Shown: positions 1 to 64,000 of the stretch, one piece after another
Position numbering within the stretch: the stretch's first letter is position 1
How the letters are laid out: the number at the start of each line of letters is the position of its first letter
The notes under the pieces: generated by a model
Told to the model about the DNA's origin: nothing
Databases searched by the model: none
Seen by the model: the letters and a program-made list of their open reading frames with translations, nothing else
From: Candidatus Latescibacterota bacterium
GTDB taxonomy: Bacteria > Latescibacterota > UBA2968 > UBA8231
DNA length: 64,000 bases
Reading direction: 5' to 3'
NCBI GenBank assembly: GCA_965221775.1
Contig: CBDCSU010000005.1
Coordinates: forward strand, 1,088,001 to 1,152,000
Position numbers and translations under genes: made by a program

Positions 1-661
1 CGGGGTGCTGCTCACCTTCTGCCACCAGCGCCGCTTCGGCGACGGCTTCGCCACGGCGCGGGACCTGCTCCGCGACGGCGCCATCGGCCCCCTGCGCCGC
101 TTCGAGGGCGTCTGCGCCAACCTCTTCGACTGGGGCACCCACTGGTTCGACATGATGTTCTTCTACAACGACGAGACCCCGGCGCGCTGGGTCATGGGCC
201 AGATCGACGTCTCCGAGCACCGGGAGATCTTCGGCGTGCGGCTGGACACGAGCGGCCTGTCGTGGGTCCGCTTCGAGAACGAGGTCGAGGGCCTGCTGAC
301 CACCGGCGACGCGGGCCACGCCGGACCGGCCAACCGCCTGATCGGCGAGGAGGGGGTGATCGAGGTGCAGGGCGGCGGCGGCGGCCTGCGGATGCAGCGA
401 GGCGGCGGCTGGGAGGAGGTGGAGCACACCTCGGGGGTGCCGGCACCCCGACACACGATCGCCAGCGTCCGCGATCTGGTGGACTGCCTCCACAGCGGCG
501 AGGAGCCGGAGCTGTCCAGCCGCAAGGCCCTGCAGGCGACGGAGCTGATCTTCGCCACCTACGAGTCGTCGCGCCGCCGCGGGCGCGTCGACCTGCCCCT
601 GGAGGTGGAAGATTCCCCCCTGCTGAACATGCTCGAGGAGGGGGTGATCGGCGGCGGTTGA
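1..661 (+). CDS. Gfo/Idh/MocA family oxidoreductase, 5'-partial
   Basis: 'CHQRRF', 'GAIG' and 'LFDWGTHWFD' motifs; C-terminal 'ELIFATYESSR'; frame open at the window edge. Confidence 0.85.
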   Translation, partial: GVLLTFCHQRRFGDGFATARDLLRDGAIGPLRRFEGVCANLFDWGTHWFDMMFFYNDETPARWVMGQIDVSEHREIFGVRLDTSGLSWVRFENEVEGLLTTGDAGHAGPANRLIGEEGVIEVQGGGGGLRMQRGGGWEEVEHTSGVPAPRHTIASVRDLVDCLHSGEEPELSSRKALQATELIFATYESSRRRGRVDLPLEVEDSPLLNMLEEGVIGGG

Positions 662-676
662 GGCCCCGGCCGCCGG

Positions 677-1639
677 CTACTCCCGGCGCCGCAGCTCGAT
701 GTCGCCGGAGAAGGTGGCCGCCTCGATGCGGGCGCCGCCGCCGCCGAGGGTGGCCCCCTCGATGTGGGCGCCGATGCGGGCGCCGAGGGTCAGGTCCCAG
801 GCGCCGGGCTCCCGCTCTCCGCCGCCGAAGTCGCTGTCGATCTCCCCGGAGAACACCTCCAGCTCGACCTGGGCCCTGACCTCCGCGGGCAGCCGCAGGC
901 CGATGTCGCCGCTCTTCGTCTCCAGCTTCAGGCGGCCGGCGGCGGCCAGGTCGCCTTCGAAGCCCAAGTCGCCGGTCAGGGACTCGGCGCTCCCCTTGCG
1001 CAGCGTGTCGACGCGGGCGTCGATGTCGCCGCTCACCGTGTCGATCTCGAACTCCCCGGCATCGAGACGGATCCAGATGGCGCCGCTCACCGACTTGGCC
1101 TCCACGCGCCCATCCGGGGAGCGCACCTCCAGGTCGCCGCTGACCGACGCCAGGTCGATCGCCTTCGAGCCGACATCGACGGCCACGTCGCCGCTGACCA
1201 CGTCCACCTCCAGGTCGCCGGTGAGCCCGGAGGCGGAGACATCGGCGCTCACGCACTCCACCTCCACCTCGCTGGCACGCGGGACCTGGACCACCAGGCG
1301 CGCCCTTCCGTGGTCCCTGAATCCCTCGAATCGGGAGTCGTGGATCACCTCCACCTCGATCGTCCCCCCGCGGCGCTCGAAGCGCAGCTCCTTCACGCCC
1401 CTGCCCAGGTGGCCGGTGACGGCGACCTCGTTCTGGTCCCAGGCCTGCACCTCGACGCGGCCCGAGATGTTGCTCACCTCGACCTTGCCGCGGGGATCGG
1501 CGTCCAATCGCTTCTCCACCGACTCCGCCGCGGCCCCCGCCGCGGTCAGCGCCCCCAGGAGAAGGACCCGAAGGCCGGGGCCCGGGCGGGGGCCGCGGAA
1601 GGCCGCCCGGGCGCCGCCGAGAGTGCTCTGCATGTTCAT
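677..1639 (-). CDS. DUF4097-type beta-strand repeat exported protein
   Basis: Signal-like hydrophobic stretch, then repeated 'VSGDV/SVSGDL/TVSGDI/TKSGDI' motifs. Confidence 0.8.
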   Translation of the reverse strand: MNMQSTLGGARAAFRGPRPGPGLRVLLLGALTAAGAAAESVEKRLDADPRGKVEVSNISGRVEVQAWDQNEVAVTGHLGRGVKELRFERRGGTIEVEVIHDSRFEGFRDHGRARLVVQVPRASEVEVECVSADVSASGLTGDLEVDVVSGDVAVDVGSKAIDLASVSGDLEVRSPDGRVEAKSVSGAIWIRLDAGEFEIDTVSGDIDARVDTLRKGSAESLTGDLGFEGDLAAAGRLKLETKSGDIGLRLPAEVRAQVELEVFSGEIDSDFGGGEREPGAWDLTLGARIGAHIEGATLGGGGARIEAATFSGDIELRRRE

Positions 1640-1819
1640 CTCCTCTCCCCGGTATCGACTCCGGAGGCCGGCTGGCCGGACCGTCCCGCCTCGCCTCCCC
1701 CAAGGAGGCTAATACGGATGGGATCCGCCGCAAAAGGGTCCCGCCCGCGCCTCTGCCGGTCAGCCATTTCCTATACTTGCGCGCCCCTGCTACCCACCCC
1801 CCGACGAAAGGAACCCTCC

Positions 1820-2566
1820 GTGAAAAGCCCCCGAGCGGTCGTGCGCAACTGGCGCGACAGCGAATGCTACCTCGGCCATGACAACGCCATCGTCTGGCCG
1901 ATCCTGAACCCCGCCGGCGACGGCTCGCCTTTCCGGTGCCTGACCCACCTGAGCGGCCTCGCCGGCCACTCCCTGCAGGGGGGCAAGAGCACCAACTACC
2001 ACGCCCACGCCGACTCCGAGCAGTACTACTACATCCTCTCCGGCCAGGCGGAGGTGCTCATCGGCACGGAGCGCCACGCCGTCAGCGAGGGATCGGTGGC
2101 CTACTTCCCTCCCGGGGTCTCGCACCAGCTCCTCGGCGAGACCAACCCCGACTGGATGCAGTACCTGATCATCACCTGCCCGGTGCCGGAGGGCCGGCGC
2201 GGCAGCGAGCCCCGGGTGCTGAACTGGCGCGACGCCCAGCCGAACATGGGCGTCCACGGCAACGCCGTGACCTGGCAGCTCCTGGAGCGGCTGGAGGCGG
2301 AGGAGCCGGTCACCGACCAGCCCTGCCTGCTCGCCTTCTGGTACCTGGCTCGGCAGGCCGTGGGCCGGGGCAAGGCCTCCGACTTCCACGTCCACAACGA
2401 CAAGGAGCAGGTCTACTACGTGCTGGAGGGAGAGGGCACGGTGGTCACCGGCTTCGACGCCCACCCGGTGAGGGAGGGCGACACTGTTTACCTGCCCATC
2501 GGCGTGCCCCACGCCATCCTCAACGACCGCCACGACGGCTGGCTCTCGTACCTCGTGATCAGCTGA
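1820..2566 (+). CDS. Bicupin protein
   Basis: GTG at 1820 after AAGGA; two cupin motifs 'HAHADSEQYYYILSG...H' and 'HVHNDKEQVYYVLEG...PH'. Confidence 0.85.
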   Translation: MKSPRAVVRNWRDSECYLGHDNAIVWPILNPAGDGSPFRCLTHLSGLAGHSLQGGKSTNYHAHADSEQYYYILSGQAEVLIGTERHAVSEGSVAYFPPGVSHQLLGETNPDWMQYLIITCPVPEGRRGSEPRVLNWRDAQPNMGVHGNAVTWQLLERLEAEEPVTDQPCLLAFWYLARQAVGRGKASDFHVHNDKEQVYYVLEGEGTVVTGFDAHPVREGDTVYLPIGVPHAILNDRHDGWLSYLVIS

Positions 2567-4188
2567 TGGCCTGGGACGTGCTGATCCGGGGGGGCCGCGT
2601 CGTCGACGGCAGCGGCAACCCCTGGTTCCGCGGCGACGTGGCCCTCGCCGGCGACCGCGTCGCCGCGGTGACCGCGCCGGGGGCCGTCCCGCCGGAGAAC
2701 GCCGGCGAGGTCGTCGACGCCGGGGACGCCGTGGTCTGCCCGGGCTTCATCGACATCCAGTCCCACTCGATCTATCCGCTGATGGCGGACGGCCGCTGCC
2801 TCTCCAAGATCACCCAGGGCGTGACCACCGAGATCATGGGCGAGGCCACCACCCCGGCGCCGGTGACCGGCCGCAACGAGGGCGGCATCGGCACCGCCGT
2901 TTACGGCGGCCTGCTGGCCGACTGGGTGGAGCCGGCGAAGAAGTGGACGCGCTTCCGCCACTGGCTGGAGGCGGTGGAGGCCGCCGGCACCTCGCCCAAC
3001 GTCGGCTCCTACCTCGGCGGCGGCACCCTGCGCAGTTGCGCCAAGGGGATGGACATGACCGCCGCCACGCCGGAGGAGCGGCGGCTCATGGCGCGGGTGG
3101 CGGCGGAGGCGATGGAGGACGGCGCCTTCGGCCTCTCGTACGCGCTGATCTACCCGCCCGACTGCTACGCCGACACCGGCGAGATCGTCGAGGTCTGCGA
3201 GGTCGTGGCCCGCTGCAACGGCAGCTACATCACCCACCTGCGGTCGGAAGGGGCGGAGATCTTCAGCGCCCTCGACGAGGCCTTCGAGATCGGCGTCCGC
3301 GCCGGTGTGCCGGTGGAGATCTACCACCTGAAGGCGGCGGGCCGGAACCACTGGGACAAGATGCCCGAGGTCATCGGCCGCATCGACCGGGCCCGCGCCG
3401 GCGGGCTGGACGTGGCCGCCGACATGTACCCCTACGACGCCTCGGGCACCGGCCTGACCGCGGTGCTGCCGCCGTGGACGGCGGAGGGGGGGAAGCTCTT
3501 CGAGCGTCTGGAGGACCCGGCCGAGCGCGAGAGGATCCGGCGCGCCGTCATCGACCCCGACGGCGGCTGGGAGCCGATGGTCACCGAGCACGGCCCCGAG
3601 GGGGTGATGCCGATCGGCTTCCGCAAGCCGGAGAACCAGGCGTACGTGGGCCGGCGCCTCTCCGAGATCGCCGCCGAGCGCGGCGAGGACTGGTTCGACA
3701 CCGTCTGCCACCTGCTGCTGTCGGAACGCCAGCGCATCGGCACGATCTACTACTCCATGACCGAGGACAACCTGCGCCTGCAGCTCGTCCAGCCGTGGGT
3801 CAAGATCTCCACCGACGCCGGCGGCGTCGACCCGGCCTGGGCGCGTGACCTGGGGCCGGTGCACCCCCGCGGCTACGGCACCTATCCGCGCGTCCTCGGC
3901 CGCTTCGTCCGCGACCTGGGGGTCCTGCCCCTGGAGGACGCGGTCCGCAAGATGACCTCGGCCGTGGCCGACCGTCTGGGCCTGCGCCAGCGGGGCCTGC
4001 TGCGCGAGGGCCTGCTCGCCGACGTGGTGATCTTCGACCCCGAGACGGTCTCGGACCGCGCCACCTTCGAGGAGCCCCACCAGTTGTCGACGGGGGTGCG
4101 CGATGTGTGGGTGAACGGCGGGCGGGTGCTTCGGGACGGGGAGCACACCGGGGCCACGCCGGGCCGCTTCGTGCGGCCCTGGAGCTGA
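2566..4188 (+). CDS. N-acyl-D-amino-acid deacylase (amidohydrolase)
   Basis: TGATG overlap with the cupin; 'DVLIRGGRVVDGSG', 'PGFIDIQSHS', 'HPRGYGTYPRVLG', 'ADVVIFDP'. Confidence 0.9.
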   Translation: MAWDVLIRGGRVVDGSGNPWFRGDVALAGDRVAAVTAPGAVPPENAGEVVDAGDAVVCPGFIDIQSHSIYPLMADGRCLSKITQGVTTEIMGEATTPAPVTGRNEGGIGTAVYGGLLADWVEPAKKWTRFRHWLEAVEAAGTSPNVGSYLGGGTLRSCAKGMDMTAATPEERRLMARVAAEAMEDGAFGLSYALIYPPDCYADTGEIVEVCEVVARCNGSYITHLRSEGAEIFSALDEAFEIGVRAGVPVEIYHLKAAGRNHWDKMPEVIGRIDRARAGGLDVAADMYPYDASGTGLTAVLPPWTAEGGKLFERLEDPAERERIRRAVIDPDGGWEPMVTEHGPEGVMPIGFRKPENQAYVGRRLSEIAAERGEDWFDTVCHLLLSERQRIGTIYYSMTEDNLRLQLVQPWVKISTDAGGVDPAWARDLGPVHPRGYGTYPRVLGRFVRDLGVLPLEDAVRKMTSAVADRLGLRQRGLLREGLLADVVIFDPETVSDRATFEEPHQLSTGVRDVWVNGGRVLRDGEHTGATPGRFVRPWS

Positions 4189-4760
4189 GCCGCGGGAGTC
4201 CCGCCATGGGGAAGGCAGGCATCGCCCTTCACCGGGCGGCGGGTGCTGCGAGACCGGGAGCCACCGGCGCTACGAGGGGTTCCGCCATGAGGAAGGCAGG
4301 CCTCGCCCTTCGCCGGGCGGCGGGTGCTGCGCGACGGGGAGCACACCGGGGCCACCCCCGGCCGCTTCGTGCGGCCCTGGAGCTGAGCCGCCAGGAGTCC
4401 CGCCATGCGCAAGGCAGGCATCGCCCTTCACCGGGCGGCGGGTGCTGCGAGACCGGGAGCCACCGGCGCTACGAGGGGTTCCGCCATGAGGAAGGCAGGC
4501 ATTGCGCTTAACCGGGCGGCGGGTGCTGCGAGACCGGGAGCCACTGGCGCCACGAGGGGTTCCGCCATGGGGAAGGCAGGCATCGCCCTTCGCCGGGCGG
4601 CGGGTGCTGCGAGACGGGGAGCCACCGGCGCTACGAGGGATTCCGCCATGAGGAAGGCTGGCATTGCGCTTCGCCGGGCGGCGGGTGCTGCGAGACGGGG
4701 AGCCACCGGCGTTACGGGAAGTCCCGCCATGAGGAAGGCTGGCATCGAGCGCCGGGCGGC
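4120..4760 (+). repeat. Tandem array of 81-bp units, plus one 118-bp unit, at a gene junction
   Basis: CCGCCATG unit starts at 4201, 4282, 4400, 4481, 4562, 4643, 4724; 4320-4386 recopies the deacylase 3' end including its stop. Confidence 0.95.
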
Positions 4761-7743
4761 GGCCCTGCTCTGGCTCTGGGCGGGAGGCGCCGGCGCCGGC
4801 GAGGCCTTCGTCACCGTCGATCTGACCGACCTCTACCACGGCCGCTTCATCGGCGCCGACATGGGCGACGGCTACCGGATCGCCGAGGGGCAGCTGCCCG
4901 CGGCGGGCTCCCGCGTCGAGATCGGGGGCATCCCCTTCCACATCGGCACGCGGGAGGGCGGCGACCACCTGGACGTGGGCCTGGCCCGCTGGCCCGATGT
5001 GGAGGAGGACCCGGTGGGGTTCTACTCCCACTACCAACCCGACGGGTACGGCGATCCCGAGTGCCCGGTGGTGCGCATCCCGCGGCAGAACTACTCGGGG
5101 CTCTACCTGCTCTGCCTGGCCGACACCGATCCCGCGAAGACCCCGGTGGTCTCCTTCCGGCTGGGGCTGCACGACGGCCACGGGATCCTCTACGACAGCG
5201 GCGTCACCGTGCCCCGGTGGGACGAGCCGGACAACGAGCGGGTCCTGGCCCACCGGCCGCTGCGCCTCACCGGGGAGGGTGGAGAGAAGGACGGGCGGCT
5301 GTTCGTGGTGAAGGCGCCCCTGCGTTCGGGGGACATCCAGGACATCGCCGAGCCGGGGGACCACCTGGACTTGGAGCTGACCAAGGAACTGCACGTGGCG
5401 GTGCGCAATCCCGACCCGGCGCGGTTCCGCGTGCGCCCCCTGGGCCGCCGCAGCGCCGTGCGCGTGGTCGCCCTCACCCTGGCGGTGGCGCCGATGCAGA
5501 TGCGGGTCTCTTCGGCGGAGGTGGGGAACGTCTTCGTGGCGCAGCCGCCGGTCTTCTCCGCGGCCCTGCGGAACATCACCTCTCAGCCGCGGCGGGCCCG
5601 GGTGGAGGCGGTGGCCACCGACTACTATGGCCGCGAGACCCGCACGCGGGGGAGCCTGCTGCTGCCGCCACTGGCCGCCGACACCCTGCGCCTGGAGCTG
5701 CCCCGGGAGACGCTCGGCTGGTTCGAGGTCGTCTTCCGCCTCCTCGACGGCGAGGAGGTCTCCGTCGAGCGCCGCACCACCTTCGCCCTGCTGCCCGAGG
5801 ACCGCCGGCGGGCGACCGTCCGGGACTCGCCCTTCGGTATCTGGTGCTTCGGCAAGGGCCACCGCGGCACCACCGTCGACCAGGCCGGGCCGCTGATGTA
5901 CAAGGCGGGGATCCGGCGCACCTTCGGCTTCGGCTACGAGGCGCTGCGGGAGCACGGCCTGACGAAGGGCCAGCACTCCAGCATCGTGGGCACCCACAAG
6001 GTCGGCGAGACGGACACCGAGGCCCTGCGCCGCACCTTCGAGGCGTGGCCGGAGACGCGCCAGGCCCTGGTCTTCCACGAGAGCAACATCGGGCTGCTGA
6101 AGACGCGTCCGGGGTTCCTGACGGGGGACGGACCGGCGCCGCTGGACTCGGCGGAGACGGCGGAGCTGGAGCGGCGCTGGGAGCACGCGGTGGCGGCCAG
6201 CGAGGCGGTGCGGCGCATCGACCCGGAGATGGAGCTGGTCTTCGGCAACATGGTGCAGCCCTCCATCGAGCAGTTCCTGGCGCGCGGGTATCCGCGTGAG
6301 CTCATCGACCGCCTGGGAGAGGAGTCCCCCGGCTTCATGCGCATGCCCGAGCGCCAGCCCGAGGTGGCCGGCTTCGGCAGCCTCTGGTGGATGAAGGAGA
6401 TGGCCCGCCACTACGGGTACGGCGACGTGGGGCTGGCCGTCTCCTTCGAGTGGATGTACCACTCCACCAACCCCGGCAACCTCCACCCGCGCACCGCCGC
6501 CGCCTACAACGTCCGCGACTGCCTGCTGGCCCTGGCCTACGGCGTGCCCCACGTCAACCCGGCCCTCGCCTACGACGTGGGCAACGCCTACTACTTCTCC
6601 AACTGGGGCGCCTCCGGCCTCGCCCACCGCCCGCCCGAGCTGAACCCCAAGCCCGGGTACGTGACCTACGCCACGCTGACGGCTCAGCTCGACCGGGCCC
6701 GGTTCTCGCGCAAACTGGACACGGGCTCCACCAGCCTCTTCGCCCTCGAGTTCACCCGCCCCGAGGGCGGCCCGGTCTACGCCCTGTGGACGATCCGCGG
6801 CGAGAGGGAGGTCCGCCTGTCCGTGCGCGGCTCGGGGCCCGCCCGGGTGACGAACGGCAGCACTCCTGCGGCGGCGCCCGCGGACGGCGAGGTGACCGTC
6901 GACGACGACGATCCACCGCGTAACGTCAGCGGCCCCGCGGCGGCCCTGGTGACGGACGGCATGGGCAACAGCTTTCCGGCGGATGTCGCGGACGGCGAGG
7001 GGGTCGTCCTCGTGGATGATTCACCGCGCTACCTCAGCGGCGTCGAGGTGATCGCGGTGAAGGCCGGGGCCTCGCGCTACACCGCGGCGCCCGGACCCCG
7101 GGCCGTCCTGCTTCACGACTTGAACGACCCCGGCGCCTGGCGGGTGAGCGCCCGCCGGGATACGGCCTTCGAGAACTACACCTGGGACGTGCTCCGCCGT
7201 CCGGGGCGTCTGTCCTGGAGTTCCGTGCAGGACCCCGAGCGCGGCGCCGTGACCCGCGTGGCCCTGGACGGACCCCAAGGCGGCCCGGACGTGACCGCCT
7301 GGTACAACTACTCCGAGCTGGACGAGCCCGTCCCGCTGCCGGGAGAGCCGCGCCAGATCGGCCTGTGGGTCCACGGCAACTCCAGCTGGAGCCGCATCGT
7401 CTTCGTCCTGGAGGACGCCGAGGGCGAGGAGTGGACCCACCTGGGGGCCGCCCTCCACGGCCGCGCCGACTGGAACACCAACGACACGGAGAGCACCTCC
7501 TTCGTCAACTTCGACGGCTGGCGCTACATGGGGATCGACCTGCCGGGGGAGCATCCCGTCGACCGCTACCAGTGGCCGCGCAAGTGCAACTGGCGCGCCA
7601 CCGGCGGCGACGGCCTGGTGGACCACCCGCTGCGGCTGAAGGGGTTCTACGTGCAGCTGCGGGAGAAGCTGGTCTACATCGACGAGATGGTGCCGGCCAC
7701 GAGCCGGCACCTGCTGCTCGACGACCTGATGTGCTCCTACTGA
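4729..7743 (+). CDS. Large secreted glycoside-hydrolase-like protein (TIM barrel plus Ig/CBM-like domains)
   Basis: Last repeat ATG is followed by a signal-like 'AAALLWLWAGGAGA'; 'SPFG', 'FHESN', 'LNPKPGYVTYA'; in-frame upstream ATGs back to 4405. Confidence 0.6.
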   Translation: MRKAGIERRAAALLWLWAGGAGAGEAFVTVDLTDLYHGRFIGADMGDGYRIAEGQLPAAGSRVEIGGIPFHIGTREGGDHLDVGLARWPDVEEDPVGFYSHYQPDGYGDPECPVVRIPRQNYSGLYLLCLADTDPAKTPVVSFRLGLHDGHGILYDSGVTVPRWDEPDNERVLAHRPLRLTGEGGEKDGRLFVVKAPLRSGDIQDIAEPGDHLDLELTKELHVAVRNPDPARFRVRPLGRRSAVRVVALTLAVAPMQMRVSSAEVGNVFVAQPPVFSAALRNITSQPRRARVEAVATDYYGRETRTRGSLLLPPLAADTLRLELPRETLGWFEVVFRLLDGEEVSVERRTTFALLPEDRRRATVRDSPFGIWCFGKGHRGTTVDQAGPLMYKAGIRRTFGFGYEALREHGLTKGQHSSIVGTHKVGETDTEALRRTFEAWPETRQALVFHESNIGLLKTRPGFLTGDGPAPLDSAETAELERRWEHAVAASEAVRRIDPEMELVFGNMVQPSIEQFLARGYPRELIDRLGEESPGFMRMPERQPEVAGFGSLWWMKEMARHYGYGDVGLAVSFEWMYHSTNPGNLHPRTAAAYNVRDCLLALAYGVPHVNPALAYDVGNAYYFSNWGASGLAHRPPELNPKPGYVTYATLTAQLDRARFSRKLDTGSTSLFALEFTRPEGGPVYALWTIRGEREVRLSVRGSGPARVTNGSTPAAAPADGEVTVDDDDPPRNVSGPAAALVTDGMGNSFPADVADGEGVVLVDDSPRYLSGVEVIAVKAGASRYTAAPGPRAVLLHDLNDPGAWRVSARRDTAFENYTWDVLRRPGRLSWSSVQDPERGAVTRVALDGPQGGPDVTAWYNYSELDEPVPLPGEPRQIGLWVHGNSSWSRIVFVLEDAEGEEWTHLGAALHGRADWNTNDTESTSFVNFDGWRYMGIDLPGEHPVDRYQWPRKCNWRATGGDGLVDHPLRLKGFYVQLREKLVYIDEMVPATSRHLLLDDLMCSY

Positions 7744-7828
7744 TCTGCGAGCCGGGTCCGCCCGACGGGGGCAACAGCGCCCCTGCGCGGCCGATCCGCC
7801 CGGCGCCTCGCAAGCGTCGGGGGCGTCG

Positions 7829-9067
7829 CTACTTCCCGTGGAAGCGGGAGTCGGTGAAGTTGAAGACCGCGGCTCCCGGCGCCTCGACCTCCAGGATCTC
7901 GGTGCCGGTCCAGCCGCTGTACTGCTTGCCCGGCAGGATTCCCAGCAGGGCGACCACCACCGACCGGGCCGGCATGTCCGCCTCGCCGCTGGCCCAGACC
8001 TCGCCCCCCTCGCCCGGAGTCCGCAGCCGCGCCTTGACGCCCCGGGCGTCCTGCTGACCGAGGTTCATCATCAGCAGGCGCACCGTCGGCGGATCCCGCA
8101 TGGTGCCCCAGTCGCCGCCGTCGTGGCCGGAGTGGAAGTACGGGAGGGCGAACTCCGACGAGCAGAACACCGCCGGCCCCTCGTAGCGCCGGGTGAACGC
8201 CTTCCCCAGCTCCAGCAGCTCGGGCGTAAGCCCGCTGCCGTCGGTGGGCGTCTCCAGGAAGCGGCCGCAGATCCCGTCGAGCTGCTCGTCGGTGAGCGGA
8301 CAGTTGTTCTCCTTCAGCTTCCACCTGCCGAAGAACCCCACGCCGGGCGACTCGGGGGCGACGAAGCGGATCAGGCGGACCTGTTGGTCCAGCTCCTCCG
8401 CCGTCTGGGTCCAGCGCCAGTCGCCCTTGTCCGCGGCCTCCTTGCCCAACCCCAGGGCCACCACGGATCTGTCGAGGAGGCCGACGAGACGCGCGGCCTG
8501 AAGCTGAAAGGGGATCATCCACGCGTCGTTGAGGTCGAAGTAGGTCTCCAGCAGGACGAGGTCGACCGTCTGCCGGTAGACCGCCGCCAGTTCCGGCGCC
8601 ACCGGGCCCCGCATCTGCCAGACCGTGATCCCCAGCTCCGGCCTCTTCTCGTGCACGGCCGTGAGGATGGCGGCCGTGTGCCGGTCGATGCCGCCGTCGT
8701 AGTCCCAGCCGAACTCGTCGATGTTGATCACGGGGTTGGGATTGTCCCCGAAGTCCATGTTCGCCAGGACGTCGGAGGCTTCGTCGACGGGCTTGCCAAG
8801 GAAGTTGTAGTGGACCACGCCCTCCGAGACGATCCCGCCCCTGGCCTCCCAGTGCCTCCAGTCGCCGCCCCGGGTGAAGGTCTGCGAGGCGAGTTCCGGG
8901 TAGGCCCCGTAGAAGGCGATCACCTTCTCCAGGCCCATGACCTTCCCGGGGCTGGGGCTGGTGCCGGTCGAGGCGCTCTCGGCGGACACGGTCTCAGCTC
9001 CCTGCAGCGTCAGGATCGACAGACAGATGCACCGCCACAGGGATGGCGGGCGCCGGCTCTTCTTCAT
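7829..9067 (-). CDS. Secreted hypothetical protein (possible GH-like barrel plus C-terminal Ig-like domain)
   Basis: Signal peptide 'MKKSRR...CICLSILTL'; GGAGG upstream; 'INIDEFG' motif. Confidence 0.6.
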   Translation of the reverse strand: MKKSRRPPSLWRCICLSILTLQGAETVSAESASTGTSPSPGKVMGLEKVIAFYGAYPELASQTFTRGGDWRHWEARGGIVSEGVVHYNFLGKPVDEASDVLANMDFGDNPNPVINIDEFGWDYDGGIDRHTAAILTAVHEKRPELGITVWQMRGPVAPELAAVYRQTVDLVLLETYFDLNDAWMIPFQLQAARLVGLLDRSVVALGLGKEAADKGDWRWTQTAEELDQQVRLIRFVAPESPGVGFFGRWKLKENNCPLTDEQLDGICGRFLETPTDGSGLTPELLELGKAFTRRYEGPAVFCSSEFALPYFHSGHDGGDWGTMRDPPTVRLLMMNLGQQDARGVKARLRTPGEGGEVWASGEADMPARSVVVALLGILPGKQYSGWTGTEILEVEAPGAAVFNFTDSRFHGK

Positions 9068-9085
9068 GGGGCGCCTCCCAAAAGG

Positions 9086-9440
9086 GATGGGGGACCGAGC
9101 GAGGTCCGAGACAAGCGGCCTGCCCACCTCGGGAGGGGCGGGCACCGCATGGGCTGATGGGGAACCGGTGCGAGGTCCGAGACAAGAGGCCGTGCGAACC
9201 TCGGGCCGAGATACCGCTTGGGCCGGGGCACCGGAACGAGAGCCGCGGCAAAGCGGTCGTGCCGACCCCGGGATGGCAGATACCGTACTGGGCTGATGCG
9301 GAGGGACGGAACGCGGGGTTCGGGAAACTGTCGTACCGCGCCCGGGGATGGGGTGGGTACCGTATGGGCTGATCGTGGGAGGTGCGGCGAGAGAGCTGTG
9401 CCGGCCAAAGCGGTGAGTCGACCGCCATGGCGTCGGGCGA
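9086..9440. repeat. Degenerate tandem array, about five units of about 70 bp
   Basis: Units start near 9086, 9156, 9225, 9295, 9371; shared GCGAGGTCCGAGACAAG in the first two; ACCG(C/T)..TGGGC(T) unit ends. Confidence 0.7.
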
Positions 9441-9479
9441 AGCGCCGGAGCCCGGGCGGGCGCCGGCGGCCGGACGGCC

Positions 9480-9641
9480 TTACCGCTCCTCGCGGTAGAC
9501 GACGTGCTTGCGCACCGTGGGATCGTACTTCTTGATCTCCAGGCGGCCCTGCTGGTTGCGGCGGTTCTTGGAGGTGTAGTAGCGGTGGTCGCTCTCGGTG
9601 CTCTTCAAGGCGATCTGATTGCGGGGGCCGCTCTTGGCCAT
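9480..9641 (-). CDS. rpmG: 50S ribosomal protein L33, Cys-less form
   Basis: [29 protein letters not shown]...[20 protein letters not shown]. Confidence 0.97.
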
Positions 9642-9733
9642 GGCATTGCTTCCGGTGGGAGGTTTGCTGTCCTGAGCCGACAGAAGATACACGGATGGCC
9701 CGAATCCCGCTATATCCTCGGCGGCGGCGGCCC

Positions 9734-10621
9734 GTGAGCGGCCTGGCGCGCGGCGGCGCCCTGCACGCCCTGGCGGCGGTGCTCCTGTGGTCGACGGTGG
9801 CCTCCGCCTTCAAGCTCTCCCTGCGCGAGCTGTCGCCGCCGCAGCTCGTCTTCGCCAGCAGCCTCGTGTCGGCCGCCTTCCTCGGGACCGTCCTCGCCCT
9901 GCAGGGCCGCCTGCCGGAGCTGCTCACCCTGCCCCGCCGCCAGTGGCTGCGTTCCGCCGGCCTCGGGCTGCTCAACCCCTGCCTCTACTACCTGGTCCTG
10001 CTGGAAGCCTACCACCGGCTGCCGGCGCAGCAGGCCCAGGCCCTCAACTACACCTGGGCCCTGGTCCTCGCCTACCTGTCGGCCCTGCTGCTGCGCCAGC
10101 GGCTGCTGCGCACCGACGTGCTCGCCGGCTTCATCTGCTACGGCGGCGCCCTCGTCGTCGCCACCCGCGGTCACCTCCTCGAGCTGCGCTTCGACGACGG
10201 CCTCGGCGTCGCCCTCGCCTTGGGCAGCACCCTGATCTGGGGCCTCTACTGGGTCGGGATCACCCGCGATCCGGTGGATGCGGCGACGCGGCTGTTCCTC
10301 AACTTCCTCCTCGGACTGCCCTGGGCGGCCCTGGTCTGCGGCCTGCGCGCCGACTTCGCCTTCGGCTGGAAGGGCTGGGCCGGCGCCGCCTACGTGGGCT
10401 TCTTCGAGATGGGCCTCACCTTCCTCCTCTGGCTCGCCGCCCTGCGCCGCGCCGGCAACGCCTCCCGCGTGGCCAACCTGATTTTCCTCTCCCCCTTCCT
10501 CTCCCTGGTCTTCCTGCACCACCTCGTGGGGGAGAGGATCGAGACGGCCACGCTGGTGGGTCTCGCCGTCATCGTCGCGGGTCTGCTGATCCAGCGGCGG
10601 GGGGCGGCGCGGGGGCGGTGA
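9734..10621 (+). CDS. DMT/EamA family transporter
   Basis: About ten TM segments; '[10 protein letters not shown]', 'YVGFFEMG', '[10 protein letters not shown]'. Confidence 0.9.
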
Positions 10622-10864
10622 GGCCCGCCGGCGGGGGCGGCAAGGGCGGACGCTTCGCGGATGCTGGCTGAGGGCCCTTGCCTTTTTGGCAGTGACACGT
10701 AGGTTATTCGCCTGAACCTCGTGCTCTGATGCCTTGTGCATCTCTTCCGATTCCGAGCCGCCTTCTGGCCGGAAATCCTACGGGTTCACCATCTGACGCA
10801 GGCGCTTGGCGCCTGAATCAGTTGGTTCACACAGGATGCAGTTTCGCCAAGTAGAGAAAGAGGA

Positions 10865-12580
10865 ATGGGCAAAGCTGAAGAGGGCCGCTCCGGCCTTGTT
10901 GATTTTCCAAACGATCCAAGAGAGTTAGAGACACGCCAGATCCAGGAGTGCCTGCGCGATGCGGGCTTCTCCTCGGAGGACCAGGACTGGCTGCTGCGCG
11001 TCCTTGCACGCCCGGACTGCTTTGGGAGTACTGCACGCGACGCCGCATTCAAAGAGGGCTTCGTGGATACCTTCGAGGGCGTCCTGCGGCAGATTCTGGA
11101 TGGGACGAAGCCAGAGGACCGTCAGACCCGCCTGGCCATCCTGTTCGGCTTCATGCTCAACTGTGGTCCGGTCTACTACAGGGAGGAGCTTCGCCCCTCT
11201 GTCGAAGGATCCTGGGCAACCGAATTCCGGAGGCAGGCAGGGTTCTGTGCGCGAAGTCTGGACTGGCATACCCTCGACGCAATGAAGGACTCCTCGTCCT
11301 TCCTGTTCGCCAAGCTGATTCCACATCTCTTCCCTGATGGTCTGCCGTTGACAGAGGTCGTCAACCTCGATGCCCTCGATCCCGTCAAGCGAACGGAGTG
11401 GTCCAGCAGTGACTTCAGGGACCCTGGAGCTCTCGAATTCTGGCTGATCTGGCGCTTTCGCAATGATGAGGAGCATCGCGGCACGGTCAACCTGCGCACA
11501 CTGCTGCCGGCCTTTGTCGATCTTCCGCCAGAGGTCCTGGGGGAAAAGCTGCTAGGTCTCCTGAACGCCATCGACTATGCGCTGAACATTGCGAATGCCA
11601 GGAGTACCGCTGGACTGGATCCCATGAATCGAGGATGGCGACTGGTTGCCCGCGAGTTGACTCCCTTCCTGGAGCTCTTGCATGAGAAACAGCCCCACTC
11701 GCACCGGGAACCGTCGATCCTGCTCAAGGCATGGTGGGCGCTGGCCGTAAAGGTTCACGGCCGTAGCATGGGGGGGCTGGAAGAGGAGCTTTCCCCCGAA
11801 CGGAGAGACCAACTCGTTGAGAGTGCAGCCAAGCAATTCGGCCTTCTGCGCAAGGTATTGCGGGAATCGCCCGAACATTTCGCGGGCCAGGATTGCACCG
11901 GCCAGGTCTCCGACTTCTACCACGAGGCATTCCGCGTGCTGCGCATCTTCGCCCCCCCGTGGAAGCGGCTGAAGCCCCTGCTGCTGGTCTTCACCGGAAT
12001 GAAGATCCCCGCAGTTGCCCCAGACCTGCGCCCTTGGTCCGAATCGGGCAGAGAGCCCCCGCCGCATTCATATAGTCGGATACCTCTGTGGATCGCAATC
12101 AGCATGTATCCCCAGTATCTCCAAGATGAACTCAAGAGGGACCCCTACCTGCACGGCCTGCGCGAAGAGTTCGCCGCATTCTGTCTCGGGCGTCTCAAGA
12201 CAGACGCCGAGGCCAAGTTCGTCGAGCCTCGACCCTACTGGCGTCAGTCCTACGTACGGGCCTTGGCGGCCTTGCGCGTCAACCCCGGAGGCCGGGCGCA
12301 CCGGACCGTATTCTGGCTGCTCAACAACGATCCGGACGAGACGGTCCGCGCCTATGCCAAGAAGGCGCACAAGAGAATCCGGCACCTGGACCGCAAGAAA
12401 CCCAACCTGGATGACGGTGCCTCGCCTCGCCGCCCCCTCTTTGAGGCATTCTGGTGGCTCCGTCAGGCCCACCTCCTAACCCTCGGGATAGAGATTGATG
12501 CCGCAGGCGCCATGCGGACGCGCCGCAAGGAACTGCAGCGTACCCGGGAGAAGGATGACCGCCCCCGCTGGGAAGGGTAG
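10865..12580 (+). CDS. Uncharacterised alpha-helical protein, 571 aa (C-terminal HEAT-like segment)
   Basis: Long ORF with AGAGGA RBS and atypical codon usage; 'YVRALAAL...NDPDETVRAYAKKA' looks HEAT-like. Confidence 0.75.
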   Translation: MGKAEEGRSGLVDFPNDPRELETRQIQECLRDAGFSSEDQDWLLRVLARPDCFGSTARDAAFKEGFVDTFEGVLRQILDGTKPEDRQTRLAILFGFMLNCGPVYYREELRPSVEGSWATEFRRQAGFCARSLDWHTLDAMKDSSSFLFAKLIPHLFPDGLPLTEVVNLDALDPVKRTEWSSSDFRDPGALEFWLIWRFRNDEEHRGTVNLRTLLPAFVDLPPEVLGEKLLGLLNAIDYALNIANARSTAGLDPMNRGWRLVARELTPFLELLHEKQPHSHREPSILLKAWWALAVKVHGRSMGGLEEELSPERRDQLVESAAKQFGLLRKVLRESPEHFAGQDCTGQVSDFYHEAFRVLRIFAPPWKRLKPLLLVFTGMKIPAVAPDLRPWSESGREPPPHSYSRIPLWIAISMYPQYLQDELKRDPYLHGLREEFAAFCLGRLKTDAEAKFVEPRPYWRQSYVRALAALRVNPGGRAHRTVFWLLNNDPDETVRAYAKKAHKRIRHLDRKKPNLDDGASPRRPLFEAFWWLRQAHLLTLGIEIDAAGAMRTRRKELQRTREKDDRPRWEG

Positions 12581-12726
12581 ACCGGGCAGAGCCCATCGCA
12601 TCACAGGCCAGGAACTCTTGCCTTACTCAGGTGTCACCCATAGCGGAATCAACTCGTCGGTCCTCAATTGGGAAGAATGGTGTCCCCATGAGCCGACAAA
12701 TCCCAATAGGAAAGGAGGTGATAAGG

Positions 12727-12891
12727 ATGGCCAACTCTGGTAGCGAACGCAGTCAAGCTGATCTTGACAATCGCGCCAATCAGCTGAATTCCAATAACGA
12801 TGCTTATTGGCAGTCGCGAGAGCACGAGCAGAGACCCGATGATTGGGAATCTCGCGAGACTCAGGACTCGGCAGAGTCCGACAGTGGTTGA
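12727..12891 (+). CDS. Small acidic N/Q/D-rich protein, 54 aa
   Basis: Strong SD AAAGGAGGTG before the ATG at 12727; 'RSQADLDNRANQLNSNNDAYWQSR...RPDDW'. Confidence 0.7.
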   Translation: MANSGSERSQADLDNRANQLNSNNDAYWQSREHEQRPDDWESRETQDSAESDSG

Positions 12892-13057
12892 TCGATGATC
12901 TCTTGAGTTGATCAGCCCGCACTCTCGATGCGCCCACACTTAGCGCCTTGATAGCCGCACTCCTGATCTCTCTGAGATCGTGTAGGGCGCGTCCTTTCAG
13001 ACCACTGGGCGACGGCAATCTCGTCCCCACACAGGTCCTCTGCGAAAGGAGACCGCA

Positions 13058-13927
13058 ATGCACCGCCACGTAATTCTGAACGCGCCAACAGTCAACTTTC
13101 ACCTGCTGGCATCCTGCAACATGAGTTGCGGGTTTTGTTTCGCCACATTTCAGGACATCCCCGGCCTATCCTGGTCGAACCGGGAGGATGACGCGTTTGC
13201 CATTGTGGACGCGTTGTGCATGGCCGGCTTCCGCAAGATCAACTTCGCCGGTGGCGAGCCAACTCTTCTGCCTTGGCTGCACGAGCTGATCCAGCGGACC
13301 CACTCACACGGCGTTACTACCTCCATCGTGACCAACGGCTCTCGAATCTCCGGGGACTGGCTCGACAGCCTGGACGGCAGTCTCGACATCGCTGCGCTGA
13401 GCATCGATAGCGTGGCTGTAGAGACGCAGCGCAAGATCGGCCGGGTCGAGAAAGGCAGAGGCAAGGAGCCCTTGAGCGAGGCTCACTACCTGGCTCTGGG
13501 TGAGATGATCCGGGCGCACGGCATCCGCCTGAAGGTGAACACGGTTGTCAACAGGTACAACTGTGCCGAGGACCTTCGCCCGTTCATCCTGGCGATTCGG
13601 CCGGAGCGTTGGAAGATGTTCCAGGCCCTTCCGGTAGAGGGTCAGAACGACGGCCGCATCGCCGAAATGACGGTGACCGACGACGAGTTCCGATGGTACG
13701 TAGAGCGCAATCGCACCGTCGAAGACTGCGGAATCGCGGTCGTGCCGGAGAGCAACGAACTGATGACGGGCAGCTACGTCATGGTCGATCCGCGCGGCCG
13801 CTTCTTCGACAACACCCAGGGGCGGCATACCTACAGCAGGCCGCTCCTGGAAGTAGGCGTCGCCCAGGCACTGAACGATGTGGTGGTACATGTCGGCGGG
13901 TTTCAGGAGAGGGGCGGGCTCTACTAG
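13058..13927 (+). CDS. Prokaryotic viperin (antiviral radical SAM protein, pVip)
   Basis: 'VNFHLLASCNMSCGFCFATF', 'KINFAGGEPTL', 'KVNTVV', 'RWKMFQ..GQND', 'PESNELMTGSYVMVDPRGRF', terminal 'FQERGGLY'. Confidence 0.95.
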   Translation: MHRHVILNAPTVNFHLLASCNMSCGFCFATFQDIPGLSWSNREDDAFAIVDALCMAGFRKINFAGGEPTLLPWLHELIQRTHSHGVTTSIVTNGSRISGDWLDSLDGSLDIAALSIDSVAVETQRKIGRVEKGRGKEPLSEAHYLALGEMIRAHGIRLKVNTVVNRYNCAEDLRPFILAIRPERWKMFQALPVEGQNDGRIAEMTVTDDEFRWYVERNRTVEDCGIAVVPESNELMTGSYVMVDPRGRFFDNTQGRHTYSRPLLEVGVAQALNDVVVHVGGFQERGGLY

Positions 13928-13984
13928 TGACGGCCCCTCTGTTCCCCCTTTCGTACGATCGAGCGACGGGCGGGTGAGTGAGTA

Positions 13985-14025
13985 GCAAGAGACGTTCCGG
14001 CGGTCATCGTCGGGGCGTCTCTTGC
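13985..14025 (+). terminator. Long hairpin downstream of viperin
   Basis: GCAAGAGACG...CGTCTCTTGC stem extended by G-U pairs; no U-tract. Confidence 0.45.
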
Positions 14026-14065
14026 GCCCGCGCTGCCCGCCGGGCACGTCTGGAACGCCCAATGA

Positions 14066-14132
14066 ACCTCGTTGGCCACATGTCGGCCGGTCTTGCCGTC
14101 ATCGTCTCGGGACTGCTGATCCAGCGGTGGGG
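14066..14132 (+). repeat. Diverged copy of the DMT gene 3' end
   Basis: 14089-14132 matches 10559-10602 with 4 mismatches in 44 nt. Confidence 0.9.
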
Positions 14133-14181
14133 TGACCGCATCGGAGGCTCAGGGGCTTGTTCCAGCTTTACAGAGCCCTGG

Positions 14182-14200
14182 TGGTATCATACTGATACCA
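14182..14200. promoter_or_regulatory. Palindromic operator of an RHH antitoxin
   Basis: TGGTATCA-TAC-TGATACCA directly before the ATG, overlapping an extended -10 (TGgTATCAT). Confidence 0.7.
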
Positions 14201-14202
14201 GC

Positions 14203-14433
14203 ATGAAATCGGTACACATCCGAGGTATCGAAGCAGCCACCCTGGCGGCCCTCAAGCGCCTGGCAAGGTGCCGCCGGCGGTCGCTTCAAGAAGAGCTCCG
14301 CGCCATCCTCGAGCGCGCGGCGCGTACGGCCCCTCCCGAGGAGCAAGCCGACCTGAGCTGGCATACCGTGGAGACCGGGCGCCGCTCGCCCACCTGGTCG
14401 CGCAGCGAGACATACGACGATCGAGGCCGGTGA
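14203..14433 (+). CDS. FitA/Arc-like RHH antitoxin, orphan
   Basis: 'MKSVHIRGIE..TLAALKRLA...RRSLQEELRAILERAA'. Confidence 0.8.
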   Translation: MKSVHIRGIEAATLAALKRLARCRRRSLQEELRAILERAARTAPPEEQADLSWHTVETGRRSPTWSRSETYDDRGR

Positions 14434-14457
14434 GGCCGTCTTCGCCGATACAGCGCC

Positions 14458-16164
14458 GTGACACACCCAACCCTCTCCGACACCAACCTGCCCGCCCCTA
14501 TGCGCGACGGCACCGTCCTGCGCGCCGACGTGTACCGTCCCGACGCGCCGGGCGCCTTCCCGGTCCTGCTGTGCCGCACGCCCTACGACAAGAGCGCCCC
14601 GAGGCAGGTCGAGACCGGCCGGCGCCTGGCCGAGCGCGGCTACGTGGTCGTCCTCCAGGACGTGCGCGGGAGGCATGCCTCGGACGGCGACTTCCTCCCG
14701 GGGTTCTACAGCGCCGACCACCGCGACGCCGAGGACGGGTACGACGCGGTCGAGTGGGCGGCGGGCCTGCCGGGGTCCGACGGCCGGGTCGGCACCTTCG
14801 GCGCCTCCTACGACGGCTGGGTGCAGTGGGAGCTGGCCACCACCCGGCCCCCGCACCTGGTATGCATGCTCGCCGGCGGGATCGCGGCGAACCTGCTCGA
14901 CCGCGAGCTGGGCGGCGTGTTGCGTCTCGGCCGGGTCCTGGACTGGACGGTGAACAACCTCTCCGTCGACGCGGCCCGGCGCCGGGGGGACCGCTGGAAG
15001 GCAGCGACGACCGACGAGGCGTCGCGCCTGTGGGTCGAGCGCGACCGCGGCAAGTGGCTGTGGTACCTGCCTCTCTACGACATCCCCGAGGCGGCCATGC
15101 CGGGCATGCGCGGCCACTGGCGGCGCTGGCTCGACGACCACACGGCCGACCACTTCCGCTTCCAGGAACGCCACGCCGAGGTCGACGTGCCCGTCCTGAG
15201 CACGGTCGGCTGGTACGACCAGCAGATCGGCACGATCCAGCAGTTCACGGGGATGAGGGCCAACGGCCGGACCGAACGCGCCCGCGCCGGCCAGCGGCTG
15301 ATCATCGGCCCCTGGACCCACACCCTGGTGGACCTGGACCGCCGCGTGGGCGACGTCGACTTCGGGCCGCAGGCGGAGCGCAGCTACTTCGACATCGCCG
15401 ACGAGTGGTTCGGCCACTGGCTGAAGGGGGACGCGCCGGGCGAGCCGGAGCGGCCGCCGGTGGAGCTGTTCGTCATGGGCGCCAACCGCTGGCGCTCGGA
15501 GGACGACTGGCCCCTGGCGCGGGCGCGGGCGACCGAGTACTTCCTGCGCAGCGACGGACACGCCGACATGAGGGCCGGCGCCGGCCGCCTGTCCCGCGAG
15601 GCGCCGTGCGAGGAGCCGGCCGACGAGTACGTCTACGATCCGCGGGATCCGCTCATGACCCTGTACACGCCGGCGGGACAGCACGCCCCCCTCGACCAGC
15701 GGGCCCTCGACGGACGGCCGGACGTGATGGTCTACCAGACCCCGCCCCTGGAGCGGGAGGTGGAGGTCACGGGCCCGGTGGAGGTCGTGCTGTGGGCGGC
15801 CTCCTCGGCGCCGGACACCGACTTCGTGGCCAAGCTGATCGACGTCTGGCCCGACGGCTTCGCCCAGGAGCTGTGCCACGGCATCGTGCGCTGCCGCTAC
15901 CGCGACTCCCTGGACAAACCGTCCCCGCTGGAGCCGGAGCGGCCGTACGAGCTTCGCATCCGGGTGAACCCCACCAGCAACCTCTTCCGCCCCGGCCACC
16001 GCATCCGCCTCGACATCAGCAGCAGCGACTTCCCGAACTTCGACCGCAACCACAACACCGGGGGCGACGACTACCGGGAGGCGGAGCTGCGGACGGCGCG
16101 CCAGCGGATCTTCCACGACGCCGCCCGGCCCTCCCGACTGGTGCTGCCGGTGATTCCGGGGTGA
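14458..16164 (+). CDS. CocE/NonD family hydrolase
   Basis: 'PMRDGTVLRADVYRP', 'RTPY', 'QDVRGR', 'GASYDG', 'IGPWTH', 'GHRIRLDISSSDFP'. Confidence 0.95.
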   Translation: MTHPTLSDTNLPAPMRDGTVLRADVYRPDAPGAFPVLLCRTPYDKSAPRQVETGRRLAERGYVVVLQDVRGRHASDGDFLPGFYSADHRDAEDGYDAVEWAAGLPGSDGRVGTFGASYDGWVQWELATTRPPHLVCMLAGGIAANLLDRELGGVLRLGRVLDWTVNNLSVDAARRRGDRWKAATTDEASRLWVERDRGKWLWYLPLYDIPEAAMPGMRGHWRRWLDDHTADHFRFQERHAEVDVPVLSTVGWYDQQIGTIQQFTGMRANGRTERARAGQRLIIGPWTHTLVDLDRRVGDVDFGPQAERSYFDIADEWFGHWLKGDAPGEPERPPVELFVMGANRWRSEDDWPLARARATEYFLRSDGHADMRAGAGRLSREAPCEEPADEYVYDPRDPLMTLYTPAGQHAPLDQRALDGRPDVMVYQTPPLEREVEVTGPVEVVLWAASSAPDTDFVAKLIDVWPDGFAQELCHGIVRCRYRDSLDKPSPLEPERPYELRIRVNPTSNLFRPGHRIRLDISSSDFPNFDRNHNTGGDDYREAELRTARQRIFHDAARPSRLVLPVIPG

Positions 16165-16215
16165 GACGCTCCGCGCCCAAGGCGGGCCGGCCAAGCTCAG
16201 CCGAGCCCCGACCAG

Positions 16216-16263
16216 CTACTTGAGATGGAGCACCCGCCGCGTCTGCACTCCGCCGGGATCGGT
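16216..16263 (-). pseudogene. Remnant of a FlgD-Ig-type C-terminal tail
   Basis: Reads TDPGGVQTRRVLHLK*, resembling TAEGVQTRKLTLLR* at 63864. Confidence 0.45.
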
Positions 16264-16357
16264 GAGCGCCCCGGGCGCGAAGGGGCCGCCGTGGGTCAGC
16301 GGATACCGCCCGCGGGAACGGCGGCGGGCTCCTCGATGCGAGCCTCGATCGCTGCCT

Positions 16358-17353
16358 TCACCGGTCCGCGCCCTCGCGCCGCGCCCGGGCCTCCTCGGCC
16401 TCGACTTCCCGCCGCACCTGCTCGAGCAGGCCCGTCACCCGGGCGTGGTTGATGGCCATCGCCTCGGCCCGGGTGCCGCCGCCGGGCGGCTCGAAGTGGG
16501 TGGCAACGGCCAGCACGGCGTCGCTGCCGTCCTCGACGAGGCGGCGGAAGACCGTCGAGTAACCCACCTCCCCCTCCCCGATCGGCCGCCAGGCGAACTC
16601 GCCGCCGGCCCCGTCGTGGACCTGCACGTCCTTCAGGTGCAGGGCCGCCAGCAGGGGCCGCAGGCGGTCGTACCCCTTCGTGGGCACCTCGCGCTCGCCC
16701 GACAGCACGTTGTCGGCGGGACCCCAGAAGGCCTGCAGACGCGGCGAGCCCAGCCGCTCGGCGAGCTGCTGGAAATGTGCCGTCGTGTTCGTGTAGTGGA
16801 ACGGCCGCTGGTTGACGATCAGGTCGACGCCGTGCTTCTCGGCCCGCTCGAGGAGCGCTCCGAAGATCTCGACCAGGCCCCGGAACTCGGCCTCCGAGAC
16901 GATGCCGCCGCCGGTGGCCCAGCGCATCGGCCAGCCGGGGGAGCGCGACCAGGTATCCGGCCAGTCCGTCCACTCGCCGGGCCACAGGAAGCCGTGGGTC
17001 GTCACGGCGCCGACGCCGAGGCGGGCGGCGATCTCCATCGTCCGCACGACGGCGTCGAAGTCGCGGCGGAAGACCTCGTGCTCCCGCAGTCGGCCCGGGG
17101 ACAGGTCCGTCAGCCGCAGGTCGTGGAAGGCGTGGCCGGCGCCGAGGGTGAACAGCTTGCGGCTCCGGGCGTCGACGCGCCGGGCCATGTCGTCCGCCTG
17201 GGCGTCGGTCAACTCCGGGACCGGCGTCTCGCCGGGGAGCCGCGAGAACCACACGTACTCGCTGCCCAAGTCGACGGCCACCTGCAGCCCCTCGTCCAGG
17301 GGCAGGGCCAGCTCGTCGAGCCAGATGGCGACGCGCAGTCGATCCTTCGCCAT
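16358..17353 (-). CDS. Sugar phosphate isomerase/epimerase (AP-endonuclease-2 TIM barrel)
   Basis: 'LHLKD', 'PIGEGEVGY', 'WLDEL'. Confidence 0.8.
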   Translation of the reverse strand: MAKDRLRVAIWLDELALPLDEGLQVAVDLGSEYVWFSRLPGETPVPELTDAQADDMARRVDARSRKLFTLGAGHAFHDLRLTDLSPGRLREHEVFRRDFDAVVRTMEIAARLGVGAVTTHGFLWPGEWTDWPDTWSRSPGWPMRWATGGGIVSEAEFRGLVEIFGALLERAEKHGVDLIVNQRPFHYTNTTAHFQQLAERLGSPRLQAFWGPADNVLSGEREVPTKGYDRLRPLLAALHLKDVQVHDGAGGEFAWRPIGEGEVGYSTVFRRLVEDGSDAVLAVATHFEPPGGGTRAEAMAINHARVTGLLEQVRREVEAEEARARREGADR

Positions 17354-17354
17354 G

Positions 17355-17669
17355 TCAGTCGTTTCCGACGGCGGCCAGGGGCTGGATTCCCGCCAGGTCG
17401 GCTTCCTCCGCGCGTTGGGCGTGATACAGGTCCCACCGGGCCTGCAGGTTCAGCCAGAAGCCAGCCGTCATGCCGAAGAACCTCCCCAGGCGCAGGGCCG
17501 TGCCTGGGGTGATGCCGCGCCGGCGGTTGACCAGCTCATTGATCCGCTGGTAGGGCACGTGGATCGCGTCGGCCAGTTGCCGCTGGGTGACGTCCATCGG
17601 CAGGAGGAACTCCTCGAGCAGCATCTCGCCGGGATGGGTCGGCTCACGGTGGGTGGGGATGCGTGCCAT
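17355..17669 (-). CDS. higA: HigA family HTH antitoxin, orphan
   Basis: 'THPGEMLLEEFL...TQRQLADAI.VPYQRINELVN.RRGIT..TALRL.RFFG...FWLNLQ'. Confidence 0.9.
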   Translation of the reverse strand: MARIPTHREPTHPGEMLLEEFLLPMDVTQRQLADAIHVPYQRINELVNRRRGITPGTALRLGRFFGMTAGFWLNLQARWDLYHAQRAEEADLAGIQPLAAVGND

Positions 17670-17883
17670 CTCTCCGCTCGAAGTCCTCGTCATCGCCCAC
17701 GTCGGGCATCGCTCTGAGGTACTGCTCGAAGGACATCTCCGGCGACTTGGGTTCCGTGCCGAGGAGGGCCTCGCGCAGAATCGCCCGGTGCTCTTCCTCG
17801 ACGGAGCGGCCCTTCCGGCCGGCGCGCTCCTCGAGCCGGGCGACGACCTCCGGTTCCAGATTCCTGACGATGAGTCGTGCCAT
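17644..17883 (-). CDS. FitA-like RHH antitoxin, orphan
   Basis: 'MARLIVRNLEPEVVARL.ERA...GRSVEEEHRAILREAL...MPDVGDDEDF'. Confidence 0.85.
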   Translation of the reverse strand: MARLIVRNLEPEVVARLEERAGRKGRSVEEEHRAILREALLGTEPKSPEMSFEQYLRAMPDVGDDEDFERRDGTHPHPP

Positions 17884-17890
17884 GCGGACG

Positions 17891-17920
17891 AGTATGACAA
17901 CCCTTGTTGTCGTCCGTCAA
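17891..17920 (-). promoter_or_regulatory. Sigma70 promoter with operator; probably a leaderless transcript
   Basis: TTGACG-N18-CATACT, 7 nt before the ATG; GACAAC-N4-GTTGTC palindrome at 17896-17911. Confidence 0.65.
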
Positions 17921-17992
17921 TCCCGGCCGCCGCGAGAACCACTACCTTTCGCGGCTCCCGCTCCCCAGCCCCTGGACCAGGAGAGCACTCCC

Positions 17993-18787
17993 TTGACGAG
18001 CGAGTTGAGCTTCCGGGCCCGGGTGCCGGTCATCGACGCCAACGTCGGCGTCGGTCACTCGCATCTGCGGCCGGCCCCGGTCGACACCCCGGAGGAGCTG
18101 CGCGCCGAGCTGAACCGCCACGGCGTCGAGCGCGCGGTCATCCACCACCAGCACGGCGAGAGCCTCAGCGCCGTCACGGGGAACGACTTCCTCCACGAGT
18201 GGCTCGACGGCCACGAGGACGCCTTCATCCCCCAGTGGATGGCCAGCCCGGAGCCGGACAGCCTCAAGCAGCTGCAGCAGCTGCGCGCCGAGGGCCGGGT
18301 CAGCAGCGTGCGCATCCACGACTCGGGGGCCGCCAGTGTGCCTTTCGTCGACTGGGTCTACGGCGATCTGCTGGAGTGGCTGCAGGCCGAGGGCATCCCC
18401 GTGTGGATCTCCCTGCACGATACCTGGGACCCCTCGTGGATGGTGCGCAAGAACACGCCGGTGACGGAGGTGATGGAGATCCTGCGCGCTTTCCCCGGCC
18501 TGGTGACCGTCCTCCTCGGGCTCCACTTCGTGCACTCCTACTACGTGCGGCCCTTCCTCAAGCTCACCAGCGCCCGCCTGGAGCTGAGCCGCTACGAGGT
18601 CCTGCGCGAGCTCGAGGTGCTGGTCGCCGAGTTCGGGGCGGAGCGCTTCCTCTACGGTTCCTTCTACCCGCGTCTGGCCATGGGTCCCATGCTCTACTAC
18701 ATCCACAACGTCGGCTTCGACGAGGCGACCCTGGGGGCCGTGTGCAGCGGCAACCTGGAACGCCTGCTGGAAGGAGGCGCACGATGA
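17993..18787 (+). CDS. Amidohydrolase_2 family protein
   Basis: AGGAG then TTG start; 'VIDANVGVGH', 'FGAERFLYGSFYP', 'GNLERLL'. Confidence 0.8.
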   Translation: MTSELSFRARVPVIDANVGVGHSHLRPAPVDTPEELRAELNRHGVERAVIHHQHGESLSAVTGNDFLHEWLDGHEDAFIPQWMASPEPDSLKQLQQLRAEGRVSSVRIHDSGAASVPFVDWVYGDLLEWLQAEGIPVWISLHDTWDPSWMVRKNTPVTEVMEILRAFPGLVTVLLGLHFVHSYYVRPFLKLTSARLELSRYEVLRELEVLVAEFGAERFLYGSFYPRLAMGPMLYYIHNVGFDEATLGAVCSGNLERLLEGGAR

Positions 18788-19527
18788 TCGCCGGCTCGGA
18801 GGTGATCGACTTCCACGGCCATCCCGGGCGCTGGGGCGTCTCCCACCTCGACCCGGTGCCGCTCTTTTCCGCCATGGACGCCGTCGGCATCGACCGCTCC
18901 GTCCTGTTCGACATCTGGCATCCCGAGGGCCGGCGCGCCAACGACATCACCGCCGCCCTCGTGGCCGCCCATCCCGACCGTCTCCTCGGCTTCGCCTACG
19001 TCTCCCCCCTGATGCCGCAGACGATCGTCCCCGAGCTGGAGCGGGCCATCGACCGGCTCGGCCTCAAGGGCATCAAGCTCTACCCTCCCTTCGTCGAGCC
19101 GCCGCTCAGCGACCCCGCCTGGTGGCCGATCTACGAGTTCGCCGACGACCGCGAGCTGGTCGTGCTGTGGCACACCGGGATCGAGCCCGGGTCCTTTCCG
19201 AGGTACATGGGGGAAGTGGCGGGGCGCTTCCCCGGGGCCCGCTTCGTCTCCGGACACTCGGGCAACTGTCCGCCCATGCGCCGCCAGGCGATCGACGTCG
19301 CCCTGGACCACCCCAACGTCTACCTGGAGACCTGCTCCACCTTCCGCACGCCGGGCGTGATCGAGCAGCTCGTGGAGGAAGCCGGGGCGGAGCGCGTCCT
19401 CTTCGGCTCCGACATCCCGCTGATGGACCCGCGGGCGCAGCTGGGCAAGATCATCACCGCCGACATCAGCGACGACGACAAGCGCCTGATCCTCGGCGGC
19501 AACGCCCGGCGCCTGCTGAAGCTGTAG
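18784..19527 (+). CDS. Amidohydrolase_2 family protein
   Basis: 'IDFHGH', 'GIKLYP', 'GAERVLFGSDIP', 'ILGGNARRLL'. Confidence 0.9.
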   Translation: MIAGSEVIDFHGHPGRWGVSHLDPVPLFSAMDAVGIDRSVLFDIWHPEGRRANDITAALVAAHPDRLLGFAYVSPLMPQTIVPELERAIDRLGLKGIKLYPPFVEPPLSDPAWWPIYEFADDRELVVLWHTGIEPGSFPRYMGEVAGRFPGARFVSGHSGNCPPMRRQAIDVALDHPNVYLETCSTFRTPGVIEQLVEEAGAERVLFGSDIPLMDPRAQLGKIITADISDDDKRLILGGNARRLLKL

Positions 19528-19553
19528 AGTCGGGAGAAGGGCCGCGGCCCCGG

Positions 19554-20783
19554 CTACCAGGCGAGGTGCCAGGGAACGGCGCGGATGCCCGGCCGCAGGG
19601 CCTGGGGCTCCTCGACGCGGCAGGCCAGCACCCCCCGGGCCTCGGGGCCGGCGAGGGCCAGCCAGCGCGCCAGGCCCTCGGCGTGCCCCGGGGTCGGGGT
19701 GGCCGTGGCCTTCACCTCGACGCCGTAGAGGCGGCCGCCGCGCTCGATGACGAGATCGACCTCGGCGATGGTGCTCGACTGCCAGTAGTAGAGGCCGGGT
19801 CTCTCGCCCTGCTGCCGGAAGGCCTTCAGCCACTCCCCCACCACCGCCGTTTCCACCAGGGGCCCGAGAGCGGGACCGTGGAGGACGGGTTCCTCCGAGT
19901 GAAGACCCATGAAGAAGGTGGCCAGCCCGGGGTCGATCAGGAACAGACGGGGGCTCTTTCGCAGGCGCTTGCCCAGGCTGCGGTAGTACGGCGGCAGCAG
20001 ATGGACGATCTGGCTGGTCTCGAGCACCGAGAGCCAGCGGCGGATGGTGGGGCCGCTGACGCCGACTTCGCGGCCGAGGTCGGCCATGTTGAGGGTGGTG
20101 CCCGTGCGGGCCCCGGCGAGCATGAGGAAGCGCGTGAAGGCCCCCAGGTCGGCGATCTGCGCCAAGTCGCGCACGTCGCGCTCGAGGTAGGTCTGGACAT
20201 AGCCGCCGAGCCAGAGCTGGCGGTCCACCCGCGGGTTGACGCGGGGCTCGGGAAAGCCTCCGCGCAGGAGCCAGTCCACCAGGTCGACCGGCTTCCGGGG
20301 CCGGTCACCGGCCAGCGGATCACCGAACACCTCTTCCAGCAGCGCATCGATTCCGCCGGGCGGGGGCCGCCCCTCGACTTCCGCCGTGGAGAGCGGGTCC
20401 AGCGTCAGGACGGCGACGCGACCCGACAGGGTCTGGCTCAGCCCCTGCATGAGGGCCAGGCTCTGCGATCCGGTCAGGAGCCAGCGGCCGGGCCGGCGGT
20501 CGGCGTCGATCTCCTCCTTGACGTAGTGGAGCAGCTCCGGGGCATACTGGATCTCGTCGAGGATCACCGGCGGGGAGGCCTCGGCGAGGAAGGCGACCGG
20601 ATCGGCCCGGGCCCGCTCCCGGACATCGGGCCGCTCGAGGGAGAGATAGCGGTGGGACCCGCCGAACTCGCGGCGCAGCAGGGTGGTCTTCCCCGTCTGG
20701 CGGGCACCGGTGATCAGCACGGCGGGAAAGGTGGCCGCCGCGCGGTGGATGGTCGGAGTCAGGTGGCGGGCGAGGTAGGGCAT
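19554..20783 (-). CDS. AAA_14 ATPase with wHTH and DUF4143 domains
   Basis: Walker A 'GARQTGKT', Walker B 'VILDEIQ', 'LTGS', 'YVQTYLERD', HTH 'ADLGREVGVSGPTIRRWL', 'EVDLV..YGVEVK'. Confidence 0.92.
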   Translation of the reverse strand: MPYLARHLTPTIHRAAATFPAVLITGARQTGKTTLLRREFGGSHRYLSLERPDVRERARADPVAFLAEASPPVILDEIQYAPELLHYVKEEIDADRRPGRWLLTGSQSLALMQGLSQTLSGRVAVLTLDPLSTAEVEGRPPPGGIDALLEEVFGDPLAGDRPRKPVDLVDWLLRGGFPEPRVNPRVDRQLWLGGYVQTYLERDVRDLAQIADLGAFTRFLMLAGARTGTTLNMADLGREVGVSGPTIRRWLSVLETSQIVHLLPPYYRSLGKRLRKSPRLFLIDPGLATFFMGLHSEEPVLHGPALGPLVETAVVGEWLKAFRQQGERPGLYYWQSSTIAEVDLVIERGGRLYGVEVKATATPTPGHAEGLARWLALAGPEARGVLACRVEEPQALRPGIRAVPWHLAW

Positions 20784-20805
20784 CTTGGTGCGAGTCCCGG
20801 ATTCG

Positions 20806-20836
20806 TGCAAATCTAACGCGGGAGATTAGATTTGCA
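20806..20836. promoter_or_regulatory. 31-bp palindromic operator over the ATPase promoter
   Basis: TGCAAATCTAA-N9-TTAGATTTGCA; the minus strand reads TTGCAA-N16-TAGATT. Confidence 0.75.
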
Positions 20837-20917
20837 AGCCTGCTCGAGTCCCCATTCCTTGATGGGAGATCGTCCCGCCTTTGACAGACGAGAGACAAAT
20901 GGACTGAGGAGCCGCCC

Positions 20918-21258
20918 ATGCGCACCGTAGACATGTCTGGTCGAAGGCGCCGCCCGGGGCGAGCCTTTCGTCATCGCCCGGGCCGGCAAGCCGCTGGTCA
21001 AGGTCCTGGCGGTAGACGCTCCGGAGGCCGGACCCGCCGGCCGTACCGGGTTTCTGGCGGGCCGGATCTCGCTGCCGGACAACTTCGACCGCATGGGCTC
21101 GACCGAGATCGAGACCTTGTTCGAGGGGGGGGCGAGTGACCCCTTCGACCGGCTCCTGGTGGCCCAGGCGCAGATCGAGGCGATGACCCTGGTGACGATG
21201 GACGAAGTGGTGGGGCGCTACCCGGGGCCCATCCAGCTGATCGGTTGGACCGGGTGAG
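20918..21258 (+). pseudogene. Degraded Phd/YefM antitoxin and VapC (PIN) toxin pair
   Basis: 'MRTV' start then out-of-frame 'LVEGAARGEPFVIARAGKPLVKV...ISLPDNFD'; PIN C-terminus 'DPFDRLLVAQAQIEAMTLVTMD' lacks its N-terminus. Confidence 0.8.
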
Positions 21259-22507
21259 CTCCCCGGGCAGAGACGCCCTCGAAGGCAGCCGGGTGCAGTG
21301 GCGGAACCTGGCACTGCTGGCGCTGGCCGAGGTGCTGGGCATGTCGCTGTGGTTCAGCGCCTCCGCCGTCTCCCCCGCCCTGCAGGAGGCCTGGGGCCTG
21401 TCGGTGGCCGGCTCCGCCTGGCTCACCATGGCCGTGCAGATCGGCTTCGTCGCCGGCACCGCCCTGAGCGGCGTCCTCAACCTGCCCGACATCGTCAGCA
21501 GCCGCCGCCTCTTCGTCATCAGCGCCTGGCTGGGCGCCGCGGCCAACGCCGGCTTCGCTCTCTTCGCCACCGGACTCGAGTCCGGCCTCGTCCTGCGCTT
21601 CCTCACCGGCTTCTTCATCGCCGGGGTCTACCCCCCCGGCATGAAGCTGGCCGCCACCTGGACCCGGCGGCACCTCGGTCTCGCCATCGGCCTGGTGGTG
21701 GGGGCCCTGACCGTCGGCTCGGCGGCCCCCCATCTCGTGCGCTCCCTGTCCCACCAGGCCGTCGGCGGCGCGGCCTCCGACTGGACCCGCGTCGTCCTGG
21801 TCTCGTCGGCCCTCGCCGCCGCGGGGGGGCTGATCGTGGCCCTGTTCTTCCGGGAGGGGCCCTTTGCCGCCGGCGGCGCCCGCTTCAACCCGCGCTTCGC
21901 CCTCTCCATCTTCACCCGGCGGGACCTGCGGCTGGCCAACTTCGGCTACCTCGGCCACCAGTGGGAGCTGTACGCCATGTGGACGTGGGTGCCCCTCTTC
22001 CTGGCGGAGAGGGTGGCCGGAAGCGGCGGCTCAACCTCTCTCGCGGCCCTGCTCGCTTTTGCCGTCATCGCCAGCGGCGGGATCGGCTGCCTCGCCGGCG
22101 GCGCCGGCGCCGACCGCGTGGGCCGCACGGCGACGACGAGCGCCGCCATGATCGTCAGCGGCTGCATGGCGGTGCTGGCCGCGGTCTTCCACGCCGCCCC
22201 CCTGCCGCTGCTCACCGTCATCCTGCTGATCTGGGGAATCTCGGTGGTCGCCGACTCGGCCCAGTTCTCCGCGTCGATCACCGAGTTGAGCCCCCCGGAG
22301 TACACCGGCACGGCCCTGACCATCCAGACCTCGGTCGGCTTCCTGCTGACCCTGGGCTCGATCCAGCTGGTGCCGCTCGTCGTGGAGATGGGCGGCTGGC
22401 CCGCGGCCTTCCTCATGCTCGCCGCCGGTCCCGTCTTCGGCACCGCGGCGATGCTCCGGTTGCGCCGGCTGCCCGAGGCGGAGCAGTTGGCCGGGGGCCG
22501 GCGGTAG
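21245..22507 (+). CDS. MFS transporter
   Basis: About twelve TM segments; 'MSLWFSASAV', 'GVYPPGMK', 'GHQWELYAMW', 'ADSAQFSA'. Confidence 0.9.
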   Translation: MDRVSSPGRDALEGSRVQWRNLALLALAEVLGMSLWFSASAVSPALQEAWGLSVAGSAWLTMAVQIGFVAGTALSGVLNLPDIVSSRRLFVISAWLGAAANAGFALFATGLESGLVLRFLTGFFIAGVYPPGMKLAATWTRRHLGLAIGLVVGALTVGSAAPHLVRSLSHQAVGGAASDWTRVVLVSSALAAAGGLIVALFFREGPFAAGGARFNPRFALSIFTRRDLRLANFGYLGHQWELYAMWTWVPLFLAERVAGSGGSTSLAALLAFAVIASGGIGCLAGGAGADRVGRTATTSAAMIVSGCMAVLAAVFHAAPLPLLTVILLIWGISVVADSAQFSASITELSPPEYTGTALTIQTSVGFLLTLGSIQLVPLVVEMGGWPAAFLMLAAGPVFGTAAMLRLRRLPEAEQLAGGRR

Positions 22508-22559
22508 CGGTCCGTCAAGGACTCGGCCGACTGTTCTACCTTAAAGCGGAGGGCATCCC

Positions 22560-22832
22560 ATGAGCTTGAACATCAAGAACAAGGAGGTCGAGCGGCTGAT
22601 CGAGGAAGTCTCCCTCCTCACGGGAGAGAGCAAGACCGAGGCAGTGCGCCGCTCCCTGGAGGAGCGCCTCTCCCGCCTGGCCTGCCAGGGCGCCGCCGAT
22701 GACCGCGGCGGACGGTTGCGCCGATTCCTGGAGACGGAGGTCTGGCCCTATGTGCCGCCCTCGGAGCTGGGCAGGAAACTCGGCCGGGATGAAGAGGAAG
22801 AGATCCTGGGCTATGGCAAGGACGGCGCATGA
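22560..22832 (+). CDS. VapB-type antitoxin (Rv0623-like), orphan
   Basis: 'MSLNIKN.EVERL..EV..LTGESKTEAVRRSLEERL...EEEILGYG'; no PIN gene follows. Confidence 0.85.
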   Translation: MSLNIKNKEVERLIEEVSLLTGESKTEAVRRSLEERLSRLACQGAADDRGGRLRRFLETEVWPYVPPSELGRKLGRDEEEEILGYGKDGA

Positions 22833-22840
22833 ACCGGTCT

Positions 22841-24538
22841 CTACCGTCTCTCCGCGGACCACCGCTCGATGACCGCCGCCGTCTCCTCGTGGCCCCGCCT
22901 GCGCGCCCACTCCAGGGGCGCGGCCCATGGGAAGGTCCCGGCCCCCTGCGGACTGGCCCCCTTCTCGAGCAGGAACACCGCCATCTCGCTGCAACCCTGC
23001 CTCGCGGCCCAGCCCAGGGGCGTGCTGGAGTACTCCTCGTCGAGCACCTCCAAGGGCGCGCCGTGGGCGAGGAACCGCTCGGCCTCCGGCACCGATCCGA
23101 AGGCGGCGATGTCGTGCAGCTGGGTGATGCCCATCCAGTCGGGCCGCGACAGGTCCGTCAGGGCGAGGGCCGGCTCGCTGTAGTCCTTCAGGCTCTCGTC
23201 GCGGAGCAGCTGCCTCACCACGTCGGGTGAGAGATCTCGCAACAGGCCGGGGTCGGCCCCGAGGCAGACCTCCATGAGCGGCCGGTTGCCGATGGTGCGG
23301 GGGAAGATCTCGCGAGCCCCCGCGGGGTCTTCGCCGAGGCGCCGCCGCAACCCCTCCATGTCGTCATTGGCGACGTGGTACTTCAGCGGCAGCCCGCCGA
23401 ACATGATCCTCAGGACCTCCGGCTCCACCCCCTTCAGGTCGTCGTAGTCGCCCAGCTTGCCGCCCCGCTCGGCGAGTCTCCGCAGCAACCGCGGATCCTC
23501 CTTGGCCCAGCCGCAGACATTCCCCGAGGACTCCACCTCCTGGTTCGGGTCGGCGCCGGCCTCCAGCATCAGATCGATGATCTCCATGTCGCCCTTGGCC
23601 ACGGCGCCCAGCAGGGCGCTGCCGCGGGGGGCGAGTCCGGGCTGGCGCAGGTTCGGGTCGGCGCCTTGCTCCAGCAGGTACCTGACGACGGCGGCGTCGC
23701 CGGACGCGACGGCGTTGTCGAGGCAGGTGCTCGTGTACCAGGTGAAGTAGTCGGGCACCCGGCCGGCGCAGGCGGGGTCCGCTCTCACGCACTCCTTCAC
23801 CAGCCCGAGATCCCCGAGGGCGGCGGCGTGCTCGATGGGACACTCGGCGTCCAGACCGATGAGGAACCCGCGCAGGAAGTCGGCCCGGTGGCGGCCCCTG
23901 TGGAAGTAGTCGCCCGGGGCCAGGTCGATGGGCCGCGCCCCGTCGGGCCGTCGGGCGTCGAGATCCGCCCCCCGCGCCGCGAGGGCCCGGATGATGCGCA
24001 CGTCCTTGACCAGCACGGCCCAGTGGATCGGCTGGTTGCCCCGCTCGTCCACGGCCCGCATCGACTCGGGGGACCGGTCGAGGTACTCAAGGACAGCGGC
24101 CAGATCATGATCCCGGATGAGCGCGGCGATCTCCTCCCCCTCCGGCCGGTAGAGCACGTTGAACTGCTCTTCGAGGCTGCTCTTCAGCAGATCCGCCATC
24201 TCCCCGAAGCCGCGGTCCTCCGCCCTCTCGATGGGCCGCTGGTGATGCCGGTTGCCCGACTTGTAGGTGATCTCGGCGCCGCTGTCGATCAGGAAGCGGG
24301 CGGCCTCGAGATGGTTGTTCCCCACGGCGAAGTAGAGGGGCTCCCGGTAGCGGATGTTGCAGTGCACCAGCTCGGGCTCCGCGTCGATGCACGCCCGGAT
24401 GGTGTCCAGGTCGCCCTCCATCGCCGCCTTCACCGCCCTCTTCACCGATCGGCCGCGTCCCATGTACCAGCCGTCGTATTCCTCGGTCTCCAGGTTCTCG
24501 GGCCAGCGGATGTTGCCGCTCTCCGTGGGCCGTCTCAT
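22841..24538 (-). CDS. Ankyrin repeat protein
   Basis: Repeats 'PLYFAV', 'GNQPIHWAV', 'LLEQGADPN', 'TPLGWAARQG'; ATGA overlap with the upstream gene. Confidence 0.9.
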   Translation of the reverse strand: MRRPTESGNIRWPENLETEEYDGWYMGRGRSVKRAVKAAMEGDLDTIRACIDAEPELVHCNIRYREPLYFAVGNNHLEAARFLIDSGAEITYKSGNRHHQRPIERAEDRGFGEMADLLKSSLEEQFNVLYRPEGEEIAALIRDHDLAAVLEYLDRSPESMRAVDERGNQPIHWAVLVKDVRIIRALAARGADLDARRPDGARPIDLAPGDYFHRGRHRADFLRGFLIGLDAECPIEHAAALGDLGLVKECVRADPACAGRVPDYFTWYTSTCLDNAVASGDAAVVRYLLEQGADPNLRQPGLAPRGSALLGAVAKGDMEIIDLMLEAGADPNQEVESSGNVCGWAKEDPRLLRRLAERGGKLGDYDDLKGVEPEVLRIMFGGLPLKYHVANDDMEGLRRRLGEDPAGAREIFPRTIGNRPLMEVCLGADPGLLRDLSPDVVRQLLRDESLKDYSEPALALTDLSRPDWMGITQLHDIAAFGSVPEAERFLAHGAPLEVLDEEYSSTPLGWAARQGCSEMAVFLLEKGASPQGAGTFPWAAPLEWARRRGHEETAAVIERWSAERR

Positions 24539-26079
24539 GGTCGCTCCGCACGAGGAAGCACCACACTCCCGTCCGGCAGAGTGGCGCGAAAGGCGAAGGC
24601 CCATCCGCAGTAGTTGGACCCCACGGTGTTGCTCAGCTTGAGGACGATGGTGTTGCGGCCCTTCCCCAGATCGACGGGGACCGTCCGCGGCCGGAAGGCG
24701 TCGTGATGCCCCAGGTCGATCCCGTCCTCCCCGTTCACACGGAGGATCAGCCGGTCGTCCCACGCCAGGCGGATCTCCGCCGTCGTCTCCTCCTCCACTT
24801 CCAACACACATCTCGCGATCGCCGCCGCTTCGCCGCTGTTGCCGGGTGTCCCTGAAATGTGGGGGCGGAAGAGGTGGTTGAAGTCCACGAAGCCGCGGAG
24901 GGCCCCCCGCCTCCGCCAGCGGGCCACGTCCCTCCCCAGGTCGCGGGAACCCTCCGTCAGCCAGGGGGAATCCTCCTCGTGCCCGCCATCGAATGTGGCG
25001 TCGGGAGCGAACTCCGTCTCGGCGGGCAGATCGGCTTCCATGGCGCGCTCGCCGTGGTTCCGGAAGGGCCCGCAGACCCACCAGCATCCGGTGTCCGGCA
25101 GCGGCAGGTCGAAGGTCCCCCGGGGCAGCTGCCCCCAGGGCGGCTCGAAGCGCTCGGCGGGCTGCAGCAGCGGCCAGTCGGGCATCTCGAAGAAAGGCCG
25201 CACCGGCCCCTCCTGGTACCAGTACGAGGTGGCGCAGATGTCGTTGCGCATCGAGCCGAAGCGCACGTGGATCGACTCGCGGAACTCGATCGTGTCGCGC
25301 TCGAAGAACCGGTAGCCCACGAGCCGCTGCGCCGGACGGGCCTGGCCCACGTCGGCGTGGGTGTAGTAGGGCATGCCCGTGTGGAGATGGGTCTCGGGGG
25401 TGTGCAGGGCCCCGCCGTACGACGTGCCGAAGGTGTCCTCGCCTCCGATGCCGCGGAGGTACGCCGGGTGCTCGCCGCCGCCGTCGATGTAGATGTTGTC
25501 GGCCCCGCCGTGGCTCCAGCGGTCGGTGTCGTCGTAGAGCCGCACGCCGTAGACGAAGCCGACCAGCCGGCCGGGGCCATCCGCGTCCAACAGCAGAAAG
25601 TCCTCGCCGTAGCTTTCGGCCGGCGCCTCCCTGCGCCAGCGCGCGCAGAAGCGGCGCGGTTCCTCCAGCTGTTGCCCGGGAAAGCGGTGCCAGTCGACGA
25701 AGAGAAAGATCGGCGTGTCGCCGGCGCCGCGGTCCATCTCGATCCGCGCCGACCGGGCGAAGGGCATGTCGAAGTAACAGTTGTAGCCGCTGTAGTTCTG
25801 CGCCGAGAGGTGGGGCGTGTTGATCGGATACCAGGGCAGCCCGTGCATGACGCCGAAGAAGTCGCCGAAGGGCGCCTCCACGTGGGGGACGGGCTCATCG
25901 TCGAAGTAGATGCGGATGACCACCTGCCGTCCGTTGCCGCGGCGGCCATCGGTCACCCACATGCGGCGGATGCAGCCCGGACCTTCCAGGCTGGCCATGG
26001 TGGTCCGCTCGCCGGCCTTGATCCGCCGCGACAGGCTGACCCGGTCCGATACCGCCACCTTCGGCAGGTTCAGGTTCAT
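24535..26079 (-). CDS. DUF2961 / GH172-like protein
   Basis: 'GPGCIRRMW', 'IYFDDE..P.VEAPFGDFFG', 'YNCYFDMPF', 'IYIDG', 'GIGGEDTFG'. Confidence 0.85.
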   Translation of the reverse strand: MNLNLPKVAVSDRVSLSRRIKAGERTTMASLEGPGCIRRMWVTDGRRGNGRQVVIRIYFDDEPVPHVEAPFGDFFGVMHGLPWYPINTPHLSAQNYSGYNCYFDMPFARSARIEMDRGAGDTPIFLFVDWHRFPGQQLEEPRRFCARWRREAPAESYGEDFLLLDADGPGRLVGFVYGVRLYDDTDRWSHGGADNIYIDGGGEHPAYLRGIGGEDTFGTSYGGALHTPETHLHTGMPYYTHADVGQARPAQRLVGYRFFERDTIEFRESIHVRFGSMRNDICATSYWYQEGPVRPFFEMPDWPLLQPAERFEPPWGQLPRGTFDLPLPDTGCWWVCGPFRNHGERAMEADLPAETEFAPDATFDGGHEEDSPWLTEGSRDLGRDVARWRRRGALRGFVDFNHLFRPHISGTPGNSGEAAAIARCVLEVEEETTAEIRLAWDDRLILRVNGEDGIDLGHHDAFRPRTVPVDLGKGRNTIVLKLSNTVGSNYCGWAFAFRATLPDGSVVLPRAERP

Positions 26080-26086
26080 AGGAGGT

Positions 26087-27295
26087 CTACTCGTAGAAGT
26101 ACTGGAGCGGGTAGCGGCGCAGAACGTTCTCGTGGCCCAGGACGACCCCGCCGTCGCGCTCGTCCTCGAAGCCCGACCTCGCCCCGGCGGCCAGCTCGAA
26201 CCACTCCCGCGCGTAGAGGATGAAGACCTGGCCGCCGATGACACGCACGTTGGGGTAGCGGAAGACGGCGAAGTCGTCGGGGAGCTGACCCACGTCGGGC
26301 AGGCCGATCACCGGCGTCACCGGGTGTTCAGCAGGGACGCGGTCCACGTCCTCCAGGCCGGCGCTGACCTCGATCGTGCGGAACCCCTGCCAGGTGGCCC
26401 CCGAGTCGCGCGAGACCGCCGCCGACAGCCGCCCTCGGCGGTAACCGCGGCGGATCTCCTCGCGGGAGACCTGGTTCCACACGCAGAGCAGGTCGCCGGT
26501 CTCCGGGACCGTCGTGATCGCCGGCGGCGAGTACGAGGCGGCCAGCTCGGTGGGGCGCACCGCCGACCACGTGAGACCGCCGTCGCGGCTGTAGCTGCAC
26601 ACGAGACGGCCCACCGTGGAGCGCGCCAGGAACAGCACCCGGCCATCGTTGGTCTCGGCCAGGCTCGGCTCGTCGCAGGCGGTGACGCCGCCTTGGCCGT
26701 TGGGCACGCCGTGCTCGTCGAACCAGCCCATCAGCTCGCCCTCGCACATTCGCCAGCTCCGGCCCTCGTCGTCGGACCAGCTCACCGAGGCGATGTCGAT
26801 CTCCGGCCAGTGGTAGTGTCCCGCCACCTGGCGGCGCAGGCCCTTCCAGAGGCCGTAGCTGCGGACGTACTCCAGCGGCAGGTCGGGGTGGTTCTGGTTG
26901 CCGAAGCAGGCCCGGTTCGGGTAGAGGAGGCGGCCGTTCGACAGCTGGATCAAGGTGTCGTAGTAGGGACTGCCGAGCAGGGGGATCGCCCGCCCCTCGC
27001 CCCAGGTGCGGCCCTCGTCGCCGGAGAGCCACAGCCTGTCGTCGGAGAACGCGCCCAGGGCGCCGGAGTTCAGGCGCAGCAGGCCCCAGGCGCTGACCGG
27101 CTCGGGCAGGTCCCGTTCCTCCGACCAGGACTCGCCCCCGTCACGTGAGAGGCGGCACCGCCGCTGGCGGGCCGCCAGCAGGGACCCGTCCTCGAGCCCT
27201 GCGATGCTCCACTCGCGGCCGATGCCCGGGACCTCCACCACACCCTCGGGCGGCGGCTTGCGGAAGACCGGCCGACCCGATGTCTGGCTGTTCAT
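26087..27295 (-). CDS. Sialidase / BNR-repeat exo-glycosidase
   Basis: Asp boxes 'SRDGGESW', 'SGDEGRTW', 'SDDEGRSW', 'SRDGGLTW', 'SRDSGATW'. Confidence 0.85.
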   Translation of the reverse strand: MNSQTSGRPVFRKPPPEGVVEVPGIGREWSIAGLEDGSLLAARQRRCRLSRDGGESWSEERDLPEPVSAWGLLRLNSGALGAFSDDRLWLSGDEGRTWGEGRAIPLLGSPYYDTLIQLSNGRLLYPNRACFGNQNHPDLPLEYVRSYGLWKGLRRQVAGHYHWPEIDIASVSWSDDEGRSWRMCEGELMGWFDEHGVPNGQGGVTACDEPSLAETNDGRVLFLARSTVGRLVCSYSRDGGLTWSAVRPTELAASYSPPAITTVPETGDLLCVWNQVSREEIRRGYRRGRLSAAVSRDSGATWQGFRTIEVSAGLEDVDRVPAEHPVTPVIGLPDVGQLPDDFAVFRYPNVRVIGGQVFILYAREWFELAAGARSGFEDERDGGVVLGHENVLRRYPLQYFYE

Positions 27296-27516
27296 TGGCT
27301 TCCCCCTTGAGAGTGGCTGGTAAGATAGGGGCCACCGCCGCTCCGAGGCGCCCGGTCTCCCGGCGGACCCGCGTCAACGGGCGCTTCCATCCCGGCGACG
27401 GGCCATCCCGATTCCTCCTTGACCATGTCTACTTCTGGCGATAGCTCTGCCCATGAGCCGCCGCATGGCCGCCACCACCGCGGCCGGCGGCTCGCACACC
27501 TGGCAACCGGGGAGAG

Positions 27517-28086
27517 ATGAGAATGAGTGAATTGCGCAATCCGACGCCGCAGAAACCAGGGCTCGCCCGGGTCGCAAGTCTCCTGGCAGGACTCGCGATC
27601 CTCCACGGCGCCACGGAGACTGGAGCCGAGACCGCGGAATCACGGGCAGACACATCGGAAACCATCGTGAGGTGCCCGACCACCTGGACCGTCTGCGCCC
27701 CCAGCTCCACTCCCGACCCCTGCTTCGAGGAGGCGCCCGCGGACTCGACGGAGAAGTACCGCTACTGCACCCACGGGCTGGACGCGCAGTGCAGCTACTA
27801 CATCACGGGAGACTGCTGGTACTCATCCACCCCTTGTGGGGAGGACACGCCGGCCCCGCCGGACGACCCGATGCCCGGGCCGTGCATCGGCTATTCCACC
27901 ACCGAAGAGTGCGGCTGGTTCGACGACTGCGCGGAGTTCAACTCCGACGAGCCGTACCGGCACTGCACCCGGTACGAGAACGACGAAGGCGACATCTACT
28001 GGCTTTGCTCCTGCTCCTCCACTCCCTGTGAGGAAGCCGGGCCGGAGCCAGCGACCCGCGCGGAGGCGCCGGCCGATACGACGTAA
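27517..28086 (+). CDS. Secreted Cys-rich protein with two internal repeats
   Basis: Signal-like segment; two 'S.E.YR.CT...C..SSTPC.E' modules; TTGACC-N17-TAGCTC upstream. Confidence 0.65.
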   Translation: MRMSELRNPTPQKPGLARVASLLAGLAILHGATETGAETAESRADTSETIVRCPTTWTVCAPSSTPDPCFEEAPADSTEKYRYCTHGLDAQCSYYITGDCWYSSTPCGEDTPAPPDDPMPGPCIGYSTTEECGWFDDCAEFNSDEPYRHCTRYENDEGDIYWLCSCSSTPCEEAGPEPATRAEAPADTT

Positions 28087-29628
28087 TCAGAACGGCGCCC
28101 AGCAGGGGTCCGTGTCGCGGCCCGGATCGTCGGTGAGTGGCTCTCCGGCTCCCCCCTCCGCCGGGATGACGTAGAGGTCGTAGGCAGTCCCCGCCACCCG
28201 GTCCTCCCGCGCGAAGGCGATGCGGGCGCCGTCGGGGGACCAGGTGGGGCTCCTCCGAAAGAACCGGTCCAGGGTCAGCCGGGTGGCCTCGCCGCCGGCG
28301 ACGGGCATCTTCCACACGTGGCTCTCCTCGAATTCCACGGTCCTCATGAAGGCGATCCAGCGGCCGTCGGGAGACCAGGAAGGAGCCCACCCGTCGTCCG
28401 TGAGTTCCTGCGCCTCGCCGCTGGACAACTCCAGAACGAAGATCCCGCCGTCCTTTCTGAATGCGATGGACGATCCGTCCGGCGACCAGGCCGGTTCCTC
28501 GGCGCTCCGGCTGAGGGGGTCGGAGGTGACCTGCTCCACGCCGCTGCCGTCGGCGTTCATTACGAAGAGGTCGGTGTTGAGGCGCAGGCCCCCAAACTCC
28601 TCGACCTCGCCGTTGCGGTCCGACACGAAGGCGATCCGCTGCCCGTCGGGCGACCAGGCGGGAGCCTCGTCCCAGGCCTCGTGGAAGGTGAGGTTCCGCG
28701 GAGCCCCGCCGCCGGCGTCCATCACGTAGACCTCCGGGTTGAGATCCCGGCGCGAGGTGAAGGCGATCCTCGTCCCGTCGGGCGACTGGGCCGGCTCCTC
28801 GCTCCACCTCACCAGGACGATGCTGCCGGTCTCCGGCAGGTACCTCCAGTCCGACGTGGTATCCGGTTCCGAGCCATCGGAGAAAGGCGCGGTGGCCAGG
28901 CCTTCCGACAGGTTCACCACCACGCCGGTCCTCGGGTCCAGCGAATGCACCTCGAGCTCCCACTCCTCCCCGGTCCGCCGGCTCGAGGCGAAGACGATGG
29001 GCAGGTCCCCCAGGACGACCCCGCCGGGAGGCTCCGGCTCCCCGGGCTCCGTCATGTCCACGGTCACGCCGCGCTCCCGCAGCGCCGCCACCTGGGCCTC
29101 GGCCGCCGACGCACTCAGCGGGTTGCCGGTGAGGTCCACGCTCTGCAGGCTGTCGAGACCGGCCAGGGCCGACACGTCGCTCACCGCGTTGTCGGCCAGC
29201 AGCAGCACCTGGAGGCTCTTCAGCGACGCCAGGGCCGTCACCTCCTCGACCCGGTTGCTCCCAAGGTCGAGGTAACGCAGCCGCGTCAACTCCGCCAGCG
29301 GCGACAGGTCCCGGACCTCGTTGCCGTACAGGTCCAGAGCCTCCAGTTGCGCCAACTGCTCGATGCCGCCCAGGTCGGCGATCCCCCGCTCCTTGGCCGT
29401 CAGCGAGACCAGCCCCCCCGCGTCGCCGGTCTCCGCCGCGGCCTGCTGCACCGCCGCCTGCAGGGCCGAGTCCGCGAAGACCAGGGCGACCCCCGTGGAA
29501 TCATCTCCGGGGCCGGGCCCCGGGCCGATGGGGTCCGGCTCCGAGCCGCAGCCGGCCAGCGCCAGGGCGGCCAGCATCACTCCGCCGAAGATCTGGGTAG
29601 GTGTCCTTCCTGGTGTCCGAAGTACCAT
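28087..29628 (-). CDS. Lipoprotein with internalin-like LRRs and a TolB/PD40 beta-propeller
   Basis: Lipobox 'LAGC'; LRRs 'L.L.GN.V.DLSPLAEL'; 'PAWSPDG' repeats; start could be as far up as 29688. Confidence 0.85.
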   Translation of the reverse strand: MVLRTPGRTPTQIFGGVMLAALALAGCGSEPDPIGPGPGPGDDSTGVALVFADSALQAAVQQAAAETGDAGGLVSLTAKERGIADLGGIEQLAQLEALDLYGNEVRDLSPLAELTRLRYLDLGSNRVEEVTALASLKSLQVLLLADNAVSDVSALAGLDSLQSVDLTGNPLSASAAEAQVAALRERGVTVDMTEPGEPEPPGGVVLGDLPIVFASSRRTGEEWELEVHSLDPRTGVVVNLSEGLATAPFSDGSEPDTTSDWRYLPETGSIVLVRWSEEPAQSPDGTRIAFTSRRDLNPEVYVMDAGGGAPRNLTFHEAWDEAPAWSPDGQRIAFVSDRNGEVEEFGGLRLNTDLFVMNADGSGVEQVTSDPLSRSAEEPAWSPDGSSIAFRKDGGIFVLELSSGEAQELTDDGWAPSWSPDGRWIAFMRTVEFEESHVWKMPVAGGEATRLTLDRFFRRSPTWSPDGARIAFAREDRVAGTAYDLYVIPAEGGAGEPLTDDPGRDTDPCWAPF

Positions 29629-29701
29629 GGCTCTCCCCTCGATTACCGTGTCCGCATCGAGTAGAGGGGTGATCATGGACTTAGTCAAGCGGGAACTCCC
29701 T

Positions 29702-30223
29702 TCAGTCGACCCAGCGCTGCGCAGCCAGATACGCGTCGAGATCCTTTCGGGCTTGCAGGTATCTCGCCTCCATCGCCTCCGTCGAGTCCCTGGGCGCGTT
29801 GGAGAGCTTCATGTTCTCCACCTTCAGCCGCAGGATCTCGGCCCGGCTGACCATCCCGTATCCGCCCATCCTCAGCAGCTGGTTCGGCCAGCTCAGGTTC
29901 AGCGTGATCCAGTCGAGGCATCGGTACGGGGCCAGCTTTGCCGCCGGCAGCTCGAAGACCAGGGTCGTGTCCTGCGGCAGGCTCCCGGCATGGATGGACC
30001 CCTGCCGGCGGAACTCTTCCAGGTTGCTGTGCTCAGCCAGCAGGCGGGTGGCCTGGTGCAACTCCGCCACCATCTCCCGGCTCCACTCCACCGCATCGGC
30101 GAAGCTCTCGTAGTCGTCGAGCTGCTCGGCCCTTACACGACTCCAATGCGGGTCACCGGCGCGGACCTGCGTGCACAGCGCCCCCAGCAGGAAGGGGATA
30201 GCGAACAGAGGGGCGATTCTCAT
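29702..30223 (-). CDS. Secreted hypothetical protein
   Basis: AAGGAG RBS; signal 'MRIAPLFAIPFLLGALCTQVRA'. Confidence 0.6.
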   Translation of the reverse strand: MRIAPLFAIPFLLGALCTQVRAGDPHWSRVRAEQLDDYESFADAVEWSREMVAELHQATRLLAEHSNLEEFRRQGSIHAGSLPQDTTLVFELPAAKLAPYRCLDWITLNLSWPNQLLRMGGYGMVSRAEILRLKVENMKLSNAPRDSTEAMEARYLQARKDLDAYLAAQRWVD

Positions 30224-30313
30224 GGATGTGCTCCTTCGATCTGCACCCGCGGAACAGTTCCAGTCCAACACAAGGTCGGCGCGGTCCATCGGGCGATGGG
30301 TTGAGGTCAGCAT

Positions 30314-31714
30314 TCAGCCTGGGCCCCCGCCGGCCTGCGAAGGCTGCCCGCGAAGCATCCGCAGCACCCGCCTCTGCAACTTCCCGGCGGGACGGTAACC
30401 GGGATACCGCCGCAACAGCTCCTCGAGAACCGAGGCCGCCTCGTCGTACTCCCGCAGCTGATAGCGGGCGGCGGCAAGCCAGTAGTAGACACGCGGCGGC
30501 ACGTCGGGATCGCGGCGGATCGCCTTGGCCAGCGGGGCCGCGGCGGCCCCTGGATTCTCCTTGAACAACAGGTATTTCCCCGAGTCGTAGTACTGCACCG
30601 CCTGCAGCTTCTCCATGGTGTCGGCGTTCACCCAGAGGCCGGCGGCCAGCAGAAGCGCCAGACAGACGCGCGCAACCCGTTCTCCCGCGGCCCTCTCCAG
30701 GCGAGCGGAGACGGACAGGATTCCCATGGCCAGCAGCACGGCGCTGCCCGCGGCGGGAAAGTAGCAGTACCGGGAGAGAGCCTCGCCCCTGTCCCAGAAG
30801 CAGAACGGCAGGGCGGCGCACAGGACCCACAAGGCCCACAAGCGGGTCGTCCGCCCCCGGATCAGCAGCACCAGCAACAGGGCCCCCAGACCGCCGGCGG
30901 CGAGGGCGGCTTCCACCGGCGGCTCGAGCCCGACGGCACCCCCGGTGTACCCTCCTGCGAACAGGACGAAGGTGTACACGGCGAGGTTGCGGACGGCGTG
31001 CAGGCCGAAGGAGTAGGTCTCGTCCCCGGTGAAGGCGCCGCCGTAGACCAGGCGTTCCGCCCCGAGGATGGCGCATCCCGGCAGCAGGAAGACGATCAGC
31101 AGCCGCAGCTGCCGGCGCCGCGGCCGACCCTCTTCGGCGGCCAGCAAGGCCGGAAAGAAGGCGGCCATCCCCATCGCTTGGTGACAGAGGACCGCCGCGC
31201 AGTAGCTGCACACCGCCCCGGCGAGCCAGCCTCTCCCGCCGCCCCGAAGGTACCGGCACACGAGGAGCAGGCTCGCGAGCACGAAGCACACCCCGAAGAC
31301 CAGGGAAACCGCGGAGATCCAGTAGACCGCCCGGAAGTGGCTGGTGTTGGCCAGGAACAGCAGGGCGGACAGGAACGCCAGCGGCGCCGACGAACGTCGC
31401 AGGTACACGAGGTGGAGCAGCAGCAGGGCGTTGACGAGGTGGCCGGCGGCGTTGACGAGGTGGTAGGGGCCCGGAGCGGAGCCGAAGAGGGGGTACGCCA
31501 GCCAGGCGTAGACACGGACGCCGACCCGGCTCGCCCAGGGCTTCTCCATCTCCGGAGAGACCAGGTGGCCCAGGTCGGACCAGGCCCTGCGGGCGTTGTC
31601 GAGGTAGTCCTCGTCGTCGAAGGCGAAACCGTGGTGGCGGACGTCGCCGAACAGGAGCCAGCCGACCGCGGCCAGGGCCGCGAAGGAGGCGGCCAGATGC
31701 AGGGGTTTCATCAT
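30314..31714 (-). CDS. GT-C/TMTC-like membrane glycosyltransferase with C-terminal TPR
   Basis: 'F.FDDEDYL' after TM1, 'PYHLVN..HLVNALL', 'SRYCYFP', TPR tail. Confidence 0.75.
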   Translation of the reverse strand: MMKPLHLAASFAALAAVGWLLFGDVRHHGFAFDDEDYLDNARRAWSDLGHLVSPEMEKPWASRVGVRVYAWLAYPLFGSAPGPYHLVNAAGHLVNALLLLHLVYLRRSSAPLAFLSALLFLANTSHFRAVYWISAVSLVFGVCFVLASLLLVCRYLRGGGRGWLAGAVCSYCAAVLCHQAMGMAAFFPALLAAEEGRPRRRQLRLLIVFLLPGCAILGAERLVYGGAFTGDETYSFGLHAVRNLAVYTFVLFAGGYTGGAVGLEPPVEAALAAGGLGALLLVLLIRGRTTRLWALWVLCAALPFCFWDRGEALSRYCYFPAAGSAVLLAMGILSVSARLERAAGERVARVCLALLLAAGLWVNADTMEKLQAVQYYDSGKYLLFKENPGAAAAPLAKAIRRDPDVPPRVYYWLAAARYQLREYDEAASVLEELLRRYPGYRPAGKLQRRVLRMLRGQPSQAGGGPG

Positions 31715-31729
31715 CGAGAGCTTGAGCAT

Positions 31730-31852
31730 CCCGCCGGCCTGCAAACCCCCGCCATCACGGCGAAGGCGAACTCCGCGGCTAGGCCGAAGGCGACGAGGCT
31801 GGCGACGTAGAGGCCTTGCAGGACGAACAGCGTCCCGGCCACGGCGCGGTCG
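31730..31852 (-). repeat. Internally deleted copy of the MFS (35169-36401) 3' region
   Basis: Matches 35182-35221 joined to 35454-35547 at a GGCGAAGGCGA microhomology. Confidence 0.9.
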
Positions 31853-31854
31853 CT

Positions 31855-31928
31855 CGTCGGGGGTGTATGTCTACAGGCTCGAGATGGAGGGAGGGACGAT
31901 CGCCCGGAAGACGATCACGGTGCGGTGA
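31855..31928 (+). pseudogene. Remnant FlgD-Ig-type C-terminal tail
   Basis: SGVYVYRLEMEGGTIARKTITVR*. Confidence 0.65.
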
Positions 31929-33120
31929 AGGTGGCCTCGGGGCCGTGGCCTTGCGACGCAGGCCAGTCGAACTGGTCAAGAATGTCCTCCGGTACTTTCC
32001 CGTGTTGGTCGAACGCTGCCTGAAGCCGCTCGCAAAGCCAAGCACTGCCTTGCGGAGTAAGTTCAACGGATGCATGCTGCCTGTATGCACGCCGAGGATC
32101 GGTGTTTCCGCTGCCGATGGCTGCATTGCGCTGGGTCGACGCAAAGGAGTCGCTTCCAAGTGTATCCATCAATTCGTTCAGCGAAACTCCGTTTGCCATG
32201 GTCCCAGCAACGAACGCGGCCCGATGCACGCGGATGTACCTTGGATACTCTCTCTTCCATGGGCGACGCGCAATGTCCTCCGCCGATGCGTCGTCCCGCC
32301 CCGGGTGATGCTTCATGCCGACGGCACGACCGAAAATACGTATGTCTCGCTCGTCGGTGAGTCGTGCGACATACATGGCTGCACCCTCTTCAACGCTCCT
32401 AGGGCGTCTGCCTGCGGGATAGGCAAGGCCCCAATGGCAACCCTCGTGTACGATCACGTCGATAGTGCCCCGAGAAACCGGCACCCGCTCATCACTCTTG
32501 CCGAGAAACTTCACGAAGGCCTGGCCCGCATCCGCCACTACCGCGGGAAGGGAATCGGATCGTGCGATCCCAAGCCCCACTTCCGCGCCGAAGTCGCCAA
32601 GCCCCCTCGCGAGATTGGGTCTACCACCGCTCACACGATGTCGGGTAACACGGTCCGCCCACGTCTTGAGCATGTCGTGGGTTAGGGCCGTGCCACACCG
32701 CCATAGCTCGACAAAATAGCTCCGAGAGGCCGCGATGATGGCTGCGTCCTCGGCGACAACACCGAACTCCTGGTTTCGGGTCAGTGCGGCCTCCGTCAGA
32801 TTTGCCGACGTAATGATCGCTCGACCCTTCCCAAAGAGGTACAGTTTGGCGTGCAGATTGCGGATTCCGCGGATGCTGGCGCCGGCGTCGAGTAGCCTTC
32901 GGAGGGCCTCGATATCGCTGACACCTTCGGCGAAATCGGCCAAGTTGAACCGGGTGATAACGTGAAGGTCGCCGTTCGAATGCGACAGGAGACGTTGAAT
33001 TGGACCCTCCTTGATGAATGGGGAGACGATGCGGACCTCATTAGGCTCTGAGCGGATAGCTGCCGTCAGTTCCCGGTCCCATCCCCTATCGACCAGCCGT
33101 ACCGGCGCTTGGCTCATCAC
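31915..33120 (-). CDS. Phospholipase D-family (HKD) nuclease-like protein
   Basis: 'IVSPFI', 'LHAKLYLF...IITSANLT..AL.RN.E'. Confidence 0.85.
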   Translation of the reverse strand: MMSQAPVRLVDRGWDRELTAAIRSEPNEVRIVSPFIKEGPIQRLLSHSNGDLHVITRFNLADFAEGVSDIEALRRLLDAGASIRGIRNLHAKLYLFGKGRAIITSANLTEAALTRNQEFGVVAEDAAIIAASRSYFVELWRCGTALTHDMLKTWADRVTRHRVSGGRPNLARGLGDFGAEVGLGIARSDSLPAVVADAGQAFVKFLGKSDERVPVSRGTIDVIVHEGCHWGLAYPAGRRPRSVEEGAAMYVARLTDERDIRIFGRAVGMKHHPGRDDASAEDIARRPWKREYPRYIRVHRAAFVAGTMANGVSLNELMDTLGSDSFASTQRNAAIGSGNTDPRRAYRQHASVELTPQGSAWLCERLQAAFDQHGKVPEDILDQFDWPASQGHGPEATFTAP

Positions 33121-33790
33121 GCCACCATCGCAAATCCACCGCTGATAGCCTGCTGCCAGACATGGGCATATACCTCGGCGGCCACCGCCTCTTTCTCTTC
33201 AGGCGTGAACGGCGGCGTCGGCAGGTTGGCGTAGATCTCGTCGAGGATAACCACCTCCACCTCGGCCTTCGTCTGCTCCTTCTCCCAAAACCGGTCGAGT
33301 TCGGCCAAGCGTGCCTTGATCGATGGAAGCAGATCCCGGCTTGCTTGCTGTACTCGCTCGCGCTCGCCCTTGCCGAGCTGCTCCTTCAGCAGGTCGAACA
33401 GCGCGAGTTCATCCTCGCTCAGGCCTTCTTCCACTCCCCGCTTCTGCTCCGTGTCCAACTCGTCCATGAGCTCCATCAGCCGACGAAAAGTCTCCTCGAT
33501 GGTGACGAGATCCTTCTTCCGGTTGTAGTCGGCAACGATCTCTTCGTACTTCTGCTGATAGTCCATGCGCGAAGGGTTTCGAGCTAGCATCTCGGCTAGC
33601 TTCTGCTCGATGATCTCGCGGATGTCCTGCAGGGCAGTCGCCTTGTGCGGACCCTCTTCGCGAACTCGTCGCGCAGGTTCTCCATGTCGATCTAGCTGAG
33701 GTCGAAAGTCACGCCGTCAGCTTGGTCATCGCCGGGCACCTGCGTGCGGATCGCCTCATTGACGATCCGGTCAGCTCCTTGTCGGTCGAA
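33117..33790 (-). pseudogene. hsdR: Type I restriction subunit R C-terminal remnant (DUF3387-like)
   Basis: 'MLARNPSRMDY...EEGLSEDELALFDLL...FWEKEQTKAEV'; upstream part broken by a TAG at 33692 and a frameshift; no helicase domains. Confidence 0.8.
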
Positions 33791-33883
33791 TAGACGGCCT
33801 CGACAGCATCCTTCAGTCCCCTGATACGGTCTAGGTTGTTGCTGGGTGTCTGACGTGGCTTGCGTGCCATTCACTTCTTCTCA

Positions 33884-34342
33884 CTACTGATGCAATCCCA
33901 TCACGGGAGGCAATTCGGCTGTCGCGCATCTTGGGTAACAGCAGAGGAAGAAACCAAGAAGTGCGACGAAGGCAATCTCAGTGACATAATAAAGCCCTAG
34001 CGTCACGGACAAAAAAGCTGCTCGCCAAGTATACTTGTCCGTATGCTGTTTAGGATTCATTGCATAGTCCGTGTCACCCTGCTGGCGTACTCGGTCATAC
34101 TCGGCTCGAAATAGGCGACCTTGCCACAAGAAGTAAGCGTCTAGCAGCCAGAATCCAAAGATAGCTACGAGAAGCGTCAATGCCAGTAGAGGCTGGTCTG
34201 GGACAATTCGCACCATCAATAGGGAGCCGCCCACAAGGACGGTCATGCTCCAACCCTTAAGCAGGAAGGCGTTTCCGCCTAGACGATTCAGGACTCCCTG
34301 AATGAACTCCAGGTGCTTTGCTACTCGATCAGAGGGTTCCAT
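33884..34342 (-). CDS. Small multi-TM putative defence effector, TIR-associated
   Basis: 'KHLEFIQGVLNRL..NAFLLKGW', 'FWLLDAYFL.Q.RLFR..YD.VR'; three hydrophobic segments. Confidence 0.75.
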   Translation of the reverse strand: MEPSDRVAKHLEFIQGVLNRLGGNAFLLKGWSMTVLVGGSLLMVRIVPDQPLLALTLLVAIFGFWLLDAYFLWQGRLFRAEYDRVRQQGDTDYAMNPKQHTDKYTWRAAFLSVTLGLYYVTEIAFVALLGFFLCCYPRCATAELPPVMGLHQ

Positions 34343-34400
34343 CTGGCCGACGTCCTTTCGTGCCGCAGGGAAATCTCCAACCATCCTATAGGGACTCGCA

Positions 34401-35066
34401 CTAATCTCTCACAATTTTCACAAGATTGTACTCATCTACCCGATCCCTCAGATCTTCGGCCACCTGAAGGTATCTTTCTCTTTCTGCCAAGAAGTCACTC
34501 CACTTGACTGAGTGAATATAGGAGAATAGTCCCATGTGCACGGGAATGTCTGTATGATGTGGACAGCCATTAAAGGTAGGCCGCTTCTTGTTGAACATAT
34601 TCTCCCGTAGGATCTGAAACAGCTTGTTCGTATGGTAGTGTGTATAGTGGCAAGACGCGCAACTGTCTTCGTCGATGAAGTATCGGTAGGAGGAGGTTCT
34701 GTCTGGTAAGACAACCGCTAGCATTCCGTTCGTGCGACTCGTTCGGCCGCTCCGTGAGACTTCTTTGAGGGAGTAGGAGATCTCCCAAGGAATCCATTGG
34801 TCAGATTGCCTCTCCAGCGGATCTTTCATCCGTGGGGAGATCAGAACAAGGGTTATGCTGCTATCGTAAATCTTGTCCTTTAGATGAGTTTCAATGGTCT
34901 CATCCTTAAACTGGCTTAAATCTTCGTTCCCTTCTCCCTTGTAGATCTCATCCCCTTCAAATTGCTCGATGAGCTCATCTACATAAGCCCGGGCCGTCGT
35001 ACCATAGTTGAGCGGTTCAACGGAGTCATCGCAGTGCTTGTAGGTGACGAAGATCTTGCGGGCCAC
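34401..35066 (-). CDS. TIR domain protein (ThsB/DUF1863-like)
   Basis: 'KIFVTYKH', 'SSITLVLIS', 'WIPWEISYSL' with the catalytic Glu, 'NGMLAVVLP'; ATG at 35114 is an alternative start. Confidence 0.9.
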   Translation of the reverse strand: MARKIFVTYKHCDDSVEPLNYGTTARAYVDELIEQFEGDEIYKGEGNEDLSQFKDETIETHLKDKIYDSSITLVLISPRMKDPLERQSDQWIPWEISYSLKEVSRSGRTSRTNGMLAVVLPDRTSSYRYFIDEDSCASCHYTHYHTNKLFQILRENMFNKKRPTFNGCPHHTDIPVHMGLFSYIHSVKWSDFLAERERYLQVAEDLRDRVDEYNLVKIVRD

Positions 35067-35118
35067 TTTGATTTGTCTCCCTTCTGGTGATTTCTGGTGG
35101 ATGGATAGATCCATACTG

Positions 35119-35147
35119 AATGTAAGTGCTCAAATTTGCAGATGCAA
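35119..35147 (-). promoter_or_regulatory. Sigma70 promoter of the TIR operon, containing a TGCAAAT half-site
   Basis: TTGCAT-N17-TACATT; the spacer contains TGCAAATTTG. Confidence 0.65.
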
Positions 35148-35168
35148 GGGGTGTCCGGCGGGACGGCT

Positions 35169-36401
35169 TCAGCCCTGCCCCCCCGCCGGCCTGCGAATCC
35201 CCGCCATCACGGCGAAGGCGATCACCACCGGCAGGAGCACGATCGCCGCGGCCACGAACCCGGCGCGCAGCGACAGGCCCAGGGCGACGGCGCCCAGCAA
35301 GGGTCCGCCGATCATCTGGCCCACGGCGTCCATCTGCCCTCCGAAGGAGAGGACCGTGGCCCGGACGCGGGAGGGCACGAAGCGGTTCTGCCAGGCGCTC
35401 AGCAGGGGACCGCTGGCGCGCCGCAACGGTCCCCGGGCCCAGAACATGGCCATGGCGAAGGCGAACTCCGCGGCCAGGCCGAAGGCGACGAGGCTGGCCA
35501 CGTAGAGGCCTTGCAGGACGAAGAGCGTCCCCGCCACGGCGCGGTCGTCGTTCGTGTTCACGGTGCGCCGGACGACCTCCAGCAGGGCGAACCCCAGGGC
35601 CATCGTCACGTAGCTGCTGAGGCCGAACCACGCCACGGGGTCGAGGGGCCCGAGGGGCGGCAGGGTGATCGTCTCCAGCAGGAAGGGCGTGGTCAGCCGG
35701 TCGGGGACCTCGCTCGAGGCGCCGAAGAGGAAGGGCGCTATGACGATGAGGACCAGGACGCGGCGGCGGCGGATCACGCCCAGGGCCTGACCCAGGGTGC
35801 GGCCCATGGTGCGGAAGGTCTGGCGCTCGGGGGCGGGCAGCGGCCGGAAGCCGTGCTCGGTCATGGCGAAGGCCGAGAACAGGGCCAAGGCCAGGAACAT
35901 GGATCCGCCGGCGACGAGGGGCCAGCTGCGGTCCACGCTCGCCAGCGCCACGGACAGGGCCGCCCCGGCCAGTCCGCCCACCAGGCTGGCCTGCGATCCC
36001 CGCATCAGCGCGTGAGGCAGCCGCTCGGCGCCGATCTCGTCGGCCAGCCAGGCGGTGCGGGCCCCGCTGAGGAAGGTCGCTCCCAGTCCCCCCACGACCG
36101 AGGCGGCGAGCAGGGCGCCGAAGAGCGGGACCAAACCCGCGAGCAGGAAGCCGGCCCCCGTGAGGGCCAGGCCGATGACGACGGAGAGGCGGCGGCTGTA
36201 CACGTCGGCGACGACGCCGGTGGGGATCTCGAAGGCGAAGATCGTCGCCTCCAGAACGGTGCCGACCAGGACGAGCTGGAGGGCGTTGAGGCCGACCGTC
36301 TCCACCTGGTAGACCAGGCTCGTGGTGATCACCGTGGCCACGGCGAGCCCGTCAACGGCCGACATGCCGATCGAGAGCGGATAGGCGGGCAATCGCTTCA
36401 T
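35169..36401 (-). CDS. MFS transporter (TetA(P)-like)
   Basis: 'FEIPTGVVADVYSRRLS', 'F.SGA..AWLADE', 'RATVLS...DAVGQ..GGP'. Confidence 0.9.
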   Translation of the reverse strand: MKRLPAYPLSIGMSAVDGLAVATVITTSLVYQVETVGLNALQLVLVGTVLEATIFAFEIPTGVVADVYSRRLSVVIGLALTGAGFLLAGLVPLFGALLAASVVGGLGATFLSGARTAWLADEIGAERLPHALMRGSQASLVGGLAGAALSVALASVDRSWPLVAGGSMFLALALFSAFAMTEHGFRPLPAPERQTFRTMGRTLGQALGVIRRRRVLVLIVIAPFLFGASSEVPDRLTTPFLLETITLPPLGPLDPVAWFGLSSYVTMALGFALLEVVRRTVNTNDDRAVAGTLFVLQGLYVASLVAFGLAAEFAFAMAMFWARGPLRRASGPLLSAWQNRFVPSRVRATVLSFGGQMDAVGQMIGGPLLGAVALGLSLRAGFVAAAIVLLPVVIAFAVMAGIRRPAGGQG

Positions 36402-36461
36402 GGGGCTCTATCTTACCCGCCTCGCGGACACAATCGCCAGCGGAAAAGAGGAGGATTCGCA

Positions 36462-37340
36462 ATGAGCACGGATGTGGAACTGGTCGTGGACGCCGGCGCC
36501 TTGGTCGGCGAAGGCTCCCTCTGGAACAGCGCCGAGCAGTTGCTCTACTGGGTCGACATCATGGGCAGCAAGCTGCACGTCCACGACCCCGCGGGCGGGG
36601 GCGATCGGGTGATGGACGTGGGGCAGCCGGTGGGCACGGTGGTGGTGCGGGCCTCGGGCGGATTGATGCTGGCCCTCAAGGACGGGTTCGCCGCCTTCGA
36701 TCCAGCCAGCGGGGAGTTGACCATCCTCGACGATCCGGAAGCCGACTTGCCGGAGAACCGCTTCAACGACGGCAAGTGCGATCCCGCCGGCCGCTTCTGG
36801 GCCGGCACCATGGCCATCGATCCGGTGGAGGGAGCCGGCGCTCTCTACTGCATGGACACGGACCTGAGCGTGCGCAAGGTCCGCGGCGACGTGAGCATCT
36901 CGAACGGCATCGTCTGGAGCCTCGACAACGCGCGGATGTACTTCATCGACTCCCTCCGCTACGACGTGCTGGCCTACGACTACGACGTGGAGACGGGAAC
37001 CATCGACGATGAGCGGATCGCCTTCCCGATCCCCCGGGAGGTGGGGCTGCCCGACGGCATGGCCATCGATGCCGAGGGCATGCTGTGGATCGCCCACTTC
37101 GGCGGGTCCAAGGTCTGCCGCTGGCATCCCGACACCGGCGAGATCCTGCAGACGATCGACCTGCCCGTTTCCAAGGTGACGTCCTGCGCCTTCGGAGGCC
37201 GGGACCTGGACACCCTTTACATCACCAGCGCTTGCCTGGGGATGACGGAGGAAGAGCGGGAGCGGGAGCCCCACGCCGGCGGGCTGTTCAAGGCAAGTCC
37301 GGGTTGCCGCGGGGTGGAGTCGTTCCAATTCGGCGGGTGA
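36462..37340 (+). CDS. SMP-30/gluconolactonase/LRE family protein
   Basis: GAGGAGG RBS; 'VGEG..W', 'LYWVDI', 'NRFNDGKCDPAGRFWAGTM', 'SNG', 'PDGMAIDAEG'. Confidence 0.95.
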   Translation: MSTDVELVVDAGALVGEGSLWNSAEQLLYWVDIMGSKLHVHDPAGGGDRVMDVGQPVGTVVVRASGGLMLALKDGFAAFDPASGELTILDDPEADLPENRFNDGKCDPAGRFWAGTMAIDPVEGAGALYCMDTDLSVRKVRGDVSISNGIVWSLDNARMYFIDSLRYDVLAYDYDVETGTIDDERIAFPIPREVGLPDGMAIDAEGMLWIAHFGGSKVCRWHPDTGEILQTIDLPVSKVTSCAFGGRDLDTLYITSACLGMTEEEREREPHAGGLFKASPGCRGVESFQFGG

Positions 37341-37382
37341 GGCTACTCTCCCCGCCAGGCAGGTCGATGCTGGTGTACCCGT
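37265..37382 (+). repeat. Direct repeat, left copy (SMP-30 / PhyH convergent junction)
   Basis: Matches 39177-39297; 46 nt identical (37273-37318 = 39185-39230). Confidence 0.92.
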
Positions 37383-37538
37383 TTCTGCAGTCGTCGAGAG
37401 CACCGTTGCTTGTGAGGTGCCGGTCGCGTACCGTGCAGCGTTCGCTTCACGAGGCGAGCGCCGGCGGACCAACCAGAGGCTTGGTGGCAGTCACGCAGGA
37501 TTACACGTTGGGCAACCTGCAAGATGCGGGGGAAGGTG

Positions 37539-37760
37539 ATGGCTGAGCCTGAAGGGAGAGACGAGCGCGAGGTGGAGTTGCGCATGGCCCTGCTCCGGGA
37601 GCGGTACGGCGACCGGTTCGCGGAGCCGGACCAGGAAGCGGAGGTCCGCAGGCAGGTCCAGGAGTTGGTCAGGGTCTCCAAGACGCTCCGGGAGGCCGAG
37701 GCCGCCCCGGGCCAGGAGCCGTTTCCGCCGTTCAGGCCCTACCGCGGCGACGACCGGTGA
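37539..37760 (+). CDS. Small protein coupled to the amidase
   Basis: GTGA overlap with the amidase; 'EP...F.PY' C-terminus. Confidence 0.6.
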   Translation: MAEPEGRDEREVELRMALLRERYGDRFAEPDQEAEVRRQVQELVRVSKTLREAEAAPGQEPFPPFRPYRGDDR

Positions 37761-39175
37761 CCGAGCTCGACGCCGTCTTCCGGCCGGTGCGCGAGCTGTC
37801 GGAGCGGGTGCGCACGCGGCAGGTGTCGCCGGTGGCGCTGACGCGGCTGTTCCTGGACCGGCTGGAGCGGATCGGGCCGCGGTACAATGCGGTCGTGACC
37901 CTCACCGCCGATCTGGCCGAGAAGCAGGCGCAGGACTCCGAGCGGGAGATCGTCGAGGGGCGCTACCGCGGTCCGCTGCACGGCATCCCGTACGGACTCA
38001 AGGACGTGTTCGCCACCGAGGGCTACCCGACGACGTGGGGCGCGGGGCCGCTGCGCGACCAGGCCTTCGACTACGACGCCACCATAGTCCGCAGGCTGCG
38101 GGATGCCGGCGCCGTGCTGGCCGCCAAGCTGGCGCTGGTGGAGCTGGCCGGCGGCACGGGGTACCGGCGGGCGAAGGCCTCGTTCACCGGGCCCGGCCTC
38201 AACCCGTGGGACCCCGGCACGTGGAGCGGCGGCTCCTCGAGCGGCTCCGGGTCGGCGGTCGCCGCGGGGCTCGTGCCGTTCGCGATCGGCACGGAGACGT
38301 GGGGATCGATCGTGGGACCGTCGTCCAACTGCGCCGTGTCCGGCCTGCGCCCCACCTTCGGCCGCGTGAGCCGGCACGGCGGTATGCCGCTCACCTACGG
38401 GATGGACAAGCCGGGGCCGATGTGCCTCACCGCCGACGACTGCGGACTCGTGCTCGATGCGGTGGCCGGCCCTGATGAGCGCGACGAGGCGACCACGACG
38501 CGGCCGTACGAGTATCGCCTGCACCGCCCGGAGCGTGGCCGCTACCGTCTGGGGGTGCCCAAAGAGGTGCCTGACAGCTCCCGGCCGGGCGTACAGAAAC
38601 GCTTCCGGGAGGCGCTGGCCGCGCTGGCCGAGGTGGCGGACATCGAGGAGGTCGGGCTTCCGGACCTGCCGTACGCCGAGGTGTCCAGCACGATCTTCCT
38701 GGCCGAGTCGGCCAGCGTCATGGAGGGGCTCATCGACAGCGGCCTCACCGCGGGGCTCACCGCGCCGGAGGCGCGCATCGGGACCTATGCCCGGACCGCG
38801 GTGCTGGCCGCCGACTACCTGCGGGCGCTGCGGCTGCGGCGCGCCATCGCGGAGGCGGCCGACCGGCTGCTTGCGCGCTACGACGCGCTGCTGTCGCCGA
38901 CGCGGCCGACGGTCGCGCCGCCGGCCGACCGGCCCTGGGTCAAGAAGCCCGGGGAGGCGGCCGATCCGCTGGGAGCGTTCGGTAGCTGCATCGGGCTGCC
39001 GGCGATCTCGGTGCCCATGGGATTCTCGGACGAGGGCTTGCCGATGGGCCTGCAGATCCTGGGTCGGGCCTATGACGAGAACGTGGTGCTGGCCGTTGCC
39101 TCCGCCTACCAGGGGCTGACCGACTGGCACGCACGGCACCCGCCGGATCTGCTGCAGGCCATCGCAACGAACTGA
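37757..39175 (+). CDS. Amidase signature family protein
   Basis: 'GPLHGIPYGLKD', 'GGSSSGS', 'AIGTETWGSI', 'GLRPTFGRVS'. Confidence 0.93.
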   Translation: MTELDAVFRPVRELSERVRTRQVSPVALTRLFLDRLERIGPRYNAVVTLTADLAEKQAQDSEREIVEGRYRGPLHGIPYGLKDVFATEGYPTTWGAGPLRDQAFDYDATIVRRLRDAGAVLAAKLALVELAGGTGYRRAKASFTGPGLNPWDPGTWSGGSSSGSGSAVAAGLVPFAIGTETWGSIVGPSSNCAVSGLRPTFGRVSRHGGMPLTYGMDKPGPMCLTADDCGLVLDAVAGPDERDEATTTRPYEYRLHRPERGRYRLGVPKEVPDSSRPGVQKRFREALAALAEVADIEEVGLPDLPYAEVSSTIFLAESASVMEGLIDSGLTAGLTAPEARIGTYARTAVLAADYLRALRLRRAIAEAADRLLARYDALLSPTRPTVAPPADRPWVKKPGEAADPLGAFGSCIGLPAISVPMGFSDEGLPMGLQILGRAYDENVVLAVASAYQGLTDWHARHPPDLLQAIATN

Positions 39176-39176
39176 A

Positions 39177-39297
39177 GGAGCCCGACGCCGGCGGGCTGTT
39201 CAAGGCAAGTCCGGGTTGCCGCGGGGTGGAACCCTTCCAGTTCGGCGGGTAAGCGGCTACTTGCCGCTCCACGCCGTGCTGATGCTGGTGTACCCGT
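39177..39297 (+). repeat. Direct repeat, right copy
   Basis: See 37265-37382. Confidence 0.92.
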
Positions 39298-40126
39298 CGA
39301 CGTAGCGCTTCAGGTGCGCGGGCAGCTCGGCGAGGAACCGCTGGCCGCTCTCCGGGATCTCCCAGGGGACGTCGATGCGGTGGTTGCGGTCGCGGAAGCC
39401 GATGGCGCACGACAGCCGGGGTTCATCGAGGTTGTTCGTAAAGGCGCCGTGATAGGTGCGGTGGGCGAAGACGATCATGTCCCCGGGATCGGTGAACAGA
39501 GGGATGAGCCCCGGAATGTCAAACCCGTCGTAGCGCGATTCCTCTTCTCCCTCGGGATAGAAGGAGCCGCGGTCGCCGGTCAGGGTGAACCCTTCCGGCC
39601 CCTCCCACCCCTCGACGTGGGAACCCTCGATCACGCACAGCCCCCCGTGGACCGGCCTTGAGCCGGTGATGTAGAACCACTTCCCCGAGGGCCACAGCCC
39701 GCGGTTGAGGACCTCGCCCGAGTTCTTCGGCGGTCCCCCGGTGAACCCCTTCCAGTCGGTGTGCCAGCGGACCGGCGCCGACCCCGGCATGCGGATGATG
39801 GCCGCCGACCGGTGGACGGTCATCTGATCCGTGCCGATCAGGTGGCGGTGAACCTCCATGAAGGGCTCGTGCTCCAGCAGCGACCACGCCCCCGGCCCCG
39901 ACTCGATCCAGGCGTGGCGGGTCCGCGACTCCCCGGGCCCCAGGGTGCGCTCCGGGTCGGTGCCGTCCCACACGGCCTCCCTCAGGCCGGCGACGACCGC
40001 GTCGGGCAGCACGTCCTTGATGATGGCGAAGCCGTGCGCCTCCAGGCACTCCGACATGGCGTCGAGCTCTCCCAAGGAGAACTCGTATCTATAACCAGGA
40101 TCCGGTTTCTCGATGGTTTCGGTCAT
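39257..40126 (-). CDS. Phytanoyl-CoA dioxygenase (PhyH) family
   Basis: 'HGFAIIKDVL', 'WHTD', 'GGLCVIEGSH', 'PGDMIVF...YHG...N...R'. Confidence 0.9.
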   Translation of the reverse strand: MTETIEKPDPGYRYEFSLGELDAMSECLEAHGFAIIKDVLPDAVVAGLREAVWDGTDPERTLGPGESRTRHAWIESGPGAWSLLEHEPFMEVHRHLIGTDQMTVHRSAAIIRMPGSAPVRWHTDWKGFTGGPPKNSGEVLNRGLWPSGKWFYITGSRPVHGGLCVIEGSHVEGWEGPEGFTLTGDRGSFYPEGEEESRYDGFDIPGLIPLFTDPGDMIVFAHRTYHGAFTNNLDEPRLSCAIGFRDRNHRIDVPWEIPESGQRFLAELPAHLKRYVDGYTSISTAWSGK

Positions 40127-40136
40127 CCTTGCCTCT

Positions 40137-40979
40137 TCAGGGGCCCCTTACTCGCTGCTCTCCCGCGACCAAGTCCATCAGTTCCTGACCCAGGCTGATG
40201 GCTGAGGCCGCGATGAAGTCGGAGTCCTCCAGGCCCTCGACATGTTGAACCGCCATCTGAGTACCAGTGGACGTGGCTGCCCCGAAGAATTCGGGGAACC
40301 ACGACAGCGCTTCGGTCGTGACCACACCGGACATCTCATGTTCCAGCAGGCTCCTGAGTTCAGTCGCCAATCTCGGCGCGTCGACTGCCCGGAGGAGCCG
40401 GTAGATGTCGAAAGCGTCCTTGTTTCTCAATCTGTCTCGTCCGGGCGCATCGGCGCGGTCGGCCAATTTGTGGATCTTGGCCACCAACAAAGCCGCAGGT
40501 CCGGCAACCTTGATTTCGTAAGCCCGGTCGTCCCCCGGCGCCAGAGCACTGATGGTCATCGACGTTCGCCTGACCAGCGCCCCCTCGAGTCCGCGCACCT
40601 GCCTCGCGGCCCGGGTTCCATGGACGCCGAGCTTTGCTCCCCTGCCACGTCGTCCGCCGACTGCTTCCGGTACCAGGATATCCACCTGCGCGTCGTCGTC
40701 CCTTCGATACATCCCGGGCTGGTCGGCCAGCGAGTAGCGGGCAGCCTGCATGGCCTCGGTAATTCTCGGGTCGTCGACCAGCAGCTCCGGGTCAAGGGCC
40801 ACATCCGCATCGAGAGTGAAGGGGGAGACCCCGAAGTGCGCATCGATGCCACGAGTATGTTCATAGATCGCCTGGGCGCCCACCAGAACGGCTGCCTGAC
40901 GCAGTGGCCCCAAGGCTTCCAGTGCGTCCAGCAGACCTGTCCTGGCCCTTATGTAGTCTGCATCAACGGGAGTCGCCAC
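40137..40979 (-). CDS. AbiEii-like nucleotidyltransferase (type IV toxin)
   Basis: 'LVGAQAI', 'TLDADVAL', 'LLVAK', 'KDAFDIYRLL'; overlaps the upstream gene. Confidence 0.75.
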   Translation of the reverse strand: MATPVDADYIRARTGLLDALEALGPLRQAAVLVGAQAIYEHTRGIDAHFGVSPFTLDADVALDPELLVDDPRITEAMQAARYSLADQPGMYRRDDDAQVDILVPEAVGGRRGRGAKLGVHGTRAARQVRGLEGALVRRTSMTISALAPGDDRAYEIKVAGPAALLVAKIHKLADRADAPGRDRLRNKDAFDIYRLLRAVDAPRLATELRSLLEHEMSGVVTTEALSWFPEFFGAATSTGTQMAVQHVEGLEDSDFIAASAISLGQELMDLVAGEQRVRGP

Positions 40980-42076
40980 AGTTCCTCCGTGGAGCGCATC
41001 CACTCGACCAGACTCTCCGCTTCGGCTGGACCCCGACCGGGTCCTGTCATGAGGTCTGGCACAACCTGGGTCACTCGGGCGTAGGTAATGCCGTCGGCGT
41101 ACTCCGTCCGGTCGAAGACCACCGGGTCAAAGGGCTGCCCGATGAGGACATTGGCGCCCGTGTCGGCCGGTCGCAGTCCGAGCCGCTTGATGGCCTCTTC
41201 GGGATTTCCGGCATAGACGACAGCAGTCCGCGGCTCGGCTACAGGAGCGTAGCGGACCGCGGCAAAGGATCCGGTGACCGCGTAGGTCAGGTCCAAGTCG
41301 CGCAGCTTGTCGAAGAGCCTCGGCAACCCTCGAGGCTCAAGGCAGGGAGTCATCCGGTTGGCTTTGGGGAACTCATAGTCAAGGGCCCATCGCTGCAGCA
41401 GCCGTTCCCAATCAACCGAGACTATGGCCTTCCTGGGGGCTTCTCGCTCGATAATGCCGTCTCGGTCGAGCAGGTCGGCCACACGCGAGATCGAAGCGGG
41501 AGCGTTCGCGGTCAGGGTAGCCAGCTCACGGGTGCCGAAAGGAGGGCGATAGTCCAGGAAAGCGCGCACCACCCGCCCGCTGCGCCGTCCCTGGAGTGAA
41601 CGCAGACGGACTTTCTCTCGCCAAGGATTTCGGACTGCTCCCTGGGTCTCGATGAAGACAGCGGGCTGGTTGGTGACGAACCTGATGTTTCCCGTGGCAT
41701 CGGCGTAGCTGATGCCCGCTTCGGCCAATCTCTCCCTGGCTGAAGGCCCCAGGAAGGGTGCGACGATCATGAAGGTCAGGTTGTCGGACCCCAGGACCTC
41801 TCTGCCCCAGGGGAGGAGGAGCCGTTGCCATTGGTCCATTAGCAAGAGGACCTGTCGCGCCTCAACCGGCCGTACCTTCACTTCAACCATGACGGTTGCC
41901 GAGACACCCTGGGAGTCCGCCAGGGAAAGGGTGGCGTCAATCTCGGTCCTCCTGGGCCACACCGTATTCTTCTTGCCGAGTCTCTTCAGCGACCATCCCG
42001 GTGGCATACGGCTGCGGAGGGCCGTCGTTGTCTCGGCCAGAAGATTTGTCTCGGAATATCCTGTGTTACGAGTCAT
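40949..42076 (-). CDS. AbiEi-like antitoxin / transcriptional regulator
   Basis: 'APFL..SARE.L..AGISYAD.TGN', wHTH 'TRELA.......SISRV..LL', 'YAVTGSFAA', 'Q...DL...GRG..EAE'. Confidence 0.75.
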   Translation of the reverse strand: MTRNTGYSETNLLAETTTALRSRMPPGWSLKRLGKKNTVWPRRTEIDATLSLADSQGVSATVMVEVKVRPVEARQVLLLMDQWQRLLLPWGREVLGSDNLTFMIVAPFLGPSARERLAEAGISYADATGNIRFVTNQPAVFIETQGAVRNPWREKVRLRSLQGRRSGRVVRAFLDYRPPFGTRELATLTANAPASISRVADLLDRDGIIEREAPRKAIVSVDWERLLQRWALDYEFPKANRMTPCLEPRGLPRLFDKLRDLDLTYAVTGSFAAVRYAPVAEPRTAVVYAGNPEEAIKRLGLRPADTGANVLIGQPFDPVVFDRTEYADGITYARVTQVVPDLMTGPGRGPAEAESLVEWMRSTEELWRLPLMQTT

Positions 42077-42083
42077 ATGGAAC

Positions 42084-42112
42084 ACTGTAAAAAGTGAAAC
42101 GGATACTGTCAA
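42084..42112 (-). promoter_or_regulatory. Near-consensus sigma70 promoter, leaderless
   Basis: TTGACA-N17-TACAGT, 7 nt before the ATG at 42076. Confidence 0.75.
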
Positions 42113-42134
42113 GCGCCGCTCTTGTCGGGACTGA

Positions 42135-42205
42135 CCCAGGGTGTGATCCGGGTCCGTGCCGTCCCGCACGGCCTCCCTCAGGCCGGCGATGACGGCGAAG
42201 CCGTG
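42135..42205 (-). repeat. Internally deleted copy of a PhyH 5' segment
   Basis: Matches 39939-39995 plus 40019-40036 (HGFA..AGLREAV.DGTDP..TLG). Confidence 0.88.
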
Positions 42206-42258
42206 GCGCGACAGTGTCCAGGGGCATCGCCGGGAGTGGCCTGCCGCGCCCGACCTGC

Positions 42259-42711
42259 TCAGTGGAGCCCCTTCGACTTGAGCTCGCCCCACGACATGGA
42301 CGAGACCGCGGTCACCGGGACGTCCCCCTCGCCTGCTACCTTGAGGATGTTGGCGCTGGCCCACTTCTTCGCCACGCCATCGACGACGACATCGGCCACA
42401 AGGCGGTATTCTCCGGGCTCCGTGGGGATGTATCCGCAGGCGCCGCCGGTCGTTCTTGTTCCCGCGACATCGTTCCACTCTTCGTCCTCGCTCCCTCGCC
42501 TCTGCCACCTGGACTCGACGATGGAAAACGATCCGGTGATGAGGGAAATGCACTCGGCCTCCCCCGAAGTGAGGACTCTGACTTTCCCATCCTCGGTCAC
42601 GGTGACCTCGTCCACGGGCATGTAGTCGTCCGCCAGGGCGGCGGATGCGAGGCCGACAGTCGGCAAGGCGGACAGCGCGAGCATGAAGCACTTCCTCCTG
42701 ACCCGATGCAT
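42259..42711 (-). CDS. Secreted protein with a 'TAV...SWGELK' C-terminal motif
   Basis: AGGAG RBS; signal 'ALSALPTVGLASAALA'; tail 'VTAVSSMSWGELKSK'. Confidence 0.75.
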   Translation of the reverse strand: MHRVRRKCFMLALSALPTVGLASAALADDYMPVDEVTVTEDGKVRVLTSGEAECISLITGSFSIVESRWQRRGSEDEEWNDVAGTRTTGGACGYIPTEPGEYRLVADVVVDGVAKKWASANILKVAGEGDVPVTAVSSMSWGELKSKGLH

Positions 42712-42937
42712 GGTCCTTCTCCTGTGAGAGGGTGAGGTTCGCCCTTCCTCAGGCAAGGACCGTGCCACCCCGATGCCCCCCGAAACGGGGCCGGGCGGCG
42801 GCCGTCAGGATGAACGCTGGCGGACACTTGGCAGCCCGATCGAGCGCCATCGAACACTCTGGTCGGGTTCGCGGCGTGGGAGGGGCCGAAGGCTCCCCTG
42901 GGGGCTGCCTTCGGCCACGAACTGCAGAACGGGCAGG

Positions 42938-42981
42938 CCGACATCGCGTCGAGCTCTCCCGGGGAGATGGCCTCGGTCATC
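42938..42981 (-). repeat. Remnant of the PhyH start (MTEAI-SPGELDAMS), RBS intact
   Basis: Matches 40051-40080 plus 40112-40127; GGAGG upstream. Confidence 0.8.
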
Positions 42982-42996
42982 AGTGATCCTCCGCTG

Positions 42997-43881
42997 CTAC
43001 CACCCGTTCGCATCCCGCAGCCGCTCCCACTGTTCCCATTCGAGGCCGGCTTCGCCGAGGCGGTTCTTTCTGCTCTCGCCGTGGTAGTCGCTGCCGCCCG
43101 TGGCGAACAGGCCGTGGCGTTCCGCGACCCCGGCGAAACGGGGAATCAGCTCATCGGCCTCGCCTCCCCCGGCCTCTGATCCATAGGGATAGGACACCTC
43201 CAGACCGTCGAGGCCGGCCTCGGCCATCCGGCGCACGGCATCGTCGAGATCGCGCACGCGATGGTAGACGCCGGGGTGAGCCAGCACCGCCTTGCCGCCC
43301 GCCGCGTGGATCAGCTCGATGGCGTCCTCCACCTTCAGACTGAAGCGGCGCGGCACCCAGACGGAGTCCTGGGCGTCGGGAGCCAGGTACTGTTCGAACA
43401 CGTCATCGATGGAGGAGAACCGGCCCGGATTGTGCTGGATGGCGATCTGCGCGATGTGGGGACGGCCGGGGACTCCGTCGCCGGCCAGATCCATCAAGTC
43501 CTGCTCCGGCACGTGCAGTCCGTAGTCGTGGAGGCGCCTGACCTGGCGGATCTTCTGCTCGATCCGGCTCTCGATCACCTCCTTCAACGTCTCCAGCAGC
43601 GTCGGATCGTCCGGGTCGATGCCGTATCCCAGGATGTGGATGTCCAGGAAGTCCCGCTCCTCCTCCTTGGTCGTGCTCAACTCGATGGCCGGGAGCACGT
43701 GCACACCCGCATCTGCGCCGGCGGCGCTGGCCGCGGCCACGCCGCGAACGCTGTCGTGGTCCGTCACGGCCAGCACGCGGATGCCGAGGGCGGCCGCCTT
43801 GGCCACCAGCTCTTCCGGGGTGTCCGTGCCGTCGGAGAACTTCGTGTGGGTCTGCAGGTCCACGGGAAAGGTGCGATTCAT
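42997..43881 (-). CDS. PHP domain phosphoesterase
   Basis: 'DLQTHT.FSDG', 'AVTDHD', 'IHILGY', 'GRPHIA', 'VLAHP', 'TGGSDYHG'. Confidence 0.95.
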   Translation of the reverse strand: MNRTFPVDLQTHTKFSDGTDTPEELVAKAAALGIRVLAVTDHDSVRGVAAASAAGADAGVHVLPAIELSTTKEEERDFLDIHILGYGIDPDDPTLLETLKEVIESRIEQKIRQVRRLHDYGLHVPEQDLMDLAGDGVPGRPHIAQIAIQHNPGRFSSIDDVFEQYLAPDAQDSVWVPRRFSLKVEDAIELIHAAGGKAVLAHPGVYHRVRDLDDAVRRMAEAGLDGLEVSYPYGSEAGGGEADELIPRFAGVAERHGLFATGGSDYHGESRKNRLGEAGLEWEQWERLRDANGW

Positions 43882-45050
43882 GAGCGGTCCAGCTCCCAGA
43901 TGGGGAAGTTGAAGGGGAACACCTGGCCCAGAAGGTCGGCCGCCCTCGCGGGCAGGTCCAACGGCTCGCAGGAGGAGTGGCCGCCGAAGACCAGCTGCAC
44001 CATCTGCCGCTCCGTCAGCGCAACCCTCTCCGCGGCCGGATCGGCGTCGAAGCCGACCTCCCCTCCGCCGAACCCCACGGTGACGCGCTCGCCGGTATCC
44101 GTGCACTCCAGCGAGACCGCGCCCGACACACCGTCCGAGCGCGAGCGCAGGTGGCCCTCGATGCTTCGGAGCAGCAACTCCAGGCTGTTGATGCGGATCA
44201 TCTGCGATCCGACCCCGGAGCCGCGCTCGATCTCCTGCCGCGTCGATCCCACGCGGGCGGCGAGCAGGTCACCGAGCACCGTGGGCTTCAGCCTCGTCAC
44301 CGCCTGCACCGGCGCGTGCGTCCTCACCGCCTCGGCCGCCAGGGCTTCCACCGCCGCGGCGCTTCCCCCGGCCTCGTTCAGGCCCGGCTTGTTCCTCCCC
44401 GATCCCACGCACAGGTAGCCGGCCACCTCGCCGCCGGCCAGGGCCAGCCGCGTGCTGATCTTCGGGAGGGTCAGCAGGGCGGCGTACTCCTCCCTGTCGC
44501 GGGCGACGCGCCAAGGTTCCGCGTCGTGGAAGCGGATGACGGCGTCGAGGTGCTCATCCCTGCCTGCGTCGAAGGGGACGATCTCGAACTCCCCGCGCTC
44601 GAAGAGCGCTTCGTCACCGGGAGCAAGGGTGTAGACCCACCCCTGGTTGGCCACCGCCTCCCAGCCGGACTGGTGGTAGAAGGGGAAGGTGGCGGGCACC
44701 GTCCACAGGACGGAGACGGGCCAGCCGTTTTCCTTCATGATGCGCACACAGTCGCGCAGGCAGCGCGTGGCGTAGCCCCTGCGGCGGTGGTCGGGATGGG
44801 TGACGGTGGGGCTGATGATGCCGGCGGTGAATGTGTCCCCGCCGGCGATGATCTTGCGCGGCGCCACCGGCACGTGGGCCACCACTTGGCCCGCCACCTT
44901 GAGGATGCGCATGTAGCGCAACCCGCGGTCGTTGAAGATCAGGGGGTAGTCGGTGCGGATGTCCTGGTCGGAGCCGGCGCGGAAGACGGAGTTGATGAGG
45001 GCGAGGGTTTCGTCGAACTCCTCGGGCCTGCAGGCGCGGGGTCCTTCCAT
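43878..45050 (-). CDS. GNAT acetyltransferase (Eis-like)
   Basis: 'VTHPDHRRRGYA', 'FYHQSGWE'; TGATG coupling to the permease. Confidence 0.85.
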   Translation of the reverse strand: MEGPRACRPEEFDETLALINSVFRAGSDQDIRTDYPLIFNDRGLRYMRILKVAGQVVAHVPVAPRKIIAGGDTFTAGIISPTVTHPDHRRRGYATRCLRDCVRIMKENGWPVSVLWTVPATFPFYHQSGWEAVANQGWVYTLAPGDEALFERGEFEIVPFDAGRDEHLDAVIRFHDAEPWRVARDREEYAALLTLPKISTRLALAGGEVAGYLCVGSGRNKPGLNEAGGSAAAVEALAAEAVRTHAPVQAVTRLKPTVLGDLLAARVGSTRQEIERGSGVGSQMIRINSLELLLRSIEGHLRSRSDGVSGAVSLECTDTGERVTVGFGGGEVGFDADPAAERVALTERQMVQLVFGGHSSCEPLDLPARAADLLGQVFPFNFPIWELDRS

Positions 45051-46612
45051 CAGCCGCCGTGCCGGGCCCAGTCCGGCAGCACCCCGGCTTCGATCCCGAA
45101 CAGGTGCGGGCCCATGAAGCTGAAGATGAGAGTGATCACCACGGCCCCCACAAGATTGAGGACGACGCCGACTCGCGCCATCTCGGAGATCCTCACCCGG
45201 TCGCTGCCGAAGACGACGGCGTTGGGGGGCGTGGCCACGGGCATCATGAAGGCGCACGAGGCCGAGAGCGTGGCGGGGATCATGAGCAGCAGCGGGTGCA
45301 GGCCCGTGGCGACGGCCACGGCGGCGAAGATGGGCAGCACCATCTCGGTGGTGGCGGTGTTCGAGGTGAGCTCGGTGAGGAAGGTGATGGAGAGGCAGAT
45401 GACGAGGATGAGGACGACGGGCGGCACCGAGCCGAGGCCGCTGAAGCCGCCGCCGATGAAGCGGGCCAGTCCGGTGATCTGGAAGCCATGGGCGAGGGCG
45501 AAGCCGCCCCCGAAGAGGAGGACGATGTTCCACGGCAGCCCGCGCACCACGTCGGGACCCATCAGCGTCCGGGACTGCGCGCCGGGAGAGCGGGCCGGCA
45601 CCAGGAAGAGGAGGCAGGCCATGGTGATGGCCACGGTGCCGTCGTCGATCAGGTGGCCGAAGGGCAGCAGGCCGGACCAGCCGGGGATGGTGAGCCCCCC
45701 GATCACGATGGGGGCGCGGAAGACCCAGAGCACGGCGGTGGCGGCGAAGACGGCGAGGATCACCCGCTCCTCGAAGCGGACCTCCCCGAGCTTGCGCGCC
45801 TCCGACTCCAGGACCTCGCGGTCGACGGTGACCTCCCGCGGGATGCGGAAGAAGACCTGCGTGATCAGCGCCCAGGCGCAGGCCAGCATGATCAGCGTGA
45901 TCGGCGCCGCCATGACAAACCACACGCCGAAGGAGATGTGGGGCGCCTCCGGGAAGGTGATCTGGAAGATCCGTTGCAGCGAGAGGTTCGGCGGCGTGCC
46001 CACGAGCGTGGCGATGCCCCCCGCCGAGCAGGCGTAGGCGATGCCGTGCATGACCGCCACCGAGAAGGCGCGGGTCCGCTCCCGGCCGAACTGCTCCTCC
46101 ATCCGCAGGATCACGGCGAGACCCACCGGGAGCATCATGATCGCCGTGGCCGTGTTGGAGATCCACATGGATAGGAAGGCCGCGGCGAGCATGAAGCCGA
46201 GCACGATCCGCGCCGGCCCTCCCCCCACCGAGCGGATGACCCACAGGGCGATCCGCCGGTGGACGTCCCACTTCTCCATGGTGAGCGCGATCATGAAGCC
46301 GCCGAGAAAGAGGACGATGGTGCTGTTGAAGTAGATCGGCGCCGTGGCGCGGGTCCGCTCGATGCCGAGGAGGGGGTAGAGGATCAGCGGCAGCAGGGCC
46401 GTGGCGTAGAGGGGGATCGCGTCGGTGATCCACCAGGTGGCCATGAGCAGGGCCACCGCCGCCATGCGCGTGACCTCGGGCTTGCCCGGCTCCAGGTCGA
46501 GGAACAGCAGGGTGAGGGCGGCCAGCAGCGGCCCCAGCCACAGGCCGATGCGCTGGCCGCGCGACCGGGGCTCGGGGGCGGCTGGCGGCTCGGGGTCGTG
46601 GGTGCTGGTCAC
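45050..46612 (-). CDS. SLC13/DASS family anion permease
   Basis: 'SMWISNTATAIMMLP', 'TLVGTPPN', 'TELTSNTAT', 'AFMMPVATPPNA'. Confidence 0.95.
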   Translation of the reverse strand: MTSTHDPEPPAAPEPRSRGQRIGLWLGPLLAALTLLFLDLEPGKPEVTRMAAVALLMATWWITDAIPLYATALLPLILYPLLGIERTRATAPIYFNSTIVLFLGGFMIALTMEKWDVHRRIALWVIRSVGGGPARIVLGFMLAAAFLSMWISNTATAIMMLPVGLAVILRMEEQFGRERTRAFSVAVMHGIAYACSAGGIATLVGTPPNLSLQRIFQITFPEAPHISFGVWFVMAAPITLIMLACAWALITQVFFRIPREVTVDREVLESEARKLGEVRFEERVILAVFAATAVLWVFRAPIVIGGLTIPGWSGLLPFGHLIDDGTVAITMACLLFLVPARSPGAQSRTLMGPDVVRGLPWNIVLLFGGGFALAHGFQITGLARFIGGGFSGLGSVPPVVLILVICLSITFLTELTSNTATTEMVLPIFAAVAVATGLHPLLLMIPATLSASCAFMMPVATPPNAVVFGSDRVRISEMARVGVVLNLVGAVVITLIFSFMGPHLFGIEAGVLPDWARHGG

Positions 46613-46621
46613 GGGGCGGGG

Positions 46622-47422
46622 CTACGCCTGGTAGATGACCGGATTCCGCTCGGGGTCGTCGATGAAGGCGGTGAGCCCGGCGCGGCGGCCGTCCACTGGG
46701 GCCGAGTTCTCCGTGCGCATGTGGATGGCCAGGCTGCGGCGGGGACCGGCCGAGCGGTTGGGACCGCTGCCGTGGAAGGTGAGGCAGTCGTGGAAGCTGG
46801 CGCCGCCCGGCGGCAGCAGGGCCGGCACCTCCTCCCAGGATTGGCCATCGGGCACCGGAATGGCGGCTCGCTGGTCGTCGAGGTCCTGGCGGTGGAAGCC
46901 GCCGTCGTCGAGCAGGCCCCATCCATGCGAACCGCGCACGAAGCGCATGGGGCCGGCCTCGGCGGTCACGTCGCTCAGGGCCACCCAGGCGGTGAACAGC
47001 TCGCTGCCCTCCTCCCACGCCCGCCAGTAGTGGCGGTCCTGGTGCCAGCCGATGTTGAGCTCGGCCTCCCCTTCTTCGGGCTGGGGCGGCTTGTAGAGCA
47101 GCTGCGTCCACCACACCTGCACCATGCGCGCCCCGGTGACGCGGGCGGCCCACCGGCCCAGGTCGGGATGGCTCACGAGGGCGCGAATCCCGAGGTCGGC
47201 CTGCTGGGGCAGCTCGATCTTGCACAGCTCGTTCGGGTCGTCCCCCGGGTTCCAGCGCGAGTGCTGGGGCGGCTGCCCGGCGTCGTAGCGTCCCTCGCGC
47301 ACGGCGTCCATGCCGGCGACGGCGGCCTGCACGACGTCAGAGGGCAGAACGGGGTCCGGGGCGATGTAGAAGCCGTCGGTGCGGTACTGCTGCTGGATGG
47401 TGCTGGCTGTGGCCTCGATCAT
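46622..47422 (-). CDS. PhyH family dioxygenase
   Basis: 'WHQD', 'TAWVALSDV...GPM.FV.GSH', 'FHGSGPNRS..PRR'. Confidence 0.92.
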   Translation of the reverse strand: MIEATASTIQQQYRTDGFYIAPDPVLPSDVVQAAVAGMDAVREGRYDAGQPPQHSRWNPGDDPNELCKIELPQQADLGIRALVSHPDLGRWAARVTGARMVQVWWTQLLYKPPQPEEGEAELNIGWHQDRHYWRAWEEGSELFTAWVALSDVTAEAGPMRFVRGSHGWGLLDDGGFHRQDLDDQRAAIPVPDGQSWEEVPALLPPGGASFHDCLTFHGSGPNRSAGPRRSLAIHMRTENSAPVDGRRAGLTAFIDDPERNPVIYQA

Positions 47423-47534
47423 GGCGGCAGAACATAGGGCCTGCTCCGGCCGGTACCACCACTCCCGCGGCACCCGACGCTCGGCAGGCATCCGGCTTGT
47501 CCGGGGCCACCGGCCACCGTAGCGTCCGTCCCCA

Positions 47535-48437
47535 ATGACCTTCTACGTAGCCGCGTACGACACCGAGGCCGTCTATCCCTGGTGGGAAACCGGTCAGCCG
47601 GGCATGACCTACGAAGGCGCCCGCCTCGACGAGTGCCTCGACGGCGTGCGCGCCGTCGCCGAGGTCCACCTGCGGCACCGGGCGCCGGCGACCTTCTTCA
47701 TCGTCGGCCGCCTCGCCCAGGCCGCGGGGGCCCGGCTGCGGGAGATCCTCGACCACGACCTGTTCGAGCTGGAGTCCCACAGCTCCACCCACCAGAACAT
47801 GCTCGCCATCCGTGACGATGGCGCGGCGGTGCGCCGCGAGCTGGTCGACTCCAAGGCCGTCGTCGAGGACCTCTTCGGACGCGAGGTGATCGGCTTCACG
47901 GCGCCGGGCGGCTCCGACCGCGGATTCCTGGGGGAGACACGACTGCTGGAGGCGCTGTGGGAGGCGGGCTACCGCTACGTCCGCACCCTGAGCTGGCAGC
48001 CCGGCAACCTTGCGCCGGCGCCGCTGACCCAGCCCTTCTGGTTCGCCGACGACGGCTTCCCGAAGCTGCTGGAGATCTCCGCCCACGCCTGGCACGACAA
48101 CATCCTCACCGGCCAGCCCTCGGCGGCCGCCTGGCCTCCGGCCCTGCCCTGGGGCTATCCGGCGCGCACGCCCGCTACCGCACGGGAGGTCTACCAGGCC
48201 TACGCTCCCGGCATCGAGCACGTCCGCGACCAGGGCCTGCTCACCTATTCCCCCTGCTTCCATCCCTGGTCGATCCACCGCATCGACCGCGGCGCCGGGC
48301 AGATCGACCTGCTGCTGGACCACGCTCGCCGCGCCGGCCTGACCCTAACGTCGTGCGGCGACGTGTACCGGCTCCTGGCCGCGGAACCCCAGTTGGCCCA
48401 TCCGGCGCCGAGGTTCGCCAGCGGCCCGGGCGCCTGA
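47535..48437 (+). CDS. Polysaccharide deacetylase (NodB-like)
   Basis: 'YDTE', 'ATFFIVG', 'ESHSSTH', 'GFTAPG', 'FHPW'. Confidence 0.88.
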   Translation: MTFYVAAYDTEAVYPWWETGQPGMTYEGARLDECLDGVRAVAEVHLRHRAPATFFIVGRLAQAAGARLREILDHDLFELESHSSTHQNMLAIRDDGAAVRRELVDSKAVVEDLFGREVIGFTAPGGSDRGFLGETRLLEALWEAGYRYVRTLSWQPGNLAPAPLTQPFWFADDGFPKLLEISAHAWHDNILTGQPSAAAWPPALPWGYPARTPATAREVYQAYAPGIEHVRDQGLLTYSPCFHPWSIHRIDRGAGQIDLLLDHARRAGLTLTSCGDVYRLLAAEPQLAHPAPRFASGPGA

Positions 48438-48542
48438 CCCCGGATCAGGATTCGAGCTCGAAGCTTCCGGTGGTACGGCGCCAGGCCTTCGGGGAAGCAT
48501 ATTCCACTTGATTGAGATGCTCTTGTCCTCGAATCTAGCATC

Positions 48543-48738
48543 ATGAAGACCACTGTCGATATTCCCGACAACGAGCTCGAGGACCATCCGATTCACCAAG
48601 GCGAAGACCAAGCGCGAGGCCATCGTCGGCGCCGTGGCCGAGCTCACGCGCCACGCCGGCACTTGTTCGGGGCTGATCACCCCGGAGGAGCTCCAGGCCA
48701 ATAGGCGGCGGGGCGAGCTTCTGGCCTCGGTGGACTGA
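48543..48738 (+). pseudogene. Frameshifted VapB-like antitoxin; toxin absent
   Basis: 'MKTTVDIPDNELED' then out-of-frame 'IRFTKAKTKREAIV.AV'; GATGCT...AGCATC palindrome upstream. Confidence 0.7.
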
Positions 48739-48763
48739 CTCGGCGAGGGCTGCCCCGGGGGCC

Positions 48764-50848
48764 TCAGCGCCCGAAGCGCAGGCCGATGAAGTACCCCGGC
48801 CAGACGAAGACCCCGTCCTCCGGTTCCTCCTCGAAGCGGCTGCCCGATTCGATCAGACGGGGATGGCCCTTGGTCGACCACCTGTTCAGCGAGAGACCGC
48901 CGAACAGCCACGGACGGCCGGGGAGGGGGGCCCCCTGGGCCAGGACCACCCCCGTCTCGAGCCGGATCCGCCACAGGCTGTTGTCCGTGTCCGACCGAAC
49001 CTCCCGGATGCTGAGGGGCGGCCAGAAGTCGATGTCGGCGTCGTAGTCCTCTCCGAGATCGCGGCTGATCCGGAGGCCGTGCACATCCAGGCCGATGGAG
49101 AGCCTGCGCCCGCTCTTGCGCACCCCGGCCCCCAGACCGATGGCCCAGAGCCGCCGGCCGTCCTCGCTGGCGAAGCCGGTGGTGAAGGATGTGTGGTAGA
49201 GGCGGCTGCCGGAGGCGAGGGTGAGCAGGTTGAAGCCGACCTCGTCGCGCCAGGTGCTGAGGCTGAAGACGCCGTTGCGCGAGTAGTTGATCAACCCTAT
49301 GGGCAACCCGCCGTCGATGCGGCCGGAGATGTTGGTCACGCCCACCTGCCAGCCCTTCACCCGGCGCGCCACGTTCAGGAGACCGATCTGAGCCCCCCTG
49401 ACCTCACCGGCCACATTGCCGCTTGCCGCGAACTGGCCGCCGCGGATCTCATCGGCCACGTTGACCCCGGCCGCCACCTGCCAGCCGCGCACCTGCGAGG
49501 CGATGTTGATCGGCCCTGCCTGCCCTCCCTGCAGAGGCCCCACCGCCCAGTTGACGCCCCAGATGGTCGTCTGCCAGCCGGCGACCTCCTCAAGGGCCAG
49601 GTTGCCCACCCAGCCCACCTGGCTGCCGGTGCGCTCGCGGGCCACGTTGGCCATCCAGCCGACCTGGACGCCGTCGAAAGGCTCGTCCTGGGTATTGGTC
49701 ACCAGCCCCATCGTCAGGGTACGGCCTTCGCCGGTGACGACCTCGATCTGACGGTCCTCGTTCATCCCCAACGCGAGGCCCCGCTTCGAACCGCCCCGCA
49801 GTCCGGTCTGTTCCGGGGCCAGGGCGCGGAATCGGCCGGCCGTCACCTCAACGAAATCGCCATCCGCCAGGACCAGCTCCGCCAGTCGCCAGTCCTCGCC
49901 GTCCTCCTGCAGGTAGAGCGCGTAGGAGCCCGGCTCCACTCCCAGGTCCACGGCGCGGCCGGCGGGCTTCTCCAGCTCGGCGACGATCCGCTGCCGGGCG
50001 TTGCGGACATACAGACGGCCGGAGAGGGCTTCCTCCAGCAGCAGGCCCGCGGCCTTGCGGCGCACGTCGGTCATCACCACGCCGCCGGTGCCCCGCATCT
50101 CGACCTCGTAGGCCGGGTGCTGGATGCCCCCCGCGGTGCCCGTGGTCCGGGCCCGCGTCTCGTTGAATGTGAACTGGTAGGCCTCGTTGAGGGTTACCCG
50201 TCCGTCGCCGTCGCCGTCCGCGGCCCCCCGCAGCCCCGAGACGAGGTAGTGGGTGAAGAAGGAGGCCTGGAGCAGGTCGGACTCCTGGGCCGCCTCGCCG
50301 GCCGAGCTGGAGGTGAGGAAGGCGTAGCCCTCCATGTCGAAGGACTCGTCCACCAGGAAGGGCGGGCGCCGCCGGCCCCCCTTCGTGCGGGTGATGGCCC
50401 CGGAGGCGCAGGCGTCGAGGACGGCGATGTGCACGTCGGCGGGGGCCCTCTCCAGGGCGCCGCGCAGGAGCGGGTACTCCAGGCGGTCACCGGCCAGCAG
50501 CAGGCCCTTCGCGTCGGCGTGTCCCGAGTAGTAGAGCAGCACCTCCAGCCGGTCTCCGCGCCGGCCGGCCGTCTGCACGCGCTCCTCAAGCTCGGCCAGG
50601 CCCTGCTCGAAGGCGGCGAGGTCGGGATTGCGCAGCAGCAGCGCGTCCTCCGGGGCCAGGCCGCCCATCTCCTGCAGCACCTGGACGATGCTCTCCGCGT
50701 CCGAGACCGCATAGCGCAGCAGCTCGCGGTCGACGCCGCCGTTGTTGGACCCGGCGGCCAGCAGCAGGCGCCGCACCTCGGCGGCTTCCGCCGGCAGGGA
50801 CAGACCCGCCGCGGCGGCGACGGACAGCAGCAGGCGCACCACGTACAT
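48764..50848 (-). CDS. Exported caspase-like peptidase (C14) with GxQxGxxN repeats and a beta-rich C-terminus
   Basis: Signal peptide; 'LRYA.SDA'; dyad 'YYSGHA' and 'VLDACASG'; 'AQESD', 'FTHYLVSGLRGAAD', 'QHP'. Confidence 0.88.
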   Translation of the reverse strand: MYVVRLLLSVAAAAGLSLPAEAAEVRRLLLAAGSNNGGVDRELLRYAVSDAESIVQVLQEMGGLAPEDALLLRNPDLAAFEQGLAELEERVQTAGRRGDRLEVLLYYSGHADAKGLLLAGDRLEYPLLRGALERAPADVHIAVLDACASGAITRTKGGRRRPPFLVDESFDMEGYAFLTSSSAGEAAQESDLLQASFFTHYLVSGLRGAADGDGDGRVTLNEAYQFTFNETRARTTGTAGGIQHPAYEVEMRGTGGVVMTDVRRKAAGLLLEEALSGRLYVRNARQRIVAELEKPAGRAVDLGVEPGSYALYLQEDGEDWRLAELVLADGDFVEVTAGRFRALAPEQTGLRGGSKRGLALGMNEDRQIEVVTGEGRTLTMGLVTNTQDEPFDGVQVGWMANVARERTGSQVGWVGNLALEEVAGWQTTIWGVNWAVGPLQGGQAGPINIASQVRGWQVAAGVNVADEIRGGQFAASGNVAGEVRGAQIGLLNVARRVKGWQVGVTNISGRIDGGLPIGLINYSRNGVFSLSTWRDEVGFNLLTLASGSRLYHTSFTTGFASEDGRRLWAIGLGAGVRKSGRRLSIGLDVHGLRISRDLGEDYDADIDFWPPLSIREVRSDTDNSLWRIRLETGVVLAQGAPLPGRPWLFGGLSLNRWSTKGHPRLIESGSRFEEEPEDGVFVWPGYFIGLRFGR

Positions 50849-50883
50849 AGCCACAACTCCCCGGTGACTGGAATCGACCCGTT

Positions 50884-51660
50884 TCAGGGTGAACCCGTCT
50901 TTTTCAAGGTGAACTGGTGGAGGCGAAGGTCGCCGGCCGGGGCCAGGTCGCCGGCGGCCAGTTGTTCTTCGAGCGCCGCCAGGCCGAAGGGGCGGTCGGA
51001 CGCCACCAGGAAGAACCGCTCCCACAGCGGCGCGTCGTCCAGCTCGTAGGCGAAGTCGAGGGTGTCCGCAGGCGCCAGGGGCACCGCTTCCTCGCCGGAG
51101 ACGGGAAGGTGGCGGGTCACGGCGCCGCGGCCGTCGACGGAGAGGACCGCCCCGAAGGCCAGACCGTCGGAGCGATAGGCGATCTGCACCAGGTCCCCGC
51201 TTCGGGCCGGGGCCCCGTCCTCCAGGCGTTCGTGGCCGCCGGCCAGCTTGCGGAAGATCATCAGGCGAGGCCCCTCCCCATCGCCCTTTACCCGCAGCGC
51301 GGTCTCCGCCCCGCCGCCCGTGCCGGTCCGGTCCTCGTCCAAGAGAGCGGGCACCGCCACCACCGCCAGGACCAGGGCCGAGGCCGGCACGGCCCACGGG
51401 CGGTACCCGCTCCACCCGCGCCGGGCGGTCCCGCTCCGGCCGCGCTGCAGTCTCCCCTCGATGCGGCGGCCCATCCACCCGGCCGGGTAGCGCCGGTGCA
51501 GTTCCTCGTTGGAGCGCCGGAGGTCCTCCAGCCGCCGGGCGAGCACGGGGTCGTCCGCCACCCGCTGGTCGAGGCCGGCCAGCTCGGCGGCGCTGCCCTC
51601 GCGCAGCAGGTAACGCTCCAACTGGTAGTCGCTCACCGGACGCTCATTTCGCTCGTTCAT
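50884..51660 (-). CDS. Membrane anti-sigma-like protein (ActD-like/DUF4384-like)
   Basis: 'SDYQLERYLL.E', single TM, 'LRVKG', 'GDLVQIAY', 'LSVDGRG', 'YELDDAP..ERF'. Confidence 0.75.
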   Translation of the reverse strand: MNERNERPVSDYQLERYLLREGSAAELAGLDQRVADDPVLARRLEDLRRSNEELHRRYPAGWMGRRIEGRLQRGRSGTARRGWSGYRPWAVPASALVLAVVAVPALLDEDRTGTGGGAETALRVKGDGEGPRLMIFRKLAGGHERLEDGAPARSGDLVQIAYRSDGLAFGAVLSVDGRGAVTRHLPVSGEEAVPLAPADTLDFAYELDDAPLWERFFLVASDRPFGLAALEEQLAAGDLAPAGDLRLHQFTLKKTGSP

Positions 51661-52130
51661 GCTTCCTCCAACTCCCGCAGGGACGCTCTCAGGCCGCGCA
51701 GCCGCTTGCGCACGCCGGACACGGACAGGCCCACAACTCCCGCCACCTGCTCCAGGGTCATGCCGTCGACATAGTGCAGGAAGGCCATGGTGCGCGTCGA
51801 CTCGCGCTGCCGGCCGAAGAGCCTGGCGAGCATGTCCCGCGCCTCGGTCCGGCTTTCGGTCTCGTCCCAGCGGGCGATCTGCTCGACAAGGGCCGAGTCG
51901 GGCGTGGTCTTCCGGCGCCTGGCGTCGCGGACCCGGTTGAGGCAGTGGTTGGTGGCCATGCGGTAGAGCAGGCTGGAGAGGGCCTCGTCCCGCAGGCGCC
52001 TGTGCTTGATCAACAGCTGCACGAATACATCCTGCGTGGCGTCGAGGGCCTCCTCCTCGTCGTTCAGGATCTGCCGGCAGCGCCGTATGACCATCGGCCC
52101 GTTGCGGCGGTAGAGCGCATCTACGTCCAT
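51657..52130 (-). CDS. ECF sigma factor
   Basis: 'LYRR.G..V.RRC..IL', 'ALDATQDVF', 'LYRMATNHCLN', 'GMTLEQVA...GLSVSGVRKRL'. Confidence 0.93.
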   Translation of the reverse strand: MDVDALYRRNGPMVIRRCRQILNDEEEALDATQDVFVQLLIKHRRLRDEALSSLLYRMATNHCLNRVRDARRRKTTPDSALVEQIARWDETESRTEARDMLARLFGRQRESTRTMAFLHYVDGMTLEQVAGVVGLSVSGVRKRLRGLRASLRELEEA

Positions 52131-52341
52131 CGATTCCCTGGCGGTGTAGACATTCAACACCTGGAGCGGCGCGAGGTGTCACCTGCGAGGTGGGGGTTTC
52201 TCGCGCGGCGAAGCGCGGTGGCGCCGCGGTACCGGGGCTCGCGTCCTGCGGAGAAGCCCGAGCCCCCGGCCCCGCCGCATGGGCCGAGCCGGCGGCCCCC
52301 GAGTGAGCCCTCAATCCCTCAACGGGATGCGGATGACGCCT

Positions 52342-53430
52342 TCAGATGGCATCCAGCGGCACGGCGTCCACCGACGAGGTCAGGCGGAAGCGCTCGCGGC
52401 AGAGGCAGACCAGGAGACCGGGGCCCGCGCGGTCGCCGAAGAGGGCCTGGAAGCGCTCGATGGCCCGGGCGTGCTCCGGCCGGGGCGTGGCCGTGAGCTT
52501 CGCCTCGATGGGGATCAGCTGCCGGCCGTCGTCGAGTAGGAAGTCCACCTCGTGACCGCCGGCGGTGCGCCAGAAGTGGAGGCGCGGCACCTCGCCCCGG
52601 TGCACGAGCAGGCGGTACAGGGACCCCAGGACGGCGCTCTCGATCATGGCGCCCGCGGCCATCCCCTGCAGCACCTGGCCGGGCTCGGTGAGTCCGAGGA
52701 GATAGCCGAGGATCCCGGTGTCCAGGAAGAAGACCTTCGGCCGGTTCACCAGCCTCTTGCCGAGATTCGCGTGGTAGGGCCTCAGGGTCAGGACCTGCCC
52801 GCTCGCTTCCAGGACCGAGACCCAGGCCTTCACCGTCTTGGAGGTGACGCCGAGGTCGCGGGCCAGGTCGGAGAAGTTGATCAGCGCCCCGGAGCGGGCG
52901 GCCAGCGCGTAGAGGACACGCTGGAAGTCCCCTAGGTCGCCGACGGCCCGCAGGGAGCGGACATCGCGCTCGAGATAGGTCTGGACGTAGCTGCTGAGCC
53001 ACAACGCCGGGTCGACCCGCGCGTCGAGGGCGGGCTCGGGAAAGCCGCCGCGGAGCAGCCGCCCGGCGACCTCGGCCGGGTCGCCCCCGGCGCCGCCCTT
53101 CCCGCGCCCGGCGCCGTCGAGCACCTCCCGCCATGGCGTGTCAGGCGCGGCGCGGCCCCCCGTTTCCGCCAGGGACATCGACTGCAGGGAGAGCACCGCG
53201 GCGCGGCCGGCCAGGGACTCGGATACCCCCCGCATCAGCGGAAAGGCCTGGGACCCCGTGATCACGTAGCGGCCCTTCTCCCCCCGGTGCTCGTCCACGT
53301 CGATCTTGACCGCGTGGAGCATCTCCGGCGCGTACTGGATCTCGTCGAGGATCACGGGCGGGGGGAACCGGGAGAGGAGCAGCGGGGCGTCGGCGCGGGC
53401 CTGCTCGCGGAGGGTCACGTCGTCGAGGGT
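52342..53430 (-). pseudogene. 5'-truncated AAA_14-DUF4143 ATPase (no Walker A)
   Basis: Homology begins at 'TLDD...REQARAD'; has 'VILDEIQYAPE', 'YVQTYLERD', 'EVDF..IPIEAK' but no GxRQxGKT. Confidence 0.75.
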
Positions 53431-53437
53431 GCAGTCC

Positions 53438-53528
53438 GATGCAAGCAAATTGGGAATTATATTCCAAATTTGCACGCATCAGGCCCGGTGCGAACACTGC
53501 AGATCAGGAATCAGATTCCAAATTTGCA
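53438..53528. promoter_or_regulatory. Two tandem 31-bp palindromic operators
   Basis: AGCAAATTGGGAATTATATTCCAAATTTGCA (53444-53474) and TGCAGATCAGGAATCAGATTCCAAATTTGCA (53498-53528). Confidence 0.75.
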
Positions 53529-53548
53529 CGCACGTCGAGGTTGGCCGT

Positions 53549-54583
53549 TCAAGGACTCCACTGCGCCGCGCGCTCGAGGAAGACCGCCGGATCGGCGCGC
53601 CAGTCTCCGTAGCCGATGCGCCGGTCGTCGGTCAGATAGTCGAGCTTGTCGTCGATGCAGGCTGCCAGCTCCGCGTCCTCGGCGGCCAGCGCGAAGCCTC
53701 CCCGCTCGACGGCTTCGTCGAGGGCGGTGACGACGAACTCCCCCTCGGAACCGACGCTGGCGTCGCGGTTGCCGATCTCGCCGCGGGCGATGGCGTCGAT
53801 GTCGCCGGCCCGGAGGGCGGCGAGCAGGTCCAACTCGCTGGCTTCCTGCCCCTCCGGACCGTCGAGGTAGATCACCTGCGGCATGTCGTCGGCGGGCGGC
53901 ACCAGCCGCAGGCGGCCGCTCAGATGGTCCGAGGCGCCTGCCGGGGTGATGGTGTGCGCATCGGTGCCGTCGGCCAGGAACTCGCCCCGGTCCGTCTCGA
54001 TGCGGGTGCCGGCCGCGAGCACGCCGCGGGCGTCGACGAAGCCGGTCAGCTCCAGCAGGCGGAACTCGCCGGTGGTGAGCCGCAGCACGCCCACCCGGTC
54101 GGCGCTCGTCAGGTCGCCGTGACGGGCCAGGCGCCCGGCGTCGGCGGCCCGGACCAGCAGCGACTGGCGGAAGAGGATGTGCCCGGAGGTGAAGATCACC
54201 GCGCGCTCGCCCGCGGCATTGCGGGTGCGCGAGTCGAGGATGGTGATGCCGCCGCCCACCAGGTCGTACTCCGCCCCGGCCGCCCGCAGCCAGATCTCCG
54301 ACCACTCGGCGATGCCGCGGCGGGCGAAGGAGAGGCCGGCGCCGTCCATGGCGGCCAAGGCGGTCAGCAGGTCCGCCTCGTATCCGCGATGCTCGTCGAA
54401 CCCGTCCACTCCGGGGTTCGGGTCGGCGCTGTAGCTGACCGGCTCGAAGAAGGCGTAGAACCCGGCCTGGAGGACCCGGCCCTCGCCGCAGGCGGCGCCG
54501 GGCGGCGAATCGCTGGGAGAAGAGCAGGCGGCCAGGAACACGGACGCGGCGGCGAAGGCCGCTCGGGACCAGGACAGGGACAT
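53549..54583 (-). CDS. Substrate-binding lipoprotein (SBP family 3-like)
   Basis: Lipobox 'LAAC'; 'F.PVSY', 'GYEADLL', 'DLVGGGITI...R', 'ALRAGDIDA'. Confidence 0.8.
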   Translation of the reverse strand: MSLSWSRAAFAAASVFLAACSSPSDSPPGAACGEGRVLQAGFYAFFEPVSYSADPNPGVDGFDEHRGYEADLLTALAAMDGAGLSFARRGIAEWSEIWLRAAGAEYDLVGGGITILDSRTRNAAGERAVIFTSGHILFRQSLLVRAADAGRLARHGDLTSADRVGVLRLTTGEFRLLELTGFVDARGVLAAGTRIETDRGEFLADGTDAHTITPAGASDHLSGRLRLVPPADDMPQVIYLDGPEGQEASELDLLAALRAGDIDAIARGEIGNRDASVGSEGEFVVTALDEAVERGGFALAAEDAELAACIDDKLDYLTDDRRIGYGDWRADPAVFLERAAQWSP

Positions 54584-54667
54584 GCGGCTACCTACTTGGC
54601 GAGTGGGGAAAGATGCCGGCATCGGGGATACCTCGGGCCGGCGGCGGCGACAGCGCTGGCGGCGGCC

Positions 54668-56122
54668 TCAGGCGTCCACGGCGACGGCTGTGGCCGTCTC
54701 CTGGGTCATGATGGCGCTGCGCACGAGGGCGAGCTTGTTGGCGGCGTTGAAGGCGGCCACCTTGTAGGCCTCGGCCAGGGTGGGGTAGTTGAAGACGGTG
54801 CGGATGAAGTAGTCGAGGCCGCCCCCCAGCCCCAGCACCGCCTGCCCCACGTGGACCAGCTCGGTGGCGCCCGAGCCGATGCAGTGGGCCCCGAGCAGGC
54901 GCCCGTCCTCGCGGTGGAAGATCAGCTTCACCATGCCCGAGTCGTCGCCGAGGATCTGGCCGCGGGCGATCTCCTTGTAGTGGGCGATGCCGGTCTCGTA
55001 GGGCACGCGGTTGCGGGTCAGCTCCTCCTCCGTGTCCCCCACCATGGAGATCTCCGGGATGGCGTAGAGGCCGATCGGGTAGTGGCGGCCCATGGGCTGG
55101 GCCTCGACGCCGAACATGTGGCAGGCGGCCAGGCGCCCCTGCTCGCTGGAGGTCGAGGCCAGGGCGGGGAAGCCGATGACGTCGCCGGCGGCGTAGATGT
55201 TATCCGCCGCCGTGCGGTAGTGCTCGTCCACCACCAGCCGGCCGCGCTCGTCCGCCTCCAGCCCCACCGCCTCGAGGGCGAGATCCTCGGTGGCGCCGAT
55301 GCGGCCGGCCGAGAACAGGACCACGTCGGCGACGATGTTCTTGCCCGACTCGAGCTTGATGAGGCCCTTGGGCTGGGGCACCTCCACCACCTCCAGATGC
55401 TCCACCGCCTCGCCGCAGCGGAAGGTGACGTCCGCCCTGCGCAGCTGGTGGATCAGCTCGTCCACGATCTCCTGGTCGACGAACTCCAGGGGGCGGGGGC
55501 GGCGGTCGATGATCGTCACCTGCACCCCCAGGGACGCGAACATGGAGGCGTACTCGATGCCGATCACGCCGGCGCCGACCACGGCGAGGTTGCGCGGCAG
55601 GTTGTCGATGTCGAGGACGTGGTCCGAGGTCAGGATCGTGCGCCCGTCCGGGGGCAGACTCGGCGGATCGCTGGCGCGCGTGCCCACGGCGACCAGCACC
55701 TTGTCCACCGACAGCCGGCGCCGGCCCTGGAGCCCCTCCACCAGGACGGTGTGGGCATCGACGAAGGAGGCGCGCCCGCGGATGACCTCGACATCGTTGC
55801 GCGACAGGTTCTCCTGCACCACGGAGAGCTCGCGCTCGATGACCCGCTCCACGTGCCCCACGAGCTGCTGCATGGTGGGCCGCGCCCGCGGCCGGAACTG
55901 CTCGTGGGCCTCCAGCCCGGGGCGGGAGTAGCCGCGGCGCACGGCTTCGCGGAACGTCTTCGAGGGGATCGTGCCGCTCTCGATGCAGACCCCCCCGACG
56001 ATCTGCTGCTTCTCGACCACGGCCACCCGCTTGCCCAGCTTGGCCGCCTGGATGGCGGCGCGCTGGCCGGCGGGCCCGCTGCCGATGCAGACGAGGTCGT
56101 AGTCGTGGTGATTCTCGCTCAC
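54668..56122 (-). CDS. sthA: Soluble (Si-specific) NAD(P)+ transhydrogenase
   Basis: 'IGSGPAGQRAAIQAAK', 'GGVCIESGTIPSK', 'GAGVIGIEYAS', 'VFNYPTLAEAYKVAA'. Confidence 0.93.
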   Translation of the reverse strand: MSENHHDYDLVCIGSGPAGQRAAIQAAKLGKRVAVVEKQQIVGGVCIESGTIPSKTFREAVRRGYSRPGLEAHEQFRPRARPTMQQLVGHVERVIERELSVVQENLSRNDVEVIRGRASFVDAHTVLVEGLQGRRRLSVDKVLVAVGTRASDPPSLPPDGRTILTSDHVLDIDNLPRNLAVVGAGVIGIEYASMFASLGVQVTIIDRRPRPLEFVDQEIVDELIHQLRRADVTFRCGEAVEHLEVVEVPQPKGLIKLESGKNIVADVVLFSAGRIGATEDLALEAVGLEADERGRLVVDEHYRTAADNIYAAGDVIGFPALASTSSEQGRLAACHMFGVEAQPMGRHYPIGLYAIPEISMVGDTEEELTRNRVPYETGIAHYKEIARGQILGDDSGMVKLIFHREDGRLLGAHCIGSGATELVHVGQAVLGLGGGLDYFIRTVFNYPTLAEAYKVAAFNAANKLALVRSAIMTQETATAVAVDA

Positions 56123-56226
56123 GGATCAGGCTCCCGGGCCTCCGGTGGCGGCGGCCCCCCTGCGGGTTCAGCTTGAATATGGGGAATCTGGTTGGGGGAA
56201 GCAGCCCGGCTCGCGGGGCTTCTTGC

Positions 56227-56415
56227 TCAGGAGTCCGACCCGAGTCGCTCTGCGCGGTACTCACGGTAAGGGATCGTGTCCTCTATCCCAGCAGCTCTGT
56301 ACTCTTCCAGCGTCCTCTTGGCCGCCTCCTGGTCTTGCAGGAGTTCCCGGCGGTGCCCATGGTCCAGATCAGGAAGGCCGTCGAAACCATCCCGCTCAGG
56401 CCGGGGATCGCTCAT
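56227..56415 (-). other. Short ORF overlapping the MNT stop; possible fused TA remnant
   Basis: ATG sits where a HEPN partner would start, but there is no RxxxxH motif. Confidence 0.35.
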
Positions 56416-56737
56416 ACAGCACTTCTCCTTCCTCCAAGGCCTTGTGGATCAAGGAGTACGGATCCTGCCGCTGTTGGGCCAAGGCTTCGGGAGACCGGAT
56501 GATCACATCGACGGGCAGCACGAATCGCTCGGCGATCGCTCGGCGAATAGGGTTCCCCCTCCCCTCTTCCGCCTCTCCTCGCATCACGACCAAGAGGTCC
56601 ACATCGCTGTGCACCCCGGCCTGCCCGCGGGCGTGGCTGCCGAAGAGGATGACCTGCTCCGGATCGAAGCGTTCGACGATCAGCCGGGCCACCGCCTGAA
56701 TGGTGAGCTTGTCGATACGGGTGCTTACAGCTTCCAA
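56396..56737 (-). CDS. MNT-type nucleotidyltransferase antitoxin, HEPN partner missing
   Basis: 'FDPEQVILFGSHARG....SDVDLLVV', 'VDVII', 'EGEVLYE'. Confidence 0.88.
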   Translation of the reverse strand: MEAVSTRIDKLTIQAVARLIVERFDPEQVILFGSHARGQAGVHSDVDLLVVMRGEAEEGRGNPIRRAIAERFVLPVDVIIRSPEALAQQRQDPYSLIHKALEEGEVLYERSPA

Positions 56738-56932
56738 CAGGAGCCCTCATCATGATCGCACGAGCACATCAAGTTGAAGAACCCATACTCTCTTCACCGG
56801 GGGCGTCCCAACTAAACCACCCAGGCAAGCCATTCACTACTGGTTGCCCTCGAGAGGACAAGCGCCCCCGAGGCGGGGTTGATCCAGCCCTTTCCGGCGG
56901 TCGGAGTTTTCCACCCACCAGTCCCACGATCG

Positions 56933-58132
56933 TCAGGGTCTTTCCCATCTGGCATTCCGAAAGAGACCGAGTTCGTCTTGGATTTTCGAAACTTGCTGTT
57001 CGTTTTCCTTGGTCCATTCCCCAATGCGCAAATATGCAATGTCCGATGAGTAACCAATGTCTGAGGTGCCTGGCCTATCTGTTGCAATCCCTACAACAGT
57101 GGTCACCTCGGGCAGTCTGCCACGAACAACAAAGCACCTCAGTCCCAGTTCTTGGGACCTTCTTTCTCTGTCCGAGGTCTGTCCGAACAAGAACACAAAT
57201 GCGGTATGGTTGTGTCCTAGGACAACTCGTGAAGCAATTCTGGGATTCTGTTCCTGAGCAAATCCGATAAAGATCTCTGCAAGATTCGCACGGTGACCTC
57301 TTGGTTGCAGGGCCATCGTGGCTAGAGCCAACTCATCTTTCGTTACCTGATTGCTATGCAGGTCGAACATCCCGTCCGACAGGAGGTCATCTGCGAAGTG
57401 TTCGATCAGACGATCCCAAGCATAGGAAATGCGTAGCTCACTTTGGATATCCCTGTACTCTTCAGACGTGGAGAAGGTCTTCCAAAGATCGTCATCAAGA
57501 ATCAGCATGTCTGGTCGTTCATTGGACTCGGAGCGGATGTCAAATGATGGACCAAATGACAAGTAAAGAGCGACGAGGTCCTCAATACCACCACCAGCGA
57601 AGAGTGGTAGAACCCCCTCTGCTATCAACTCCTCGCTCGCAGAAAGAAATTGAACAAAGTCAGTTATGGTATCAAGAGCCTTGAATAGTATCTCTACGCT
57701 ATACTCATCGCACACATGCACGAAGCCATGACCCAAGTCACCCCATCGGAGTGGGACTTGACCTCGACCACCGAGTGAAACAGATATCCTATGGTACTGT
57801 CTCTTGGATCTCGGTGGTAGTGTAATGACTCTTCCATCACGACGAACGACCTCGTCGGCCGTATTGAGCCAACGTTCGGCTCCGAGAATTTGATCAGCCG
57901 ACTTCTGAATGGCGGCTTTTTCCCAGCGCTCCCATCCCGTTGTGTCTCCGGTGTCTTTGTAGGCGATTTCCTTAACCGATATGATAATGACATGAGGCCC
58001 ACACACAATCAAGCAATCACAAAGCTCCTTCCCCTTTTTTCCCAAGGGGTTCGGATGTGTCCAGAGCTTCAAGAACGAGCGTTCGCATAGGCTTTTGACC
58101 AATAGTTCTGACGCCGGTGACTCATGTGCCAT
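56933..58132 (-). CDS. AT-richer hypothetical protein with an N-terminal PD-(D/E)XK/NERD-like motif
   Basis: 'SE.....LC..SFL.LW..NP...KELCD.LIV....IIISVK', 'S..Q..GAERWL'. Confidence 0.65.
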   Translation of the reverse strand: MAHESPASELLVKSLCERSFLKLWTHPNPLGKKGKELCDCLIVCGPHVIIISVKEIAYKDTGDTTGWERWEKAAIQKSADQILGAERWLNTADEVVRRDGRVITLPPRSKRQYHRISVSLGGRGQVPLRWGDLGHGFVHVCDEYSVEILFKALDTITDFVQFLSASEELIAEGVLPLFAGGGIEDLVALYLSFGPSFDIRSESNERPDMLILDDDLWKTFSTSEEYRDIQSELRISYAWDRLIEHFADDLLSDGMFDLHSNQVTKDELALATMALQPRGHRANLAEIFIGFAQEQNPRIASRVVLGHNHTAFVFLFGQTSDRERRSQELGLRCFVVRGRLPEVTTVVGIATDRPGTSDIGYSSDIAYLRIGEWTKENEQQVSKIQDELGLFRNARWERP

Positions 58133-58296
58133 ATCTTTCCCCCAATCAAGGTTGCAGAGAACCTGCGCATACTTGGGAAACCATGTCAAGAAAGAGGCAC
58201 AACAGGACCGATTCGACCCGGTGGGCAGTAGGAAGTAAGAATCCCACCGCTGCTGGGTCATCGTACATGTGCAAGGCGCGGCTCCTCACCGTCCAT

Positions 58297-61200
58297 CTAC
58301 ACCGCCACTCTCGTCTCCACGTCCCCCGCAGCCAGCGCGTTCATGTAGGCCAGGATCATCTCCCGGGTGCGGTAGCGGCCGAAGGCGGCCTCGTCCTCGC
58401 GGCGGACGATGGGGAAGTTGTCGAGGACGTACGCCGCATCCTCCCGGGTGAGGCCGTAGAGGTGGAAGTAGAGGGCGTCGAGGCGGGCGCGGAGGTGGCG
58501 GCGTTCCTCCTCGTCCCATGGGAAGGGCGGGCCGTCGTGGCCGAGGTCGCGGGCGAAGGGGGCCATGTCGCGGGCGTGGTAGGTGAGGCGGAGGACGTGG
58601 TCCTTGACGAGGTCGCGGGCGGTGGTGGCGCCGAAGGGGCGGTCGTAGCCGGCGGGTGAGATGACGGGGAACTGTTCGACGGTGTACCAGGTCAGATGAG
58701 TCGCCTGGACTTTCTGACGAGCCACGTAGTCGAGCGCGAAACTGTTGAGATTGGCGAGGAAGCAGGCTGCGCTCTCCGCGTCCATGCCGTCGTCGGAAGG
58801 ACGAAGGACCGGCAATGTATGCCCGCATCCAACTTGGGGAATGGCGGCCGCGATCATGGTGCGGACATTCGTTGACGCCGTAATGTCCTTGAACGCCAGG
58901 AGCCATCGTACTCCTTGGAGGTCGCTTTCCTGCTGGTTGACCCAGTAGCGGGGGCGAGGTGAGAAGGCAGGGTCTCGGTGCTCTTCTTCAAGAGTCCTGT
59001 CCGGCTGTCCGGGTCGAAACAGGTTTCCTTCCCGCGTGGTAATGCTTGCGGCGCGGTGGTCGAAAGCCTGCACCATCTTCCCTTCGTACAACGGCAGATA
59101 CAACTCCTCCCCTCGCCTCCAACAATTGCCTTCCACCGGATAGAAGCCCTTGGCCTCGAGTTGTCCCGCGGTGTGGAAGAGGTGAGAGTCGGAGGTCATG
59201 TTGAAGTGTCCCTGCATGAACCGCACCGGCCATGCGCGGCGCTCCTTGTCTCCTGAACGGTCCACCAGCACCGGCTGACGCTCGTAGATCCGCCGGGTGA
59301 TCTCCGCGTCCCGTCGAGTGCGAAACACCGGCGCGGTTCCGGAATTGGGGTTGACCCGGAGGAAGTCCGCTGGTGTCAAGGGGAAGCAGCGGTTCTCGTC
59401 AGCCAGTGTATCAATGTCGTGGAGAAAGAAGGCGCACTCGGTGCGGTCGAAGCTCCGTTCCTCGCCGCCGAAGACGAGGACACAGAACTTGAAAGAGGCA
59501 TGAACATCCTTGAAGAAGATCCTCCTGTTTTCGAAGTCGAACAGGCCACTGACCCGTGCGCTGATCGAGAGGGACCTGAAGAATCGGGACGCGGTCTTGT
59601 CGGCGTAGATGCCCGACGGAGTCAGCAGCCCGACGAGCCCGTCTTGCTTGATCAGTCCCATTGCCCGCTCTACGAACAGAGAGTATAGGTTGATGCGACC
59701 TTCGCTCAGGAGGGGATACTCCGCAGAGGCACGTACGAACTGGCGCATAGCTGAAGCCCGATCCCTCACCATCTCGTACTCCAGAGCCAGCTTACCCCCT
59801 GATTCCTTCTTCTTCTTGATCAGTGCCTTTCTATCGGCTCCGATCACCGTCCCGGCTATCTGTTCGTCCCGGCTTGCGAACCATTCTACCTCCGGCTGCT
59901 CTATCTGGTCCCAAGGCGGGTTCCCGATGACGGCGTCGAACCCTCCCTGCGGTCGGCTCTCCTGCCACCGGCGCCACACGCCAGGGAAGGCGACCTCCCA
60001 GTGCAGGAAGCCCTCCCGGTCGGCCAGGGCCCGGGCCTCCTTCCATCGCTCGACGAACCGCGCCCATTCCTTGTACTTGGGTGGGTCGCCTTCAAGAGAC
60101 CCCGGTCCTTGGGCCAACAGCTTGAACGCCTCCGCGGGCTGCCGGACGAGCGTTACGGCCAGTGGCCCTTCGAAGGCCGCGCGCTCCTTCTGCTTCATGC
60201 CCGCGGTCAGCCACCGCCAGCCGCAGAGGATGTCGAGCAGGCCGCGCAGGTCCGCGGTCGTCTTCTCCACGCCGCTGAACAATTCCGCCGATGCCTGCAC
60301 TTCGGCCACGTCGGCGTCGGACATCTCCTCGATCCGCTGCATGCCCTCGGTGGCGTTCTCGGCTGCTTGGATGGCGCTCTGGGCGAACATCTCGGCCAGG
60401 CGGTGCAGGTCCTTCACCGCCTCCGACACCCGCAGGCCGACCAGCGAGTCGCCGCAGCGCAGGTGGTGGTCGAGGAAGGAGAGGGGCGCGCCCACGGTGA
60501 AGCTGTGCAGCCACAGGGAGACCTTGGCCAGCTCCACGGTGAGCGGGTTCTTGTCCACTCCGTAGATGCAGCGCTTGAGCACCATGCGGCGGATGATGGC
60601 CTGGTCGGTGAGCTGGGCCTCGTCGAGGACCCAGTCCGATTCCGCCGCCCGCCGGAGGATCTCCTCGCGGATCGCGGCCACCCTTCCCACCAGCGGCGAC
60701 GCATACTCGCCGTCGAGCCACTCCGGGACGGCGGGGAGGTAAGCGATCAGCTCGGCGATGTAGTCGGAGAGGAAGTCGACGGCGGTCACCAGGAAGTGGC
60801 CGCTGCCCATGGCCGGGTCCAGGACCTTGAGGTCCAGCACCGCTTCGGCCGGGTCGAGCTTGCGCAACTCGGCCTCGCGCTGGGCCTTTGGCCGGCGATC
60901 GCTCTTGAGCTTCTCGGCCTTCTCCTCGAAAGCCTTCAGACGCTCTTCGGCCAGCGGCTTGAGGGTGCGCTCGACGATGAGATCGACCAGTTCCTGGGGC
61001 GTGTAGAAGCTGCCGCTGTCCTTGCGCGCGTAGGGGTTGGGGCGGATCTCGATGCCGTCGCCGCCGCGGACCGGCTCGCGCTCCAGCAGGCGCTCGTAGA
61101 GCGAGCCGAGTTGCTGCACCGACATGTCGCGGTAGTTGACGAAGCGGCGCTCGCCATACGCGTCCCTGGCGTGGCTGAGGTCGTGGATCACGGGCGCGAC

Positions 61201-62338
61201 GGCGGCGTCGGGGAGGCGGACGGTCTCAAGCAGGGGCGCGGCCTCCCGGGCGAAGAGGCCCCCGTTATAGGGAGGCAGGCCGATGGACGGGTCGCCCTGG
61301 TCGATGATGCGGAAGAGGTTGAGGAGACGGTCGTAGTAGTTGCTGGCCACGGCCGAGAAGGTGTCGCTCTCCGCCATCCTGCGGGCCACGTCGTCGCGCA
61401 CCCGCTTGCGCAGGCCGTAGTCGTCGTAGCGCGAGTCGTTGACCGGCAGCAGCCCCCGGTCCTCGGCGTAGAGCACGAAGAGCAGGCGGTAGAGGAAGAT
61501 GAGCGCCGCCTTGTGGACCTCCGGCAGGTCGGCCTCTCCCCCTCTCTTCTCGGCGGCCTCGGCGAGGGCCTGGACGAGCGCCGGGAAGACGCTCTCGAAG
61601 ACCACACCCGAGAGATCCTGGGCGACCTCTGCTCCTCGTAGCGGCGGCCCTCGGCCAGGGCCGCCTCGAGGAAGGACTCGGCGGCGCCCTCCTGGGGCGT
61701 GAAGGACTCCCGCCGGAAGAGCAGCTGGAAGACGCGCAGCTCCTCCTCGCGGCCGGCTTCGAGCAGGTCCTCCAGGTCGGCCTCGAAGTAGCCGCTGGCT
61801 CGGGGCCGGGCGCGGTAGTCGTAGAGGCGCCAGACGCGGCCGTTGGTGAGCAGGCCCCAGCGCACGCGGCTCTCCGACTCGATCTCGGCGGTGGCCAAGT
61901 AGCGGAGGATCTGGCTGTGGGGGGACCGGGCGTGGAATCCGGCCTCCCTGTCGCGCTCGTCCAATGGCAGGCCGAAGCGCTTGCTCTCCTCCACGACGGC
62001 GGCGTGCCGTGCGCGGGCGGCGGCGTTGGGCTCGGCGAGGCGCGCTCCTTGGAGCCGGCGTCGGCGAAGAGCAGGTGGTCGGGGATGTCCTCGTTGCGCG
62101 CCGTGCCCTGCTGCGGGAGGTAGTCCGCCCACCCGAGCAACTCCAGGACCGGCCGGATGAGATCCTGCTCCGTGACCGCCTCGTTGGGGTCGGCGGAACG
62201 GGCGAGGGCCTCGTAGCGGCGGAGCACGGATTCCCGGAAGGCGGCGAAGTCTCCGGGTCGGCGGGCGGATGCCTGCCACTCGGGGGTGGCCCTGATGCCG
62301 TCGGTGAGGAAGTAGTGGGTGAACAGTTGGCCGCTCAT
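58297..62338 (-). CDS. Type IIG (Eco57I-like) restriction-modification fusion with two frameshifts
   Basis: REase 'IPD...EESK', 'LTNG..WRLY'; MTase 'GSFYTP', 'VLDPAMGSGHFL', 'IYGVD', 'IGNPPW'; single-base shifts near 62040 and 61628. Confidence 0.88.
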
Positions 62339-62346
62339 GGTCCAGA

Positions 62347-62387
62347 GAATTACCCCCATTGAGTGAAATTACTCAATAGGGGTATTC
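62347..62387. promoter_or_regulatory. Long AT-rich inverted repeat just upstream of the R-M gene
   Basis: TACCCC-C-ATTGAGT-GAAATT-ACTCAAT-A-GGGGTA. Confidence 0.65.
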
Positions 62388-62465
62388 CACTTCCCGACGG
62401 ACGCAGGGGTCGTCCCGGTGCAGGTCCGTGAGACGCTCAGGGCCGTCGGATGCGGAGGGAATCCC

Positions 62466-62925
62466 TCACTGGCAGCCGTCCTGGAGCTGCCCCAGCACGC
62501 CCTTGAACTCCTGCATCTGCTGCTCCAGGAGCGGCCACACCTCATCCGCCTCTGCAAGCAACTCGGTGCTGCGCTCCCAGCTCAGTTGTCCGCCGCCGAT
62601 GTCCCGGAACAGGTGCCGGAAACGCAGGAACGGCCGCAGCCGTTCCGCGAGGTCGGAGGTCAGGACCCGGGGGCGGACGCCCTCGACTGTGCCAGTCGCC
62701 GCCCCGAGGCAGCTCCCCGTCCAGCTCCACCGCGATGCGCTCGAAGACGCGCTCGACCCCCGAGTAGAAGTCTTGCAGTACGCTCGCCACCCCGCGCACT
62801 TCCAGGCGGCTCGGCACTCCGTCCACGTCCCTCAGGTCGCTTCGCGATTCCTGGAGCAGGCGCTCGACCTGCGCCAGTTCCCGGTCGATGTCAGCCTTGA
62901 GAAGCAGGAACTTCCGGGCGCCCAT
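62466..62925 (-). pseudogene. HepT/DUF86-like HEPN toxin, disrupted
   Basis: 'LQDFYSGVERVFERIA...P.G.DWH', then frameshifts; 'RFRHLFR' in another frame. Confidence 0.75.
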
Positions 62926-63103
62926 GGAGCAGAACTCCTTCCCGTTTGGCGCGGCGGACCAGCTCCGGCGCCGCCAGCAGCGCCGCACAGTCCTTCGCCT
63001 TGGCGCGGGCATCCGCAAGCGCCCTGTCCAGCTCCGCGGTTTCGCGGTCCAGCCGCTCCCGCCAGGCGGCGGTGTAGCAGTCGCTCTGTGTGTTCCGGCC
63101 CAT
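62891..63103 (-). pseudogene. MNT antitoxin with the catalytic core deleted
   Basis: N-terminal helix 'AWRER...A...AALL' joined directly to the C-terminal 'EL.RR..REG.LL'. Confidence 0.6.
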
Positions 63104-63109
63104 GGGGTC

Positions 63110-63472
63110 TCAGGCTTCGACCGCCCTCCGCGGCTCCACCTCCCGCTCGATCTGGCGCAGGGTCGTGCGCTCCGCGACCTCGAGATCGTAGCGGGTCTGG
63201 AGATTGATCCAGAACTGGGGCGTCGTGCCGAAGTAGCGGCCCAGGCGCAGAGCGGTGTCCGTCGTGACTCCTCGCCGTCCGAGCACGACATCGTTCAGCC
63301 TCGGTCGCGAAACCTTGAGCGCCTGGGCGAGCCGGTACACGCTGATCTCCATCGGTTCCAGGAACTCCTCGCGCAGAATCTCTCCAGGGTGCACCGGCGG
63401 CAGCCGCCGGCCGGAGACCACGTCGGAGAAATCGACCTTCCCCCGGTCCAGGTCTTCACGCTTAATGGGCAT
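63110..63472 (-). CDS. higA: HigA antitoxin
   Basis: 'PVHPGEILREEFLEPM.IS.YRLA.AL.V.R.RLN..V.GRRGVT.DTALRL.RYFGT..QFW.NLQ'. Confidence 0.93.
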   Translation of the reverse strand: MPIKREDLDRGKVDFSDVVSGRRLPPVHPGEILREEFLEPMEISVYRLAQALKVSRPRLNDVVLGRRGVTTDTALRLGRYFGTTPQFWINLQTRYDLEVAERTTLRQIEREVEPRRAVEA

Positions 63473-63487
63473 AGTCTCCTGACCTCC

Positions 63488-63769
63488 TCAATGGTAGTCG
63501 ACGATCTCCACGTCCCACGCCTCCCCGGCACGCCAAGCAAAGCAGATCCGCCATCGGTCGTTGACGCGAATGCTGTATTGACCACGACGGTCCCCTCGCA
63601 GGGCCTCCAGACGATTGCCGGACGGCACCCGCAGATCGTCAAGCCGACCGGCGGCGTCAACCATCAACAGCTTCGCCCTCGCTCTTCTCTGTAGATGCAG
63701 GGGCATGCCGCGAACAGCATCGCCCGCAAAGACCGCCGCCGCGAGCTTGTCCGCGAAACTCCTGATCAT
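63488..63769 (-). CDS. higB: HigB (RelE-like) toxin
   Basis: 'MIRSFAD', 'DLRVPSGNRLEALRGDRRGQYSIRVNDRWRICF.W...A.DVEIVDYH'; TTGACG promoter and CGTTACGTAACG palindrome upstream. Confidence 0.95.
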   Translation of the reverse strand: MIRSFADKLAAAVFAGDAVRGMPLHLQRRARAKLLMVDAAGRLDDLRVPSGNRLEALRGDRRGQYSIRVNDRWRICFAWRAGEAWDVEIVDYH

Positions 63770-63863
63770 CACGTTACGTAACGGAAGTCGATACGCTTCG
63801 TCAAGGGACCGCTCGAAACGGAGGGCCGGGGGCGGATAGCCTTTCGGCTGCCGCAAGATACCT

Positions 63864-64000
63864 TCAGCGCAGCAGCGTCAGCTTGCGCGTCTGCACGCCC
63901 TCGGCCGTCACCAGCCGGTACACGTAGACGCCGCTGCCCAACGGCCGGCCCTGGTCGTCGCGCCCGTCCCAGCGCAGACGGTGCAACCCGGGTTTCGCCG
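63864..64000 (-). CDS. 3' end of a protein with a FlgD-Ig C-terminal domain (partial)
   Basis: 'PGLHRLRWDGRDDQGRPLGSGVYVYRL....VQTRKLTLLR*'. Confidence 0.85.
   Translation of the reverse strand, partial: AKPGLHRLRWDGRDDQGRPLGSGVYVYRLVTAEGVQTRKLTLLR

Follow-up and report, generated by a model that had tools for sequence, protein, structure and literature searches.

A prokaryotic viperin gene in a putative module of one constant gene, exchangeable enzyme genes and structured leader RNAs in Latescibacterota

The viperin gene in a 64,000-nucleotide stretch of Candidatus Latescibacterota DNA (the window) appears to be part of an undescribed and widespread module, in which a constant gene, A, is followed by an exchangeable enzyme gene of antiviral type and which in the window's branch also carries three structured RNAs, E0, E1 and E2. 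We hold this explanation with middling confidence. Three co-oriented open reading frames, all on the + strand, were found in the window, A (571 aa), B (54 aa) and pVip (289 aa), in agreement with the original prediction of a helical protein and a small peptide ahead of a viperin. The features of the locus are as follows.

9695-10621: EamA/DMT gene, identified by an EamA Pfam match
10559-10602, + strand: left copy of a 44-nt direct repeat, lying within the EamA/DMT 3' end; candidate attL
10713-10859, + strand: E0, leader before A, with a three-way junction at 10713-10795 (about 83 nt) and the rest reaching to the ribosome-binding site (RBS) of A
10865-12580, + strand: gene A, 571 aa, predicted all-helical alpha-solenoid and constant gene of the proposed module
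12659-12750, + strand: E1, with a hairpin at about 12659-12700, a spacer, a strong RBS and the opening codons of gene B's reading frame
12727-12891, + strand: gene B, 54 aa, acidic small protein with a conserved NQLNPNN-type core
12922-13065, + strand: E2, with a three-way junction at about 12927-12993 followed by CCUUUC at about 12994-12999, before pVip
13058-13927, + strand: pVip, 289 aa, ATG at 13058, matching NF038283, PADLOC pVip and Radical_SAM Pfam
14089-14132, + strand: second copy of the 44-nt repeat at the right border, left over from the 3' end of EamA; candidate attR

Judged by its sequence, the 289-aa protein is a solid case of a bona fide prokaryotic viperin, a member of the radical-SAM ddh-nucleotide synthase family, as had been claimed for it. 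It scores 288.9 bits against the NCBIfam model NF038283 viperin_w_prok, which has a cut-off of 180, and it matches the PADLOC pVip models at E values from 3.4e-76 to 1.5e-87 and Radical_SAM in Pfam at 2.4e-15. The wider context of the viperin cysteine motif is N-x-H...C, and around the radical-SAM motif CxxxCxxC the residues N13, H15, C20, C24, F26 and C27 were invariant in 21 sequences. A RiPP operon, that is a small peptide with a radical-SAM enzyme, was considered for this arrangement and rejected, because the peptide is also found before the nuclease, because in many loci it is decayed or swapped for an unrelated one, and because the enzyme is a curated viperin.

Prokaryotic viperins are regarded as single-gene defences, and to our knowledge those tested so far all protect as single genes, which suggests that A is dispensable for catalysis. 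How the cell controls viperin, a transcription-poisoning enzyme, is as far as we know an open question, and the locus offers a testable answer to it, a conserved partner gene together with a leader able to mask the viperin RBS. Two further enzyme families share this partner and leader, one matching PDC-M51A, which is only a candidate defence gene, and the other related to the type VII CRISPR nuclease.

No nucleotide kinase was found in the 64-kb window by tblastn with three kinases from related loci (E<=0.01), and there is no kinase ORF between 13928 and 14088 that would make a pVip-kinase pair. The absence of the kinase noted in the original prediction thus stands, but it is uninformative, since the available part of the report by Shomar et al. 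gives an associated kinase for just 12% of bacterial viperins (10.1101/2023.09.13.557418), and a missing one is therefore unremarkable. In four related loci a dTMP-kinase-like gene (PDC-M51B/VakA) does follow pVip, and in L045 the two are fused. The window's viperin differs from the pVip and pVip-kinase systems in lying, with no kinase, behind the gene of a 571-aa helical protein and a leader capable of masking its RBS. A viperin partner resembling A is absent from PADLOC and also from the available part of Shomar et al., where the partners examined are kinases only. In the libraries and papers searched there was no description of the arrangement of A and viperin; the system Ophion, as described in the available part of another report (10.1101/2025.09.30.679545), is an unrelated radical-SAM system.

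A, B and pVip lie together in a 3.5-kb island of low GC, bordered by the 44-nt direct repeat of the EamA/DMT 3' end. The GC content of the island is 0.48-0.72, mostly 0.56-0.64 (100-nt steps, 10700-13999), as compared to about 0.70-0.75 in the flanks, and it is back at 0.67 or more from about 14300. In the repeat search the two copies were 91% identical over 44 nt, and the block of atypical composition with a duplicated DMT end, described at first from the letters, is confirmed. Direct repeats of the 3' end of a target gene, here found at both borders, are characteristic of an integrase-borne island. The related loci L007, L002 and L041 also have direct repeats at their borders, of 222, 32 and 96 nt respectively, and the one in L007, which duplicates the 3' end of the gene upstream, encloses A plus its cargo. 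The low-GC island with its 44-nt repeat, the nesting of the window's A among Latescibacterota copies in the FastTree tree and the 222-nt repeat of L007 all suggest that the module moves as a unit. The three ORFs of the window may thus be one horizontally acquired module in which A travels with its cargo, a part of the explanation that shares the middling confidence of the whole. The branch of the module to which the window belongs is found in genomes of Latescibacterota and Poribacteria. The compact defence island that had been offered as another possibility, if taken to consist of independent genes, is less likely than one module.

No integrase or transposase was found among the three ORFs of the island in Pfam and NCBIfam. 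An integron cassette array was rejected as an explanation because A, B and pVip, the only genes of the island, hold no recombinase domain, and because the repeated elements lie at the 5' ends of cassettes, carry an RBS and are conserved in sequence, unlike the attC sites found at 3' ends. In a scan of 10500-14500 a single promoter-like site came out against an expectation of 0.8, and the intergenic stretches gave no terminator; nothing related to the sequence 3' of the viperin stop (13925-14300) was found in the related loci.

The comparison with related loci revealed that the enzyme behind A is exchanged. Counting partners within 1.2 kb on the same strand in 67 rows (66 related loci plus the window), the gene downstream of A was a pVip in 24, a beta-CASP RNase in 21 and a B12-radical-SAM enzyme in 12, and none of these in 10. 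Four of these 10 rows are spirochaete loci, where the context is another one, with an HTH protein and a transglutaminase/CAP protein. Viperin was found just downstream of A in 23 of 69 related loci, including those of distant homologues in Planctomycetota and Myxococcota, and the 571-aa protein is therefore a genuine conserved neighbour of viperin on the same strand, as had been supposed. The sequence comparison indicates that A is constant in a module whose effectors are swapped, and not a viperin-specific partner. The idea of an undescribed viperin system is thus borne out in that the arrangement is absent from the libraries and papers searched, but not in its restriction to viperin, since A is just as often followed by a beta-CASP or a B12-radical-SAM gene.

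On the tree of A, which was built with FastTree, the partner label needs 29 changes, where the minimum is 3 and the mean of shuffled labels 35, and one well-supported clade holds six rows with all three enzymes behind nearly identical A. It was also possible to observe different enzymes between the same chromosomal flanks, in L001/L005 as compared to L004/L007/L010/L024, and in L008/L038 as compared to L009/L019 and L014/L016. What separates L009 from L008 is a pVip+kinase cassette between two E1 copies. In stacked loci E1 and E2 are repeated before each enzyme, the second E1 copy preceding the second enzyme gene. Even where A homologues are down to 26-41% identity, in Planctomycetota, Myxococcota and Verrucomicrobiota, A and an enzyme remain adjacent, and in several of these loci the spacer measures 26-135 nt. 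These distant pairs are found without E0, E1 and E2, which implies that the role of A cannot hinge on these elements everywhere.

The cargo is swapped fast while A does not co-vary with it, and a passive hot spot of integration would show the same pattern. A would then be functionally independent, defence cassettes would be exchanged downstream of it, A and viperin would not cooperate, and each cassette would bring its own E1/E2 leader, serving mRNA stability or translation only. The almost random distribution of partners on the A tree speaks for such an arrangement, and so do the repeated E1/E2 copies, which bound the cassettes and could serve as recombination homology, and the presence of other cargo after E2 or E1, a GT2 glycosyltransferase and an uncharacterised 497-aa protein. 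We nevertheless regard it as rather unlikely, since A and enzyme are adjacent in several phyla even where the E elements are missing and the spacers short, since the window's A and viperin appear to have travelled together in the one island, and since 57 of the 67 rows hold only three enzyme families, unlike what would be seen at a general hot spot.

The protein A has 425 relatives, and the profile of its hallmark C-terminal domain (about residues 357-571) is matched by 499 representatives at 50% identity, so that an unannotated protein family of about 500 representative clusters can be added to those known. The AF2 model of the full-length protein is all-helical, with a pLDDT of 86.9 and a pTM of 0.84, and that of the C-terminal domain has a pLDDT of 91.2; A is thus confidently modelled as an alpha-solenoid. 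Neither A nor B has a match in Pfam, NCBIfam, PADLOC or PHROGs, and the PADLOC run that had been proposed as a check named the viperin as pVip and gave nothing for the other two. No Pfam family, HEAT/ARM included, was found at E<=0.01 in A or in its eight longest relatives, and the profile of A had only chance-level matches among PDB sequences (E of at least 0.34). Foldseek found nothing at E<=0.001 for full-length A in the PDB and viral models, nor for the C-terminal domain in the PDB, where the best match had E = 0.45. The best PDB fold matches of A are ARM/HEAT proteins, but these are weak, with E of at least 3.8e-3 and TM about 0.2, and the protein atlas likewise gave weak HEAT leads, with a score of 0.90 and a recognition under the useful mark. 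There is no recognisable RNA-binding or enzymatic domain in A according to Pfam and Foldseek. The invariant residues of its C-terminal part include R433, E454, R460, H479, D489 and R533/Q534. A recombinase was rejected for A, as the sole basis for it was an invariant Arg, His and Glu, and the model is a solenoid for which Foldseek gave nothing significant.

A long alpha-solenoid is a typical protein-binding fold, and it is conceivable that A binds each enzyme and, in the role of inhibitor, antidote, chaperone or scaffold, keeps it inactive until infection, with the RNAs being secondary. The idea is modelled by analogy on the HEAT-repeat scaffolds of eukaryotic beta-CASP nucleases. The tight operons in distant phyla agree with it, as do a possible fusion or overlap of the A C-terminus with beta-CASP in L060 and a weak fold match to BRAT1 in the INTS9-INTS11 complex (E = 3.3e-2), which is a lead only. 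It is quite unlikely, in our opinion, because three structurally different enzymes behind nearly identical A make a co-evolved specific interface unlikely, and the sequence and fold searches gave no sign of an interface between A and the enzymes.

The noncoding stretches of the module revealed three conserved elements, E0, E1 and E2. They are not mentioned in the original prediction. Searches with nhmmer found 47 copies of E0 in 42 loci plus the window, and 46 copies of E1 in 36 loci plus the window, all on the + strand. The three-way junction of E0, obtained with RNAalifold, has compensatory changes in 16 of 19 pairs, and 95.1% of its cells are paired as compared to 29-50% when the partners are slid, a value reached by 0 of 500 shuffles. 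In the E1 hairpin 89.9% of cells are paired (41-63% slid) and 7 of 12 pairs have compensatory changes; on the alignments the support for its structure is weaker than that for E0 and E2. For E2, 28 copies aligned with MAFFT gave 93.6% of cells paired (33-46% slid; 0 of 500 shuffles as high), with compensatory changes in 11 of 30 pairs in that alignment and 22 of 30 in the alignment fitted to the model. G-U pairs are frequent and are confined to the + strand, in keeping with an RNA of the coding strand.

Downstream of the E2 junction, the CCUUUC stretch pairs with the viperin RBS, GAAAGG at about 13043-13050. This helix is 86.7% paired, it has the layout of an expression platform that competes for the RBS, and the window's own MFE fold of E2 is the junction plus the RBS helix (z = -2.58). 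The covariance model R1 of E2 found 40 copies, all on the + strand and only in the window and L001-L042. E2 precedes pVip, beta-CASP, B12-radical-SAM and GT2 genes alike. Both E2 and E0 thus show conserved structure with compensatory base changes, as is expected of riboswitches. At E<=1 no relevant match to E0, E1 or E2 was found in Rfam 15 for positions 10400-14500 of the window, nor was there any for the loci L009, L011, L019 and L023, and the three are structured RNA motifs absent from Rfam.

If the elements work as their structures suggest, E0 before A, and E1 and E2 before every enzyme gene, would wire the module together in the Latescibacterota/Poribacteria branch. E2 would hold off translation of the enzyme by pairing with its RBS until a signal releases it, which could be the attachment of A to the leader RNA or of a small ligand to the E2 junction; from the sequence, a riboswitch and a protein-binding leader are equally possible. 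The viperin would then produce ddh-nucleotide chain terminators and halt phage transcription. The part of sensor or regulator would fall to the unvarying A, that of effector to the enzyme. E2 resembles known translational riboswitches and protein-binding leaders in its covarying multi-stem junction followed by an RBS-pairing stretch, and E0 in its similarly supported three-way junction before A. It differs from them in having no Rfam 15 match and in standing before defence-type enzymes and not before a metabolic pathway.

A further step would be to see a new class of immune module here, with an alpha-solenoid sensor and with riboswitch-like E0/E2 gating the translation of interchangeable antiviral effectors, in response to the A protein itself or to a small molecule derived from the infection. 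We think this unlikely. If true, E0 and E2 would be the first controllers of riboswitch type to be devoted to anti-phage effectors, and the free exchange of toxic effectors behind a single sensor would have an explanation.

The antiviral flavour of the proposed module comes from the enzymes, namely pVip itself, the matches to the PDC-M51A and Cas14 models, and the PDC-M51B/VakA kinase after pVip. The B12-radical-SAM enzymes behind A match PDC-M51A at 1e-88 to 1e-105, and the kinase of the related loci matches PDC-M51B. Unlike in PDC-M51, which is not present in the window, the M51A-like gene of these loci is paired with A and E2 and is not defined by a kinase. No paper on PDC-M51 was found in the literature search. 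The beta-CASP enzymes behind A, which concern sister loci and not the window, match Cas14 of type VII CRISPR at 2.6e-88 with a score of 297, and archaeal aCPSF1 at 2.7e-93 with a score of 313, both far under the curated cut-offs of 800 and 580. The gene maps showed neither a CRISPR array nor Cas7/Cas5 genes. Cas14 is nevertheless a precedent for a beta-CASP nuclease as an antiviral effector. The module ties three effector families together by guilt by association, and it gives a handle for finding further effectors, which may be whatever follows A and E2.

A role outside defence, in nucleotide or RNA metabolism or modification such as stress-regulated RNA turnover, would make E0/E2 metabolite riboswitches and give viperin a cellular function. 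Riboswitch-like leaders are typical of metabolic operons, and beta-CASP RNases and B12-radical-SAM methylases have mostly cellular roles. The defence context of the flanking genes is also weak and only suggestive, as 13 of 110 flanking proteins matched PADLOC models at E<=1e-10, a count that has no control set and includes several generic models (methyltransferases, kinases, TnpB-like). It is very unlikely, however, that such a role explains the locus, as the viperin is above the curated cut-off of an antiviral family, the model matched by the B12-radical-SAM enzyme, at up to 1e-105, is one of a defence candidate, and fast exchange of enzymes at one site together with island transfer are hallmarks of defence genes and not of metabolic ones.

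In CBASS, Avs, Lamassu and similar systems a constant sensor gene is found with swapped effectors. The proposed module is like them in having one conserved gene and alternative, rapidly exchanged effector genes. It is unlike them in that neither Pfam nor PADLOC gives A an NTPase, a cyclase or any further known sensor domain, and in that the link between A and its effectors may be a shared leader RNA and not a signal molecule or a fused domain.

Gene B, which had been taken for a partner in the system, is only loosely linked to the module. It was found by tblastn in 13 of the 69 related loci. In other loci its slot is taken by an unrelated Gly-rich peptide, and in several the reading frame is decayed. 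From these patterns B is probably an optional, non-essential small-ORF passenger of the leader region. Its ATG is preceded by a GGAGG-type site, in accordance with the strong RBS ascribed to it, and a longer start, the GTG at 12631 (86 aa), was rejected in favour of the conserved RBS and ATG at 12727. Differences by codon position were 117/77/148 in 9 ungapped pairs. The family is widespread beyond the viperin context, with 124 database relatives that include Pseudomonas and Acidovorax proteins.

Three open reading frames on one strand make up the island, and a direct repeat of 44 nt (91% identity) lies on both sides of it:

10559-10602, left copy of the repeat, inside the 3' end of an EamA/DMT gene
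10865-12580, + strand, gene A, 571 aa (ORF call)
12727 (ATG)-12891, + strand, gene B, 54 aa (ORF call)
13058-13927, + strand, viperin, a radical-SAM protein of 289 aa (ORF call)
14089-14132, right copy of the repeat, 160 nt downstream of the viperin

The 289-aa protein is a bona fide prokaryotic viperin and an ordinary member of its family. It scores 288.9 bits against the curated cut-off of 180 (NCBIfam viperin_w_prok), matches Radical_SAM of Pfam and three pVip models of PADLOC (3.4e-76 to 1.5e-87), and C20, C24, and C27, the cysteines that bind the cluster, do not vary among 21 relatives. A and B have no match in Pfam, NCBIfam, PADLOC, or PHROGs. By composition the block is foreign: its GC content is mostly 0.56-0.64 (10700 to about 14000) as compared to 0.70-0.75 in the flanks. 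ORFs, profiles, GC, and the repeat thus confirm the original prediction of a viperin with two co-oriented ORFs, of atypical composition and with a duplicated DMT end. The nucleotide kinase that it reported missing is indeed found neither in the island nor elsewhere within the 64 kb window. According to Shomar et al., kinases adjoin only 12% of bacterial viperins, so a viperin without one is ordinary.

One scan of a species-representative genome collection gave 69 loci (L001-L069) with homologues of A, mostly from Latescibacterota and Poribacteria, the rest from Planctomycetota, Myxococcota, Verrucomicrobiota, Acidobacteriota, and Spirochaetota. Their ORFs were called by a simple greedy longest-ORF rule and clustered, and the clusters were named from Pfam, PADLOC, and NCBIfam. 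The first gene of a recognised family on the same strand, at most 1.2 kb 3' of A, was taken as the partner in 67 rows (66 loci and the window); L063, which contains N, and L060 and L069, where the ORF of A was not clustered, were omitted.

Gene following A in the 67 rows
Viperin: 24/67 (L037 and L050 by tblastn, missed by the ORF caller)
MBL/beta-CASP/RMMBL nuclease: 21/67
B12-binding radical-SAM enzyme: 12/67
None of the three: 10/67 (L030, contig end; L033, a GT2 glycosyltransferase behind the same leader; four Planctomycetota or Myxococcota loci; four from spirochaetes, where an HTH protein and a transglutaminase/CAP protein take the enzyme's place)

The B12-radical-SAM enzymes hit PDC-M51A, a candidate defence model of PADLOC, at 1e-88 to 1e-105. 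The nucleases resemble Cas14 of type VII CRISPR (2.6e-88) and archaeal aCPSF1 (2.7e-93), in both cases well under the curated cut-off of the model. A dTMP-kinase-like gene (PDC-M51B/VakA) stands 3' of the viperin in four loci, the two proteins are fused in L045, and two enzymes are stacked in L009, L014, L019, L032, L039, and L040. Short ORFs after the viperin in L001 (10160-10408) and L005 (10196-10417) retain only the P-loop start of the dTMP-kinase-like protein, and are apparently decayed copies of the kinase found behind the viperin in L009, L011, L019, and L036. L060 (7001-10215) may contain a fusion of A and nuclease, or a frameshift: a 791-aa beta-CASP ORF (7840-10215), for the first ~200 residues of which Pfam gives no match, begins inside the stretch that matches the C-terminal part of A (7001-7939).

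A functional link between A and the enzyme is favoured by two observations. Even at only 26-41% identity, homologues of A from other phyla are directly followed by a viperin, nuclease, or B12 enzyme, in several with spacers of 26-135 nt, and in the window A and the viperin arrived together inside one bounded island. The link is complicated by the tree of A (FastTree), on which the partner label requires 29 changes, where the minimum is 3 and the mean of shuffled labels 35, a value as low being reached in 2/200 shuffles. All three enzymes are present in one well-supported clade of six rows containing the window's A, and some loci have identical chromosomal flanks and different cargo. The enzyme is therefore swapped far faster than A diverges, which counts against a co-evolved interface between A and enzyme, and for a generic element between them.

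Iterative nhmmer across the loci and the window revealed three conserved structured RNA elements:

10713-10859, + strand, E0, before A; 47 copies, in 42 loci and the window
12659-12750, + strand, E1, after the stop of A; 46 copies
12922-13065, + strand, E2, with its 3' end at the enzyme's start codon

They are non-coding, lie on the + strand in every copy, are confined to the window and the clade of closely related A genes (L001-L042, L067), and have no Rfam 15 family at E<=1. The first ~83 nt of E0 form a three-way junction in which 16/19 pairs have compensatory changes; 95.1% of its cells are paired as compared to 29-50% with the partners slid by 1-3 columns, and the observed values were reached in 0/500 shuffles. 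In E1 a hairpin and spacer precede a strong RBS, after which come the first codons of a small ORF; its covariation support is moderate (89.9% paired, 41-63% when slid; 7/12 pairs compensatory). E2 is a three-way junction plus a helix in which the GAAAGG RBS pairs with a CCUUUC stretch. With 28 copies aligned by plain MAFFT, this structure is 93.6% paired (33-46% when slid) and has 11 compensatory pairs; in the model-fitted alignment, which leans to the structure, it is 22/30 pairs. The covariance model finds 40 copies, none of them in L043-L069 or at other sites in the window. The minimum-energy fold of the window's E2 recovers both junction and RBS helix (z = -2.58); that of L011 has the junction and lacks the helix. 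The many G-U pairs of E2 are valid only on the + strand, which places the selected structure in the transcript. As judged from this predicted pairing, E2 can sequester the RBS of the effector.

E2 stands upstream of all four kinds of gene, whether viperin, nuclease, B12 enzyme, or GT2. In L033 a family-2 glycosyltransferase (9152-10362, 357 aa) starts exactly at the end of the E2 copy, so the leader is not limited to the three main enzyme families. E1 and E2 recur before each enzyme in the stacked loci, and L009 equals L008 plus a viperin-kinase cassette between two E1 copies. In L022 (10880-11091, 11344-11429) and L023 (6002-6225, 6498-6587), E0 and the first bases of A recur 3' of the B12-radical-SAM gene, followed by a second E1 and a 497-aa protein that matches nothing in Pfam or NCBIfam, which could represent a fourth type of cargo or a second module in decay. 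TPP riboswitches (RF00059, above gathering score) 6 kb 5' of A in two Poribacteria loci (L009 958-1062, L019 766-870) are unrelated to the module.

The ATG of B, at 12727, belongs to E1. Relatives of B occur in 13/69 loci, in at least nine others an unrelated Gly/Arg-rich peptide begins at the same start codon, and several E1 copies have lost the start codon or run into a stop within a few codons. B belongs to a real and widely distributed family: an NQLNPNN-type core is common to 124 relatives of 39-88 aa, Pseudomonas and Acidovorax proteins among them. Three relatives (P0136, P0140, P0149) have the core twice in tandem within about 70 aa, so the unit is a repeatable module. Differences from the window's copy number 117/77/148 at codon positions 1/2/3 (nine ungapped pairs, one gapped pair skipped), a mild coding signature. 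Family spread, coding signature, patchy occurrence, replacement, and decay together make B a genuine small gene, yet an optional passenger and no defining partner in the system.

A is the constant gene and the founder of a large unannotated family. A word-indexed search gave 425 relatives, the best 120 of which are full-length at 56-95% identity, none of these 120 with a Pfam domain or informative name. With a profile of the last 215 residues, 499 representatives of 50%-identity clusters were recovered (307 at E<=1e-30); the domain nearly always forms the C-terminal end of a protein of 530-670 aa, and eight longer members have no Pfam domain. The AlphaFold2 model (48-row alignment) is all-helical and confident (pLDDT 86.9, pTM 0.84; C-terminal domain by itself, pLDDT 91.2). 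Foldseek gave a weak likeness of full-length A to armadillo, HEAT, and karyopherin solenoids (best E = 3.8e-3, TM about 0.2), no fold match for the C-terminal domain (best E = 0.45), and none among viral models. Eleven residues are invariant over the 48 rows (P400, R433, E454, R460, A466, L470, H479, D489, A528, R533, Q534), and such strong conservation of charged residues suggests a binding or catalytic site instead of a bland scaffold.

The conserved unit starts at E0 (10713), the same point as the GC drop, and nothing downstream of the viperin stop is conserved among the loci. A and cargo are likewise bracketed by direct repeats in L002 (32 nt), L041 (96 nt), and L007, where the repeat (222 nt) duplicates the 3' end of the efflux-pump gene lying upstream. 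On the tree, the window's A sits among the copies from Latescibacterota (nearest L002, 73% identity), whereas the genome around the island is about 72% GC; the island was therefore acquired horizontally. There is no integrase or transposase inside the island. In L026 (Vicinamibacterales, Acidobacteriota) A nests within a Poribacteria clade, which, like the window's copy, is a second sign of the module crossing phylum borders.

A viperin, a constant partner gene, rapid exchange of effectors, and structured leaders are all directly observed, and we give even chances to their forming a single functional module that is regulated and in which A plays a non-catalytic part. The specific steps are each less probable than this general statement. 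The module would be antiviral, E2 would keep the effector untranslated until a signal opens it, and A could be a sensor or regulator, acting by binding leader RNA or through a ligand; if A binds the leader RNAs, any leader-bearing enzyme could be plugged in. Against the module count the distant A-enzyme pairs without E0, E1, or E2, the lack of a known RNA-binding domain in A, and that, to our knowledge, viperins tested to date work alone. The defence context of the flanks, only suggestive, also counts against it: 13 of 110 proteins, taken from 299 flanking ORFs (dereplicated, 150 aa or longer) with no control set for comparison, matched PADLOC at E<=1e-10, including HmaA, PDC-S01, PDC-S03, PDC-M07B, methyltransferases, and a TnpB/Cas12f-like protein. 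Toxin-antitoxin genes (HicAB, DUF4258) lie nearby in some loci.

No description of the A family, of how it pairs with three effector families, or of E0, E1, and E2 was found in four profile libraries, Rfam, or a body of literature with few subscription journals and no bioRxiv supplements. We place the finding within viperin defence, to which it adds an accessory gene and control by RNA; more boldly, it may represent a new class of RNA-gated, effector-swapping immune module.

An ORF next to the island (13978-14433) has a FitA-like ribbon-helix-helix (RHH) antitoxin domain (14205-14433, + strand; PF22513, 1.6e-07) just beyond the right repeat, with no toxin gene evident beside it, the next gene being an S15 X-Pro dipeptidyl-peptidase (14458-16164). 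Of two small ORFs on the - strand (17355-17942, 17644-17883), antitoxin- or HTH-like by eye only, one has an RHH-antitoxin-like start and the other a HigA-like helix-turn-helix stretch. In the translation of a 1112-aa ORF (4405-7743, + strand), a 27-residue Ala/Gly/Arg-rich unit stands at the start in about four tandem copies; the repeat may be real, or the start may have been mis-called because the DNA is high in GC. A TnpB/Cas12f-like protein in L028 (5026-6156, - strand; PADLOC Cas12f models up to 1.6e-59), 0.8 kb 5' of A, is probably an IS200/IS605-type transposon passenger.
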